From NCBI GenBank assembly GCA_963810935.1, contig CAWEPK010000005.1, positions 288,001 to 352,000 of the forward strand: a DNA stretch of 64,000 nucleotides, read 5' to 3'. The notes under the pieces were generated by a model. It did not search any database. It saw only the letters and a list, made by a program, of their open reading frames with translations, and was not told where the DNA came from. The DNA is from an uncultured delta proteobacterium (lineage in GTDB: Bacteria > Desulfobacterota > Syntrophorhabdia > Syntrophorhabdales > WCHB1-27). How positions within the stretch are numbered: the first letter of the stretch is position 1; each line of letters opens with the position of its first letter. The position numbers and the translations under genes were made by a program. Shown one piece after another: positions 1 through 64,000 of the stretch.

Positions 1-1
1 C

Positions 2-331
2 TCCGACATGACCGCCGCTGACATAGGCAGCTCCCGGTTCTTCCGCGCAGACCTCTACTGCGCAAAGATGAGGAACGCAAAGGCGACGGGCGCAGACTTT
101 CTGAAGGCGAACCTCAGTCAGGCGGACATGACCGAGGCGGATATGAACGGGGCCAACTTTACCGAAACGGACATGAACCTCGCGGACATGACGAGCGCCG
201 ATTTCACGAACGCGATTCTTTTCCGCGCCATCCTTTCGCGGGCAGTGCTGACTAATACCATATTCACCGGCGCGACCTGGACGGACGGCAGGATATTCAG
301 GTCCGCGTCATCATACAAGCCAGGCAGGTAG
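2..331 (+). CDS. Pentapeptide repeat protein, C-terminal part (5' end probably outside window)
   Basis: Tandem A(D/N)(L/F/M)xx repeats and a terminal GATWTDG motif. Confidence 0.85.
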   Translation, partial: SDMTAADIGSSRFFRADLYCAKMRNAKATGADFLKANLSQADMTEADMNGANFTETDMNLADMTSADFTNAILFRAILSRAVLTNTIFTGATWTDGRIFRSASSYKPGR

Positions 332-356
332 AGGCATCCCGACCGAAAAGCCGGGC

Positions 357-884
357 CTACCACCACGCGTACGGAGGGCCTTCCCAACCGTACGGTTCCC
401 AATAGGACGGATAGGGATAGTAAGGATAGGAGTACGCGTAGCGTAAATCTCTCTCCAGGCTCACCCGGACTATCGTAAATACGGGAAAGACGTATTCCAT
501 CTCACCCACCTTGCCCCTTGCGGTACCCGTAAAGACGCCCGCTATGGTGACGTTCCTGTTTCTCTTGTAAACAAGCGGGTCGAGTAGGCCCTTGTCCTTC
601 GGGTAGACCGCCAGGTAGCGTCTTGACGAGGCGTGCATCGGCTCCGGATAGCCCCTGGAATCGACGGGCGCGTAAAGCGCCTCGATCTCGGACCCCTCCG
701 GCAGCAGCTTGGTCTCGGCGATCACTCCACCCAGGATGAAGAGCTTATTCCGGTACATGTCCGGGTTTTGAATGAGCGACCCGAGGTCCGGGTTTCTCGT
801 ACCTTCCTCTATCAAGTCTTTTTGGACCGCGTAAGTACAGGAAACAAGAAGCAGAAGGAGCAATAACACAGCAAGCCGTTTCAT
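357..884 (-). CDS. Slp-family outer membrane lipoprotein
   Basis: Lipobox LLVSC; GGVI, GLLDPLVY..RNVTIAG and EYVFP motifs; Tyr/Pro-rich C-terminus. Confidence 0.8.
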   Translation of the reverse strand: MKRLAVLLLLLLLVSCTYAVQKDLIEEGTRNPDLGSLIQNPDMYRNKLFILGGVIAETKLLPEGSEIEALYAPVDSRGYPEPMHASSRRYLAVYPKDKGLLDPLVYKRNRNVTIAGVFTGTARGKVGEMEYVFPVFTIVRVSLERDLRYAYSYPYYPYPSYWEPYGWEGPPYAWW

Positions 885-1256
885 AGTTGCCACCTCTTTC
901 CCGGTCGTTTTCGATTATCCCGTAGGGACCTATTTAATTTTTATACGGAAGATGAAAAAATCAAGGTTGTTATGAAAGGTTGCGGCCGTCCCGGCGGTTT
1001 ATGCGTGGAGGCCGGGTTCTCGGCTTATATTTGGTATCCGTCGTATCGAATAAACTATGTCTTTCGGATTGTTTCCTTCCGGGCATCTTCCCCATTCTAC
1101 CATCGACCACTGCAAAATCAACGTGAATTCATCGTTTTTCGGGCCATGGGCCATAGTTGAACGAAAATGGCCGGGAAATGCACGCATCATGACCCTGAAA
1201 GTCCGAAGAGCGAACTGCCGCGTATATCGCTGGGGAAGTGGGAACTGTCGCTGGAT

Positions 1257-1284
1257 AAAAAAGGGATGCGTAGGACCGCATCCC
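1257..1284 (-). terminator. Rho-independent terminator after tRNA-Leu
   Basis: Minus strand GGGATGCG-gtccta-CGCATCCC followed by TTTTTT. Confidence 0.85.
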
Positions 1285-1296
1285 GTTTATGAACTA

Positions 1297-1382
1297 TGGT
1301 GCCGACGGCGGGACTCGAACCCGCACGGGTCTCCCCGCCACCCCCTCAAGATGGTGTGTCTACCAAATTCCACCACATCGGC
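1297..1382 (-). tRNA. tRNA-Leu(GAG)
   Basis: Cloverleaf with long variable arm, anticodon loop TT-GAG-GG, GTTCGAGTCC T-arm, encoded CCA; typical position after secG. Confidence 0.95.
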
Positions 1383-1390
1383 ACGCGCAT

Positions 1391-1693
1391 TTATTTCGCC
1401 TTGGCAGGCAGCTTTTCTTCTACCGGGACCGGCACGGTCGTCGTCCTCGACGACACGGTCCGGCCGCTTGTGTACATAAGGGCAAGCACGAGGCTCGTAA
1501 GCATAAATACGATAACGACAACCGTTGTGACCCTCGTCATGAAGCCCGATGTGCCCGAGCTGCCGAAAAGCGTCTGGCTCGCCCCGCTTCCGAATGCTGC
1601 GCCTATCTCGGACCCCCGTCCCGTCTGCAAAAGGACGATGAGGATAAGGGCAATGGCGGCCAGTATATGTATAATAGCTATTGCTGTAGTCAT
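1391..1693 (-). CDS. secG: Preprotein translocase subunit SecG
   Basis: LIVLLQTGRG..IGAAFGSGASQTLFGSSG, two TM helices; follows tpiA. Confidence 0.95.
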   Translation of the reverse strand: MTTAIAIIHILAAIALILIVLLQTGRGSEIGAAFGSGASQTLFGSSGTSGFMTRVTTVVVIVFMLTSLVLALMYTSGRTVSSRTTTVPVPVEEKLPAKAK

Positions 1694-2448
1694 CTCTGTT
1701 TATCCGAAACGGTTCTTATTATACCGATAAAGCTCTCGGATTTCAAGGATGCACCCCCAATTAGCGCCCCGTCTATATCTTCCATTGCGAAAAGCTCGCC
1801 GACATTGTCGGGCGTGACGCTCCCCCCGTACAGGACCCTGGCCGCTTTCGCCGCGTCCCCGTAGTTTTGCGCGAGGAGCCCCCTTATAAAGGCATGGACC
1901 GCCTGGGCCTGAACGGGCGTAGCGTTCTTGCCCGTCCCTATCGCCCATACGGGCTCGTAGGCTATCGTCACGTCGTCCAGGCTCCCGACCCCGGAGAGGC
2001 CGGCCTTCACCTGCCTGCCGACCACGAACTCGGTGATGCCCTTCTCCTGCTCTGCCTCCGTCTCGCCCACGCACAATATCGCCTTCAGCCCGGCCGCCAG
2101 CGCCTTCTTCACCTTGGCGTTCACGGTCTCGTCCGTTTCGTGGAAGTATTTCCTCCGCTCGGAATGGCCGATGATGACGTACGTGCAGCCCGCGTCCTTG
2201 AGCATCGCGGGCGCTATCTCTCCCGTATAGGCGCCTTTATCTTCGTAAAAGACGTTCTGGGCCGCAAGGGAGACGCGGCTTCCCTTTATAACTTCATAGA
2301 CTGCGGAAAGTGCCGTGAAAACAGGGGCGAGCACGATATCGCCCCCCGTCACGTTTGTCGTGCCTGCGACTATGGCGCCGGCCAGCGCGGCCGATTCCGC
2401 TATCGTGTTGTGCATCTTCCAGTTCCCTGCAAGCATCCATTGTCTCAT
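1690..2448 (-). CDS. tpiA: Triosephosphate isomerase
   Basis: AGNWKM, IIGHSERR, AYEPVWAIGTG, LYGGSV. Confidence 0.98.
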   Translation of the reverse strand: MRQWMLAGNWKMHNTIAESAALAGAIVAGTTNVTGGDIVLAPVFTALSAVYEVIKGSRVSLAAQNVFYEDKGAYTGEIAPAMLKDAGCTYVIIGHSERRKYFHETDETVNAKVKKALAAGLKAILCVGETEAEQEKGITEFVVGRQVKAGLSGVGSLDDVTIAYEPVWAIGTGKNATPVQAQAVHAFIRGLLAQNYGDAAKAARVLYGGSVTPDNVGELFAMEDIDGALIGGASLKSESFIGIIRTVSDKQR

Positions 2449-3638
2449 CGCTTGCCTCCGCAGGTCTCCAGGGCCTCGACCGCCGGCATGGTCTTGCCTT
2501 CGAGCAGCTCGAGGAACGCGCCCCCGCCGGTCGATATGTACGATATCCTGTGCGCCTCTCCCGCCTTATGTATGGCCGTGTCCGTGTCTCCGCCCCCTAC
2601 GATGCTAAGCGCGTGGGCGTTCGCCACGAAGTTTACGAGACCGTACGTGCCCCTGCTGAAGCTGTCGATCTCGAAGACCCCCATCGGGCCGTTCCAGACG
2701 ATGGTCTTCGCGTCGTATAAGGCCTCGCCGAACAATGTGGTCGTGGCGGGGCCTATATCGAGGGCCATCCAGTCGGCAGGGATCTCCTGCACGGGCACAT
2801 ATTTAGTCTCCGCGTCCGCCGTTATTTTCTCCGCTATGACGCAGTCGATCGGCAGATAGAGCCTGACCTTTTTCTCCGCTGCGAGGGCCATGATCTTCTT
2901 TGCGGTATCAAGCATGTCCGTTTCGCAGAGAGATTTGCCTACCTCGTGGCCGAGTGCCTTCAGAAAAGTGAAGGCCATGCCGCCGCCGATGATGAGCTTG
3001 TCTACCTTTTCCGTCAGCCTTTCGAGCACGGCTATCTTGTCGGAGACCTTCGCCCCGCCGATGATGGCGACGAGCGGCCTGACGGGGTTATCCGTGGCCC
3101 GCTTGAGGTAGTCAAGCTCCGATTCCAGCAGCAGGCCCACTGCGCAGTCCGCCACGTAGTTGGTTATGCCCGCGTTCGAAGCGTGCCCCCGGTGGGCGAC
3201 CGCGAACGCGTCGTCTACGTAGACGTCGCACAGCCGCGCCAGTTGCTCCGCGAAGCCTGCGTCGTTCTTCTCTTCTTCAGCGTGAAACCGCAGGTTCTCG
3301 AGGAGCAGGACGTCGCCGTCCTTCATGGCCGCCACCGCCTTTTCGGCCTCCGGGCCTATGCATTCGTCGGCAAAGGCGACGTTCTTGCCGAGCAGCTCCG
3401 ACAGCCTGGCGGCCGCCGGCTTCAGGGAGAATTTCTCCGCCCTCTTGCCTTTAGGCCGCCCCAGGTGCGAGGCGAGGATCGCCTTCCCCCCGTTGCCCGT
3501 AACATAATTTATCGTGGGGAGGTGCGCCTTTATCCTCGTATCGTCCGTAATGTGCCCCTGGTCGTCCATGGGCACGTTGAAATCAACGCGAATGAATACT
3601 TTTTTTCCGCGAACAGCAAGGTCTCTCACTGATTTCAT
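2445..3638 (-). CDS. pgk: Phosphoglycerate kinase
   Basis: RVDFNVP, SHLGRP, GGAKVSDK, WNGPMGVFE, STGGGA. Confidence 0.98.
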   Translation of the reverse strand: MKSVRDLAVRGKKVFIRVDFNVPMDDQGHITDDTRIKAHLPTINYVTGNGGKAILASHLGRPKGKRAEKFSLKPAAARLSELLGKNVAFADECIGPEAEKAVAAMKDGDVLLLENLRFHAEEEKNDAGFAEQLARLCDVYVDDAFAVAHRGHASNAGITNYVADCAVGLLLESELDYLKRATDNPVRPLVAIIGGAKVSDKIAVLERLTEKVDKLIIGGGMAFTFLKALGHEVGKSLCETDMLDTAKKIMALAAEKKVRLYLPIDCVIAEKITADAETKYVPVQEIPADWMALDIGPATTTLFGEALYDAKTIVWNGPMGVFEIDSFSRGTYGLVNFVANAHALSIVGGGDTDTAIHKAGEAHRISYISTGGGAFLELLEGKTMPAVEALETCGGKR

Positions 3639-3672
3639 GGCTTCTCCCTGAAGTAACGCCAGTCCGAATCGA

Positions 3673-4680
<1,008 letters not shown>

Positions 4681-4723
4681 CTAAAAATGTGGTTAAAGTA
4701 GTAGCGGAAGCTCTCCCGCCCCG

Positions 4724-5251
4724 TCAAACAGCTTCTTTGCGAAAAAACGCGGTCCAGCCTGCAAAAACGTACTGTATGCCCGATATGGCAGTCAAGAGGG
4801 CAGTTGTGTAAAAAAAGAACAAATCGAAGCTCCAGCCCGCAAAGGCCAGAATATATACAATTGTCAGCATCTGGAAGACGGTGGTCATCTTGCTTACGAG
4901 GCTCGGCGCGGGACCCACGGTCAGCCCCCTCTTCCATAATATAAGAAATCCGATTGAGATGACAAGGTCGCGCAGGAAGACGACGGCGAGCAGCCAGAAC
5001 GGCAATAGCCCCTGAACGCAGAGCACGATATAGGACGAGGCGAGCATTACCTTGTCGGCCGCTGGGTCGAGGTAAGCGCCCAGGTTCGTCTTTGCGCCCA
5101 TGCGCCTGGCGAAGAATCCGTCTAAAAGGTCGCTCAGGGCCTGCATTACGAAGAGGATGAGTGCAAGGAGGAACTGCTCGTAGGCGACCAGCAATATGAA
5201 AAAGGCGGTGACAAATAGGCGGAACAGAGATAGAAGGTTTGGAAGGTTCAT
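4724..5251 (-). CDS. CDP-alcohol phosphatidyltransferase (PgsA/cardiolipin synthase-like)
   Basis: [26 protein letters not shown] signature. Confidence 0.9.
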
Positions 5252-6604
5252 TCTCTGTAAAGGTTTTTAAAGGTCGTATAAGCCGAAACGAAGGCAGTCT
5301 CGATCTCGCCCGTCGGCCCGTTCCGCTGCTTTCCTATTATTATCTCCGCAACACCCTTCCGCTCGGAGTTCCTGTTATAGACCTCGTCGCGATAGATAAA
5401 GATAATGACGTCCGCGTCCTGCTCGATTGCGCCCGACTCACGCAAATCCGCCAGGCGCGGCCGCTTGTCTTCTCTTTGCTCGACCATCCTGTTGAGCTGC
5501 GATATCGCCACTACCGGGATATTCAGCTCTTTTGCCAGTGCCTTGAGGGACCGCGATATCTCCGATATCTCCTGTTCCCTCCGGTCTAAGCTGCTGGTCC
5601 TGCCGCGCATGAGCTGGAGGTAGTCGATTACGAGCATCCCCAGGCCGTGCTCCTTTTTCAGGCGCCTTGCCCTTGCCCGCAGCTCCAGGATGCTTAAGGC
5701 CGGCGTATCGTCTATGTAAATGGGCGCCGTGTAGAGCCTTCCGGCAGCAGTCCCTATCTGGTGCCATTCCGTGTCTTTGATCGCGCCCGAGCGGAGCTTG
5801 GAGAACTCGACTTCCGCTTCCGAGCTTAAGAGCCTCATGACGAGCTGCTCTTTCGACATTTCCAGCGAAAAGACCCCAACCGGGAGCCCGCCTTCCGAAA
5901 GGCCCACGTGCTGGGCTATGTTGAGGCAAAAAGCGGTCTTCCCCATGCTGGGCCTGCCTGCGACTATGATAAGGTCGGAGGGCTGGAAGCCGCTCGTCAT
6001 CTTGTCGAGGCTCGGTGAAGCCCGTAGGCACGCCCGTGACCGCCAGCTTCTTCTCGGAGAGCTTCTCGATCACCTTCATGTTATCCATCACCAGGTCCTT
6101 GATGGAATAGAACGAAGGCTTGTATTTCTTCTCAGCTATCTGGAATATGAGTTGTTCGGCCTCGTCGATGTAGCCGTCTACGTTTGCCTCGACTCCATAG
6201 CCCCTTTCGACAATCTCCGTCGCGGTATGCATGAGGTTACGCAAGAGCGCCTTCTCCCTCACCATCTTCGCGTACTGGACTATGTTGGCCGACGTGGGCA
6301 TGGCGTCCACCATGCGGCTAAGGTTCGCCACGCCCCCCATTTTTTCGACGACGCCCCTGTCCCGGGCCAAGCTGGTCACGGTGACAAGGTCGATCGGCTC
6401 GTTCCTCTCGTAAAGATCGAGAATCACTTGGAAAATGGTCCTGTGGTCTTCCCTGTAGAAGTCGTCCACGTCGACGACGTCCACTATCTTGTTGAGGGCC
6501 TCCGAGTCGACCAGGATGCCGCCAAGAACCGACTGCTCCGCGTCGAGGTTCTGGGGCGGTATGCGGCCCTTGCTCTCAACAGCGATTTTGGCGACCCTTG
6601 CCAT
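5248..6604 (-). CDS. dnaB: Replicative DNA helicase DnaB (apparent +1 frameshift at 6009-6010, probably a sequence error)
   Basis: [14 protein letters not shown]-terminus; [26 protein letters not shown] in the second frame; removing one base restores GFTELDKMTSG. Confidence 0.95.
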
Positions 6605-7054
6605 TTACTCTTCTTCGATTTCCAGCTTCACCTGGGCTATGACGCCTTTTTCGAGATGCGCCTCGACCGTATAGGCGCCCGTCATCTTTATAGGCTCGTT
6701 TATGGTGAGCATCCTGCGGTCCAGGTCGAAATCGAGCGCCTTCTTCATCGCCTCGGCAATCTCTTTGGCGGTCACGGAGCCGAAAAGCTTCCCCTCCACG
6801 CCCGTTTTCTTCTTGATAACGATGGGAGGCGCCTCTTCGAGCTGCTTCTTAACGTTCTCGGCAGTCTTGACGTCCTTTTCCCTCTTACCCATGATGACGC
6901 GCGCCTGGTCCTGGACCTTCTTCATGGCGCCGTGCGTCGCCGGTATGGCAAAACCTTTGGGCACAAGAAAATTCCGTCCGTAGCCGTCCCGTACCTCGCG
7001 CGTCTCGCCCTTCTTGCCTACCCCGTCTACGTCGTCGATCAGTATGACCTTCAT
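6605..7054 (-). CDS. rplI: 50S ribosomal protein L9
   Basis: MKVIL..GYGRNFL, GKLFGSVT. Confidence 0.97.
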   Translation of the reverse strand: MKVILIDDVDGVGKKGETREVRDGYGRNFLVPKGFAIPATHGAMKKVQDQARVIMGKREKDVKTAENVKKQLEEAPPIVIKKKTGVEGKLFGSVTAKEIAEAMKKALDFDLDRRMLTINEPIKMTGAYTVEAHLEKGVIAQVKLEIEEE

Positions 7055-7067
7055 CGCTTGCTACCTC

Positions 7068-7319
7068 CTATCGCGTCACGGTGGTAAAGGGCAGAAGCGC
7101 AATGTGCCGGGCTTTCTTGATTTCTTCCCGCAGCTTCCTCTGGTGGTTCGCGCAAGTCCCCGTCATCCTCCGCGGCATGATCTTGCCGCGCTCGGTAACG
7201 AAATGTTTAAGGAGCTTCGGGTCTTTATAATCTATCTTGATGCTCGCGTCCGTGCAAAACCGGCAGACACGCTTCCTCACGTAGACGCGCTTTTTTCCGG
7301 AATCCTGCATCCTCGGCAT
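7068..7319 (-). CDS. rpsR: 30S ribosomal protein S18
   Basis: [29 protein letters not shown]. Confidence 0.97.
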
Positions 7320-7589
7320 TTATTCCTCCATCCATAAAATTTTACTGGCCTTTACTCTCAAAACATCACGGGACTTGAGCCGCGTCCTGATCAGCTCACC
7401 CGAAACGAGCACACCGCCCCCCAGCGCATCGTCCACTTTGCCTGGAAAGACCTCGCCCGAGCCTATCACCTCCACGCTGAACGCGCCTTCGTCTACCCAC
7501 AGCGGGAAAGTGACGACCCTTCGGCCCTTGGGGGTGTATGCCACTTCCGGTCTTTTTCTTATCTTCCCTGAGAGGAAGACTCTATTCAC
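7320..7589 (-). CDS. Short OB-fold ssDNA-binding protein (SSB/PriB-like, no acidic tail)
   Basis: MNRVFLSG..PEVAYTPKG..VLVSGEL pattern; located between rpsF and rpsR. Confidence 0.75.
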   Translation of the reverse strand: MNRVFLSGKIRKRPEVAYTPKGRRVVTFPLWVDEGAFSVEVIGSGEVFPGKVDDALGGGVLVSGELIRTRLKSRDVLRVKASKILWMEE

Positions 7590-7939
7590 TATGCCTCGCC
7601 CTCCAGCTCATCGAAGACGACCGGGTCCGGTGGCTTTTCCAGGCCCTTGTCCTTCTCGTCGACGACGACGAAAAGGTGCCTGAGAATAAGGTCCATCGTC
7701 CGATAGAATTTGTCCAGTACCACCACGGTCGATTCATCCATGTTAAGGAGCAGGAAGAAATAGTGCCCCCTGTCCTTCTTCTTGATCGGATAGGCGAGCT
7801 TCCGCACGCCCCAGTCATCGACCTTGATTGTCTCCGCGCCCAGCTTCTCGATGTTTGCCTGCACCCTGCGGAGCAACTCGTCTTCGTCCTCTTTGGTACA
7901 GTCGGGCGCAACGATTAGGATATTTTCGTACCTTCTCAC
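7589..7939 (-). CDS. rpsF: 30S ribosomal protein S6
   Basis: MRRYE, WGVRKLAYPIKK, ILRH. Confidence 0.95.
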   Translation of the reverse strand: MRRYENILIVAPDCTKEDEDELLRRVQANIEKLGAETIKVDDWGVRKLAYPIKKKDRGHYFFLLLNMDESTVVVLDKFYRTMDLILRHLFVVVDEKDKGLEKPPDPVVFDELEGEA

Positions 7940-8256
7940 GCCTGTTCTCCTTTCACGTAATCTACTACCGCGCTCCTGGAGACCTTTACCCTGACCTTTT
8001 CGGCTATTTCGATGGTAATTGCCTCGTCGGTGATACCTGTTATTTTACCATACAAACCGCCCGAAGTGATAACCGTATCTCCCTTCTTCAGGTTCTGCAT
8101 AAACTGCTTGTGCTGCTTCGCCCTTTTCTGCTGCGGCCTTATAAGGAGAAAATAGAAGACCGCGAACAGGAGGATAAGCGGGAGGAATGTAAGCATTCCA
8201 CCGCCGGCCGCGCCGCCGCCCGCCTGACTACCCATCGCATGTGCTAGACCCATCAT
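7936..8256 (-). CDS. yajC: Preprotein translocase subunit YajC
   Basis: FYFLLIRPQQKR, LKKGDTVITSGGLYG; follows tgt. Confidence 0.95.
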   Translation of the reverse strand: MMGLAHAMGSQAGGGAAGGGMLTFLPLILLFAVFYFLLIRPQQKRAKQHKQFMQNLKKGDTVITSGGLYGKITGITDEAITIEIAEKVRVKVSRSAVVDYVKGEQA

Positions 8257-9361
8257 ATATCTCACCTCCTTTCCATTCTGATACGAACGTGTTATAGAAC
8301 TCCTCGAATTTTCCTTCCTTTATCGATTCCCTTATGCTTTTCATCAACCCGGTGTAGAAAAACAGGTTGTGGACCGTGTTCAGGTAATAGCTCGTAAGCT
8401 CCCGCGCCATAAAAAGGTGCCGCAGATAGGACCGAGAAAAACGGGAGCAGGTGTAACACCCGCAGGAATCGTCGATCGGGCCCGGGTCGGCCGCGTATTT
8501 TGCGTGCTTTATGTTGATCCTGCCCTTATGCGTGAAAAGGCTCCCGTTCCTTGCGTGGCGCGTGGGGATGACGCAGTCGAACATATCGACGCCTTTTTTA
8601 ACCCCCTCGACTATATCTTCAGGGAAGCCTACGCCCATCAAATAGCGCGGCTTCTCAGGCGGCATCAGGCCGATAATCCCGTCTACCATCTCCCACATGA
8701 CTTCTTTAGGCTCGCCCACGCTAAACCCCCCAAGGGCGTACCCGTCGAAGTCGATTTCCAGAAGGTCGGCCGCAGACTTCTGCCTCAAATCCGCATACAT
8801 CCCACCCTGGACGATGCCGAAAAGCAGCGACGGCGTGCTCTTTGCGGCACGCGACCTCTGCGCCCACCTCGTCGTGCGGTCGACGGAGGCCGCCGTATAG
8901 GGATGGGTGGCCGGGTAGGCGACGCATTCGTCGAGGCACATGCAGACGTCGGCCCCTATGTTTTCCTGCACTTCCACGATCCTCTCCGGGCTGAGGAAGT
9001 GCTTCGAGCCGTCGATGTGCGACTGGAAGGTCACCCCCGCCTCCTCTATTTTGCGCAGGACCCCCAGGCTGAATACCTGGTACCCGCCGCTGTCCGTCAG
9101 GACGGCCCCGTCCCAGCCTGCGAACCGCTGGATGCCGCCCATCTCCTTTATAAGCACGTCCCCCGGCCGGAGGTACAGATGGTACGCGTTCGCAAGTATC
9201 ATCCTGCTGCCCATCTCGGCCAGGTCACGCTGGAGCACCGCCTTTACCGTCCCTTGTGTCCCAACCGGCATGAAAACCGGCGTCTCTACCGGGCCGTGTT
9301 CCGTATTAAGGACGGCCAGCCGTGCCTGCCCGTCGGTTTTCAGAACAGTGAGCGCGCTCAT
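8228..9361 (-). CDS. tgt: Queuine tRNA-ribosyltransferase
   Basis: TPVFMPVGT, TDSGGYQ, GIVQGG, DMFDCV, CxCxxC zinc site. Confidence 0.97.
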   Translation of the reverse strand: MSALTVLKTDGQARLAVLNTEHGPVETPVFMPVGTQGTVKAVLQRDLAEMGSRMILANAYHLYLRPGDVLIKEMGGIQRFAGWDGAVLTDSGGYQVFSLGVLRKIEEAGVTFQSHIDGSKHFLSPERIVEVQENIGADVCMCLDECVAYPATHPYTAASVDRTTRWAQRSRAAKSTPSLLFGIVQGGMYADLRQKSAADLLEIDFDGYALGGFSVGEPKEVMWEMVDGIIGLMPPEKPRYLMGVGFPEDIVEGVKKGVDMFDCVIPTRHARNGSLFTHKGRINIKHAKYAADPGPIDDSCGCYTCSRFSRSYLRHLFMARELTSYYLNTVHNLFFYTGLMKSIRESIKEGKFEEFYNTFVSEWKGGEIYDGSSTCDG

Positions 9362-10371
9362 GAAATAAACATCGCATCACCGTAGCTGTAAAACCGGTAG
9401 CCGCGCTCTACGGCCTCCCTGTATGCTCCTTCTATCGCCTCTTTGCCCGCAAATGCACAGACGAGCATAAGCGGCGTGGAGCGGGAGAGGTGAAAATTGG
9501 TTATCAGGGCATCGACTGCCCGGAAGCGGTAGCCCGGATAGATGAAAAGGTCCGTCACCCCTTCCGTCGCGCCTTTTGCCGGCCCGAACACAGTCTCTAA
9601 GGTCCTGACCGCGCTCGTCCCGACTGCTATAACCCTGCCGCCCGCCTTTTTCGTCCTTTCGACCGCCTCGATGACATCCGGTGAAAGGCAGTAGCGCTCG
9701 CTGTGCATCGCGTGATCCTCGACGTCGGCGCTTTTTATGAGGAAAAAAGTGCCCGTGCCTATGTGGAGCGTGATCCTGGCGATGCCTACCCCCATGGCTT
9801 CGATCTGCCCGAGCAGGGCCTCATCGAAATGGAGCCCCGCGGTCGGTGCTGCTATGGAGCCAACTTTACGCGCGTAGACCGTCTGGTACCGCGCTTCATC
9901 CCCGTTCCTGCCTGCGTCCTTCGCCCGTTTGATATAGCGGGGAAGGGGCATGCGGCCGAAAGCCCCCATAAGGTCTTCGGCACAGGTGCCGTTCGGGAAC
10001 TCGACGGTCCATCCGGCTGCTGCCGGCTCGAGCTCGAGTTGGGTCTCGCCCACGCGCACTTTCTGCGGAGCGCGCTTCAAGCCGGAGACGAGGCAGCTCC
10101 ATTTTTTCGCCTCGACCTTCCCCGTAAGAAGGATATCGACCGCCCCTCCTGTCTCCTTGGTCCCCGTAAGCCGCGCAGGCATGACCTTCGTCTCGTTCAG
10201 CACGATGAGGTCTCCTGCCCTGAGGCAGTCCGTGATCCCGGAAAACCGGCGGTGCCCGACCGTCCCGCTTTGCCTGTCGAGGACAAGGAGGCGAGATGCC
10301 GTGCGCTCTCCCGCCGGGTGCTGGGCGATCAACTCCGGCGGCAATGAATAATCAAATTCTTCGGTCCTCAT
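9358..10371 (-). CDS. queA: SAM:tRNA ribosyltransferase-isomerase
   Basis: LIAQHP, YQTVYA, AAPTAGLHF, TNFH, YRFYSYGDAM. Confidence 0.97.
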   Translation of the reverse strand: MRTEEFDYSLPPELIAQHPAGERTASRLLVLDRQSGTVGHRRFSGITDCLRAGDLIVLNETKVMPARLTGTKETGGAVDILLTGKVEAKKWSCLVSGLKRAPQKVRVGETQLELEPAAAGWTVEFPNGTCAEDLMGAFGRMPLPRYIKRAKDAGRNGDEARYQTVYARKVGSIAAPTAGLHFDEALLGQIEAMGVGIARITLHIGTGTFFLIKSADVEDHAMHSERYCLSPDVIEAVERTKKAGGRVIAVGTSAVRTLETVFGPAKGATEGVTDLFIYPGYRFRAVDALITNFHLSRSTPLMLVCAFAGKEAIEGAYREAVERGYRFYSYGDAMFIS

Positions 10372-10504
10372 ATTACCTGAAAATAAGCTAATCTTATAAC
10401 AGATCGCGTACTCATAAGCAATTTCGGCGGCCTGTTGGAAAAGGGCGCCGCCTGCCGTCCATTATGCCCGGCCGGGCTCGTCTCCTAAGGCCGGTTTCGG
10501 GCTA

Positions 10505-10533
10505 TTGACTTGACCTGTCAATTCCTCTATTAT
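10505..10533 (+). promoter_or_regulatory. Sigma70-type promoter of tRNA-Gly
   Basis: TTGACT-17 nt-TATTAT, 10 nt upstream of the tRNA. Confidence 0.7.
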
Positions 10534-10543
10534 GTTCTTATCA

Positions 10544-10619
10544 GCGGGCATAACTCAGTTGGTAGAGTGCAAGCTTCCCAAGCTTGATGTCGCGGGTTCG
10601 AGCCCCGTTGCCCGCTCCA
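10544..10619 (+). tRNA. tRNA-Gly(CCC)
   Basis: 76-nt cloverleaf, anticodon arm CAAGC-TTCCCAA-GCTTG, GGTTCGAG, CCA end. Confidence 0.96.
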
Positions 10620-10626
10620 TTTTCCC

Positions 10627-10980
10627 TCAAACACGCCCCGCCTTTTCAAGCTCCTTCACCCTTTGGTCAAGAAGCGCGCACCTCTGCGTAAGCTCCTTGT
10701 TGATCTCTTTCATCTTGGATATGGCTATAGAATAATGCATTAGCACGGCTATTATAAAGGCAAAGACGATCGCCGAGACCGCAGTTATGTAATATAGCCC
10801 CGTTATCCGGCTCAGCACGCCTATCAGGCCCGGCCAGAGGCTCAAGACCGCGATTATGGAAGACGTGCACAGCCAGAGGATCGCGTATTCCTCCCTCAGG
10901 TAATTCTTCCTTATGAACTCGAAAGTGAGAGCAAAAGAAACAATACTGATTATCCCGATAAAAAGGCGGATGTGGAGCAT
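10627..10980 (-). CDS. DUF2304-like membrane protein
   Basis: IRKNYLREEYAILW, three TM helices, coiled C-terminus; paired with a GT2. Confidence 0.75.
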   Translation of the reverse strand: MLHIRLFIGIISIVSFALTFEFIRKNYLREEYAILWLCTSSIIAVLSLWPGLIGVLSRITGLYYITAVSAIVFAFIIAVLMHYSIAISKMKEINKELTQRCALLDQRVKELEKAGRV

Positions 10981-10994
10981 CTTCTTAGGTCTCC

Positions 10995-11690
10995 TCAGAC
11001 CTGCTTGAAAAGATCGATCAGCATCGCAAGGAGCACCTTTGCCATGTAATAAACGGAGCGGATAGGCGTGATCGACGATATCCCATGCTCCCTGTAATTC
11101 ATTTCCACCGCGACCTCCGCCACCCCGAAATGCCTGAGGTGCGCCAGAAGCAGCGATTCCGGTTCGGGGTAATCCTGTGGGTACTCCCGGGCAAAGTATT
11201 CCATTACGGGCCTGCTCATCGCCCTGAAGCCGCTCGTCGCGTCCCTGCACTTTAGGCCCGAGCTCACCCGCAAAAAAAACGATATGACCGCGATGCCGAA
11301 GGACCTCATGAAAGGGACCCTATAGGTACTGCCAAGAAAACGCGAGCCGACCACTATATCGACCCCGTCTTCAAAGAGCCGCCCGGCGAGCTTCGGTATC
11401 TCGGACGGGGGGTGCTGCCCGTCCCCATCGACCTGGACGCAGGCGTCGAACCCCGCTGCGAGCGCGTATTTTATGCCCGCCTGCACAGCGCCGCCAATGC
11501 CTAAGTTTGTAGGCAGGTCGATGACGGTAGCGCCCGCGCGCTCCGCGTTGCCCGTCGTATCGTCGAGCGAGCAATCGTTTACTACGACCGGCTCGTAAGC
11601 GCTGCCCAGGTCCTTTATGCCCCAGACGACGGGCTGGATCGTCTTTTCCTCGTTATAAGCAGGCACAATCACGGCGATCCGTTTTTCCAT
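10995..11690 (-). CDS. Glycosyltransferase family 2 (DPM1-like)
   Basis: VPAYNEE, NLGIGGAVQAG, QVDGDGQH, DATSGFRA, DYPEPE. Confidence 0.9.
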   Translation of the reverse strand: MEKRIAVIVPAYNEEKTIQPVVWGIKDLGSAYEPVVVNDCSLDDTTGNAERAGATVIDLPTNLGIGGAVQAGIKYALAAGFDACVQVDGDGQHPPSEIPKLAGRLFEDGVDIVVGSRFLGSTYRVPFMRSFGIAVISFFLRVSSGLKCRDATSGFRAMSRPVMEYFAREYPQDYPEPESLLLAHLRHFGVAEVAVEMNYREHGISSITPIRSVYYMAKVLLAMLIDLFKQV

Positions 11691-11971
11691 GCAGTTACCG
11701 GGGCCGCCTTTGTCCTCTTACAGACCGGCGAAGACCCCTCAACCCTCCCTGGCGGCCGCCGCCTCTATAAGGGCGCACGCACCTGGCGCGGCAGCTAAGC
11801 CCGATGCTTCGTGCGCGCCGGGCGATCAATAACGAGATGCGCTTTGATTGCTCGCTACAACAAGACCAGGTGGTTATAATTGAGGTGCCGCGGGCATCCA
11901 TTGGACGTTTCCGGTTGTGCCTTCCGGCAGGCCCGTGCGATCAAGACGATGGGTCGATATATTGCGCAATG

Positions 11972-12042
11972 CTGGGGGACTAGGATTCGAACCTAGATAG
12001 CAAGATCCAGAGTCTTGAGTCCTGCCGTTAGACGATCCCCCA
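11972..12042 (-). tRNA. tRNA-Gln(CTG), CCA not encoded
   Basis: TGGGGGA acceptor stem, anticodon arm CAAGA-CTCTGGA-TCTTG, GGTTCGAATCC. Confidence 0.93.
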
Positions 12043-12063
12043 CCTGTAATGGTCAGATATTCG

Positions 12064-12672
12064 CTAATCGGCCTGCTCCTGCTTCACCTGCTTCTTGCCG
12101 GCCGCTCGCGCAGGTTTTTTCGTTTCAGCATTTTCCGCTTTCTCTTCTTTCGCCTTCTTCTCTTTCTTCGGCGCCTTCTTCTCTTCTTTCTTGCCCTTTT
12201 CCGCCTCGGCCTTCTCTTTCTTGGGCGCCTTGGCCTTCTCCTGCTTTTCCGTTTCCTTCTTCGGCGCAGCCTTCTTAGAGGCCTTCTTTGCCTCTTTCTT
12301 CTGATCCTTCTCTTCCTTCTTCCGGGTCAGCTCGATCAATGCCATAGGTGCCGCGTCCCCTTTTCTGGGACCCAGCTTGAGGACCCGTGTGTAGCCCCCG
12401 TTGACGCCATCATATCTCGCTCCGATGTCCGCAAAGAGCTTCTTTACCACTCCTTTGTCGCGCAGGATGGCGAAGGCGTGGCGCATTGCGTGCGTGCCGC
12501 CGCTTTTTGCCATGGTAATGAGCCTTTCGGCCACGCGCCGAAGCTCCAGCGCCTTCGGATTGGTCGTCTTGATGCTCTCGTGGTAGAAGAGGGAGGCGGC
12601 CAGATTACGAAACAGCGCCTTCCTGTGGCTCGAAGTCCTGCTTAGCTTCCTGCCTGATTTCAAATGCCTCAT
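12064..12672 (-). CDS. rplQ: 50S ribosomal protein L17 with ~86-aa Lys/Glu/Ala-rich tail
   Basis: [36 protein letters not shown]. Confidence 0.96.
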
Positions 12673-12682
12673 GGTGCACCCT

Positions 12683-13714
12683 CTATACTTGGTCTTTCCT
12701 TCTCTGCGCCATCCTGTCGAGGTCTTCTCTCGGCGGGAAGTTATCCAGCCTTATGCCGAGCTTCAGCCCCATGCACGCGAGTATCTCTTTTATCTCGTTA
12801 AGCGATTTACGCCCAAAATTCTTCGTCATCAGGATTTCCTGCTCGCTCTTTTGCACGAGCTCGCCGATGTACTTGATGTCGGCGTTCTTCAGGCAGTTGG
12901 CGCTCCTGACCGACAGCTCCAGCTCATCGACGTTCCTGTAAAGGTTGTCGTTGAATTCCTGCCTCTCCCCTTCCTTAAGCTCGCCGCCTTCCATGTCGAG
13001 GGGCTCCTCGAAATTGATGAAGATGCGCATCTGCTCCCGTATGATCTTGGCCGCAAAAGAGAGGGCATCCAGCGCGCTGATGCTCCCGTCAGTCGCGATC
13101 TCCATGGTCAGCTTGTCGTAATCCGTCCTGAAGCCGACGCGCGCCGGGGTTACGTTATAGCTCACCCTTTTGACCGGGGAGAATATCGAGTCGATGGGCG
13201 TCGTACCGATGGGCTCTTCTTCGTCGCGGTTCCTCTCGGCAGGCACGTACCCTCTGCCGATCTTCGCCTTCATCTCCATGTAAAGCTTCGCCTCGTCGCT
13301 CAACGTGGCGATATGATGCTCCGGGTTTATGACCTCCACGCCCCCCTCGGAAATGATATCCCCCGCCTTAACCACGCCTTCGCCTTTGGCGTCGATCTTC
13401 AGGGTCTTGATGCGGTCGTCATCTATGCGGAGCACGACTTTTTTCAGGTTGAGAATGACCTCGGTGACGTCTTCCTTCACGCCCCTGACCGTGGAGAACT
13501 CATGGTCTACGCCGTCGATCTTCACGGAGGTGATGGCAGCACCCATAATCGAGGAGAGGAGCACCCTTCTCAGCGAATTGCCTATTGTGATCCCATAGCC
13601 CCGCTCGAAAGGCTCCGCCGAAAACCGGACGTAATAAACGGAGCACGTCTCCCTCTCTATATCGATTTTCGTTGGCTTGATCAACTCCTGCCAATTTTTT
13701 TCGAACATGTACAT
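12683..13714 (-). CDS. rpoA: RNA polymerase alpha subunit
   Basis: [42 protein letters not shown]. Confidence 0.98.
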
Positions 13715-13739
13715 GGCTCCTCCTTGAGGGGGAAAGAAA

Positions 13740-14360
13740 CTAACGGGAATAGTACTCTACGATGAGCTGCTCTTTAATGGGCACAGAGATATCTTCCCTG
13801 GTCGGCAAAAGCCTTATCTTGCCCGTCATCGCTTCCTTATCCAGCTCGAGCCACGAGGGAAGGCCCCTTCGCACGACTGACTCCAGGGCGTTCTTTACCG
13901 AAGGCAGTTCTTTGTGCCTGACGTTGATCGCGTCGCCCTCGCGCACGAGATACGATGGGATGTTCACCGTCTTTCCGTTAACCGAGACGTGGGAGTGAGA
14001 TACGACCTGGCGGGCCTCTTTCCTGGAAACTGCGAAGCCGAGGCGGTACACCATGTTATCCAGCCGTCTTTCGAGAAAAACGAGCAGGTTTGTGCCGGTT
14101 ACGCCTTTCGTTTTCTCCGCCATGACGAAAAACCGCTTGAACTGGTTTTCCGTGAGGCCGTACAGCCTCTTCACCTTCTGTTTCTCGCGGAGGCGGATGC
14201 CGTATTCCGTCATCTTAGTCCTTGTCTCGACGTGCACTCCGGGCGGATAGTTCCTCTTCTCCACCTCGCACTTCTCGGTGTAGCATTTCTCCCCTTTCTC
14301 GAAGAGCTTCATGCCCTCTCTCCGGCAAATCTTGCACACAGGTCCCGTATATCTCGACAA
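13740..14360 (-). CDS. rpsD: 30S ribosomal protein S4
   Basis: [34 protein letters not shown]. Confidence 0.98.
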
Positions 14361-14369
14361 TTTCTCCTC

Positions 14370-14759
14370 CTAGACTCTTCTTCTTTTTGGCGGCCTGCAC
14401 CCGTTATGGGGTATAGGAGTAACATCTTTTATGAGATGGATTTTCAGGCCGGCGCTCTGGATCGCGCGCAACGCGGCCTCCCGGCCGGCGCCCGGTCCCT
14501 TTATATAGACGTCGACTGTCCTCATGCCTTGCTCTATCGCCTTTTTTGCAGCGTTCTCGGCGGCAAGCTGCGCAGCGAAGGGGGTGCTCTTCCGCGAGCC
14601 TTTGAAACCGGCAATACCGCCGCTCGACCACGAAACTACGTTCCCCTGCGGGTCCGCAATGGTGATGATAGTGTTGTTAAAGCTCGACTGTATATGCACT
14701 TCCCCTACGGGGATGTTCCTCTTAACCTTCTTTTTGCCGGTCTTTCGCACCTTCGCCAT
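14370..14759 (-). CDS. rpsK: 30S ribosomal protein S11
   Basis: [37 protein letters not shown]. Confidence 0.98.
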
Positions 14760-14768
14760 TTCGCCCCC

Positions 14769-15137
14769 TTACTTCTTTCTCTTCATCGAGGTCTTGCGCG
14801 GTCCTTTCCTGGTCCTCGAGTTCGTTCGCGTCCTCTGGCCATGGACCGGCAGCCCCTTTCTGTGCCGCAGGCCGCGGTAACAGCCGATGTCCATCAACCT
14901 TTTTATATTGATGCCGATCTCTTTGCGGAGGTCGCCCTCGATCTTGTGGTCCCGTTCTATTATGTCCCTGATCTTGGCTACCTCTTCCTCGGTCAGCATG
15001 TTCGTCCGCTTATCCGGGTCGATGCCTGCCTGCGAGAGTATCTGGTTCGAGAGAGGCCTGCCTATGCCGTAGAGGTAGGTAAGGGCAATCTCTATCCGTT
15101 TCTCTCTCGGGATGTCAACACCAGCAATTCGCGCCAC
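14769..15137 (-). CDS. rpsM: 30S ribosomal protein S13
   Basis: [30 protein letters not shown]. Confidence 0.98.
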
Positions 15138-15148
15138 CACAAACCTCC

Positions 15149-15262
15149 TTAACCCTGTCTCTGCTTATGCTTGGGGTTTTCGCAAATAACCCTTATAATC
15201 CCTTTTCTCTTGATTATCTTGCATTTGTCGCAACGCTTCTGCACCGAAGGTCTTACCTTCAT
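15149..15262 (-). CDS. rpmJ: 50S ribosomal protein L36 (not in ORF track)
   Basis: Manual translation [37 protein letters not shown]. Confidence 0.96.
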
Positions 15263-15273
15263 AACAAACCCCC

Positions 15274-15329
15274 TACTTCGCCCTGTAAATTATCCTGCCT
15301 CTCGTCAAATCGTACGGCGAGAGCTCGAC
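15274..15329 (-). repeat. 56-bp exact duplicate of the infA 3' end (other copy 15409-15464)
   Basis: Direct alignment of the two segments, period 135 bp. Confidence 0.95.
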
Positions 15330-15406
15330 CAATTATTGGGGCTTGCGTCGCCCCCTCCGGCGGCCAAGCCGCCGGAGCCTCCCCCTCAACAAAAGGAAGA
15401 GGCATT
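15330..15406 (-). repeat. 77-bp structured repeat element, copy A (infA-rpmJ junction)
   Basis: 70/77 identical to 23571-23647; three hairpins. Confidence 0.9.
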
Positions 15407-15407
15407 G

Positions 15408-15626
15408 TTACTTCGCCCTGTAAATTATCCTGCCTCTCGTCAAATCGTACGGCGAGAGCTCGACGATAACCTTATCGCCAGGTAAAATCTTTATATAATT
15501 CATACGCATCTTTCCGGAAACATGGGCCAATACCCTGTGGCCGTTAGGCAGCGCCACCCTGAACATCGCGTTAGGCAGAGGCTCCACCACCGTGCCTTCT
15601 ACTTCTATCCCTTCACCTTTTGGCAT
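15408..15626 (-). CDS. infA: Translation initiation factor IF-1
   Basis: [46 protein letters not shown]. Confidence 0.98.
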
Positions 15627-15632
15627 AGGCCC

Positions 15633-16385
15633 TCATATAGCGCTCAATATCTCCGCCCCCTTCTCCGTGAGGGCGACAGTGTGCTCGAAATGTGCCGAAA
15701 GTCTTCCGTCCCTGGTAGCGGCAGTCCATCCATTCTCCCTGATTACTATATCGCTCGTACCTTCGTTTATCATGGGCTCGATAGCGAGCACCATGCCCTT
15801 TTTCAGCCGCACGCCCGTCCCCCTCGTGCCGAAGTTGGGTATCTGCGGCTCTTCGTGCAGGTGCCTGCCGATGCCGTGGCCGACAAACTCCCGCACTACG
15901 GAAAAACCCTCGGACTCCACGTAGGACTGGACGGCATTGGAAACGTCGTGGAGCCTGCCTCCTTCCCGGACTTCGTCTATACCTTTGTAAAGCGACGCCT
16001 CGGTAACCGAAAGCAGCTTGCGCGCCGCCTCCGATATCTCGCCCACCGGGCAGGTCAACGCAGCGTCGCCATAATAACCTTCGTAAATAGCCCCGAAATC
16101 GAGGCTGACTATGTCCCCTTCTTTGAGGACGCGCTTTTCCGACGGCATCCCGTGGACGATTTCATCATTCACGGAGACGCACAGGCAGTACGGGAACCCA
16201 TTGTAACCTTTGAAGGCCGCCTTTATGCCGTTGCGTTTGGCCAGCATCCCCTCGCACGCCGCTTCCAGGTCCGACGTCCGCACGCCCTCACCAACGTGTT
16301 CTTTCAGCTCCAGCAGCACCTCCATCGCGTACCGGCTGGCAGTCCGCATCCTGCCTATCTCTTGTGCGCTCTTGAGGGTGATCAT
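15633..16385 (-). CDS. map: Methionine aminopeptidase type I
   Basis: CVSVNDEIVHG, GHGIG..LHEEP, AIEPM, SAHFEHT. Confidence 0.97.
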   Translation of the reverse strand: MITLKSAQEIGRMRTASRYAMEVLLELKEHVGEGVRTSDLEAACEGMLAKRNGIKAAFKGYNGFPYCLCVSVNDEIVHGMPSEKRVLKEGDIVSLDFGAIYEGYYGDAALTCPVGEISEAARKLLSVTEASLYKGIDEVREGGRLHDVSNAVQSYVESEGFSVVREFVGHGIGRHLHEEPQIPNFGTRGTGVRLKKGMVLAIEPMINEGTSDIVIRENGWTAATRDGRLSAHFEHTVALTEKGAEILSAI

Positions 16386-16421
16386 CCGTCAAGCCCGCAC
16401 GCAGCGATTGTGCCTCCCATG

Positions 16422-17729
16422 CTACCTTCTCCCCTTTATCCTCGCCGACTTCTTCACAAGACCGTCGTAATGGCGCAGTATAAGATGCGACTCGATCTGC
16501 TGAATCGTGTCGAGACCGACGCCGACCACAATGAGGAGGGCGGTCCCACCGAAATAGAAGGGGGCGTTGAACTTCTGGACCAGGATCGTCGGCAGCACGC
16601 AGACGAACGATATGTAGACGGCGCCCGAAAAGGTAATCCTCGAAAGGATGCGCTCGATGTACTCGGAGGTCTTCTTGCCGGGCCGTATGCCCGGTATATA
16701 TCCGCCGTACTTCTTCATGTTATCGGCTACGTTGTCCGGATTGAAAACGATGGCCGTATAGAAAAAGCAGAAGAAGATGATAAAGCCGACATAAAGCACC
16801 TCGTACCCCACACCGCCGGGGGTAAGGAGCGCTGCAAACCTCTTCATGTAGGGGTGCTGGATGAAATTTGCGATCGTCGCCGGAAACATGATAATGGATG
16901 ACGCGAATATCGGCGGGATGACGCCTGCCTGGTTAATCTTCAGGGGCAGGTGCGTCGATTGGCCCCCGTACATCTTCCTCCCCACTACGCGCTTCGCGTA
17001 CTGGACCGGTATCCTTCTCTGGGCCGTCTCCATGTAGATAATGAAGGCCACGACGACGAACATCATGACCATGAGTAGGATGACGACGAACCAGTTCATC
17101 TCACCCGTGTTCACGAGGCTGCCGGTGCTGGCCAGGGCGTTGGGCATTCTCGCCACGATGCCGGAGAATATGATGAGGGAAATGCCGTTGCCTATGCCTT
17201 TCTCCGTGATCTGCTCGCCGAGCCACATCAGAAAGGACGTGCCGGCGCAAAGGGTAAGCATGGTCATGAGCCTGAAGGACCAGCCTGCGTTATAGACGAC
17301 GAGCTCCCCGCCCGCGCCGCGCATCTGCTCAAGCCCAACGGCGATGCCGAACCCCTGGATGAGGCTTATTACGACCGTCCCGTACCGGGTGTACTGGGTG
17401 ATTTTCCGCCTGCCCGCCTCCCCTTCCTTTGACAACTTCTCGAGGGTAGGCACGACGACCGTAAGGAGCTGCAATATGATCGATGCGCTGATGTACGGCA
17501 TGATGCCGAGGGCGAAGACGGACAGCTTTTCGAGGCCGCCCCCCGCGAACATGTCGAAGAAGCCCAAGAGCGTGCCCCTTGCCCGCTCGAATATGCTCGC
17601 CAGAACCGTGCCGTCTACACCCGGCGTCGGAATGTGGACCCCTATGCGGTAAACTGCGAGAAGCGCGAGGGTCATCAGTATCCTGCGCTTCAGTTCCGGG
17701 ATCCTTCCGATGTTCTGGAAACCACTCAT
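16422..17729 (-). CDS. secY: Preprotein translocase subunit SecY
   Basis: FALGIMPYISASII, GIGNGISLII, YIPGIRPG, FGGTALLIVV. Confidence 0.98.
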   Translation of the reverse strand: MSGFQNIGRIPELKRRILMTLALLAVYRIGVHIPTPGVDGTVLASIFERARGTLLGFFDMFAGGGLEKLSVFALGIMPYISASIILQLLTVVVPTLEKLSKEGEAGRRKITQYTRYGTVVISLIQGFGIAVGLEQMRGAGGELVVYNAGWSFRLMTMLTLCAGTSFLMWLGEQITEKGIGNGISLIIFSGIVARMPNALASTGSLVNTGEMNWFVVILLMVMMFVVVAFIIYMETAQRRIPVQYAKRVVGRKMYGGQSTHLPLKINQAGVIPPIFASSIIMFPATIANFIQHPYMKRFAALLTPGGVGYEVLYVGFIIFFCFFYTAIVFNPDNVADNMKKYGGYIPGIRPGKKTSEYIERILSRITFSGAVYISFVCVLPTILVQKFNAPFYFGGTALLIVVGVGLDTIQQIESHLILRHYDGLVKKSARIKGRR

Positions 17730-18172
17730 TATTGGATTACCTCCACTTCGCCACCCTGGGCCTTTATCTTATCTATGGCCTTCTGCGACGCTTTGTGGAC
17801 CTTTATTTTGACGGCGAAATCGATATCGCCGTTGGAAAGCAGCTTGACCCCGTCCAGCACCTTGTCGATCAGCCCGGTTTCGAGAAGCTCCTTTAGGCCA
17901 ACTTCCGCTGTCCCTTTCAGGGCCTGCAGGTCGCCGACTTTCACGATGGCGTACTCCTTCCTGAACGGGTTCTTGAAGCCGCGCTTCGGTATCCGGCGGG
18001 ACAGAGGCATCTGGCCGCCCTCGAAGCCTTTTCCCTTCGAGGCACCTGCACGCGCCTTCTGGCCCTTGTTGCCCATGGTAGCCGTTTTGCCGTGGCCGGA
18101 ACCGGGGCCCCTTCCGATCCGCTTTCTAGCCTTTTTTGAGCCGGGGCGGCTCTTCAAGTCTTCCAGTTTCAT
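17729..18172 (-). CDS. rplO: 50S ribosomal protein L15
   Basis: GRGPGSGHGKT, GFEGGQMPL..RIPKRGF. Confidence 0.97.
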   Translation of the reverse strand: MKLEDLKSRPGSKKARKRIGRGPGSGHGKTATMGNKGQKARAGASKGKGFEGGQMPLSRRIPKRGFKNPFRKEYAIVKVGDLQALKGTAEVGLKELLETGLIDKVLDGVKLLSNGDIDFAVKIKVHKASQKAIDKIKAQGGEVEVIQ

Positions 18173-18358
18173 TTATCTTACGTCCTCCAGCACGGATACC
18201 AGGTGGATCACCTTCTTGACCATGCCCCGTATCTCGGGCGAGTTCTTGACGACCCGCTCTTCATAGAGCCTTTTGAAGCCCAGGCTTTTCACCGTGCTTC
18301 TCTGGTCCTCCGTGCACGATATCGTGCTCTTCACCCATTTTATCTTGAGGTGTGCCAC
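18173..18358 (-). CDS. rpmD: 50S ribosomal protein L30
   Basis: KSTI..QRSTVKSLG..IRGMV; position in spc operon. Confidence 0.9.
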   Translation of the reverse strand: MAHLKIKWVKSTISCTEDQRSTVKSLGFKRLYEERVVKNSPEIRGMVKKVIHLVSVLEDVR

Positions 18359-18361
18359 GTG

Positions 18362-18862
18362 TTATGCCTCCTCCGGCTTCGATGTCTGCCTGGGGACGAC
18401 CAGACGCGGCTTCAGCGTGGCCAGCCCCTGCATCGTAGCCTTCACCACGTTATGCGGATTACGCGAGCCGTAACACTTCGTGTATATATTGCGGATGCCG
18501 GCCACCTCGACGACGGCCCGCACTGCGCCGCCGGCGATAACGCCGGTACCTTCGGAGGCCGGTTTGATGAAGACGTGGCTCGACCCGTATATGCCCGTTA
18601 TCTCGTAAGGCACCGTGCCCCGGTTGATGGGCACTTCGATGATGCCTTTCTTGGCACGCTCGACGGCCTTCCTGATGGCGTCGGGGACCTCGTTCGCCTT
18701 CCCGAGGCCGAACCCTACGTGGCCGTTCCCGTCTCCCACCACCACGATGGCGCTGAAGCTGAACCTTCTGCCGCCCTTCACGACCTTCGCTACGCGGTTT
18801 ATGTTAACCACTCTGTCCTGCAGCTCGAGCTCTGCCGGGTCAATCCGCTTCTTTTCGATCAA
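18362..18862 (-). CDS. rpsE: 30S ribosomal protein S5
   Basis: [22 protein letters not shown]. Confidence 0.98.
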
Positions 18863-18874
18863 GCCGAATCCTCC

Positions 18875-19240
18875 TTAAAAGATTAGTCCGCCCTCGCGAG
18901 CGCCGTCCGCAAGTGCCTTGACCCTGCCGTGATACTTGAAGCCGCTACGATCGAAAAGAATCTCTTTCACGCCGAGGGCCAGCGCCTTCTTCGCCATCGC
19001 CTCACCCACCGCCTTGGCGCTCGCGGTGTTGCCGCCGTGCTTGATTCCGCCTTTCACTTCGGCGGTCAGCGTGGAGACGCCCGTGATCACCTTGCCCGTC
19101 CCGTCGTCCACGAGCTGCGCGTACATGTGCCGCAGGCTCTTGAAGACGCAGAGTCTCGGCCGGGCGGCAGTCCCGGAGATCTTCTTCCGGACCCTCTTCT
19201 TCCTCTTCAGCCTTCCCTCTATTTTATCTTTTCTTTCCAT
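18875..19240 (-). CDS. rplR: 50S ribosomal protein L18
   Basis: RPRLCVFKS, FDRSGFKYHGRVKALAD. Confidence 0.97.
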   Translation of the reverse strand: MERKDKIEGRLKRKKRVRKKISGTAARPRLCVFKSLRHMYAQLVDDGTGKVITGVSTLTAEVKGGIKHGGNTASAKAVGEAMAKKALALGVKEILFDRSGFKYHGRVKALADGAREGGLIF

Positions 19241-19252
19241 CGCTAACGCCCC

Positions 19253-19789
19253 TTATTTGCCTGTCTTACCCGCCTTCTTGCGCAGCACCTCGCCCGCATA
19301 TTTGACGCCCTTGCCCTTATAAGGGTCGGGCTTCCTCAAATCCCTTATCTTCGCGGCCGTCTGGCCGACCAGCTCCTTGTCTATCCCCTTGATGGTGACT
19401 AGGGTCTGTTTCTCCACTTCCGCAGATATGCCTTTCGGCAGCGGGAAATCTATCGGGTGCGAATAGCCGAGATAGAGGGCAAGGCTGGTGCCTTTCAGCT
19501 CCGACCGGTAGCCGATGCCGACGATCTCCAGCTTCTTTTCGTAGCCCTTCGACACACCCTCGACCATGTTGGCCACGAGGGTTCGCATGAGGCCGTGGTA
19601 GCTCCTCGACCGCTTGTCGTCGGCCAGCCTCTTCACGTTGACCACAGCAGCCCCGATGTCCATCTCGATACCTTCGAGGAGCGGCCTTTCGAGCGCCCCT
19701 TTCTGGCCTTTTACCGATACCAGCCCATCCTTGATATCAACGTTGACTCCGGAGGGCAGGGGTATGGGTTTTTTTCCTATCCTTGACAT
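19253..19789 (-). CDS. rplF: 50S ribosomal protein L6
   Basis: MSRIGKKP, PDPYKGKGV. Confidence 0.98.
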   Translation of the reverse strand: MSRIGKKPIPLPSGVNVDIKDGLVSVKGQKGALERPLLEGIEMDIGAAVVNVKRLADDKRSRSYHGLMRTLVANMVEGVSKGYEKKLEIVGIGYRSELKGTSLALYLGYSHPIDFPLPKGISAEVEKQTLVTIKGIDKELVGQTAAKIRDLRKPDPYKGKGVKYAGEVLRKKAGKTGK

Positions 19790-19797
19790 CTAACACC

Positions 19798-20199
19798 TCA
19801 CCAGATCCGAAAGAGCAGTTCCCCTCCCAGGCGCTTGTCGATGGCCTGCTTATCGGTCATAAGCCCCCTGGATGTTGAGACGACCGCCGTTCCGAGCTTG
19901 CCTTTCTCTCGTCCTATGTCCAGGGCCTTCACGTAGACCCGCCTGCCGGGCTTGCTGATTCTGCGCAGCCCTGAGATCACGCTTTTCGAGCGTTCGTCGT
20001 AGCCGATGTAAACCTTTATGAACTTCTTCCGCGCCTCATCTACGAAAACCTTGTAGTTCCTGAGGTAGCCTTCTTCCTTGAGGAGCCTGGCGATGGAGAA
20101 CTTCGCCGTCGAATAAGGCATATCGGTCCATTCATGGCGCACCATGACTGCGTTCCTTATTCTTGTCAGCATGTCGGCTATCGGATCTGTAGTTATCAT
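19798..20199 (-). CDS. rpsH: 30S ribosomal protein S8
   Basis: DPIADMLTRIRNA, RISKPGRRVY, STSRG. Confidence 0.97.
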   Translation of the reverse strand: MITTDPIADMLTRIRNAVMVRHEWTDMPYSTAKFSIARLLKEEGYLRNYKVFVDEARKKFIKVYIGYDERSKSVISGLRRISKPGRRVYVKALDIGREKGKLGTAVVSTSRGLMTDKQAIDKRLGGELLFRIW

Positions 20200-20207
20200 T
20201 TATCCTC

Positions 20208-20394
20208 CTACCAGGCTCGATTTGATAACCCCGGGCAGCTCGCCTCTCAGGGCAAGCGACCGGAAGCAGATCCTGCACATCTCGAACTTGCCGATGTAGC
20301 CGCGCGGTCTCCCGCAGATAGTACACCTGTTTCTGGATCTCACCCCAAATTTCGGGGCCCGGTTCGCCTTCTCGATCATGCCCTTTCGCGCCAT
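20208..20394 (-). CDS. rpsN: 30S ribosomal protein S14, zinc-binding type (apparent +1 base at 20214-20215)
   Basis: [15 protein letters not shown]; removing one base restores the conserved KSSW-stop end. Confidence 0.95.
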
Positions 20395-20402
20395 CACTCC
20401 TC

Positions 20403-20945
20403 CTAGCTTCTGAAAGGCATGCCCATGAGCTTCAAAAGCTCAAATGCCTCTTCGTCGTTGATTGCCGTAGTTGCGATCGTGATATTCATGCCTCTCACCC
20501 GGTCGACCTTGTCGTACTCGATCTCGGGGAAGATGATCTGTTCCTTTAAGCCTAGAGTGTAGTTCCCCCTGCCGTCGAACGACTTCGCGGAGACGCCCTT
20601 GAAGTCCCTGACCCTCGGCAGAACGATGGTCACGAGCTTCTGGTAGAACTCGTACATCCGCTCGCGCCGCAGAGTGACCATACAGCCGATGGGCATACCC
20701 TTGCGGAGCTTGAAGGAAGCTATCGACTTGCTCGCCTTCGTGATAACGGGCTTCTGCCCCGCGATCAGGGCCATGTCGCCGGAGGCGGCATCGAGGGCCT
20801 TGATATTCTGGATGGCCTCCCCAAGACCCATGTTGAGCACGACCTTGGTCAGTCTGGGCGCCTGCATCACGTTCTTGTACTTAAACTTACGTATTAATGC
20901 AGGCCGTATCTCTTTTTCATACTGCTCCATATACGCCGTTTTCAC
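20403..20945 (-). CDS. rplE: 50S ribosomal protein L5
   Basis: [29 protein letters not shown]. Confidence 0.97.
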
Positions 20946-20953
20946 TACCCCTC

Positions 20954-21277
20954 CTACTTGTCGAAGACCTCGTTGCACTTCTTGCAGTATCGAGACTTCT
21001 TGCCGTCTTCGAGGACGCGCGTCCCCGCCCTGACGGGCTTGGAGCATTTGTCGCAATACATCATGACGTTCGAAACGTGGATGGCGCTCTCCCGCTCCAT
21101 GATGCCGCCCTTGGTCTTCTGGCTGGGCCGCACGTGGCGCTTGATCATGTTCACCTTTTCCACTATGATCCGGTCTGTCTTTCGGTTTATGCGGAGAACT
21201 TTGCCGGTCTTACCCTTGTCTTTCCCCGCCATCACCATGACCGTGTCATTCTTTTTGACGTGATATGCCTTTTCCAT
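20954..21277 (-). CDS. rplX: 50S ribosomal protein L24
   Basis: KOW motif [21 protein letters not shown]. Confidence 0.97.
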
Positions 21278-21283
21278 GCTACC

Positions 21284-21653
21284 TCACACTACCTCGGGGG
21301 CAAGAGAGACGATCTTCATGAAGCGCCTCGCCCGCAGACTCTCTCGCTACGGGCCCGAAAATCCTGGTCCCTACCGGCTCGTTGTACTGGTTTATGATAA
21401 CGGCCGAATTGTCGTCGAAACGGACATACGAGCCGTCGATCCTTCTTATCTCTTTTTTGGTGCGGACGATGACTGCCTTGACGACTTCGCCTTTCTTCAC
21501 CTTGCTGTTCGGCAACACCTCTTTCACCGAGCAGACAATGATGTCGCCAACGGTGCCGTACCGCTTCCTGGAGCCACCCAGGATGCGTATGCAGCCTAGC
21601 TTCTTGGCTCCCGAGTTGTCTGCGACTTCGAGCTTCGTCCTCACCTGTATCAT
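21284..21653 (-). CDS. rplN: 50S ribosomal protein L14 (apparent +1 base at 21338)
   Basis: [19 protein letters not shown]; removing one base gives [22 protein letters not shown]. Confidence 0.96.
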
Positions 21654-21655
21654 GG

Positions 21656-21946
21656 TTAAGCCACCTCGTTCGCCTCGGGCGCCGGCGATTCCTTAGCGAT
21701 GATCTCTTTGACCACCCACCGCTTGTCCTTACTGAGCGGTCTTGTCTCCACGATCAGCACCTTATCGCCGATCTTAGCCTTGTTCTCTTCGTCATGGGCC
21801 TTGCACGTCGTCTTCGAGCGGAGGTACTTGTGGTACGCCGGATGCTTAAGGACGCGCTCCACCTCGACGACGACCGTCTTGTCCATCTTGTCCTTGACGA
21901 CTATGCCTATCAGCTTTTTCTTTCTCGCGTCCTTTTTCTCTTCCAT
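21656..21946 (-). CDS. rpsQ: 30S ribosomal protein S17
   Basis: [25 protein letters not shown]. Confidence 0.97.
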
Positions 21947-21949
21947 CGC

Positions 21950-22150
21950 TTATACCTGCCTGCCTTGGGCCTTTTCGTGGAGCACGGCCATTATCCGCGC
22001 AAGGTCCTTTCTTGCGATCTTCATGCGCGCCGTGTTTTCGAGCTGCCCGGTCGAATGGCGGAACCTGAGGTTAAATACCTCTTCCTTCAGTTCTTTATGC
22101 CTCTTCGCGAGCTCTTCCGGGGTCAGGTCTCTAAACTCTTTGGCTTTCAT
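21950..22150 (-). CDS. rpmC: 50S ribosomal protein L29
   Basis: FNLRF..TGQLENT..RKDLARI. Confidence 0.95.
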
Positions 22151-22563
22151 TCTACCCGGCTCCTCATGGCAAATTTCGTCTGTATCGGAAGTTTCTGGGC
22201 GGCTATGCGCAGGGCTTCGCGGGCTTTTTCCTCGGTCACGCCCATGATCTCGTATAAGACCTTGCCGGGCTTAACGACCGCTACCCAGCCCTCGACCGGG
22301 CCCTTGCCTTTGCCCATTCTCGTCTCTGCCGGCTTCTTCGTGATCGGCTTATCCGGGAAGACGCGGATCCAGAGCTTCCCCGTCCTCTTGACGTACCTGG
22401 AAAGCGTCACGCGGGCCGCTTCTATCTGGCGGGCTGTGACCCATCCACATTCGGTAGCCTGCAGGCCGTAATCGCCGAAGCTCACTTCCGCGCCCCTAGA
22501 CGAGACGCCTCTCATCCTGCCTTTCTGCTGTTTTCTGTATTTGACCCTCTTAGGTGCAAGCAT
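22147..22563 (-). CDS. rplP: 50S ribosomal protein L16
   Basis: [27 protein letters not shown]. Confidence 0.98.
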
Positions 22564-23208
22564 TTACCTTGTCTCCTGATAAACTTCACCTTTGAAGAGC
22601 CAGACCTTTACGCCGATCACGCCGTACTTCGTCGAAGCGGTCGCAACCCCGTAATCGATGTCCGCCCTTATCGTCTGGAGGGGGACCCTGCCCTCTCTGT
22701 ACCACTCGGTCCTCGCCATCTCTGCGCCGGCGAGCCTGCCGGAGCACATTATCTTGATGCCCTTCGCCCCGAACTTCATGGCCTGGGAGACGTTCCTCTT
22801 CATGGCCCTCCTGAAGGAGACGCGCCGCTCCAACTGCAGGGCGACGTTTTCGGAAACGAGCTGGGCGTCGACTTCCGGCCGCTTCACTTCCGTGATATTG
22901 AGCAATATCTCTTTATCCGTAAGTTTCTGAAGCTCTCTTTTCAGACTCTCGACCTCTGCGCCTTTCCTGCCTATGACGATGCCGGGGCGCGAAGTCCAGA
23001 TATTCATCTTCGCCCTCTTATCTTTATTGGCGGCCCTCTCTATCTCCATCTTGGAGATGCCCGCCTGATAGAGCCTCGCCTTGAGGAACTTCTTCATGCG
23101 GAGATCCTCGTGGAGGAAGAGCGCGTAATTCTTGGACGCGAACCACTTGGAATCCCAAGTCCTGATCGTCCCAAGCCTGAAACCTATTGGATGTGTCTTC
23201 TGACCCAA
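22564..23208 (-). CDS. rpsC: 30S ribosomal protein S3
   Basis: [26 protein letters not shown]. Confidence 0.98.
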
Positions 23209-23223
23209 TTTAACCCCCGCTTG

Positions 23224-23556
23224 TTATGTTTCGTCCAAGACTAACGTAACGTGACTCATTCTTTTGCGTATCGGGGTGGCACGCCCCATTGCCCTCGGGA
23301 GGAACCTCTTCATGGTAGGCCCCTCGTTCACTACGATATTCTTTACGTAGAGCGTGTCCACGTCCACGTATTTTTGCTGTCGCGCGTTTCCGATGGCGGA
23401 ATCGAGCAGTTTCTTGAGGATATAGGCCCCTTTTCTCGGCGTAAACTGGAGTATGCCGAGGGCGGTGTTGACGTTCTTCTTCTTAATGAGATCGCCGACG
23501 ATCCGCACCTTTACGGCTGAGATCCTCATCATATTCGCTTTCGCCACGATTTCCAT
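23224..23556 (-). CDS. rplV: 50S ribosomal protein L22
   Basis: Start MEIVAK after AGGAG SD; GPTMKRFLPRAMGRA; the longer track ORF reads through the repeat element. Confidence 0.96.
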   Translation of the reverse strand: MEIVAKANMMRISAVKVRIVGDLIKKKNVNTALGILQFTPRKGAYILKKLLDSAIGNARQQKYVDVDTLYVKNIVVNEGPTMKRFLPRAMGRATPIRKRMSHVTLVLDET

Positions 23557-23570
23557 TTCCCACTCCTGAA

Positions 23571-23647
23571 CAATTATTGGGGCTAGCGTCGCCCCCTCCA
23601 CCGGCAAAGCCGTCGGAGCCTCCCCCTCATAAAAAGGAAGAGGCATT
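23571..23647 (-). repeat. 77-bp structured repeat element, copy B (rpsS-rplV junction)
   Basis: 70/77 identical to 15330-15406. Confidence 0.9.
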
Positions 23648-23666
23648 AAAGAAAACCACTTCCATC

Positions 23667-23716
23667 GGGGCTAGCGTCGCCCCCTCCACAGACCAAAGTC
23701 CGCGGAGCTTTCTCCT
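23667..23716 (-). repeat. Partial, diverged copy C of the same element
   Basis: Shares GGGGCTAGCGTCGCCCCCTCCAC with copy B; central hairpin resequenced but still paired. Confidence 0.85.
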
Positions 23717-23717
23717 G

Positions 23718-24008
23718 TTACTCCTTCCTCTTCACTACCTTTGCTTTCCTGTCTCCCGAGTGGCTGTGGAAGATCCGGGTGGGCGCGAACTCGCCCAGCT
23801 TGTGACCTACCATCTCCTCACTCACGAAAACGGGGATAAACTTCTTGCCGTTATGGACTGCGAAGGTCAGGCCGACAAAATCGGGGGTAATGGTAGAGCG
23901 CCTCGACCACGTCTTAATGACTTTCGATTCCCTCGAGCCCTTTGCATAATCCACCTTCAGCATGAGATCGTCGTCGACGAACGCCCCTTTCTTCAGCGAC
24001 CTAGGCAC
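23718..24008 (-). CDS. rpsS: 30S ribosomal protein S19
   Basis: [26 protein letters not shown]. Confidence 0.98.
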
Positions 24009-24017
24009 GGAAACCTC

Positions 24018-24845
24018 CTAACCCCTCTTCTTCACGATAAACTTATCGGTCCTCTTGTTCTTCCTCGTCTTGAGGCCCTTGGAAAGCTGTCCCCACGGCG
24101 AGCAGGGATGCCTGCCGCCCTTGGTCCTTCCCTCGCCGCCGCCAAGCGGATGGTCGACCGGGTTCATGGCGGTGCCGCGCACCGTCGGGCGCACGCCGCG
24201 CCAGCGCGACCTGCCCGCCTTTCCCCAGTCCACGTTCTCGTGGTCGATGTTGCCGACCTGCCCGATCGTGGCAGTGCAGGTGAGGTGTATCAGCTTGACC
24301 TCTCCCGAAGGGAGCCTCAAGTGGCCATAGTCGCCCTCTTTGGCGACGACCTGCGCATAGCTGCCGGCGCTTCTGGCCATCTGGCCGCCCTTGCCGGGCT
24401 TCATCTCTACGTTATGGACAAACGTGCCGAGCGGGATGAGCTTCAGGGGCAGCGTATTGCCCTCTTTGATTTCCGTGTCGCTCTTCTTGCTCGCCACCAA
24501 CGTATGGCCCGCACGAACGCCCGCCGGCGCGAGTATATACCTTTTCTCGCCGTCAGCGTAAGCGATGAGGGCGATATTGGCCGAGCGGTTCGGGTCATAC
24601 TCGATGCCCACGACTTTACCGGGGACTTCAAGCTTGTCTCTCCGGAAATCGATGATCCGGTATTTCTGCTTGTGGCCGCCGCCGATATGCCTCGTGGTGA
24701 TCCTTCCCTTGTTGTTCCTGCCGCCCGTCTTCCGTACCGGGGCGAGCAGCGACTTCTCGGGCTTCTTCTTCGTGATCTCCTCGAAGGTTGAAACACTCAT
24801 GAACCTTCTGCCGGCCGAGGTCGGCTTATATTCCCTTACTCCCAT
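24018..24845 (-). CDS. rplB: 50S ribosomal protein L2
   Basis: [28 protein letters not shown]. Confidence 0.98.
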
Positions 24846-25132
24846 CACGCACCTTCAAAGAAAGAGATTTTGTCTTTCGGGCCTACCTTGACTACGGCCT
24901 TTCTCCAGTCCGGCCGCTTACCCGTATGTTTTCCCAGCCGCCTCTTCTTGCCTTCTATGTTCATGACTCGCACGGAGACGACCGTAACCTTGAAAAGCTG
25001 CTCGACCGCCTTGGCGATCTCGATCTTGTTTGCAGTCCTTGCCACCTCGAAGACATACTGGTTGCTCGCGTCTTTCATGAGGGAGCTTTTTTCCGTCACT
25101 ATGGGCCTTAGTATCGCGTCATACTGGTTCAT
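24845..25132 (-). CDS. rplW: 50S ribosomal protein L23
   Basis: [24 protein letters not shown]. Confidence 0.96.
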
Positions 25133-25752
25133 GATGACAATGCCTCTTCTATTCTTGCGAGGGCGTCGACGGTCACGACGAACTGCTCGTGCCTGATGAC
25201 GTCGTATACGTTGAGCCCTTCAACCCTGAGCACCTTCGTGTACGGGATGTTCCGGGCAGATTTCTCGAGCACCTCGTCCTTCCCGTGGACGACGACGAGG
25301 GGCTTTGAGAGACTCAAGGTCTTCATAACGCCCGCGAAATTCTTCGTGCTGATCGTCCCGAGGTCGAGCTTGTCGATAACTTTCACCGCAGCGTCTGCGT
25401 ACCGGCTGGACAACGCCGAGCGAAGCGCCGCCTTTCTCGCCTTTTTGGGGATTGAGACATGGTATTCCTTCGGCTTCGGGCCGAAGACTGTGCCGCCGCC
25501 CACCCATACAGGCGACGTCGAGCTGCCTGCCCTTGCCCGGCCGGTCCCCTTCTGGCGCCACGGTTTCTTTCCGCCGCCGCGAACCTGTCCGCGCGTCTTC
25601 GTCGAGGCCGTGCCCCGCCGTCTGTTAGCGAGCTGCATCACCACAACGTCGTGCATGAGGTAAGGCTTAATGTCGGCAGTCCAGACGGAGTCGCTCAATT
25701 CGACTTCCCCTACTTTCTGGCCCTGAATATTCAAGACGTCCGCTTTCGCCAT
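25129..25752 (-). CDS. rplD: 50S ribosomal protein L4
   Basis: GTASTKTR, KPWRQKGTGRARAG, GGGTVFGPKP. Confidence 0.97.
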   Translation of the reverse strand: MAKADVLNIQGQKVGEVELSDSVWTADIKPYLMHDVVVMQLANRRRGTASTKTRGQVRGGGKKPWRQKGTGRARAGSSTSPVWVGGGTVFGPKPKEYHVSIPKKARKAALRSALSSRYADAAVKVIDKLDLGTISTKNFAGVMKTLSLSKPLVVVHGKDEVLEKSARNIPYTKVLRVEGLNVYDVIRHEQFVVTVDALARIEEALSS

Positions 25753-25761
25753 AAGACACCC

Positions 25762-26067
25762 CTAAGACTTGATCTCCACATCGACGCCTGCCGACAACTC
25801 AAGTTTCATCAGGGCGTCCACCGTCTGCTGCGTAGGCTCGACAATATCAATAAGCCTCTTGTGCGTCCGTATCTCGAACTGCTCACGCGACTTTTTATCT
25901 ATATGAGGCGAGCGCAACACACAAAATTTTTGGATATTCGTAGGCAGGGGAACCGGACCTACAACCTGCGCCCCGGTTTTCTTGGCCGCGTCCACGATCT
26001 CTTTAACCGACTGATCGAGTAATCGATGATCGAATGCCTTCAGGCATATCCGGATTCTCTGCCTCAT
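25762..26067 (-). CDS. rpsJ: 30S ribosomal protein S10
   Basis: [31 protein letters not shown]. Confidence 0.98.
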
Positions 26068-26093
26068 ATTTTTCCTCTTCTATGGCTCTAGTA

Positions 26094-27293
26094 TTACTCT
26101 AATATCTCCGTCACTACTCCGGCGCCTACGGTCTTGCCGCCTTCCCTGATGGCGAAGCGCAGCTCTTTCTCAAGGGCGATCTGGGTCACGAGATCTACGG
26201 TAATGGTGACGTTGTCGCCGGGCATGATCATCTCAACGCCTTCGGGGAGATGGACTATGCCCGTCACGTCGGTGGTGCGCAGGTAGAACTGGGGACGGTA
26301 GCCCGTGAAGAAGGGGGTATGGCGGCCTCCCTCTTCCTTGCTCAGCACGTAGACCTCGGCCTTGAACTTCGTATGGGGGGTTATCGAGCCCGGCTTAGCC
26401 AGGACCTGACCCCTTTCGACCTCGTCCTTCTTGGTGCCGCGGAGAAGGACGCCTATGTTGTCGCCCGCCTGTCCCTGATCTAAGATCTTGCGGAACATCT
26501 CTACGGATGTGGCAACTGTCTTCTGGGTGGGGGTGAAGCCTATGATCTCCACCTCTTCACCGGGCTTTACGACTCCACGCTCCACGCGGCCCGTTACGAC
26601 GGTGCCACGGCCCGAGATGGAGAAGACGTCCTCTATAGGCATGAGGAAGGGCTTGTCCGTGTCGCGGACCGGCTCGGGGATATAGGAGTCGCAGGCATCG
26701 AGGAGCTCGAAGATGCTCTTGCAGTGGGGGCAGTCGGGCTTGCCGTCTCCGCACTCTAAGGCTTTAAGAGCAGAGCCCTTTATGATCGGTATCTTGTCTC
26801 CGGGGAACTCGTAAGCGGTGAGAAGCTCGCGCAGCTCCAGCTCGACAAGCTCTATAAGCTCGGGGTCGTCTACCATGTCGACTTTGTTCAGGTAGACAAC
26901 GACGTAGGGGACGCCGACCTGGCGGGCAAGGAGGATATGCTCCCTTGTCTGCGGCATGGGGCCGTCGTTTGCGCCCACGACAAGGATGGCGCCGTCCATC
27001 TGGGCCGCCCCTGTGATCATGTTCTTTATATAGTCAGCATGGCCCGGACAGTCCACGTGTGCGTAGTGGCGCTTATCCGTCTCGTATTCTACGTGGGCGG
27101 TTGCGATCGTTATGCCCCTTTCCTTCTCCTCGGGGGCCTTATCTATCTGATCGAACGGTATCCATTCCGCAAATCCCTTGTTGGCAAGACAGCGGGTGAT
27201 GGCGGATGTCAGGGTTGTCTTCCCGTGGTCGATGTGGCCTATGGTGCCTACATTGACATGGGGTTTTTTGCGCTCGAACTTTTTCTTAGCCAT
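26094..27293 (-). CDS. tuf: Elongation factor Tu
   Basis: [28 protein letters not shown]. Confidence 0.99.
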
Positions 27294-29367
27294 AGAGAGC
27301 CTCCGTAACTGTTTTTTCTCTATTCTTCATAAGGTCTTCGACGATGGACGGAGGGGTGGGCGCGTAGTGGGCGAACTCCATGGTGTAGTATCCCCTGCCC
27401 TGGGTGATCGAGCGAAGCCGGGTCGTGTACCCGAACATCTCGCCGAGAGGCAGGTGCGCCTGTACGTACTTCACCTCGTTCCTTTCGTCGATATCAACGA
27501 TCCTCCCCCTGCGCGCACTGATGTCGCCGACCATGGCGCCCAGGTACTCGGGGGGAGCGGAGAGATCGACCCTCATAATCGGCTCCAGAATAATGGGGTT
27601 GGCCTTTCTCACCGCCTCTTTTACCGCAATCGACGCTGCGAGCTTGAATGCAAGCTCCGACGAATCGACTTCATGGTAGGAGCCGTCGGTCAGCTCCACC
27701 TTTATGTTTATCAAAGGATGCCCGAGGACTACGCCCTGCTCCAGGGCCTCCCTCACACCTTTTTCTATGGCCCCCATGTACTCCCTGGGTATGACGCCGC
27801 CGACCGTCTTGTTCTCGAACTCAAGGTCCTTGCCTTCTACGGGCGATACCTCGAGGACTACGTGGCCGTACTGCCCCTTGCCGCCGGACTGCTTGATGTA
27901 TTTGCCGACTGCGGATGCGCGCCGTGTGACCGTCTCCCTGTAGGCTACCTGCGGGGCGGAGAACGACATGTTCAGGTTGTGCTCGCGCTTCGCCCTGTCC
28001 ATGATGATATCAAGGTGCAGCTCGCCCATGCCGGAGAGCACAACCTCGCCAGTTTCCTCGTCCATCTTGACCTTGAGGGACGGGTCTTCGAGCGTATACT
28101 GGTTGAAGACGAACCACATCTTCTTCAGGTCGTCTTTCTTTTTGGTTGTCACTGCAATGGAAACTACCGGGGTAGGGACTTCGATGGTCTCGAAAAGGAC
28201 AGGGTGGTCGGTGTCGGCAAGCGTGTTGCCCGTCGAGACATTCTTGAGGCCCGATACCGCGCATATGTCGCCGGCTTCCACCGTCTTGATCTCCTCGCGT
28301 TTGTTCGCGTGGAGCCTGAGTATCCTGCCAATCCTTTCCGTCTTCTGCCTGGTGCTGTTCAAGACGGTCTGGCCCTGCTTGAGCCGGCCGGAATAGACCC
28401 TCATATAACTCAAACGGCCCACGAAGGGGTCGTTCATGATCTTAAAAACAAGACCGCTGAACGGCTCATCGACCGAGCCCGTAACGGCCGTTTCTTCGCC
28501 GTCTTCGTTCCAGCAGGCATACGGGGAGACATCGACGGGGGAGGGCAGGTAATCGACTATCGCGTCGAGGAGCGGCTGCACGCCCTTATTCTTGAAAGCG
28601 GTGCCGCAAAGGACGGGCAGGATGCTGCCTTCGAGCGTGCCCTTCCTGACGACCCGCTTCACGTCGTCCGCGCTTATCTCTTTGCCGTGGACGAAGCAGT
28701 CCATCAGCTCGTCGTCGATCTCGGATAAGGACTCCAGCATCGCCTCGCGCGCCGCATGATACCGCCTCTTCATTGCAGAAGGTACCTCGGTAACGGAATA
28801 TTCAACGCCCATGCGGTCGCGGTCATAAAGCAGCGCAACCCCGGCGATAAGGTCTATAGCACCTGCGAAATCGTCCCCTTCCTTGATAGGGACCTGCAGG
28901 GCGACCGGCTTGGCCTTCAGAATATCCTTCATCATGGCCATGCACTTGTCGAGGTCGGCGCCGGGCCTGTCCATCTTGTTGACGAACGCGATGCGGGGGA
29001 CGCCGTAGCGGTCAGCCTGTCTCCAGACCGTCTCCGACTGGGGCTCTACGCCCTCTACGCCTGAGAAAAGCGCCACCGCGCCGTCGAGGACGCGGAGCGA
29101 CCTGCCTACTTCAACGGTGAAATCTATATGACCCGGCGTGTCGATTATATTGATGCGGTGATCACGCCAGAAGCACGTAGTCGCGGCCGATGTGATCGTA
29201 ATGCCGCGGTCTTTCTCTTCCTGCATCCAGTCCATGGTGGACGTACCTTCGTCCACCTCGCCTATCCTGTTATTGACGCCCGTGTAATAAAGTATCCTCT
29301 CGGTCGTCGTTGTCTTTCCGGCATCGATATGCGCCATGATGCCGACGTTTCTAATAACTTCCTGCAT
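27286..29367 (-). CDS. fusA: Elongation factor G (appears divergent)
   Basis: [39 protein letters not shown]; between rpsG and tuf. Confidence 0.95.
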
Positions 29368-29838
29368 TTACCACCTGTAATGTGCGAACGCCTTGTTGGC
29401 CTCTGCCATCTTGTGCGTATCTTCCCGTTTCTTTACTGCGCCGCCCCTGTTGTTGTAGGCGTCAATAAGCTCTCCGGCGAGCTTCTCGACCATGGTCTTC
29501 TCAGACCGGCCGCGGGCATATCGGAGCAGCCATCTTATGGCAAGGGACATCTTCCTGTCGAGCCTTACCTCGACCGGCACCTGGTATGTGGCGCCGCCGA
29601 CCCTCCTTGCCTTGACTTCCAGTTCTGGCTTTACGTTGTCTATCGCCTTGCGGAAAACCTTAAGCGGGTCTTCCTTCACCCGCTTTTCGGAAAGGTCCAG
29701 GGCGCGGTAAACGAGCCTTCTGGCGAGGCTCTTCTTCCCGTCCCACATCACCGAATTTATAAACCTCTGTATGAGGACGTCGTTATATTTCGGGTCAGGC
29801 AATCTCTCCCGTTTGGACACCCTTCCTTTACGTGGCAC
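29368..29838 (-). CDS. rpsG: 30S ribosomal protein S7
   Basis: [29 protein letters not shown]. Confidence 0.98.
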
Positions 29839-29865
29839 TACCTGCCTCCTTTACGGCTTTCCGCT

Positions 29866-30240
29866 CTATTGCTTCGGCTTCTTGGAGCCGTACTTCGATC
29901 TGCTCTTCTTCCTGTTCTGCACGCCGCTCGCGTCGAGGGACCCCCTGATGATGTGATAACGCACACCGGGAAGGTCTTTGACCCTGCCGCCCCTGATGAG
30001 CACCACCGAGTGCTCCTGGAGGTTATGGCCGATGCCCGGTATGTAGGTGGTCACTTCCATGCCGTTCGTAAGGCGCACCCTTGCGACCTTCCTCAACGCG
30101 GAGTTCGGCTTCTTGGGTGTCGTAGTATAAACCCTGACGCAAACGCCCCTCTTTTGAGGGCAACTGGTAAGTGCAGGCGAGGCGCTCTTCTTTTTGGCGA
30201 CCTCTCTCCCGAGCCTTACCAACTGATTAATAGTAGGCAT
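29866..30240 (-). CDS. rpsL: 30S ribosomal protein S12
   Basis: [27 protein letters not shown]. Confidence 0.99.
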
Positions 30241-30325
30241 CAATACCTCCAAAAAAATAATCCCTTGTCGAAGGGATGAAAAAAGTACGGACCACAGCGT
30301 CAGCTTTTGGGAAAAAAGCTCTGTG

Positions 30326-30355
30326 AGAATATCACTTTCATCCTCTCGCTGTCAA
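30326..30355 (-). promoter_or_regulatory. Sigma70-type promoter of the str operon
   Basis: TTGACA-18 nt-TATTCT with TG extension. Confidence 0.6.
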
Positions 30356-30618
30356 GAGGATTCTTGACTCCCACCTGTAATCTTTATCAGGCAAATGCTT
30401 GTGTTTTTTTAAAACGCTGCATACAACCATCTGCGAACCCGGATAAAGATAAAAGTATCCCCCTTTTTGAGAATATCGCATATTATACTACGCATAAGGC
30501 AAAAATGGAAGACTTTCAAGCCCTTACCGTCAATTTTTTTGACAGGGCAGGCCGCATGCCCGACTTTTTTACGGCCCGTAGCCTCGCCGGACGTAGGAGA
30601 TAGGCTGTAAATCGGGGC

Positions 30619-31527
30619 TTATTTCATGAGCGCGAGGGCGCCTGCGATCTCCGTGTCTCCGCTGAAGGTCGACTTCTTCCCGTCCCGGATTATGATGCAC
30701 GTAGGGGTCGAGGCCACCTTGTCCTCCCGCATGAGCGCCGACAGCGCTGCAAAGGTCGGCCTGGTGTCTGTCTCCCTGAATTTGATGTCGTGCGCCTTTA
30801 AAAAGTCTTCGAGCTTATCCCGCTCCGTGATTTTCTGGCTTGCCGCCTCGAAAAGAAGCGCCCTCGACCGCAGCACCTGGTCGAACTTCCTGTCTGCGAT
30901 CAAAATATAAAGAAAATACTTGGCATAGAGCGGCGTGTGCGTGTGGATGGGCGTATCGACGAACGTGAGGGTCACGGCGTTTTTGCGCACCAGGTCTTTG
31001 AGCACCGGCTCTATCTGCGGCTCCAGGCGGCTGCACGGTCCGCAGAAATAATCCGTATAAAGCCTTACCTGGACCTTACCCGTACCGAAAGAGGGCATCA
31101 GGACCTCGTCGGCATAGGCAGGCGTCATGGCCCCCTTGAAAAAAACGAGGCAGAGGAAAAAGCCGATGGCGGCGCAGATGCCCATAAGCGGCAGCCTGGA
31201 CCGCCTCCAGTTGAAAATGAAGAGGAAGATCAGGATGGCCGCGAAGCCTAGGCAATAGGGGCAATAGGTGCCGTTTTTGACCTGGAAGGCCACCAGGTTG
31301 GCCTCCACCCCGACACCCAGGGAAAGCACGGCTATGTGGGAGGCGTCCCGCCTGAGCAGGACGAGCGCAGCCAGAAGGAGCGCGTAGGCGATGCCGAGGT
31401 ACTTCAGGTCGATGCCCAGAAAATCCCCTTTCAGGAACGTGCAGGCCGACCCGCAAAAATTATAGAAAACGATCAGGCCAAGGCCGGCAAGCGGCAAAAT
31501 AATGTTGACTATCTTTCTCGCGCTCAT
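30619..31527 (-). CDS. VKOR-like membrane domain fused to thioredoxin/DsbA-like domain
   Basis: CGSAC loop, CPYC in TM region, CGPC and TPT in soluble C-terminal domain. Confidence 0.75.
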   Translation of the reverse strand: MSARKIVNIILPLAGLGLIVFYNFCGSACTFLKGDFLGIDLKYLGIAYALLLAALVLLRRDASHIAVLSLGVGVEANLVAFQVKNGTYCPYCLGFAAILIFLFIFNWRRSRLPLMGICAAIGFFLCLVFFKGAMTPAYADEVLMPSFGTGKVQVRLYTDYFCGPCSRLEPQIEPVLKDLVRKNAVTLTFVDTPIHTHTPLYAKYFLYILIADRKFDQVLRSRALLFEAASQKITERDKLEDFLKAHDIKFRETDTRPTFAALSALMREDKVASTPTCIIIRDGKKSTFSGDTEIAGALALMK

Positions 31528-31637
31528 GGCTTTCGACACTATTTAAAGTTTAAATGGAGTGCGGGGGGCAAGTCAAGGTGCTAACGCGCGGACCGGTATA
31601 TTCAGGTTCATTTTCCGCCCCTGCCGCACCTTTTGAA

Positions 31638-32795
31638 TCAACGCTGTTTAACCCTGACGATGAGCCCTTTCAGGTACTCCGTCTCGGGGATGGTGAGCAG
31701 CACCGGGTGGTCCGCCGCCTGCGTCAGCTCGCGGACCAGGTAGACATCGGCGCGGCCGTAAGCAGCAATGCGCACCATGTCCCTGAACCTCGACGGCTTC
31801 ATGTGGTAAGAACACGAAAAAGTGAACAGGTGGCCTCCCTCGGTGAGGCGCCGCAAAGCCTTCTTGTGCAAGTCTATGTAGCCTCTTTCGCCTTCCTTTA
31901 TCTTCTTTTTCGATTTTATGAACGAAGGGGGATCGAGGACCAGAAGGTCGTGCTCCTCCGTCGATTCCTTGAGATAGTCGAAGGCGTCGCTTTTCACGAA
32001 GGCGGCCCCTTTCAGGTTGTTAAGTCTCACATTCTCCCTGCACGCCTCGATCGCCTGGGAGGAGGCGTCGACGAAAACCGCCCTGTGGGCGCCGAAGTGA
32101 AGCGCGTAAAGCCCGAACCCGCCCGTGTAGCAGAAAAGGTCGAGGACGTCGCGGCCTGCCGCAAAGTCCTTCATAAGCATCCTGTTTTCACGCTGGTCGA
32201 AGTAAAAGCCCGTCTTGTGGCCGGACATCGGATCGACCAGGAACTTAAGCGGCCCAACTTTGATGACTGCGTCCCTTTTTACGTCTCCATAGACCACGTC
32301 CGTATAAGGAGTAAGCCCCTCTTCCGCCCTTCCGGCGCCCTCGTTGCGCAGCACGATTGCCGCAGGCGCGAGCACTTTTTTTACCGCCGCGACGATCGGC
32401 TCCTTAAGCCTCTCCATGCCCTGGGTGACGATCTGCACGACCGCCTGGTCGTCGTACTTGTCGATGATAAGACCGGGAAGAAAGTCCGACTCGGAGTTGA
32501 CGACCCTGAAGCTGCCTTCATAGAGGCCCGCCCTGAGCTTCAACGCCTCCTCGATGCGGCGGGCAAAAAACGCCTCGTCCGGCTCGATGTGCTCGCAGGC
32601 AAGGAGGCGCACGGCGATCAGGCTCTTACCGTTATAATAGCCCGTGCCCAGTAGGCGGCCGCGCTCCCCTGCCACCTCGACGGTCGAGCCGTCCGGCAGG
32701 CCGGCAGGCTTCGAGCGGACCTGGTTGCTGAAGATCCAGGGGTGGCCGGCTGTGACCGATTCCTCGGCCGTCTTGTCTACTATCACGCGTTCCAT
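31638..32795 (-). CDS. RlmI-like rRNA m5C methyltransferase
   Basis: GHPWIFSN PUA start, GHKTGFYFDQRENR, LDLFCYTGGF, LDPPSF, YLKG. Confidence 0.9.
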   Translation of the reverse strand: MERVIVDKTAEESVTAGHPWIFSNQVRSKPAGLPDGSTVEVAGERGRLLGTGYYNGKSLIAVRLLACEHIEPDEAFFARRIEEALKLRAGLYEGSFRVVNSESDFLPGLIIDKYDDQAVVQIVTQGMERLKEPIVAAVKKVLAPAAIVLRNEGAGRAEEGLTPYTDVVYGDVKRDAVIKVGPLKFLVDPMSGHKTGFYFDQRENRMLMKDFAAGRDVLDLFCYTGGFGLYALHFGAHRAVFVDASSQAIEACRENVRLNNLKGAAFVKSDAFDYLKESTEEHDLLVLDPPSFIKSKKKIKEGERGYIDLHKKALRRLTEGGHLFTFSCSYHMKPSRFRDMVRIAAYGRADVYLVRELTQAADHPVLLTIPETEYLKGLIVRVKQR

Positions 32796-32914
32796 AAGCA
32801 CAACGTCCGCCTAAATGAGCGGCGGTTCCCTGCTGTTTTCCCCCTCAGGGCCTGTTTACGAAAGTCGGGGAAGGATTAAGTTTCAGAGTATGGTTTCCCC
32901 TGTACGGCATGTTT

Positions 32915-33988
32915 TCAAGTATGTTTTACTTCTCTTCCAATGCGTTTTATATCAATATCCTTGAATCTATAATACAGATATGTCAGTTTTGACCACATGT
33001 CGGCATCGAATTCATCACTCCGAATGTATGCGTTTTGCGGAAGCATGTCGGGGTAAGCGTCTTCCAACAGCAGTCGATTCAGAGCTTTTCTACGTCTTTG
33101 CTCTGAACCATCCAGGCGGGAGAAGTTTTTCCTCCTCGACTGCCACGTCTTGTCACTAAGAAATCGGGCCTGCTCGCAAAGCTTTAGACTGTTCTTGGTT
33201 TTAACAATCCTTTGCTCCAGGTTAGGTATCTTCAAGAAATCATTTAGCGCGTCAATGGGCCGGTAGTTGGTAGGACGTTGTCCAACCCGAATATCTTTGG
33301 AAATTACGTCATAAGCAAGGCGGATAGCTTCTTCCGCGTTCTCGCACCTACCCGATGCAAATTCTTCTTCACAAAAATCAGGGTCGCCTATGTATCTCTT
33401 TATCCCTTCATTCTCGAAAGTCTCGACAACATAATAGGAAAACTCTTCATAGGCCATGTCCGTATCAATTAAATGCTTTTCTTCAAATAATCCTATGTCC
33501 TCGAAGGGGCCAAGCAGAAAATCGTCTATTTCCACTTCCAGATAATATTTCTTCTCCGACAAGTGTTCCCTAAGTTCCGCCGGGAACGTCGCTAAGATTC
33601 GTTTGTCATCAACTGCAAAATAGGCCATTTCAATCTTAGAAGATCCTGAGACATCCTCCCCTGGAACTGTACCTGAAATCTCTTTGTAAATAAGTCGATC
33701 TTCTATTACGTGATCTACCAAGATTCTCGTTTGTTCAGTAAAGAAGTCATTCTTGAGCCGGTGAATGAAATCGGTACTATTCGTTTTGGCGATATTGCTC
33801 AACTGATAATAAGCGATCAACGCCAGAAGCGTTGTGAAGGCGACCCCCAGGGACGCTCCCAAAAGTCCACTATGCCAAGAGGCTGCACAAGTCACATTCC
33901 AATAATAGAAAACTCCCCAAAAGAAAAACCCAAGCGGCGCCGCGAAGAGAATCAGCAGACCGGCCAAAACAAAGCGCTGGTTTTTCAT
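32915..33988 (-). CDS. AT-rich hypothetical membrane protein (DUF4760-like pattern, tentative)
   Basis: 357-aa ORF, two N-terminal TM helices, visibly lower GC than flanks, own promoter. Confidence 0.7.
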
Positions 33989-34240
33989 GTCTCTATATTA
34001 GCCCACAAACAGGTAAAAGGCAATCTACCTACATGTTTCTTAAATAGTACATTCAAGGTCTCAAGGAATCACGCAAGGTTCCACGGATCACCCCTAATAG
34101 GAAACACAGCAGCCACTTTCCGACCACGTCAGCTACGCCACCCCTCACCCCACCCGCTCCCCCTATCGGGGGCGAGTGAAATATATAGAGGCACGATAGA
34201 ATTGGGAAGTGGTGGGCAAGGCAAGTTGCAGCGACCCAAC

Positions 34241-34380
34241 GGGCGTGCAGCCGGAGAGATTTCCGATGGATTTCGCGTTGCTTTTCGACCAAGCGAGCCG
34301 CAGCGTACGTTTTGTGTACGTGAGGACTCGCGCCCGAGAAAACGACGCGAAAGGCGCGGAAAGATCCCGGCCGCCCACCC
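34241..34380. repeat. ~140-nt nested imperfect inverted repeat (MITE/REP-like or ncRNA)
   Basis: Nested arms GCCGG/CCGGC, TTTCGCGTTG/CGACGCGAAA, GCGAG/CTCGC, CGTAC/GTACG. Confidence 0.6.
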
Positions 34381-34441
34381 ACAAATGCCGGCTGCTTCCG
34401 TGCAACCCCCATTTGTGCTATATTATGATAACCAATTCAGC

Positions 34442-35446
34442 ATGGAGGTCCACCAAGACTTATTGGAAGAGAAAACCGAAGAAGAGGTAGTGCAGCTATC
34501 TTTTGACGACACGCACCTCGCCCGCAACCTGTTCGGCCCCCGCGACGAGAACATAAAATATCTCAAAAAATATTTTGATGTCAGGACCAGCGTACGGGGA
34601 ACGCACCTCACCCTCGTCGGCAAAAAGCGGGACGTAGAAAATACGAGCAAGGTGATACACGAGCTTGCAGGGCTCGTCAAGAAGGGTTTTCCCGTAAACC
34701 CGTCCGACATCGACCATGCCGTCCGCTTCGTGGCCCACACCCAGCAGAGCGTGGACGAGCTTTACCAGGACCAGATCTACATCCCACCTTCGCGGAAGGT
34801 GGTCATACCCAAAACGAAAAACCAGAAGTCCTACATCCAGGCCATACGCAAGCACGACATCGTCATAGGCATAGGCCCGGCCGGGACCGGCAAGACTTAT
34901 CTCGCCATGGCCATGGCCCTGTCCGCCTACTTCAACAAGGAGGTATCGCGGATCGTCCTGACGCGGCCGGCGATAGAGGCGGGCGAGAAGCTCGGTTTCC
35001 TTCCCGGGACAATGTACGAGAAGGTCAATCCTTACCTGCGGCCCCTCCACGACGCCCTTTACGATATGGTGGACATGGACAGGGCCGGCCGGCTCATCGA
35101 AAAGGGCATTCTGGAGATAGCGCCCCTTGCCTTCATGAGGGGCAGGACGCTCAACGACGCCTTCGTCATCCTCGACGAGGCGCAGAACACGGGTTCCGAG
35201 CAGATGAAGATGTTCCTCACCCGCCTGGGCAACTCATCGAAGGCGGTCATCACCGGAGACATAACGCAGATCGACCTGCCCCAGAAAAGCTCGTCGGGGC
35301 TCGTGGAGATACAGGCCATACTTAAAGGCATCAAGGGGCTGCAATTCATATATTTTACGGAGAAGGACGTGGTGAGGCACCCTCTCGTCCAGAAGATCAT
35401 CAGGGCCTACGAAAAGAGGGCGGCGGCGGACAGGAGCAAGGTATGA
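34442..35446 (+). CDS. phoH: PhoH-family ATPase (YbeZ-like)
   Basis: [47 protein letters not shown]. Confidence 0.95.
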
Positions 35447-37152
35447 AGAGCGAAAAGGATAAACCTCCCTCGCGCCTCGCACTCAAGAAATACCTCGTTA
35501 TTTGCGTCTTTTCCCTAATCCTGGCCGCAATAGCCAATATGAAGGTCCCCATAATCCTGGAGCGATACCAGGTGGGCGACATAGCGGCAAGGACGGTAAG
35601 GTCGAGCACGGACTATGTCGTGCCGGAATCGGGCACGGCCGTGCGGAAAGGCGAGGTGATCGTCCGGGAAGGCCAGAAAATAAGCCGGGAAGACAACGAG
35701 AAGATGGCCTCCCTCCGCCAGATAGAGCACAAAAAGAAGCCGTTTACCCGCCAGGCATTCTTCCTTTTCCTCATATTCTTTTCCCTCATCACCATAATTT
35801 TCGAGTTTGCGGACAGGAACGTCAAAAAATTCCACTTGTCCCTTAAGGATTTCATTTTCGCGGCTTCACTGACCGTCTTTACGGTCTTCCTGCTGAAGCT
35901 CTGGATCATCGTCTTCGAAAGGTTCGCGCCGGAGTATGCCTCGCTCCTGTTTTACATATTCCCCCTCTTTCTTTTCGGCATCGTCATGAGGATCATACTA
36001 TTTTCGGAGGCGGTCCTCGTCTTTTCGACCATCCTGGCGGCAGCGGTCGCCTTTACGGTAGGGAACGGCAACGCCCTGCCCGTCTTTATCTATGCCTTCC
36101 TCGGCAACCTTGTCGCCTCCTATTTTTCGGGCCAGGTCGAAAGGCGCTCGACGATGCTCGGCGCAGGCTTCTTCGCGGCCGTCGCCATGTCTTTCGTCGT
36201 CTTCTTCTTCCATCTGCTGTTGGCGTATCCCTTGACCGACCTGCCGCTGAAGATAACGCTGCTGCTTCTGGGCGGCGCAGGCTCGAGCCTTATGACTGCC
36301 GGCCTCCTGCCGCTTATAGAGAGCCTCTTCGATTACACGACAAACTTCAAGCTCCTGGAGCTTGCGAACCTGGAGCACCCGCTCCTCGAGCAGATGATGG
36401 TGTCCGCCCCCGGCACGTACCACCACAGCATACTGGTCGGCAACCTCTGCAAGGTCGCGGCGGAGAGCATCGGCGCCCACCCGATACTTACCAGGGTCGC
36501 CGCGTATTACCACGACGTAGGCAAGCTGAAGAAGGCCCATTATTTCATCGAGAATACGAAAGACCAGGACGCCCACAAGAACCTTTCGCCCCGCATGAGC
36601 AGCCTCATCATCCTATCGCACGTCAAGGAAGGGGTAGAGCTTGCGCAGGAGTACCGCCTCGGCAAGAAGATATACGAGATCATCCACCAGCACCACGGAA
36701 CGAGCTTGGTGACCTATTTTTACCAAAGGGCGAAAGAGATGGAGGACCCGGAGCTGTCGGCTATCGACGAGAAGGACTTCAGGTACCCCGGACCGAAGCC
36801 GCAGACGAGGGAGGCAGGGATAGTGATGCTTGCCGACGCTGTCGAGGCTGCGTCCCGCACGCTTGACGACCCCAGCCCCAAGAGGATCGAGACCCACGTG
36901 CAGAATATCATCGAGCAGATATTCTTAGACGGCCAGCTCGACGAGTGCGAGCTGACGCTCAAAGACCTCCATGCGATACAGAAGAGCTTCATCACCATTC
37001 TGATAGGCATCTTCCACCAGCGTATAGAATACCCGGAAAGGACCGACGATGACGGCGCTGATAAGAGATTCCCAAGGCTTGTTGAAGCTGGACAAAAAGC
37101 GGCTAAAAAGAATAACAGAGGATTTGCTCGTCTATTCAGGGCTGCGGGATAG
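35443..37152 (+). CDS. 7TM-HD phosphohydrolase (PgpH/YqfF-like)
   Basis: Multi-TM region, [37 protein letters not shown]. Confidence 0.9.
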
Positions 37153-37501
37153 GGACCTGAGCATCCTTTTTACGGACAACAAGGAAATAGCTGCCCTCAA
37201 CCGCAAGTGCTTCGGCAAGGATTCTCCGACGAACGTGATCTCCTTTTCCTACCTCGACGGCTTTTCGTCCGAGGTGGCGGGAGACGTTATAATCTCTGTG
37301 GAGCAGGCGCAGAAAGAAGCGCTTGCGGCCGGCGTGCCCTTTTACGAAAGGCTCCTGTCCCTTATCGTCCACGGCCTCGTTCACGTGCTCGGCTTCGACC
37401 ATGAAAAAGGCGGGCCGGAGGCGCGCAGGATGCGGTACAGGGAGCACAAGCTGATGGCATATGCTACGGAACTTCCTGCATATAAAGATATCGGCCTCTA
37501 G
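37049..37501 (+). CDS. ybeY: rRNA maturation endoribonuclease YbeY
   Basis: PTNVISF, GDVIIS, HGLVHVLGFDH. Confidence 0.93.
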   Translation: MTALIRDSQGLLKLDKKRLKRITEDLLVYSGLRDRDLSILFTDNKEIAALNRKCFGKDSPTNVISFSYLDGFSSEVAGDVIISVEQAQKEALAAGVPFYERLLSLIVHGLVHVLGFDHEKGGPEARRMRYREHKLMAYATELPAYKDIGL

Positions 37502-38972
37502 CCGCCTCGCCGTGCTGTCGGGCGCGCTGCTGGTCGTCTGCCAGCCGCCAGTCTCGCAGTTCTACCTGGCGTATATCGCCCTGGCGCCCCTTTTCTTCGC
37601 CCTGGAACGGAAGCGGGGAGGCCGCAACTTTGCAAACGGCTTCATTTGCGGCGTTGTCTCTTACGTGGGCCTCGTCTACTGGGTAGTAGTCGCGATGAAC
37701 AGGTTCGGCGGCATAAGCATGCCGCTATCCGTTGCGACCATGCTCCTTCTCGTGCTTTACATTTCCCTGTTTACGGGCGGATTTGCATGGCTGATCGGGT
37801 TCTTACGCGACCGCCTCGACCTCCCCATCGCCCTGACCGCCCCTCCCGCATGGGTGCTCCTCGAATACCTCCGTGGGTGGTTGCTCTCCGGCTTCCCCTG
37901 GTCCTTCCTCTCCCATTCGCAATATAATTTCCTGCCCATCGTGCAGGTTTCCTCGGTCGCAGGCGCCTATTTCCTTTCCTTCCTTATCGTGGCGGTGAAC
38001 TGCCTGGTATACGGGGTGGTCGGCCGCAGGCGCTTGACCGTAGCTTACGGCGCGTTTGTCGCCTGCCTCTTCTTCGCCTGCCTTGCCTTCGGCCTTTACC
38101 GCCTCGGCCAGCCGATGAAGCCCGACATGCAAACGGCGATTATCCAGGGCAACGTCCGGCAGGACGTCAAATTCGACGAGGCATACCGGGCAGCTATTAT
38201 CGATAAATACGCCAACCTTACCCTCCTTCATTCAAGGCCGTCCGACCTCGTAGTCTGGCCGGAGACTGCGATGCCCTTCGTCTTCGACCCCGACCACGCG
38301 GGCGGCCCGATCCGCAGCCTTCCGGTGATGCGCGGGAACACCCTTCTCTTCGGCACGATATCGAAAGACGCCGCGGGCCGGTTCTACAATGCCGCCTACG
38401 CTATCGGGAAAACGGGCAAGGTTTTCAATCCGTATTTGAAGAACCACCTCGTCCCGTTCGGCGAGTATACGCCCCTGGCCGATTACTTCCCTTTTCTGCG
38501 TGAAATGAGCGTCGCAGCCGGCGATTTCTCTTTTGGCCCGTCGCACGACCCGATACGCACGGACGCCGGGAGGGTCGGCGTGCTCATCTGCTATGAGGGC
38601 GTCTTCCCGCACATTACGGTGGACACGGTGAGGAGGGGCGCGCAGGTGCTCGTCAACATGACGAACGACGCGTGGTTTGGGAAGTCCTCGGCACCTTACC
38701 AGCACTTCGCGGCCTACATCTTCCGCGCGGTCGAGACGGACCGGTACGTGCTGCGGGCTGCGAATACGGGGTTGAGCGCGATCATCGACCCGCGCGGGCG
38801 GACGGTGGCGGAGACGGGGCTGTTCGAGACTGCCGTGCTGCGGGGGGCATACGGGCTGCGGGACAGCGAGACGTTCTATGTCCGCCACGGGGATTGGTTC
38901 CTGCTGCTGGCGATGATTATGCTGGCTGTGGCTGTAGCTGTACGAGTCGTTGCCGTTTTGCGTGGAAGATAG
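37461..38972 (+). CDS. lnt: Apolipoprotein N-acyltransferase
   Basis: GFPW, IQGNV, VWPET, KNHLVPFGEY, LICYE, TNDAWFG, RAANTG. Confidence 0.95.
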   Translation: MLRNFLHIKISASSRLAVLSGALLVVCQPPVSQFYLAYIALAPLFFALERKRGGRNFANGFICGVVSYVGLVYWVVVAMNRFGGISMPLSVATMLLLVLYISLFTGGFAWLIGFLRDRLDLPIALTAPPAWVLLEYLRGWLLSGFPWSFLSHSQYNFLPIVQVSSVAGAYFLSFLIVAVNCLVYGVVGRRRLTVAYGAFVACLFFACLAFGLYRLGQPMKPDMQTAIIQGNVRQDVKFDEAYRAAIIDKYANLTLLHSRPSDLVVWPETAMPFVFDPDHAGGPIRSLPVMRGNTLLFGTISKDAAGRFYNAAYAIGKTGKVFNPYLKNHLVPFGEYTPLADYFPFLREMSVAAGDFSFGPSHDPIRTDAGRVGVLICYEGVFPHITVDTVRRGAQVLVNMTNDAWFGKSSAPYQHFAAYIFRAVETDRYVLRAANTGLSAIIDPRGRTVAETGLFETAVLRGAYGLRDSETFYVRHGDWFLLLAMIMLAVAVAVRVVAVLRGR

Positions 38973-39029
38973 GGTCGAAAAGCTGAACCAATGCTTTTTG
39001 CGGCCGGACCCTGCTCCGGTTCGTCGCCG

Positions 39030-40761
39030 CTAATGAGTGCTGCCGAAGGGCCGCGCGCGCTTATGCTGCTCCGGCTTTGCATATTGAATGAGGGAGCGGT
39101 GGGCCTTTCGTTCCTGAAAAGACTTGGCTACGTGCAGCTTCTCCCCGGTGACGGGATGCTTTTCCGTATAGTACATGCAGGCCGAGAGGGTCATGGGCAG
39201 GGGGGTGAAGTCCTGCACCTGCTCCGGCCGCATGTGCCGCCGCTTGAGATATGACGCAAGCTCCTCTTCGTCCCTGAGCGTTGCTCCCGGATGGGAGCTT
39301 ATGAAGTAGTTGACGAGGTAAATGTTTTTCCCCGTTTTCTCGCGCAATTCCCGGAAGCGCTCGACGAAACGTTCGTACACCTGGAAATCAGGCTTGTTCA
39401 TGGCACCGAGCACGCGGCTTACCGAATGTTCCGGCGCCACCTTCATCTGGCCTCCCACGTGGTGCCTGCATATGTGCTCAAAATAGTCGCCCGCCTCTTC
39501 CCCGACGAGAAGGTCGTACCGGAGGCCGCTCTCTATGAACATATGCTTCACCTTCGGCAGGTTGAGTATCGCGCGGTAGAGGCGTATTGCGTCGTTGTAG
39601 CCGAGCTTGAGGGCCGTGCACTTTTCGGGCAGTAGACAGACTCCGGTCTTTACAGCCGCCGTCCTTTGCCCACCGGGCGCACCGGGCCCGATAAAGATTG
39701 GCGGTAGGCCCGCCCACGTCCGTAATCGTTCCCTTGAACCCTTTCATCCCGGAAACCGCCCGCGCTTCCTTAAGGACCGATTCGATACTCCTCGATTGGA
39801 CGATCCTTCCCTGGTGCATCGACAAGGAGCAGAAACTGCACGAGCCGCAGCAGCCCCGGTGCGACACAAGAGAAAACCGTGTCGTCTCGAAGCCCGGCAC
39901 GCCGCCTTGCTTTTCATAAGAGGGATGGGGCGTCCGCAAGTAGGGAAGATTATAGATAGCGTCAAGCTCCTTTTCAGCCAACGGCCGGGCAGGGGGGAAC
40001 TGCACCACGAAGCGGTTATTATGCCGTTGCAGCAAGGCTTTTCCCCTGAAAGGATCCTGGTTTTGCGCGATGAGCATAAAAGCTTTATTGAAGGCATCCT
40101 TATCGTCCGCGACCTCTTCATAAGATGGAATCTCTACCGACTCCGACGTGGGCGCGGAGGCCCCCTGCACAATGACGGTGCCCGGTATGCCCGCCAGATC
40201 GGTCCCCTTATCGAGCCTGCGGGCGATCTCCAGGACCTGCGTCTCTCCCATTCCGTAAACCAGAATATCGGCCTTCGCGTCCAGGAGTAACGACCTTCGC
40301 ACCTTGTTATCCCACCAATCGTAGTGCGCCAGTCTTCGAAGGCTGGCCTCGATGCCCCCTAAAATGATGGGGATATGACCAAACGCCTCCCGCACGCGAT
40401 TGGCGTAGACGACCGTCGCCCTGTCTGGACGCAATCCGGCCCTTCCCCCCGGAGAATAGGCGTCCCGCAGGCGGGCTTTCTTGTGTGACGTGTAATTGGA
40501 GACCATGGAGTCGAGGTTGCCGGCGGTGATCCCGAAAAAAAGCCTGGGGGCGCCGAGACGCATGAAATCGCGGGTACTTCTCCAGTCCGGCTGGGCTATA
40601 ACACCGACCCGCAGACCGGCCGCTTCCAGCACCCTCCCGATGACCGCAGTCCCATAGGAGGGGTGGTCAACATAAGCATCACCGGAAACCAGGATAACAT
40701 CGAGCGCATCCCAGCCCCTCTCCCGCATCTCCTCTCTAGTCGTCGGCAGAAAATCGGACAT
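39030..40761 (-). CDS. YgiQ-family radical SAM protein (apparent +1 base at 39640)
   Basis: [28 protein letters not shown]; second frame [25 protein letters not shown]. Confidence 0.9.
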
Positions 40762-40828
40762 GGAGATAGTGTACCAGATTTAAGGGGCGGCAGGGCGAGC
40801 CCCGGCCCAAAGCACCGGTATAGCACTT

Positions 40829-42193
40829 TTACCGCGCGGCGCACCAATAGAACGCGGCGCCGATTGCGATGGTGAATAGCCCCCAGAAGACGGTCACGGG
40901 CTTGTCTATCAGCATCATCGACACGATGAGCAGGTTGCCGACGATGAATATTAGCGGCGTCGCCGGGTAACCGAAGGTGCGGTAAGCGCCGGCCGTCATC
41001 TTTATTTCGGCCCTCAGGCGGAGAAGGCCGAGGACGGTGAGGACCGAAAAGAGCGAGAGGGTGAACCCGATATACAAAAGCAGCGTCTCGAACGAGGACG
41101 TGAGGATCATGCATATCGAGATCGCCGCCTGCAGGGCGATTGAAAGCACGGGCGTCCTGCGCCTGTCGTCTACTTTCCCGAAGCGGCTGAAGAACGCCCC
41201 GTCCCGCGACATCGCGTAATAGACCCTCGGGCCGGTGAGGATCATGGCGCTGAGCGCCGAGAGGATGCCCACTGCGATAGCCCCCGTCAGCAAACGGCCC
41301 GTGCCCGCCCCGAACAGGGCCGACGCCGCCTTCTCTCCGACCTCCACCACCCCGCTCATCTCGCCTATGGGCAGCGCATAAACGTACAAGGCATTGAGGG
41401 CCAGATAACTGAAGGTCACTACAATGGTGCCTGCGAAGAGGGCAAGCGGTATGTTCCGCCCCGGGTTCCTTATCTCGCCGCCCAGGTAAGCGGCGGCATT
41501 CCAGCCGCTGTATGCGAAGGAGATGAAGATGAGGGACGTGGCGAACCTGCCGCTGAAAAGCGAGGCTGCCCTGAAATCGCCTGTAAAATGCGAGAGGGAG
41601 CCGCGCCCCAAGAGGAAGCCGCCCACAATGAAAGCGACGATCACGGTGACCTTGAAAACCGTAAGCGTACCCTGGACGCGGCTGCCCAGGCAGACGCTGT
41701 GCATATGAACCAGCGAGAGCGCGACAACGGCCATGACGCCCATAAGGGTCTCGGTAGAGATGACCGCAAGATCGAACCCGAAGAGGCTGACCTTAAGCAG
41801 CGTAGCGGAGGGGAGCGAGAACGCCTTCAGGAAATAGACGGAGAAAGCAATGGCGGAGGCGGCGATAGGGGCGGAAAACCCTACGATCAGGGACACCCAC
41901 CCGGACAGAAATGCGGGCAACGGCCCGAAGGCCTCTTTCAGATAGGCGTATTCTCCTCCCGCCCTGGGGAATTGAGCGCCAAGCTCCCCATAGCAGAGGG
42001 CGCCGCACAGTGCGAAGATGCCGCCAGCGGCCCAGCAGAGCAGAAGCGGCACCGGGTGGGCAAGGTCCCGGGCGACGAACCCGGACGTAGTGAAGACGCC
42101 CGTGCCGATCATGTTGGCTATCACGACGACGGTTGCGGAAAAGAACCCGATTTGCCTGGCCATGCCGGGTTTGCTTGTCATGTCAGCGCTCAT
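40829..42193 (-). CDS. APC-family amino acid permease
   Basis: MIGTGVF, GALCYGELG..PRAGGEY, AYSGWN, GEIRNP, RVYYAMSRDG. Confidence 0.9.
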   Translation of the reverse strand: MSADMTSKPGMARQIGFFSATVVVIANMIGTGVFTTSGFVARDLAHPVPLLLCWAAGGIFALCGALCYGELGAQFPRAGGEYAYLKEAFGPLPAFLSGWVSLIVGFSAPIAASAIAFSVYFLKAFSLPSATLLKVSLFGFDLAVISTETLMGVMAVVALSLVHMHSVCLGSRVQGTLTVFKVTVIVAFIVGGFLLGRGSLSHFTGDFRAASLFSGRFATSLIFISFAYSGWNAAAYLGGEIRNPGRNIPLALFAGTIVVTFSYLALNALYVYALPIGEMSGVVEVGEKAASALFGAGTGRLLTGAIAVGILSALSAMILTGPRVYYAMSRDGAFFSRFGKVDDRRRTPVLSIALQAAISICMILTSSFETLLLYIGFTLSLFSVLTVLGLLRLRAEIKMTAGAYRTFGYPATPLIFIVGNLLIVSMMLIDKPVTVFWGLFTIAIGAAFYWCAAR

Positions 42194-42224
42194 CCGGGTG
42201 GTTTCCGCCCCCTCCACCTGGGGC

Positions 42225-42896
42225 TTACCTCTTCGCCTGACCGAAGACCAGAAAATACTGCTTCGGCAAAAAGTTGTTCTCCTGCACGAAGGCGTAACCC
42301 GCACGGCTCATCTCTGCCTTTATCTGGTCGGGCGTGCTGCGCGCGCTCTTCGGCGGGCCGTCTACCGAATCCATGCGAAAGTCGATGATTGCGATGCGTC
42401 CGCCCGGTTTGAGCGAATCGTGGAGCTTGCGCAGGTATTGAAGCCGGTTCTCAAGATGATGGTAGGTATCTGCTATGAAGATAAGGTCAACCTTTTCGGG
42501 CAGGCGCGGGTCGTCGGGAGCCGCCTGTACCGGGATGACGTTGGTCAGCCCCATGTTCTTTGCGCGGTCGGCAAGGTACTTCACCATGTCGGCCTCGGTA
42601 TCCACGCCATAGACCCGGCCCTCCGGGACCATGTGGGCGAAGCGGACCGAGAAGTAGCCGGTTCCCGCACCGATGTCGGCAATAACGGCATCCGGCCTGA
42701 GCGCCAGCGCCTGGATCACCTGGTGGGGTTTCTGCCAGGCGTCGCGGCTCGGGTCATCGAACTCCTTCGCCCATTGCGCAGCGCCCTGAAAGCTATGGTG
42801 AGCCGTATCGTGATGGGTCTGCGCAGGCGCGGGCGGCGCCAATAATGCGGCGCAGGTTAACATTACGAAAAACGATAGAACAAATATCCGGGTCAT
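42225..42896 (-). CDS. Class I SAM-dependent methyltransferase with signal peptide
   Basis: Hydrophobic leader ending APA-Q; RDAWQKP, ADIGAGTGYF, DTYHH, LKPGGR. Confidence 0.85.
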   Translation of the reverse strand: MTRIFVLSFFVMLTCAALLAPPAPAQTHHDTAHHSFQGAAQWAKEFDDPSRDAWQKPHQVIQALALRPDAVIADIGAGTGYFSVRFAHMVPEGRVYGVDTEADMVKYLADRAKNMGLTNVIPVQAAPDDPRLPEKVDLIFIADTYHHLENRLQYLRKLHDSLKPGGRIAIIDFRMDSVDGPPKSARSTPDQIKAEMSRAGYAFVQENNFLPKQYFLVFGQAKR

Positions 42897-42953
42897 GTTT
42901 CATCTCCTTGTAGTCTTCGGCTTTTAGCTGTAAGGGCGACGACTACCGGCAGA

Positions 42954-43253
42954 CTAACATCGTAGAGGGGTTGGATGCGGGAAGACGGAGGGTGCGATGT
43001 CTGTCACGCCTTTTATAAAGATTAACGAGATCGGCGGCCGGCCAGGGGCAGGATCGCCTGCATGGCCGGTTGACTGCTCCGATTGAAAGGTGACCGAGTT
43101 AAATTGACAGTGATTGCATTTGACGAGGTGCTTACCCGCAGCCATCGATGCGCCATTCGCCGCTTTATGGGCGAGTTTCAGGGGCACAAGCACGAGGAGC
43201 ATCGGAATAAGAATCAGAGCGGTGACCAGAAAAACCTTGTTCTTCCCTGTCAT
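42954..43253 (-). CDS. Small membrane-anchored protein with CNHC motif and C-terminal PLRC
   Basis: AGGAG SD, N-terminal TM helix, first gene of the methyltransferase-permease run. Confidence 0.6.
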   Translation of the reverse strand: MTGKNKVFLVTALILIPMLLVLVPLKLAHKAANGASMAAGKHLVKCNHCQFNSVTFQSEQSTGHAGDPAPGRPPISLIFIKGVTDIAPSVFPHPTPLRC

Positions 43254-43424
43254 GGGTCTCCTGACGCGATATCTTATCAATATACACTACAAATGTGAAA
43301 AGACGTAGAAGGAATTATGAAGAATTGTGAAGAAGCGTTCTCTGTCGTTGCCCGCGCGATAAGTCACCATTAAGTTTAATGCAGGCCGGTCGATCGAAGG
43401 CCAATCACCGCAAGGAGTACCGCG

Positions 43425-44321
43425 ATGAAGAAGATCCTATTCGCTCTGGCCGTTCTTTTCTTTGCAACCGGCGTCTGGGCTGCCCCTCCGTCGGCGACAA
43501 CCGTCTACCAGCCGATGACTGCGGAAGGGCTTGCGGCAGGCTATCCATTTGAAGCATGGGTCTACTTCGACAAATCCCCCGACCCTGCCGTCCCCGGCTA
43601 TGCCTTCCCCGCCGGGGCAACGCTTAAGTTCAGGTTCCCTGCAGCGTTCGCGCCGCAGGCCGGCCACGCCCCATCGGCCGTTCTGCTCAATGGCTGGCCT
43701 CAGGGGCCGATCCAGTCTCCTTTCACGATAGGACTCGATCCGAAGGACCAGCGGACGATCGTGCTCAAGCTTGTCAAAGACCTTCCGTCCGGTCCCCGCG
43801 AAGCCCCGGGCCTGAAGGCCATCCATCTGCGGTGGGGACCGCTCAATCCGGCGCAGGCGGGTAATTACCCCATGACCATCGAATACTCCGATGCGGGGGA
43901 CCTGTCCGGCTCGACAAAACTGATGGTGCCCGTCACGCCGAAACCCGTTCCCAATATTGCCGGATATAATACACTCCACAGCGGGCGGAACGAGAACTAT
44001 CAGCATATAAAGGCGGGGCAGCAGGCCGGGCTTCCCATAAATTTTCTCGTGACGCTTCCCGATAAGGCCCGGTCGTTTATCTCGCTGCGGCCGATGCAGG
44101 ATGGGAACCTTGAAATCATGAGCGACGGAAGCCCGATAGGCACGATCCGTAAGCGCGGGGTCCCCGTTATGCTGGCGCCCGAGCCTTTCGGCCCCGGGTA
44201 TGCCAGGCTGGGCATAGTCCAGTTCTATATTACGGCAGGCCCGACACCGGGAGAGGCTGAGATCGAGGGCAGGCTGACAGGAGGAACGAGCTACACGATC
44301 AAGGTCGCCGTGGAGCGGTGA
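43425..44321 (+). CDS. Secreted Pro/Gly-rich hypothetical protein
   Basis: AAGGAG SD, signal peptide MKKILFALAVLFFATGVWA, 298 aa. Confidence 0.75.
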   Translation: MKKILFALAVLFFATGVWAAPPSATTVYQPMTAEGLAAGYPFEAWVYFDKSPDPAVPGYAFPAGATLKFRFPAAFAPQAGHAPSAVLLNGWPQGPIQSPFTIGLDPKDQRTIVLKLVKDLPSGPREAPGLKAIHLRWGPLNPAQAGNYPMTIEYSDAGDLSGSTKLMVPVTPKPVPNIAGYNTLHSGRNENYQHIKAGQQAGLPINFLVTLPDKARSFISLRPMQDGNLEIMSDGSPIGTIRKRGVPVMLAPEPFGPGYARLGIVQFYITAGPTPGEAEIEGRLTGGTSYTIKVAVER

Positions 44322-44382
44322 CGTAAAAGCTTTACTTGTGTCACGTATATAAGCATTGTCGCTGTGATTGACTGCGGGACCG

Positions 44383-45489
44383 CTATACGTCTTTCCAGTC
44401 GAAGAATTCCCTGAACTTCTGCTTGAAGCCCTGATTGTGGGCGCCGCCTCCGTTATGCAGCTCTTTCGCCAACTCCTCCAGGAGCTCCCGCTGCCTGTCG
44501 TTGACGTTCTTCGGCACGGTTATATGCAGGTGGACAAACTGGTCGCCCTTACCGTATCCGTTCGTCTTCGGCACGCCCTGGCCCTTCAGCCTGAACACCT
44601 TCTCCGGCGGCGTGCCCGGCGGTATCTTCAGGCTCATTTCCCCGCCCAGTACGGGGACCTTGATCTCACCGCCCAGGCAGAGCGTCGGGAAGCCGACCTC
44701 CGTACTGACGTAGATGTTGTCGCCCTGCCGCTCGAAAATGGGGTGCTCGTTCACCTTGAGTACGACGTAGAGGTCGCCGGGGACCGAATCGTTCTGCCCC
44801 TGCGCGCCCTCTCCACGCATCTTCAGGCGGGTGCCGTTGTCGACGCCGGGGGGCACGCTGATCTTCAGGATCTTTTTAACCCTTGTAGTCCCCCTGCCCT
44901 TGCATACCTTACACGGGTCCTTGATTACACGGCCCTCGCCCCCGCAATGCTCGCACGTCCTGTTTATCGTGAAGAAGCCCTGCGTGAAGCGGACCTGGCC
45001 GCGCCCGCCGCACGCCTTGCATACGATCGGCTGGAAACCGGGCTCGATTCTCGTCCCCTTGCATGCCTCACAGCGCACCTCGTGGGGGATGTCTATCTCT
45101 TTCTCCACGCCGAAGACGGCCTCTTCGAACTCGATCTCCATGTTGTAGCGCAGGTCTTCGCCTTTGCGGGTCCTCCTGCGCTGGGTCTGTCCGAAGAAGT
45201 CGTTGAAAAGGTCGCCGAATATGTCGTCGAAATTCCGCGTGAAGCCGAAGTCGTACGAGCCGCCGGTCCTCGTGTCCGCGACGCCGAAACGGTCGAAGCT
45301 CGACCGCTTTTCCGAGTCGCCGAGCACTTCGTACGCCTGGTTTATCTCTTTAAATTTCTCTTCTGCTTCGAGGTTCCCCTGGTTGCGGTCGGGGTGGTGT
45401 GCAAGGGCGAGCTTGCGGTATGCTTTCTTTATCTCATCATCTGTTGCGTTCCTGGAAACGCCCAGTATTTCGTAATAGTCCCTGCTCAT
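44383..45489 (-). CDS. dnaJ: Chaperone DnaJ
   Basis: [11 protein letters not shown], four CxxCxGx(G/R) repeats. Confidence 0.97.
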
Positions 45490-45503
45490 AGTTGAGCACT
45501 ATT

Positions 45504-46110
45504 TTACTCCGTTTCAGGCTTTTTCGCAACGGCCACCATGGACGGCCGCAGCAGCCTCCCGTCCATCACGTAGCCCTTCTGGAACTCGGCGGTGACCGTC
45601 CCCGGCTCGGCCCCTTCCTTCTCTTCCTGGTAGATCGCCTCGTGCAGGTTGGGGTCGAAGGGCTGCCCCACCGCCTCAACGCGCTTCACGTCGAATTTCT
45701 CCAGGACCTTCAGTAGCCCGCTCAAAGTGAGGGCTACTCCTTCCGCGATGGCCTTTGCCTCTTCCGTCTTGCCTGCGTGCTCGATCGCCCTTTCCAGGTT
45801 ATCGATCACGGGTAGAATCTCCTTGATGAGCGTCTCGTTCCCGAACCTGAGGACGTCCTGTTTTTCACGCGCCTTGAGCTTCTTGAAATTCTCGAAATCG
45901 GCCTGCTGGTAAAGGAGCCTTTCCTTCAGCCTCGCCTATCTCCTTATCTTTCTCGGCGGCGGACGTCTTCAGCTCGTCCGCGCCGTCTTCCTTCTTTTTT
46001 TTCTTCTTATCCGCTTCGTGCTCGGGCGCATGGCGCTCTTCTTTCCCGTCTTTGCCGCCTTCGGTATGTATATGGATGTGTTTCTCTTTTTCCTTCTCGT
46101 CCATGCCCAT
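45504..46110 (-). CDS. grpE: Nucleotide exchange factor GrpE (apparent +1 base near 45930)
   Basis: Corrected frame ADFENFKK..LPVIDNLERA, FDPNLHEA, KGY..RLLRPSMV. Confidence 0.93.
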
Positions 46111-46112
46111 CC

Positions 46113-47144
46113 TCACATGATCCTTAGTAGGTTGGTTACCGCCTGGGCCGTATAGTGGACGATCGGTATTATCCTGGAATAATTCATGCGCAACGGGCCG
46201 ATCACTCCAAGCACTCCCTGGTTTTCACGATCTGCCCCGTACGGCGAGGTGATGATGCTCATGTCCCTCATCTCCCTCACTTCCGTCTCGGCTCCTATAA
46301 TGACGTTGATGCCGTCCTGGTCTACGCTCTTGTCGAGAAGCCGCAGCAGCTTCCCCTTCTTTTCGAATGCCTGGAACAGGTCCTTGAGCCTGGTTATGTC
46401 GGAAAGCTCCGGAACGCCGATGAACTTGAAGGTCCCTTCCAGGTAGACTTCCCTGGAGCCTTCCCCCTGCATGATCCCTTCGAGGACGTCCATGACCTTT
46501 CCCATCAGCTCGTGGAAGGCCTCCCTGTCCCTGGCCATATCCGCGAATATCTGCTTCCTCAGGTCGTAGAACGGGACCCCTTCGCACTTCTCGTTCATGT
46601 AGCCCTTCATGCCGGCCAGCAGCTCAGGCGGCAGCTCCTCGTCCGTGTTGACGAGGCGCGTATGGACCATACCCGCCGAGGTCACGAATAAGACGAGTAT
46701 CGTGTTCTTCGAAAGCTTCACGAACTCGACTTCTTTGAAAAGCATGTAATTTATTTTCGGCTCGACGACTATGCCCGTGTACTGGCAGAGGTTCGCGAGC
46801 ATCCGTGACGCGTCGCCCATGATCTCTTCGACGTGCGAGTAACGGTGGGCCGCCAGCCCTGCGAGGGCGTGCATCTCGCGCTTTCCGGGCAGACCGGGCA
46901 CCAGCAGCGTGTTAACGTAGTACCTGAATGCCTTTCCGGTCGGTATCCTCCCGGCGACGACGTGGGGCTTGTAGAGAAACCCCTGCTCCTCCAGGTCGGC
47001 CATGACGTTCCTGATGGTGGCCGAGCTCCATTTGCCGTTGACGCGCGACGACAGCGTACCCGAGCCGACCGGCTCCGCCGATACGATGTAATTGTTCATT
47101 ATAAGGTCAAGGACCTGTTTTTCTCTAGCTGTCAATGCTTCCAT
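46113..47144 (-). CDS. hrcA: Heat-inducible repressor HrcA
   Basis: EPVGS, SSATIRNVMADLE, GRIPT, GVIGPLRMNY. Confidence 0.95.
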   Translation of the reverse strand: MEALTAREKQVLDLIMNNYIVSAEPVGSGTLSSRVNGKWSSATIRNVMADLEEQGFLYKPHVVAGRIPTGKAFRYYVNTLLVPGLPGKREMHALAGLAAHRYSHVEEIMGDASRMLANLCQYTGIVVEPKINYMLFKEVEFVKLSKNTILVLFVTSAGMVHTRLVNTDEELPPELLAGMKGYMNEKCEGVPFYDLRKQIFADMARDREAFHELMGKVMDVLEGIMQGEGSREVYLEGTFKFIGVPELSDITRLKDLFQAFEKKGKLLRLLDKSVDQDGINVIIGAETEVREMRDMSIITSPYGADRENQGVLGVIGPLRMNYSRIIPIVHYTAQAVTNLLRIM

Positions 47145-47154
47145 AACACATAAT

Positions 47155-47183
47155 AAGGTAATGATATGAGCAATAATTGTCAA
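47155..47183 (-). promoter_or_regulatory. Sigma70-type promoter of hrcA
   Basis: TTGACA-17 nt-TACCTT, 10 nt above the ATG. Confidence 0.65.
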
Positions 47184-47222
47184 GCAATACGAAGGCCCGC
47201 ACGCCGCTTGGGGACAATGGCG

Positions 47223-48443
47223 TCAGGGCGTGTGAGGGCCTTCGTCTTCTTCTGCGCCTGAGACTTCCGCGGCAGGCAGCCCACGCTCGTTCCTTATCTC
47301 CTCCATCCGGTTGAGGGGCCGCTCCAGTTGCCTGCGCCGCACCCCGCTAAGGGCCTCGAAGTCCTTCTGCAGGTCGCCTATCCGCTTTCCCATCCCTTCG
47401 AGCCTTTTCAGGAACTCGTCCCACTGTTTCTTGAAGATGCCGAGGAGTGATAGTATCTCGTTGGAGGTCTCCTCCATGGAGAAGGCGTCGATGGCCTGCC
47501 TGATGACCGCGAGGACCGCGAATAGCGTGATCGGGGAACAGCAGACGACGTGCTGCCTGAGCGCCTCCTCGAAGGCCTGACTGTCCTGCTCCTGGATGAA
47601 GGCGTAAATCTGCTCGTTCGCGATCAAAAGGAGCGCGCAGTCGAGGGTCTGCTGCTCCGGGTTGATGTAATCCCTGGTCGCCACTTCCCTGACCTTGGCC
47701 TTCACGTCACGCAAAAAGTCGGCCCTGAAGCGCGCCTTCTCGCCTTCTGCCTGGGCGTCGAGGGACCGCATGTAATTGTCGAAGGGGAACTTTACGTCCA
47801 TGTTGAGCCGGAGGCCGCGCGGGAGAAGAAACGTGAAGTCCGGCCTGGAGCCCGCGCCCTGGATGGTCTTCTGCTTCAGGTAATTGACGTTCTCGACGAA
47901 GCCGGATGCGCGAAGGACGTCTTCGGCCATCCGTTCCCCCCATTGCCCCCTGGCCTTGCTGCCTGCGAGGGCCTCTTTGAGGCTTGCCGTCGTGCCGGCC
48001 AGCAGCGCGGTCTGCTCCCCTGCCAGCTTGAGGTGACTGGTCAGCTCGCCGAATTTCTCGACCCTGTCCTTTTCAAGCTCCCGCATGAGCCTGCCGACGC
48101 CGTCTACCTGCTCGGCCATCTTGCGCAGCTCCCTGTCGATCAGCTCCTTGCGCGCCTCGAGCTCGTTCGCGGACGCCTGCCGCTCGGACTGGAGGTGCGT
48201 CTTCGCGAGCTTGAGGAACTCTTCCGTGGACTGCGAGAGGGCGTCGAGGGAGAGGCTCCCGAAGCTCGCCTTCACGTGCTCCAGCATGGCCGCCATCTCG
48301 TCCCTGCGCTCCGCATCGCGCCGGACGAGGAGCGCCTCAGCAAGCTCTTTTGCCGTTTTCGCCTGATGTATCCTGAAGAGAAAAGAAACGGCCAGACCGA
48401 GGAGGAACCCGCAAGCGACTGCCGCTATGATCGCCCAGTACAT
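47223..48443 (-). CDS. rmuC: DNA recombination protein RmuC
   Basis: N-terminal TM and coiled coil, RGQWGE, RPD..LP, DVKFP, SPITL. Confidence 0.9.
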   Translation of the reverse strand: MYWAIIAAVACGFLLGLAVSFLFRIHQAKTAKELAEALLVRRDAERRDEMAAMLEHVKASFGSLSLDALSQSTEEFLKLAKTHLQSERQASANELEARKELIDRELRKMAEQVDGVGRLMRELEKDRVEKFGELTSHLKLAGEQTALLAGTTASLKEALAGSKARGQWGERMAEDVLRASGFVENVNYLKQKTIQGAGSRPDFTFLLPRGLRLNMDVKFPFDNYMRSLDAQAEGEKARFRADFLRDVKAKVREVATRDYINPEQQTLDCALLLIANEQIYAFIQEQDSQAFEEALRQHVVCCSPITLFAVLAVIRQAIDAFSMEETSNEILSLLGIFKKQWDEFLKRLEGMGKRIGDLQKDFEALSGVRRRQLERPLNRMEEIRNERGLPAAEVSGAEEDEGPHTP

Positions 48444-48451
48444 AAGGCAGG

Positions 48452-49465
48452 CTAGCCTTTGCCGAGTTTTCTTGCAGCGTCCGGGAGACGCTTCAAAAGG
48501 TCGAGGGCCTTATACGCCTCCGCCTCGCTCAGAGAGCCGACCCCGCAGGACGTAGTGACGATCTCCCCTTCGTCGGACGTGCCGCCCGCCTCCGACACGT
48601 GCTGCTCGAAGGCGCGCCACGACCGGGCAAGGCTGTCGGGGCTTGCTGCGGCGAGTCCTTCGGACGAGGAGGGCACAATGCCAGGCGCTATCCGTCCGCC
48701 TCGCGCGAAAAAGCCCGAAAGCTCGCGCGGGAAGTAGAAGATCGTCTCCATAAAGCCGAAGGCGTCGTAATTGATAATATCGATGCCGGATAGAAGCAGG
48801 GCGGGCCAGTCCGTATTGCCGCAGCAGTGGACGCCTATCCGCGCGTCGAGCCCGGCGCTCGCCTCGTCGACCATCGACGTGGCCGCCTCGCGGGAGATCG
48901 ACACGTATGCCGAGCCGAGCGACACCAACGCCGGCTCGTCAAAAAAGAAGATGACGTCCCTGCCCGGGCAGGCGTCCCTCATCGCCTTTATCATCCACGC
49001 CGCTTTCATGCGGATCCCCTGCTTGATGATATCGAAATAGGCGTCGTTGTATACGATGGGCTTTCCGTTCTCGTCCTTCAGGCCGATGCCGAGCGTGAAC
49101 GGGCCGGTCAATTGCCCCTTGATCGCCCTGACGCCTGACGCATTCCGCCTCAGCCTTGCGAGGAACCCGTAAAACCCCGGCGCGGCCGCCTCCGATATGG
49201 CGAAGGCATCGATGTTGCCGCCGGCAACGTCCTCGTAAAACCGTTCTATCCCTTCGGTCTTGCCCGTGTCCATGCAGGTAGTGCCGCTCTGCATATCGGT
49301 GACGAGGGCGGGCACGCCTTCAAGGCCCTGGACGTACATGTCTTCCATAAAGGAGCGTTTCGGGAGCTGCGGCCAGAAAGGGCATTCCGGGCAGGACTCA
49401 AAGACTACGTCGAGCGCTTTTTCCACGTCGGTAAACGGCAGGCTTCCGATGCTTGTCACCAGCAT
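48452..49465 (-). CDS. Stand-alone MetE-like catalytic domain (core methionine synthase-like)
   Basis: IGSLP, WPQLP, KGQLTGPFT, DEP, HCCG, TSCG; about half the length of MetE. Confidence 0.75.
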   Translation of the reverse strand: MLVTSIGSLPFTDVEKALDVVFESCPECPFWPQLPKRSFMEDMYVQGLEGVPALVTDMQSGTTCMDTGKTEGIERFYEDVAGGNIDAFAISEAAAPGFYGFLARLRRNASGVRAIKGQLTGPFTLGIGLKDENGKPIVYNDAYFDIIKQGIRMKAAWMIKAMRDACPGRDVIFFFDEPALVSLGSAYVSISREAATSMVDEASAGLDARIGVHCCGNTDWPALLLSGIDIINYDAFGFMETIFYFPRELSGFFARGGRIAPGIVPSSSEGLAAASPDSLARSWRAFEQHVSEAGGTSDEGEIVTTSCGVGSLSEAEAYKALDLLKRLPDAARKLGKG

Positions 49466-49545
49466 GGCAATTTGTAGCACAACGGGGTGGGGGTGTCAAA
49501 CCGCAGGATCTCCGGGCGTCAGGCAAAGACTGACGTGCTATGCTA

Positions 49546-49592
49546 TTGACGTTCGGCCGTTTTTTTGCTAACTTATCGTGAACAGGCGTTCA
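49546..49592 (+). promoter_or_regulatory. Promoter and probable TetR operator
   Basis: TTGACG-17 nt-TAACTT followed by inverted repeat TGAAC-aggc-GTTCA (49579-49592). Confidence 0.65.
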
Positions 49593-49595
49593 TTA

Positions 49596-50198
49596 ATGGG
49601 CAGGCAACCGTCTCCACTGGCAAAAGCAAACATCCTCTCCGCAGCGAGACAGGTATTCGCGGACAAGGGGTACAAGGAAGCGACCGTCAGGGAGATCGCC
49701 CGGTTCGCCGGCGTGGCGGTAGGTGGACTCTATCCATATTTCGGGAATAAGGAACAGCTTTACGTCGAGGCGCTGGAGGAAGGGATCAAGCTGTATAAGG
49801 AAAGGATCCGGGAGCTGGAACACGAAGAACCCGCTGTTGCGATCAGGCGCTACATCGAGAACCATCTCGAATATACGGTTTCCAGAAAGCAGAGTATCTC
49901 GCTCCAGTTCAAGGACTACGACCTGGAGTTTGCCAAGCCGTTCAGGACCGGATTTTTCAGGTTTCAGAAAGATTTTCTTGCCGGGATTATCCGCAGGGGC
50001 ACAGAACGGGGGATATTCAGGGCGGCAGACTGCGAGGATGCAGCCCTCTTCATCCTCTGCGTGCTGAAAGGGGCTGTCTTTAACAGCCTGGCGGGTACGA
50101 TAGACCTAACCGCATCGCGAGATAGCCTGTGGCGCTCGGTCCTGATCTTTCTGAAACAGGAAGAGACGGGCGGGGAAACGGACGTACACCTGGGGTGA
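49596..50198 (+). CDS. TetR/AcrR family regulator
   Basis: ILSAARQVFADKGY..TVREIA..AGVAVGGLYPYFGNKEQL HTH. Confidence 0.92.
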   Translation: MGRQPSPLAKANILSAARQVFADKGYKEATVREIARFAGVAVGGLYPYFGNKEQLYVEALEEGIKLYKERIRELEHEEPAVAIRRYIENHLEYTVSRKQSISLQFKDYDLEFAKPFRTGFFRFQKDFLAGIIRRGTERGIFRAADCEDAALFILCVLKGAVFNSLAGTIDLTASRDSLWRSVLIFLKQEETGGETDVHLG

Positions 50199-50317
50199 GG
50201 AAGGGGGACCGGCCGTTCAGGGACCGCCCAGGTGAGGGGCCTTCAGGCGGCGCCGGTTTTTGGGGACGTGAGCTTCAAGGAGATGTCAACGAGATGCTTC
50301 CAGGGGGTAGGATAGCG

Positions 50318-51625
50318 ATGCGGTCGTGCGCCTTCGCCGTTGTCGCCATCATCGCCGTCATCGTTTTCTTCGTGCCCTTCCGTGCCTGCTCCGAGCCGCT
50401 TACCCTTCCCGACGGCCTAAAGATAGTAACGGAGGAAAACCGCGTCGTCAGGATAAAACAACAGGAAGAGAAGATGTCCCATGCGGACACCATCATCGCC
50501 CGATCGAGGCTGCTGCCGAGCGTCAATACCTCGTACGGCCAGACCTTTCTGGAAAACCAACCTGGTTTGCGCGCAGGCTCTCTGGTCGCCCAGACCTCGG
50601 AAAAAAGCTTTTATGCCTACCAATTCGTGATCCAGCAGATCCTCTATGATTTCGGCGGGGTCAGCTCCCTGTATAAATCCGCGCAGTTGATCGAGGATAC
50701 GAGGCGGCTCGAGACCGTGAGGGTCAGGAATGAGCTCGCCCTTGCCTTCACGACGCTTTACTTCGACGTCCTCGAATCAGAGAAGGTGATAGCCGTCGCG
50801 GAAAGAGAAATAGAGGCCCTTGCCTCGCACGCGCAAGTGGCCCGTGACCTGCTGCAGAACGGCCTGATTACGAAGAACGATCTACTCCAGGCAGAGGTGC
50901 AGCTCGCTGACGCGAAACGGAAGCTCCTGAACGCGAAAAACACCAGGCGGATAAACGGGGCCAGGGTAAACAACATGCTTACCAGGCCGCTTTCGAGCCG
51001 GGTCGAGGTGATCGAGGTGACGAGGCCGTACGCGAAGATGCCGCCATATGAGGGAGCGGCCGAGATTGCGGAAAAACAACGGTCGGAGATGCAGATAGTC
51101 GACGCCACGCTCAAGGCCCTCGCATACGAGGAGACGGCGCGTAGAGCCGAGTATCTGCCGAAGTTCCTCGCCCAGGGCGAATACGACTACACGAAGAACA
51201 AATACCTGACTTACGAGAACAATGCAGCGGTAATCTTCCTGATGAGCTTGAATCTCTTTAGCGGCGGAAGCACGAGGGCCGCGGTGCAGAAAGTGCAGAC
51301 AGCCGGGTCCCGGCTCCGCATCGAACGGAAAAAACTGGCGGACGACATCGGCCTGGAGCTCGAGAAGCACTATCTCGATGCCGTAAACGCAAGCGAAGCT
51401 ATCAAGGTCGCTCTGGGCGCCCTCTCCCAGGCGGAGGAGAACGTGAGGATCACCAGGGTCAAGTATAAGGAGGGCACGGGCATCGCGCGGGACGTGACGG
51501 ACGCGATAGCCCTGCGCGCCCTTTCAGAGACGAATTATCACCGGGCCGTCTACGACTACTACCGCTCGGAGGCGGGCTACCTTTACGCCTTGGGAGAGAA
51601 CCTGAAGGACGAATACGGCAGATGA
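50318..51625 (+). CDS. TolC-family outer membrane efflux protein
   Basis: Signal peptide, duplicated OEP pattern (LLPSV / YLPKF, DLLQAEV); operon context. Confidence 0.88.
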   Translation: MRSCAFAVVAIIAVIVFFVPFRACSEPLTLPDGLKIVTEENRVVRIKQQEEKMSHADTIIARSRLLPSVNTSYGQTFLENQPGLRAGSLVAQTSEKSFYAYQFVIQQILYDFGGVSSLYKSAQLIEDTRRLETVRVRNELALAFTTLYFDVLESEKVIAVAEREIEALASHAQVARDLLQNGLITKNDLLQAEVQLADAKRKLLNAKNTRRINGARVNNMLTRPLSSRVEVIEVTRPYAKMPPYEGAAEIAEKQRSEMQIVDATLKALAYEETARRAEYLPKFLAQGEYDYTKNKYLTYENNAAVIFLMSLNLFSGGSTRAAVQKVQTAGSRLRIERKKLADDIGLELEKHYLDAVNASEAIKVALGALSQAEENVRITRVKYKEGTGIARDVTDAIALRALSETNYHRAVYDYYRSEAGYLYALGENLKDEYGR

Positions 51626-51632
51626 GACTTCG

Positions 51633-52691
51633 GTGAACGAGCAAATGAAAAAATGGGCCTTGAGATGGATAGCGGCGTCGGCGATAGTGGCGGGCCTTAT
51701 CATCGGGGCAATTTATCTCGTCTACTCCCTTTCTCACGAAAGCACGGACGACGCCTACGTCACGGGCACCATAGTGCCCGTCGCCCCCGAGATAAGGGGA
51801 AGGGTCGTCAACGTCTACATCACCGACAACCAGTACGTGAAGGCCGGTGCCCCCCTGCTCGACATTTTCCCGCAGGATTACGAGGACACTGCCAAAGAGC
51901 GGGGCCAGGGCGTTTCCACCCTGGTAGCGGAAAAGGTCGAGCTTCAGGCATCCCTCAAGCAAAGGCAGAAGGCCCTTGCCCAGGCGCAGGCGAACCTTGC
52001 GGCGGCCGGGGCGGAGCAAGCCCTCGCCGAAAAGGATTTCGACCGGTACAAACGCCTCGTAAGAGAGGACGCGGCTACCCGGAGCCAATACGACCACGTC
52101 GAATCGCGCCTCGCGGTGGCCAGTGCAAGGAAGGAAGCGGCCGCTTCCGCTGTCGAGGAGGCAGGGGAGGCGATAGAGGCGGCTAAGGGCAAGCTGGCCA
52201 CGCAGGACTTCAAGATCAGGCAAGCGCAGGCGGCGCACAGGGTCGCGGAGCTGAACCTCGTGAGGACGACCCTCGTCGCGCCCATCTCCGGAAGGATCGC
52301 CAAGAAGACCGTCGATCCGGGGAAATACGTGCAGCCCGGGCAGGCCCTCCTCGCCGTCGTGCATCAGGACATCTGGATCGTAGCGAATTACAAGGAGACG
52401 CAGGTCGGAAAGATGGCCGTGGGCCAGCCGGTCGAGATAAAGGTTGACGCATACCCCGGCATTGTCTTCCGGGGGCATGTCGATAGCCTGCAGCCCGGCA
52501 CCGGCGCTGTTTTCAGCCTGCTCCCACCGGAAAACGCGACGGGCAACTTCGTAAAAGTCGTACAGCGGCTCCCCGTGAAGATCCTGGTGGACTCCCCTTT
52601 CGATCCCCGCCATCCCTTATGGCCCGGCCTCTCCGTCACCCCTACCGTTGACGTGAGCCGTAAAACGGGCTCGAAGCTGTCCGGACGATAG
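51633..52691 (+). CDS. HlyD/EmrA-family membrane fusion protein
   Basis: ESTDDAYV, ANYKETQ, FSLLPPENATGNFVKVVQR. Confidence 0.93.
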   Translation: MNEQMKKWALRWIAASAIVAGLIIGAIYLVYSLSHESTDDAYVTGTIVPVAPEIRGRVVNVYITDNQYVKAGAPLLDIFPQDYEDTAKERGQGVSTLVAEKVELQASLKQRQKALAQAQANLAAAGAEQALAEKDFDRYKRLVREDAATRSQYDHVESRLAVASARKEAAASAVEEAGEAIEAAKGKLATQDFKIRQAQAAHRVAELNLVRTTLVAPISGRIAKKTVDPGKYVQPGQALLAVVHQDIWIVANYKETQVGKMAVGQPVEIKVDAYPGIVFRGHVDSLQPGTGAVFSLLPPENATGNFVKVVQRLPVKILVDSPFDPRHPLWPGLSVTPTVDVSRKTGSKLSGR

Positions 52692-52696
52692 GTCCC

Positions 52697-54253
52697 GTGG
52701 ACGGCGCGCATAAAACGCACAACAAGTGGCTCGTGACCGTGACGGTTATGACGGGGGCCATGATGGCCGCCCTCGACACGAGCATCGTGAACGTGGCACT
52801 GCCCCACATGCGCGGCGCTCTGGATGCCTCGGTCGAGGAGATCGCGTGGGTCTCGACGGGCTACATCCTTTCGAGCGTCATCGTGATGCCGATCATCGCG
52901 CTTTTAAGCTCCAGGTTCGGGCGCAAGCGGTTTTTCCTTTTCTCGGTCATCCTCTTCACAAGCTCTTCGATGCTGTGCGGGGCTGCCTGGGACCTGCCTT
53001 CGATGATCGTCTTCCGTGTCCTCCAGGGCATAGGCGGCGGGACCCTCATACCCCTGGCACAGGCCTTGCTGCGGGAGACGTTTCCGGCCAAAGAACAGGC
53101 AACGGCGATGAGCATCTTCGGTCTCGGCGTCATCCTCGGGCCCGCCTTCGGGCCGACCCTCGGCGGATGGCTCACCGACAACTACTCATGGCCCTGGATA
53201 TTCTATATCAATGTCCCCGTCGGCATCCTCAACGTCCTGCTCATCATGCGCTTCGTCGAAGACCCCCATTACCTCGTCCGGGAAAAAGGGAGCATAGACG
53301 CCACAGGCCTGTTCCTCATGGCCGTCGGGCTGGGGTCGCTCCAGGTAATGCTCGAGAAGGGCGACCAGAAAGACTGGTTCACCTCCGATATGATACGATA
53401 TCTGGCAGCAGCCGCTCTCGCCGGCCTTATCCTTTTTGTAATCAGGGAGCTGAGAGCGAAAAGACCTGCGGTCAACCTCCGGATCCTGAAGGACATCAAT
53501 TTCGCCTCGAGCAGCTTCATGGGCGGCATTCTGTCCATGGGTCTTTTCGCAAGCCTATTCGTCCTTCCCCTCTTCCTGGAGCAGCTCCTAGGCTACCCTG
53601 CCTACGACGCGGGGCTGGCGCTTATGCCGAGGAGCCTCGCGATGGCTTTGGCTATGCCTTTCACGGGTTGGATATACCACAAGACAGGACCCCGGTTCCT
53701 TATAGCCCTAGGGCTTCTCGTGAACGCCGTCTCGTTTTACCTCCTGTCGCTCCTTTCCCTGGACGTAGGGTATTGGGACATATTCTTCCCTCAATTCCTG
53801 CAGGGCATCGGCTTCGGTCTGATATTCGTGGCATTGAGCACGGCCGCGCTCTCTACGATCGATAGGCCCCTCATGACGGCCGCGAGCGGCCTTTATAACG
53901 TGACCAGGCAGGTATTCGCCAGCGTCGGCATTGCCCTGGCCGCCACCTGCGTCACCAGGGGCGAGGTCAGGTATCGCGCAATACTGATGGAGCACGTGAC
54001 AGGCTACAGCGACATCACGACGGGCGTGCTCGGGCGGTTCCTGTCGCATGTTTTTACCAGCGGGGCGGGCGGGACCGGAACCGACATGGAGGCCCTGGGG
54101 CTTCTGGAGAGGACGGTCGAAAGGCAGGCGGGCATGCTGGCCTACAACCACGTTTTCTTTCTTATCGCCGTGCTTTTCCTTGTATCTATTCCCCTGGCCT
54201 TCGCGATCAAGGACCCCCAGGTGGCCGGCGGCACGGAGATGATTGCGGAGTAA
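52697..54253 (+). CDS. DHA2 (EmrB/QacA) MFS efflux permease
   Basis: LDTSIVNVALP, RFGRKR, GPTLGGWLTD..WPWIFYINVP. Confidence 0.93.
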   Translation: MDGAHKTHNKWLVTVTVMTGAMMAALDTSIVNVALPHMRGALDASVEEIAWVSTGYILSSVIVMPIIALLSSRFGRKRFFLFSVILFTSSSMLCGAAWDLPSMIVFRVLQGIGGGTLIPLAQALLRETFPAKEQATAMSIFGLGVILGPAFGPTLGGWLTDNYSWPWIFYINVPVGILNVLLIMRFVEDPHYLVREKGSIDATGLFLMAVGLGSLQVMLEKGDQKDWFTSDMIRYLAAAALAGLILFVIRELRAKRPAVNLRILKDINFASSSFMGGILSMGLFASLFVLPLFLEQLLGYPAYDAGLALMPRSLAMALAMPFTGWIYHKTGPRFLIALGLLVNAVSFYLLSLLSLDVGYWDIFFPQFLQGIGFGLIFVALSTAALSTIDRPLMTAASGLYNVTRQVFASVGIALAATCVTRGEVRYRAILMEHVTGYSDITTGVLGRFLSHVFTSGAGGTGTDMEALGLLERTVERQAGMLAYNHVFFLIAVLFLVSIPLAFAIKDPQVAGGTEMIAE

Positions 54254-54394
54254 AGATGCGGGAGGCCGAAAGACCGCTGGTGTTTTGGCGGCATCACTGG
54301 TAAAATGAAGTGGCATTGCATGAATTCGATATAAGCTCCGATTAAAACATGATGTGGAAAGGGGTGGGGCGTGGCTGCCGGTGCAACGAATGAT

Positions 54395-55687
54395 ATGGGA
54401 AACAAGGCCGCCGCGGGCGAAAAGCGGACCGCCGGGCCCGGGCCGAATACGGCTTACGGGTTTCTCTCATCCGTCAAGCTCGCCATCGCGCTCCTCAGCC
54501 TGATCGCGCTGGCCTGCATTGTCGGCACGCTAATTCCGCAGGCCGCGCTCGTTGAGTATGGGCGGAGGCATGGGGAGGGGATGTACGCCTTCCTCCGCGC
54601 ATCCGGCCTCACCGACGTCTTTCACGCGCCCTGGTTCTTCGGTCTTTTGAGCCTTTTCGTCCTCAACCTGGTCCTCTGCACGCTCAGGCGGCTCGGGGGC
54701 CTTTTCAAAGGCGGCGACAGGTCGCTGCCCACTGATAAGAAACTCGCTGCAATGCCACTGCACTTTTTCGTCAAAGGCGCGAAGATCGACGGCGTGGAGG
54801 CACTCTTTCGTGGATACCGGCCAAGAAGAGAGGGGAACGGGGCCATCCTCGAAAAAGGCGGCCTTTCCCGTTACGGCGTATACATCATCCACGCCAGCAT
54901 CGTCGCCATTCTTCTGGGAGGCCTGATCGGCCTTCTTTTCGGCTTCCGCGGGTCGCTCGCCCTCGGCAAGGGAGAGGTAAAGGACGCGGCGGTAAAAAGA
55001 GACGGCCGTACGGCGATCCCCCTGGATTTTTCAGTCAAGCTCGACGATTTCAGCTTGACGCTCTATCCGGGCGGGGAGCCGAAGGAATACCTGAGCCGCA
55101 TCGAGATCATCGACAACGGCAGGACGGTCGCAAGGGCGGACGTGCGGGTCAACCACCCAGTCTCGTACAAAGGGACTAACATCTACCAGGCAAGCTACGG
55201 CCAGGACCCCATCTTCGTCTTCGATATCGCCGGGCAGGAGGTGAGGCTCAACCAGGGCGGGGTGTATAAGCAGGGCGATTTTGCGATGATGGCAATGAGG
55301 TTCGAGCGCTCCGTCCACGATTTCGGCCCCGGTGTGCAGGTCGCCTACATTGAGGGCGGCGAGACGCGGACGGCCTGGTTCATGCGGGACGTCCCGAGGC
55401 TCGCAGCCAAAACGCTCGCAGGGGCCGAGGTGCGGCTCAAAGGCATAGACAGCGAATATTATTCCGGGCTGGAGGTAGCGCGCGACCCGGGCGTATGGGT
55501 CGTCTGGACGGGCTTCGCCCTCATCCTCATCGGCCTTTACATCAATTTCTTCATGCATTTCAGGCGCATCTACCTGCTCCAGACTGCCGAAGGGGTGCTC
55601 GTCGCCGGGACGTCGCCCAGGAACAGAGAGGCGTTCAAGGAAGAATTCGAGAAGTGGAGGAAAAAGGCACATGGTCTGGAGCGATAA
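54395..55687 (+). CDS. resB: Cytochrome c biogenesis protein ResB/CcsB (system II)
   Basis: SSVKLAI, GTLIPQ, IIHAS, VNHPV..YQASY, DPG. Confidence 0.88.
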   Translation: MGNKAAAGEKRTAGPGPNTAYGFLSSVKLAIALLSLIALACIVGTLIPQAALVEYGRRHGEGMYAFLRASGLTDVFHAPWFFGLLSLFVLNLVLCTLRRLGGLFKGGDRSLPTDKKLAAMPLHFFVKGAKIDGVEALFRGYRPRREGNGAILEKGGLSRYGVYIIHASIVAILLGGLIGLLFGFRGSLALGKGEVKDAAVKRDGRTAIPLDFSVKLDDFSLTLYPGGEPKEYLSRIEIIDNGRTVARADVRVNHPVSYKGTNIYQASYGQDPIFVFDIAGQEVRLNQGGVYKQGDFAMMAMRFERSVHDFGPGVQVAYIEGGETRTAWFMRDVPRLAAKTLAGAEVRLKGIDSEYYSGLEVARDPGVWVVWTGFALILIGLYINFFMHFRRIYLLQTAEGVLVAGTSPRNREAFKEEFEKWRKKAHGLER

Positions 55688-56483
55688 GATACTCGGGATA
55701 GTGACGCTTGCCTATCTTGCCCTCTTTTTGCTCCACCTCGTCTATTTCGCGACGAAGAAAGAGGCGGTCCTTAGCGCGGCGCGGCCCATCCTTTACGCTG
55801 TTTTCGCGCTCCATACGCTCGGGCTGGCCGCACGCTGGATCGAATCGTACAGGCTGGGGATAGGCCACGCCCCTCTGTCCAACTTCTACGAGTCACTCAT
55901 ATTCTTTGCCTGGTGCATCGCCCTTATCCTGATAATGATGAAGAAGCGGCTGCGGCTGCCTGTCATAAGCATGCTCGCTATATTCGCCGCCGTCCTGTTC
56001 ATGGGCTATGCCTCGCTTTCGCCGTCAGTAGACAGGCAGATCCAGCCGCTTATCCCCGCCCTCCAGAGCAACTGGCTCCATGTCCACGTCTTTACGTGCT
56101 TTATCGCCTATGCCTCTTTCGCCATCTCGTTTTTGGCCGCCCTTCTATACCTGATCGGCACGAAGAATATCCCCGGCGAGAGGCTGGAAGAGGTCAACTA
56201 CCAGGCTGTCGTGGTCGGCTTTCCCATGCTCACCGCAGGCATCCTGACGGGCGCAGTCTGGGCGCATTACGCGTGGGGCGCTTACTGGAGCTGGGACCCG
56301 AAAGAAACATGGTCGCTCATAACGTGGATCGTCTACGCCCTTTTCCTCCACGCCCGCTTCACGGCCGGGTGGAAGGGGCGCAGGATCGCGCTGCTTTCGG
56401 TCGCTGGTTTCGTCAGCGTCATCTTCACCTATCTAGGCGTAAACTTCATCCTTTCCGGCCTCCACAGCTACGGCTCGTCCTAG
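55671..56483 (+). CDS. ccsA: Cytochrome c biogenesis protein CcsA/ResC
   Basis: HAPLSN, PALQSNWLHVH, WGAYWSWDPKETW, GLHSY. Confidence 0.95.
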   Translation: MVWSDKILGIVTLAYLALFLLHLVYFATKKEAVLSAARPILYAVFALHTLGLAARWIESYRLGIGHAPLSNFYESLIFFAWCIALILIMMKKRLRLPVISMLAIFAAVLFMGYASLSPSVDRQIQPLIPALQSNWLHVHVFTCFIAYASFAISFLAALLYLIGTKNIPGERLEEVNYQAVVVGFPMLTAGILTGAVWAHYAWGAYWSWDPKETWSLITWIVYALFLHARFTAGWKGRRIALLSVAGFVSVIFTYLGVNFILSGLHSYGSS

Positions 56484-56653
56484 AAGAAAAAACCGGGGCA
56501 CAAACGCATTTTCCTCTTGCATCTTGATGAGATATATAGATAGAATTTACCTCCTCGCCCATAAGGGGAGGGTAAAGTCCCTCGATAGGGCGCGCATCGT
56601 TCTTACGGACGGTGTGTATTGGACCATAAACAGGCAGTGGAGGAGGTTCGGTA

Positions 56654-56931
56654 ATGAACAAGATCGATATAGTCAATCAGCTCTCGGAGCAAATCCCTCT
56701 CAACCAGAAAGTGGCAAAGATAGTGGTTGATACAATTATAGATAGCATCAAGAAGGCGATCGTGGAAGGGGAAAGAGTTGAGATAAGAGGTTTCGGCAGC
56801 TTTTCCCTGCGCTCTTACAAATCATACAAGGGCAGGAACCCGAAGAACGGCGAGATCGTAGACGTGCCCCAGAAAAAACTTCCCTATTTCAAGGTAGGCA
56901 AAGAGTGAAGGAGACAATCTGGAAAGGCTAA
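56654..56931 (+). CDS. IHF-beta/HU family DNA-binding protein (apparent -1 base at ~56905)
   Basis: VEIRGFGSF, GRNPKNGE, PYFKVGKE; restoring one base gives KELKETIWKG-stop. Confidence 0.9.
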
Positions 56932-57959
56932 AATTTCCAGTAAGGCTTGATCGCCTCTTTCGCCGCTGAGACGGCCTGCTTTCCGGCAACCGATGCCTCG
57001 CCCCCTTCATCCGCCATGTAGACGGGCGTACCCTTCATCTCCATGAGAACGGCCCTCACGGAATTGGCAAGGGCGGCTACATCGTAGCCCCCTTCGAGGG
57101 TAAGCAGCATCTTCCCGCCGCAGCACTCCGCCGCTATGTCCATGAGCATCTTCGTCATTCCCGCGAAGCCGCGCTCCGTGACGGCCATGCCGCCCAGCGG
57201 GTCGCTGCCGTGGATGTCGAACCCGGCGGAAACGAGCACGATCTCCGGCTTGAATTGCCGGCTCACCGGCCCGACGATCTCCGTGAAGGCATGCAGGTAA
57301 TCTGCGTCGTGCATCCCGTAGACGAAGGGTATATTGACCGTGTAGCCCTTCCCGTCGCCAGAGCCCACCTCATCGTACCACCCTGTCCCGGGGTAGTAGG
57401 GGTACTGGTGCGTGGAGACGTAGAGCACCTTCCGGTCGTCGTAAAAGCTGTGCTGGGTGCCGTTCCCGTGGTGGAGGTCGTAATCGACGATGAGTATGCG
57501 GCTTAGGCCGTATTTCTTTTCCAGGTACCGGGCCCCGACGGCAATGTTATTGAAAATGCAGAAACCCATCGACCTTCCCGACTCCGCGTGGTGTCCCGGC
57601 GGCCTGACGAGCGCGAAGCCGTTGTCGATATGACCCGACATGGCGGCGTCGATGAGCGCAAGGTACCCGCCGGCGGCCATGCAGGCAGCCTCGTAGGACC
57701 TGGGCGATGCGACCGTGTCGGGGTCGAGCCGGGTCTGCACTCTCCCCTTCGTGCCGCAGATCATCTCGACGTATGATTTCTCGTGGACCGCGGCCAGCTC
57801 CTCCATTGTGGCAGGCCTGGCAGCCACTGGGACAAGGCCCGTCTGGTCCATCTTATCAAGCATCCCGTAGATCGAGGTCAGGCGCCTCGGATTCTCCGGA
57901 TGAAAATCGTCCGTTATGTGCTGCAGATAGATATTATCCCTGACAATTCCAGCCTTCAT
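56928..57959 (-). CDS. Histone deacetylase-family amidohydrolase
   Basis: HPENPRR, RPPGHHA, GFCIFNN, DYDLHHGNGTQ, SAGFD, LEGGY. Confidence 0.95.
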   Translation of the reverse strand: MKAGIVRDNIYLQHITDDFHPENPRRLTSIYGMLDKMDQTGLVPVAARPATMEELAAVHEKSYVEMICGTKGRVQTRLDPDTVASPRSYEAACMAAGGYLALIDAAMSGHIDNGFALVRPPGHHAESGRSMGFCIFNNIAVGARYLEKKYGLSRILIVDYDLHHGNGTQHSFYDDRKVLYVSTHQYPYYPGTGWYDEVGSGDGKGYTVNIPFVYGMHDADYLHAFTEIVGPVSRQFKPEIVLVSAGFDIHGSDPLGGMAVTERGFAGMTKMLMDIAAECCGGKMLLTLEGGYDVAALANSVRAVLMEMKGTPVYMADEGGEASVAGKQAVSAAKEAIKPYWKF

Positions 57960-58102
57960 AGCACCCCCCCCTGAGACAATATTACAACCGGACGCCCGGA
58001 AACACAAGACGTTTCAACGGTCTCCTTCGCATACGGACGGCCAGGGGATTCGCCGATTGCGCAGCCCTGCTTCTCGCATTACATTTTCATAAAGGATCCG
58101 TT

Positions 58103-59308
58103 ATGCTTGTTGTGCCCCTTCTCATTTTTGCCGTCCTCGCTGCGCTCGGCCTCCTGGAGGCCATGCTGCACAGGCACAACCTGTCGAAGATACCTATCCG
58201 CATACACGTGAACGGGACGCGCGGCAAATCGAGCGTCACGCGACTCATAGCCGGGGGTCTCCGGGCGGGAGGCATCACGACGTGCGCAAAGACGACGGGG
58301 ACGCTTGCCCGCATGATCCTTCCGGACGCCTCCGAATACCCGGTGTTCAGGCCTTCGGGCGCCAACGTGATCGAGCAGGTGCGCATCATAGCGACTGCCA
58401 TGAACTATGGCGCAAGGGCCATCGTCGTCGAATGCATGGCCCTCCAGCCTCACCTCCAATGGCTCAGCGAGTCACGGTTCCTCAAGTCGACCCACGGGGT
58501 AATTACGAACGCCAGGCCCGACCACCTTGACGTGATGGGGCCGACGGAGAACGATGTCGCCCTGGCCCTCGCAGGCACCGTCCCGATAGGCGGCAAGCTG
58601 TTCACGGCAGAGGTCAACCGGCTCGCAGTCTTCCGAACGGCGACAGCGGACAGGGAGAGCACGCTTATCTCCGTCGGACCGGAGGAAGCGGCTGCCGTCA
58701 CCGACGAAGAGATGGAGCAGTTCCAGTACGTCGAGCACAAGGAGAACGTGGCCCTCGCCCTGCGCGTCTGCACGGACCTCGGCATCGAGCGCAATCTTGC
58801 GCTGGCAGGCATGTGGAAGGCGCCCGCGGACCCCGGCGTCATGACCGTCTCCCATATCCGCTTTTTCGGGCGGGACATCTATTTCGTCAACGCCTTTGCA
58901 GCGAACGACCCCCAATCTACGGAACAGATCTGGAACATGGCCCTCGACCGGTTCCCTGACGTCGAAAGGCGGATAGCGATCTTCAACTGCCGGGCGGACC
59001 GCCCGACCCGCTCCCAGCAATTGGGCCGGGCCTGCGTCCACTGGCGGCCTGCCGACAACTACCTGCTCATGGGCTCCGCAACATATCTTTTTCTCAAGTC
59101 GGCCATGGCGGAAGGCATGTCCCTCAAGAAAATGGCGGCAGTCGAGCGGGAAAGCGAGGCCGACATCTTCGAGATCATCCTCGAGCAGATGGGCAGGTCG
59201 GCCGTAGTAGTCGGCATGGGGAACACGAAGGGCCGGGGGCTTAGTCTGGCCCGTTTCTTCCTGAACAGGAGCGCGCCAAGAGAAGCGCCGCGCAAGGAGG
59301 TGGCATGA
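58103..59308 (+). CDS. pgsB: Poly-gamma-glutamate synthase PgsB/CapB
   Basis: RIHVNGTRGKSSVTRL, KTTG, ECMALQP, TNARPDHLDVMG, FAAND, RADR. Confidence 0.93.
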   Translation: MLVVPLLIFAVLAALGLLEAMLHRHNLSKIPIRIHVNGTRGKSSVTRLIAGGLRAGGITTCAKTTGTLARMILPDASEYPVFRPSGANVIEQVRIIATAMNYGARAIVVECMALQPHLQWLSESRFLKSTHGVITNARPDHLDVMGPTENDVALALAGTVPIGGKLFTAEVNRLAVFRTATADRESTLISVGPEEAAAVTDEEMEQFQYVEHKENVALALRVCTDLGIERNLALAGMWKAPADPGVMTVSHIRFFGRDIYFVNAFAANDPQSTEQIWNMALDRFPDVERRIAIFNCRADRPTRSQQLGRACVHWRPADNYLLMGSATYLFLKSAMAEGMSLKKMAAVERESEADIFEIILEQMGRSAVVVGMGNTKGRGLSLARFFLNRSAPREAPRKEVA

Positions 59309-59766
59309 TGGACCTGCTATCGGTCTCCATCGGCATAGGCCTGGGTGTCAGCCTGATGTTGTCCGAGTTTCTGGGTATCGCCGGGGGAGGCCTGGTCGTA
59401 CCCGGCTACCTCGCCCTTCACCTGACCGAGCCCCTAACGGTCTGCATAACGATACTTACCGGCCTCGCCGCATTCGTGCTCGTGCGTGCCCTCTCGTCCG
59501 TACTCATCGTTTACGGCAGGCGCAGGACCGTGCTCATGATACTGGCCGGCTACCTGACGGGCTTGCTCGCCCGCTATTTCATCCACGCCAGCGGCGCGCC
59601 TGAGATACTGGGCGAGCATGCAGTCGTGGGCTTCATCATACCCGGCCTTATCGCAGTCTGGCTCGACCGCAGGGGCGTAGTGGAGTCTCTCTGCTCGCTC
59701 ATCACCGCCTCGGTCGTCGTCCGGCTCATCCTTATCATCGCATTCGGCGCGAGGCTCGCAGTATGA
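59305..59766 (+). CDS. pgsC: Poly-gamma-glutamate biosynthesis protein PgsC/CapC
   Basis: GGLVVPGYLA, VYGRRR, GFIIPGLIA. Confidence 0.93.
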   Translation: MMDLLSVSIGIGLGVSLMLSEFLGIAGGGLVVPGYLALHLTEPLTVCITILTGLAAFVLVRALSSVLIVYGRRRTVLMILAGYLTGLLARYFIHASGAPEILGEHAVVGFIIPGLIAVWLDRRGVVESLCSLITASVVVRLILIIAFGARLAV

Positions 59767-60899
59767 AAAAAATCTATTGGAGGCCGCAGAGCACGCCCCT
59801 TTTCGCCTTTATTCTCATAGGCCTGTTCTCGCTCGCGGGCGTACTTGCAGTCGAGCGGTACAAAGTGGAGGAAAGAAGGCCGGCTTACGGGGAGAAAATA
59901 GAAGCTGCCCGGCTCGCCCTCGCGGCAATGGAGACCATAAAGAACGAGCGGACGCGCAAGGGGGGCGCTGCTGACGCGGAGGCCGACCCGGCGGGCTCGG
60001 GCCTGATCGGCTCGTACGTGACACCGGTCACGACCGAGCCGGGCGACCTGGAGGCGAAGCAGACCTCGATAAACCCGAACTTCGCGGCAGTCATTGTCGA
60101 CCTTTTGCGCCAGGCGAAGGTGAAAGAGGGCGACAACGTGGCGGTCAGCTTTTCAGGGTCGTTTCCCGCCCTCAACATCGCAGTCTATGCTGCGATAAGG
60201 ACACTCAAGCTGAAGCCGGCGATCATCTCGTCGGTAGGCGCCTCCCAGTGGGGGGCGAACGACCCGGACTTCCTCTGGATAGATATGGAGCGCCTCCTTC
60301 AGGGCCGGGGCGTTTTCCCCTTCCGCTCGGAGGCCGCCTCCTTCGGGGGGAGGCACGACGAGGGCCGGGAGATGAGCGAAAGGGGCCGGAACATAGTGGC
60401 TGACGCAGCCGCGAGGAACGGCCTGCCGTTGATCGGGGCAAAGACGCTCCATGAGGATATCGACCAGAGGATGGCGGTTTATTTCAGGAAGGACCCGCCG
60501 AAGGTCTACATCAATGTAGGGGGAGGGCGCGCGGCAGCGGGGGCGAGGGCGTTCAAGGTGCTTTTGAAACCCGGCCTCCTCTCCTCGGACCTGCCCGAAC
60601 ACGTGCGGGGCGATTCGTTGATAGCGCGGTTCCTTAAGGAGCGCGTGCCCGTCATACAGATCTACGACATCAAGCGGCTCGCCCGCATGTACGGCCTGCC
60701 GGTCACGCCGGCGACGATGCCGCCGGTCGGCCAGGGCTCCATATACATCGAGAAGCGATACAACAAGTGGCTGGCCGGGTGCGTCCTTTTCGTGATAATC
60801 GCGGGCCTTTTCATCTTTTCCCGCTCCGAGTGGGGGTTCCGCATGCTGCAGATATCGTCCCGGCGTGAGGAGATGGGGCCGCCGGAGCCTATGGTCTAA
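59763..60899 (+). CDS. Poly-gamma-glutamate system protein (PgsW-like)
   Basis: SGLIG..TPVTT..GDLEAKQTSINPNFAA, SGSFPALN, SSVGASQWGAN, YINVGG; follows pgsBC. Confidence 0.85.
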   Translation: MKKIYWRPQSTPLFAFILIGLFSLAGVLAVERYKVEERRPAYGEKIEAARLALAAMETIKNERTRKGGAADAEADPAGSGLIGSYVTPVTTEPGDLEAKQTSINPNFAAVIVDLLRQAKVKEGDNVAVSFSGSFPALNIAVYAAIRTLKLKPAIISSVGASQWGANDPDFLWIDMERLLQGRGVFPFRSEAASFGGRHDEGREMSERGRNIVADAAARNGLPLIGAKTLHEDIDQRMAVYFRKDPPKVYINVGGGRAAAGARAFKVLLKPGLLSSDLPEHVRGDSLIARFLKERVPVIQIYDIKRLARMYGLPVTPATMPPVGQGSIYIEKRYNKWLAGCVLFVIIAGLFIFSRSEWGFRMLQISSRREEMGPPEPMV

Positions 60900-60903
60900 A
60901 TTA

Positions 60904-61684
60904 TTATGAGGAGGTTGTCCGCAGCCGTCCGTTGACGGCCTCTATAGCGTCGCGGAGCCTTTCGACCAGCTCCCGGACGTTTTCGGGGTCTGCCCTGAAG
61001 CCGCTCGTCTTGCCCTCGACTATCCTGTAATTGGCGTTGATCTCGACCTGCGCTGCCTCTATGCCGAGGTCATTCCTGCAGAAGAAGGTGACCGTGCCCG
61101 CACCTTTAGCGGCGAAGTTCCGGTTGAAGATCTGCTGCTCGAAGCCCGAGAATGCCTCTTCAATGGCGCTTTTGAACATGGGGCAGGAAGAGAGGGCCGC
61201 CGCATCGTTCATTATCCCTATATCGACCTTCGACCGGCCGGGCGCCGCCCCGTGGAGGTCGAGGACGAACCTGATATGGTTCTCCTTTATCGATTTTCTT
61301 CAGGAACTCCTTGTATTGCGTGCCCGTGTCATTGTTCGGGTCTTCCGTCGTCTTGTTCTTCACATAAAGCACGTGGGCCCCGGTAAGCCTGCCGAGCACG
61401 ATGGCGAGGGAAGCGGTATAGGCGTCTTCCTTCCTCCATGCGCCTTCGGCTGCGCGGTAATGCTTGGCGCCGTGGGGCGCTGAGATCAGCACCGGGATCG
61501 AGCCTTTTATGTAGCCGTAATACGGCGTCGCCTCGTCGTCATAGTTTATCTGTGCAAACTCGATGCGCCTCATCTCGTCTACTACGCCCGGACTTACGCG
61601 TTCGCCTGCCCGTCCTATTCTTGCGGCAAGGAAAAAGACGAAGGCCGCCGATAAGACCGCTGTTGCCATTTTAAATTCTCGCAT
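60904..61684 (-). CDS. Secreted N-formylglutamate amidohydrolase/Zn-carboxypeptidase-fold hydrolase (apparent +1 frameshift ~61290)
   Basis: Signal-like N-terminus, PVLISAPHG, DPN; corrected frame FVLDLHG..DIG..AAQVEIN. Confidence 0.65.
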
Positions 61685-61754
61685 ATTTTTAACTCACTTG
61701 CTTCACGCAGTATATAATAGTAGAGGAAAAGGGACGGCGGGACAAGGGGGGAAA

Positions 61755-63077
61755 GTGATTACGAACCGTATCATCGATATGCACCTTCACGTAGGCCACA
61801 GGTTCGAATGGACCGAGAGGGCGCAGGCCGTCTGGATGGACATAGGGCCTTACGTGCCGAGGCTTTTCGACGCAGAGCAAAGGCAGGTGCCGCAAGCCTA
61901 CGGCGACGTAATAAAAGAAGAGGCCTGGGCGGGTATACTGCTGCCCGAATATTCGCCGCAAACCGCCGGGCTCATGCCTATCGAGCGGGCCGCAGAGATA
62001 AACCTTTACCACCCCGAGCTTGTTCCCCTGGCCTTCCTGAACCCCAACCTCCACAGCGACTTGATGGCTGCCTTCGACGAGCAGATAGCCTTGGGGGCAA
62101 GGGGCCTCAAGGTCCACCCCATCCACGGGTTCTTTTACGCGAACGACGAGCGCCTCTACCCGGTTTACGAGCGCTGCCGGAAAGAGGGCCTCGTAGTCAT
62201 GTTCCATGCAGGCACCAGCCTTTTCACAGGCTGCAAGATGCGCTATGCAGATCCGTATACCTTCGACGACGTCATAAACGATTTCCCCGACCTCAAAATC
62301 GTGCTATGCCACGGCGGCAGGGCATTCTGGTTCCACATAGCGGAATTCCTGGCAAAGAAGTTCGAGAACGTCTATATCGACGTCTCCGGCCTTCCGCCGG
62401 GTAAGCTCCTCGAATATTTCCCATCTATGCGCAAGTTCAGCTCCAAGTTCCTTTTCGGCTCCGATTTCCCCGGCGTCCCCGGCATAAGGAAGAATTACGA
62501 TATCCTCGCCTCGCTCATCGCAGACGAGGAAGCGATGCACAACATCGGCTTCAGGAACGCCTACGACCTTTTCGGTTTCTGGAAGGAGGGGATGTTCGAG
62601 GTCCGGGACGAAGACGAGATATTCGGGGTGGTCAACGCAGCGGCTGAAAAGTACAGGGGCGTCATACCGGACGACAGGTGGCACGAGCCGTACATGCCGA
62701 TGGAAGAGGTGCGGGAAGAAATGAAGCGTATGCGCTTCTACGGCGTCCGGAAGGATATGGAGGCACTCGGCGTGATGGCCAGGGAGCGTGTGAAGGACGT
62801 CACGCTCATACGCCATGCGTACGTGGCGCCGGCCGCTCAGAGGAAGGGCATCGGCGCAAAACTGCTCGACCTCATCGAGAGGCAGGTCGATACGGAAGTG
62901 TTGCTGGTCGGCACGTGGCAGGCCGCATGGTGGGCGATAGATTTTTACCGCAGCCACGGATACGAGCTGCGGCCGGATAAAGAGGAGCTATTGAAGCGGT
63001 ACTGGGACATACCCGACCGCCAGATAGAAACCTCCGTCGTCCTCGGAAAGAGATTGAAGGCTAGTACGCGGCGGTAG
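61755..63077 (+). CDS. Amidohydrolase_2 domain fused to GNAT acetyltransferase
   Basis: IDMHLH, GLKVHP, FHAG, LCHGG, FGSDFP; then LIRHAYV..QRKGIGAKLL, AIDFY..GY. Confidence 0.85.
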   Translation: MITNRIIDMHLHVGHRFEWTERAQAVWMDIGPYVPRLFDAEQRQVPQAYGDVIKEEAWAGILLPEYSPQTAGLMPIERAAEINLYHPELVPLAFLNPNLHSDLMAAFDEQIALGARGLKVHPIHGFFYANDERLYPVYERCRKEGLVVMFHAGTSLFTGCKMRYADPYTFDDVINDFPDLKIVLCHGGRAFWFHIAEFLAKKFENVYIDVSGLPPGKLLEYFPSMRKFSSKFLFGSDFPGVPGIRKNYDILASLIADEEAMHNIGFRNAYDLFGFWKEGMFEVRDEDEIFGVVNAAAEKYRGVIPDDRWHEPYMPMEEVREEMKRMRFYGVRKDMEALGVMARERVKDVTLIRHAYVAPAAQRKGIGAKLLDLIERQVDTEVLLVGTWQAAWWAIDFYRSHGYELRPDKEELLKRYWDIPDRQIETSVVLGKRLKASTRR

Positions 63078-64000
63078 GGAGAAGCTCAAGACCGGCGCGG
63101 ACAACCTCTTCGGGCGGGACATCGAGGCATTCGAGGCCTGACGGGCAGGTAAAAGCGTAACACGGACTGCACGGCACGGCCCTTCTCAGCAGCCTGTGGG
63201 GCGCGTTGCGCGGACGCCACTGCGATTCAAGCTCCGTGCCTGAGTAAAGGACGACCGAGGGCGTTCCGCAGGCGTCCGCAATGTGCATCGTCGAGGTATT
63301 GTTCGTCAGCAACAGGGTCGCGCCTTCGACCAGGCGTGCAAGCTCGCCAACCGTCGTCATCCCGGAAACGTTGACTGCCCGGTAGCCGACGGCTTGTGCG
63401 ATCCTCGCCGCCCGCTCCTTTTCCCCTTCCGTCCCCGTCACGACAGGACGCAGGCCCGTCGCCTCGGCAAGCCCGGATGCCGCCCTGACGAGACGTCCCA
63501 TCGGGTACGTCCGCGCAGTTGCGCTCGCGAACGGGTTCACGAGAAGGTAAGGCTCGCCGGCTGTAAACCCGGAGCTGCACAATAGCCGCTCCACCGCAGC
63601 TTTAGCGCATCCGGCCGTCTGAATCGAAAGGTCACGGCTCTGGATGCGAAAACCTACCGCCTCGATAAGCTCAATGTTCCTGTCGACCTGGTGCAGGTAG
63701 TCGGGCGGGGACGGGGCTGCGGCCGTCAGTACGCCGGGGGCAGTCTCCTTTGAAGAGCCGAGGCGAAGGGGGATGCCTGCCAGCAGGCAGGCCAGCCCTG
63801 CCGGATGGGGGGACTGGCTGAAGCTCGTGAAAATGATGGCGCCGTCGAACCTGCCTGCTTCTAGCGACTTTATCAGGTTCCATTCCCGCGCCGGGTCGAA
63901 GGGGAGACGCCCGAGGTCCTGCCACACAACGCGCCGGACAAGGATGTCGTCGATCCAGGGCAGGAGGGCGGCGGCGCCTGCGCCTGCCGGGCTCACCATC
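63061..64000 (-). CDS. Glycosyltransferase family 9 (heptosyltransferase-like), 5' end outside window
   Basis: FTSFSQS, TNNTSTMHIADA..TPSVVL, WRP, VPCSPCY..CP..CL. Confidence 0.88.
   Translation of the reverse strand, partial: MVSPAGAGAAALLPWIDDILVRRVVWQDLGRLPFDPAREWNLIKSLEAGRFDGAIIFTSFSQSPHPAGLACLLAGIPLRLGSSKETAPGVLTAAAPSPPDYLHQVDRNIELIEAVGFRIQSRDLSIQTAGCAKAAVERLLCSSGFTAGEPYLLVNPFASATARTYPMGRLVRAASGLAEATGLRPVVTGTEGEKERAARIAQAVGYRAVNVSGMTTVGELARLVEGATLLLTNNTSTMHIADACGTPSVVLYSGTELESQWRPRNAPHRLLRRAVPCSPCYAFTCPSGLECLDVPPEEVVRAGLELLPTAAY

Follow-up and report, generated by a model that had tools for sequence, protein, structure and literature searches.

The closest described systems to the repeat reported here are the REP sequences and BIMEs, together with TnpA-REP (RAYT): high-copy extragenic hairpin repeats that function on one strand, form mosaic clusters and are amplified locally, all of which our family shares (PMC3333891, PMC8266576, PMC6006769). 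TnpA-REP carries out dinucleotide-directed single-strand cleavage and transfer (PMC8266576), REP amplification has been given a rolling-circle-like model (PMC3333891), and how REP-like repeats reach new sites is described as an open question (PMC8266576). Target duplications are described neither for REP nor for IS200 in the cited parts of this literature (e.g. PMC8266576). They are found in other systems. YPAL (RU-2) of Yersinia is a 168-bp, GC-rich element with internal inverted repeats, no TA ends and an unknown mover, and it makes variable duplications of 3-26 bp near dyad symmetry (PMC2229807). Some restriction-modification genes are inserted with long variable duplications; relatives have the site empty, and no mobile element has been recognised there (PMC2853133). 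Long variable direct repeats, which have no accepted mechanism, are also made by IS1549 and IS1634 (8-514 bp; PMC2266710).

Here, we analyse a gene-less hairpin repeat found in a 64,000-nucleotide stretch of DNA (the window) from an uncultured delta proteobacterium. REP hairpins carry a conserved guide tetranucleotide of GTAG type at the 5' foot. In this repeat GTAG itself is absent, and the feet include G-rich sequences resembling GGAG/GGTG, some of whose bases pair within adjacent stems. Unlike REP, no element-flanked tnpA-REP was found, and it has long target duplications with a GA-registered junction, a feature that the cited parts of the REP papers do not describe. Its arrays run head-to-tail, in contrast to the inverted pairs of BIMEs and REPINs. 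Compared by description with YPAL, it is likewise GC-rich, has internal inverted repeats and no TA ends, and makes duplications of variable length, but it is shorter (~55-130 bp) and modular, with duplications of up to 105 bp over gene ends. The restriction-modification insertions involve kilobases of genes (PMC2853133), whereas the insert here carries no genes: it is a multicopy hairpin that has one fixed end and prefers a particular dinucleotide.

Three copies in the ribosomal protein operon and their family

All three copies in the window lie on the minus strand, which is the mRNA strand. Copy A stands between two genes that we take, by recognition of their sequences, to be infA (IF-1) and rpmJ (L36), and copies C and B stand between rpsS and rplV:

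15149 to 15262, minus strand: rpmJ, L36, 37 aa
15274 to 15329, minus strand: downstream copy of the 56-bp duplication, beginning immediately past the fixed 3' end of copy A
15330 to 15408, minus strand: copy A insert, 79 bp (the 77-bp subfamily-1 element, 15330 to 15406, plus 2 nt at the 5' junction)
15409 to 15464, minus strand: upstream 56-bp repeat, which serves as the functional 3' end of infA
15408 to 15626, minus strand: infA, IF-1, 72 aa
23224 to 23556, minus strand: rplV, L22
23571 to 23647, minus strand: copy B, a full subfamily-1 element 14 nt ahead of the rplV start codon
23667 to 23716, minus strand: copy C, central and 3' hairpins only, tail decayed, immediately 3' of the rpsS stop codon
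23718 to 24008, minus strand: rpsS, S19

The first-pass annotation had reported that A and B are identical at 70 of 77 positions, that C is a partial copy, that all three share one orientation between translation genes, and that the unit folds into three consecutive stems on the mRNA strand; each of these points was confirmed. The minus-strand fold has three stems in both full copies and is more stable than the plus-strand fold (A, -48.4 kcal/mol, z -5.5, against -39.7; B, -39.6 kcal/mol, z -4.3, against -29.1). The single true mismatch noted in B is an A-G in the central stem, which also has one G-U pair. That annotation overlooked that copy A is flanked by two directly repeated, perfectly matching 56-bp copies of the end of infA (15274-15329 = 15409-15464). 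The first inserted base of A completes the infA stop codon TAA, and the downstream 56-bp copy retains the original TAG, which overlaps the rpmJ ribosome-binding site. A long flanking duplication was also looked for at copy B, and none was detected.

That the element was not recognised as a named family agrees with Rfam, which at its gathering score matched only three tRNAs in the window; the sole sub-threshold match in 15200-24000, Clostridiales-2, scored 21.4 bits, far under its cut-off of 58.6. Titles and the beginnings of abstracts, with few subscription journals covered, yielded no published description of the repeat. The whole-genome copy search returned 143 nhmmer matches (E<0.01) in the source genome (G000), and 150 matches to the 3' anchor, against none in the reversed genome. 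Most anchors (137/150) lie outside called ORFs. Within the order Syntrophorhabdales the repeat is present in 66 of 81 genomes, including 21 of 22 in the source genome's family, and its exact 3' pattern has no match in 290 genomes of the phylum outside the order.

The three-hairpin 77-bp unit, to which A and B belong, is only one subfamily of the repeat (41/150 copies). The constant 3' part comprises the central hairpin, a GGGG/CCCC hairpin and a tail, RRTRATTG followed mostly by C. The 5' modules are variable, stem 1 being one exchangeable module, and the 5' ends vary. The clusters observed are head-to-tail, apart from a few opposed pairs, which lie across separate junctions. Conservation as a single-strand structure, also claimed earlier, is borne out by many alternative central-stem base pairs and by G-T far outnumbering A-C on the G-rich strand (41 vs 6 in 77 distinct central hairpins), which is the folded one. 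This strand is usually the mRNA strand (sense 68, antisense 18).

Sense bias and a stable RNA fold could also point to a domesticated regulatory RNA element, that is, a processing or stabilising signal in translation operons. Copies occur at the rpsS-rplV junction in most genomes of three genera, and a weak candidate terminator was called where B ends (2 found vs 0.7 expected). On the other hand, variants at that junction differ and their presence is patchy, the roughly 150 sites adjoin unrelated genes, so that the ribosomal protein operon, correctly named as the location, is one site among many, and the element matches no Rfam family. Since both junctions are filled, empty or occupied by another variant in close relatives, the 'mobile' half of the earlier 'mobile or regulatory' stands and a dedicated regulatory role finds no support; we consider it highly improbable. 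A secondary effect on mRNA stability is possible.

Target duplications and a fixed element end

Mobility is supported by empty sites. The infA-rpmJ junction is empty in 15 of 19 relatives and none of the 19 has the 56-bp repeat; past the duplicate at A, the sequence is like that of the empty relatives and contains no remnant. The 105-bp duplication, the longest, exists in single, empty form on another contig from the same assembly, which is 97-98% identical. With some 150 dispersed copies and empty orthologous sites, the proposal of a small non-autonomous mobile element has held. Sequencing runs gave a separate observation: one contig from run X1 (1 difference in 516 bases) omits 135 bp at A, and runs X2-X4, from the same single study, are without this joint. 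The contig hints at an empty site at A, although contigs may collapse such repeats.

Flanking duplications were detected at 96 of 501 copies and at 0 of 1003 random control sites; the other 405 copies have no detectable long duplication. Curation removed 17 redundant, element-internal or weak rows and left 79, in which 13-105 bases of the host gene's end are duplicated. A single element is involved in 38 of these (repeats of 13-95 bp), and a second element lies 3' of the duplicate in 41. The 3' junction is sharp and the 5' junction loose: the duplicate starts 0-2 bases past the element's fixed end at 53 of 58 distinct sites. GA precedes the repeat at 31 of the 58 (background 8%, p 3e-19). It is a preference only, seen in 7 of 19 cases in the source genome and not in register at copy A. 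Nor is it microhomology, since the target A stands in place of the element's C; upstream of the GA junction there is no homology to the element tail. The same gene ends act as hot spots, with duplications that begin at differing points from genome to genome. The rpsS 3' end is a duplicated target in several relatives, where the duplicates track each genome's own rpsS, and some duplicates depart from the gene sequence chiefly at synonymous sites.

Such synonymous differences would be expected of an incoming foreign allele, as when a small circle bearing a gene end integrates by homologous recombination. IS1549 and IS1634 make repeats of 8-514 bp (PMC2266710), and the element might instead be a MITE of that type. 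Homologous integration, however, would not fix the junction at the element end and GA. IS1634 and IS1549 are DDE elements with inverted ends; our element has no terminal inverted repeats (the two ends of insert A have just 4 nt in common, and these are out of register), which already largely refutes a DDE MITE. The only DDE_Tnp_1 gene in the source genome, rejected as a partner, has ends of its own unrelated to the element, and no cargo-carrying long form occurs among 551 copies (3 matches, all arrays or chance). Together, MITE and circle make a most improbable origin.

We tentatively favour, at somewhat less than even confidence, a gene-less modular hairpin repeat that is inserted with long target duplication and likely moves as folded single-stranded DNA by one-ended strand transfer. 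It would likely be a non-autonomous, REP-like element whose transfer is followed by host re-copying. A nicking-joining enzyme, of HUH/Y1 type or similar, would cut the exposed coding strand after GA and attach the element by its 3' end to the sequence downstream of the cut. The freed end would then be extended by host polymerase, re-copying 13-105 bases. Where an older copy lies just downstream, homology would let the extended end join the 5' part of the element, which would produce arrays, mosaics and hot spots; elsewhere, 5' joining would be left to end-joining. Events with a 5' junction at or close to a stop codon would then be kept by selection. This scheme is supported by the empty sites, the flanking duplications (absent from the random controls), the 0-2 offset, the GA register, the G-T excess, the sense bias, the hot spots and the presence of Ku. 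By analogy, REP-like movement may also be argued from TnpA-REP cleavage, the rolling-circle-like model and IS200-like hairpin loops. The GA-registered junction is the one hint, in this family, of strand-specific cleavage at a dinucleotide.

The search for a mobilising enzyme

Against one-ended transfer we count that no cognate enzyme was found. The first-pass annotation had proposed looking for a linked RAYT/TnpA(Y1), DUF559 or reverse transcriptase gene, and none linked to the element emerged. In the source genome, Y1_Tnp detects one IS200-like element only, in 7 copies, and RVT_1 (PF00078), DUF559 and Cas1 have no match. RAYT-like (NF047646) loci have the element alongside in 0 of 30 among the matches listed, the single one in the source genome included. 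One 586-aa GIY-YIG frame is probably UvrC, judging by its size, and 8 tyrosine recombinases are present. The Y2_Tnp profile had no match in the source genome, and its positive control was also without a match anywhere. Of 214 ORFs adjacent to copies, those of up to 330 aa were inspected visually over the first 62 residues, and the only evident mobile genes were IS110 and IS200; ORF clustering over 111 loci gave no recurring nuclease. A Cas6-like enzyme is not a good candidate, since cutting at the base of a hairpin would not produce the junction seen here.

Both IS110 and IS200 insert into the repeat. Serving as a target of IS110-family elements is another likeness to REP, with IS621 of E. coli as a parallel. 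The resident IS200 also has features in common with the element: IS200/IS605 ends are single-strand hairpins with the same C-TTT-G type of loop, and the element's tail contains TAAT/TGAT, the target sites of the resident IS200. Apart from the loop, however, its ends differ from the element; it makes no target duplication, which also counts against one-ended transfer, and it sits within the repeat in 4 of its 7 copies. Nor does its abundance track that of the repeat: its protein is found in 9 of 22 family genomes (repeat, 21 of 22), and it was not found in G001 or G002, both repeat-rich (61 and 82 exact-pattern copies). The IS608 guide rule fits the resident IS200 sites and not the GA junction. 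A replication-strand test (33 vs 57), weak given the weak GC skew and 60 of 150 copies unassigned, ran opposite to an IS608-type lagging-template bias and is counted against one-ended transfer. GA being a preference only, and the 405 of 501 copies with no detectable long duplication, weigh against one-ended transfer as well.

So do a fixed 3' end, a truncated 5' end and variable duplication, which also mark retroposition. Here, a structured RNA would be copied from a target nick by a reverse transcriptase acting in trans (target-primed reverse transcription), and an RNA ending at the conserved tail would give the sharp 3' junction (with its 0-2 nt of slack), 5' truncation and duplications of variable length. 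The folded strand is the transcribed strand, and 17 of the 22 family genomes have reverse transcriptases. Most in-frame GA sites (29/37) come behind codon position 2, a bias that sequence context and repeated orthologous sites may explain. Yet there is no PF00078 match in the source genome, which is 93% complete and in which copy A appears to be recent, or in G002, G015, G011 and G006 (66-87% complete); no element lies near any of 30 reverse transcriptase loci; and the mismatches at +1 to +3 of the junction mostly replace target bases in register, not add to them. We regard retroposition as rather unlikely.

Alternatively, there may be no dedicated enzyme. Host replication or repair would act on a pre-existing hairpin (a nick or stall, upstream re-start and Ku/LigD end-joining), X-element-X-element arrays would later lose parts, and recombination between repeats would restore empty sites. 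The second element in 41 of 79 cases, the recurrence of the same gene ends across genomes, the uniformly negative partner-gene searches and the presence of Ku are all in keeping with this. The 38 single-element cases, the absence of a remnant past the duplicate at A and a GA preference that is not microhomology speak against it, and arrival at a new site is left unexplained. It is unlikely, though slightly less so than retroposition.

A likely route into packed operons

Returning to one-ended transfer, the duplicated gene end likely lets the element enter packed operons unbroken: as the upstream stop and the downstream ribosome-binding site both survive through the duplication, even a gap-less junction can be a target. 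More broadly, though less likely than not, the repeat could represent a class of gene-less mobile elements that has gone unrecognised and possibly spans domains, in which one fixed end is joined to coding-strand GA and the host re-copies tens of bases, with harmless entry to gene ends and gap-less junctions; the mover might be a housekeeping enzyme that nicks and joins, or one that has so far had no connection with mobility. The footprint is readable (fixed element end, preferred dinucleotide, strand, length range and matched empty sites), so the chemistry is testable with oligonucleotides and partner genes can be sought through co-occurrence, with 66 genomes positive for the repeat and 15 negative. 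The family also offers an explanation of how foreign DNA enters ribosomal-protein operons, where stop codons overlap ribosome-binding sites.

A modular hairpin family folded on one strand

The hairpin repeat is real. Its three copies in the window lie where the first-pass annotation had placed them, and A and B agree at 70 of 77 positions, as it stated:

15330-15406, minus strand: copy A, between infA and rpmJ
23571-23647, minus strand: copy B, between rpsS and rplV
23667-23716, minus strand: copy C, between rpsS and rplV

The three stems form on the minus strand, the plus-strand fold is less stable, and no Rfam family matches at gathering score. In the window's own genome (G000; 4.06 Mb, 93% complete, 7% contaminated) a profile finds 143 matches at E<0.01, and the 3'-anchor pattern finds 150 versus 0 in the reversed genome. 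This constant part comprises the central hairpin, a GGGG/CCCC hairpin and the tail RRTRATTG, directly followed by C in 81/150 copies. The 5' part is exchangeable between modules: the stem 1 first described (41/150), another type (85/150) and a third (5/150), with 16/150 unclassified and 3/150 split by IS110. A custom ORF caller places 137/150 copies between genes.

Where the flanking genes are co-directional, the G-rich strand coincides with the mRNA strand in 68 cases versus 18 (p 5e-8, clustered copies being non-independent). Among 77 distinct 23-nt central hairpins, where pairs 1-3 are imposed by the search pattern, the 770 pair cells comprise 698 Watson-Crick, 41 G-T and 6 A-C pairs and 25 other mismatches; pairs 4-8 occur as several alternative pair types. 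The ratio of G-T to A-C identifies the G-rich strand as the folded one, in agreement with the earlier claim for the minus strand; it is compatible with RNA as well as DNA and does not separate them.

The exact 3' pattern occurs in 21/22 family genomes (0-82 copies each; control 0) and is absent from 290/290 phylum genomes outside the order. BLAST with copy B found relatives in 66/81 order genomes. Among the matches listed by another scan, 80 record titles name Syntrophorhabdales, Syntrophorhabdus, Syntrophaceae, Syntrophus or deltaproteobacteria, and one viral contig also matches. A literature search found no description of the family.

A consensus scan (2 hits against 0.7 expected) scores the 3' hairpin of B (23579-23595, minus strand) as terminator-like, within an operon requiring read-through. 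An imperfect 54-bp tandem repeat (12157-12264) lies in the Lys/Ala-rich extension of ORF 12064-12672 (probably rplQ). Two elements in tandem follow a second copy of tuf on contig C9 of G000 (245825-247238); this tuf copy matches window 26092-27306.

Duplicated gene ends at the element

Copy A is flanked by a perfect 56-bp direct repeat, overlooked in the first-pass annotation: the final 56 bases of infA are present again after the element. The first base of the insert makes the infA stop TAA, and the second 56-bp copy retains the original TAG and the overlapping rpmJ ribosome-binding site. The junction is empty in 15/19 relatives, and the 56-bp repeat occurs in 0/19; the other four, all of one other genus, carry different element variants immediately 3' of the infA stop. 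Within G000, contig C14 is 97-98% identical to part of C12 and has a single 105-bp sequence where C12 has repeat-element-repeat. The insertion at C12:281943, whose empty form lies on C14, introduces a new stop that shortens the upstream gene by a few codons.

At B and C, a search detected no flanking duplication. Their rpsS-rplV junction is an insertion hot spot: one relative has a gap of 24 bp there, and seven others carry a second copy of the rpsS end 3' of an element, each duplicate resembling its own genome's rpsS. In genus g3 (L258, L262, L263) this junction holds different short-repeat hairpins of 8-mer-like units, unrelated to the family.

A repeat beginning near the element's 3' end accompanies 33/150 G000 copies versus 5/1497 controls, a count that takes in repeats internal to the element. 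When G000 and the fetched loci were pooled, duplications stood at 96/501 copies versus 0/1003 random sites, the other 405 having no repeat of detectable length. Of the 96, 17 were dropped as repeats of a single array, as internal to the element or as weakly matching. The 79 kept comprise 38 with a single element and a repeat of 13-95 bp, and 41 flagged with a second element downstream, a loose flag that also tags the one-element 105-bp case. Sense-strand open frames of at least 240 bases contain 64/79; one duplication covers a tRNA-Arg end. The repeat terminates within 9 bases of the stop in 23/30 single-element coding cases.

Merging orthologous loci left 58 distinct sites. At 53 of them the offset from the element tail to the start of the repeat is 0-2 bases, and GA precedes the repeat at 31 (background 8.0%, p 3e-19). 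Farther upstream of the duplicated target there is no similarity to the tail, so the GA preference is not microhomology. Against a GA rule, only 7/19 G000 cases have GA, and copy A lacks it. Fourteen duplication loci recur between genomes, several with differing start points, which indicates that these gene ends have been hit by the event more than once.

In some downstream duplicates (C8:260879, L251, L249) most differences from the working gene end are synonymous, a pattern that neutral decay of the duplicate would not predict. The duplicated ends at C3:84533 and L351 resemble tRNA or tmRNA 3' ends, beginning within the T-loop; the former is not among the ARAGORN matches listed.

How the element may move

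These signatures lead us to favour, tentatively, one-ended single-strand transfer. The coding strand would be nicked after GA, the element's 3' end joined to the downstream side of the target, and the target re-copied by host polymerase; closure of the 5' side would follow, either through homology with an earlier copy or through end-joining. Ku is present in G000. According to PMC8266576 and PMC3333891, TnpA-REP (RAYT) cleaves at a dinucleotide lying apart from the hairpin and transfers strands; target duplication is not described for it in the portions available. The element lies near 0/30 RAYT-like loci fetched from the family genomes. The one RAYT-like gene in G000 is bounded by its own inverted ends. 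That gene (C8:712521, L195; not picked up by PF01797) and L183-L210 encode long RAYT-like proteins (~320 aa, extended C-terminus), which are flanked by their own short inverted repeats and present in most family genomes.

G000 has no match to reverse transcriptase, DUF559 or Cas1, and the element lies near 0/30 reverse transcriptase loci fetched from the family genomes. No cargo-carrying form was found. The main competing readings are re-copying by the host alone, judged rather unlikely, and retroposition, slightly less likely still.

The repeat behaves similarly to a REP but does not qualify as a REPtron (a REP plus its cognate tnpA-REP). It has no terminal inverted repeats and was therefore rejected as a MITE. 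The nearest system, compared by description, is YPAL, with variable 3-26 bp duplications (PMC2229807); restriction-modification genes (PMC2853133) and IS1634 (PMC2266710) are known cases of long duplication.

By whichever route the element moves, duplicating L bases would extend the stretch of a junction where insertion does no harm, from the gap alone to gap plus L; this would explain the copies that lie between genes usually found contiguous.

Insertion sequences inside the repeat

A 649-bp IS200-like element (L001-L007; 7 copies, 2 frameshifted) targets TAAT then T, with right end TGAT, and 4/7 copies are located at TAAT in the repeat's tail. It makes no target duplication and its protein is found in only 9/22 family genomes; this IS200 thus exploits the repeat and is not its mover. 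The repeat was rejected as an IS200 derivative.

Five IS110-family copies lie within the second subfamily of the repeat:

IS110-family insertions in G000 (L030-L034)
C10:159271-160508
C7:218154
C18:9500
C20:1
C8:756027

Four of them, one truncated by the end of its contig, are near-identical and share an insertion site; a diverged copy lies a few bases away. The ~200-base non-coding stretch upstream of the IS110 gene is likely the bridge RNA. The family thus offers a ready example of IS110 targeting a previously undescribed repeat.
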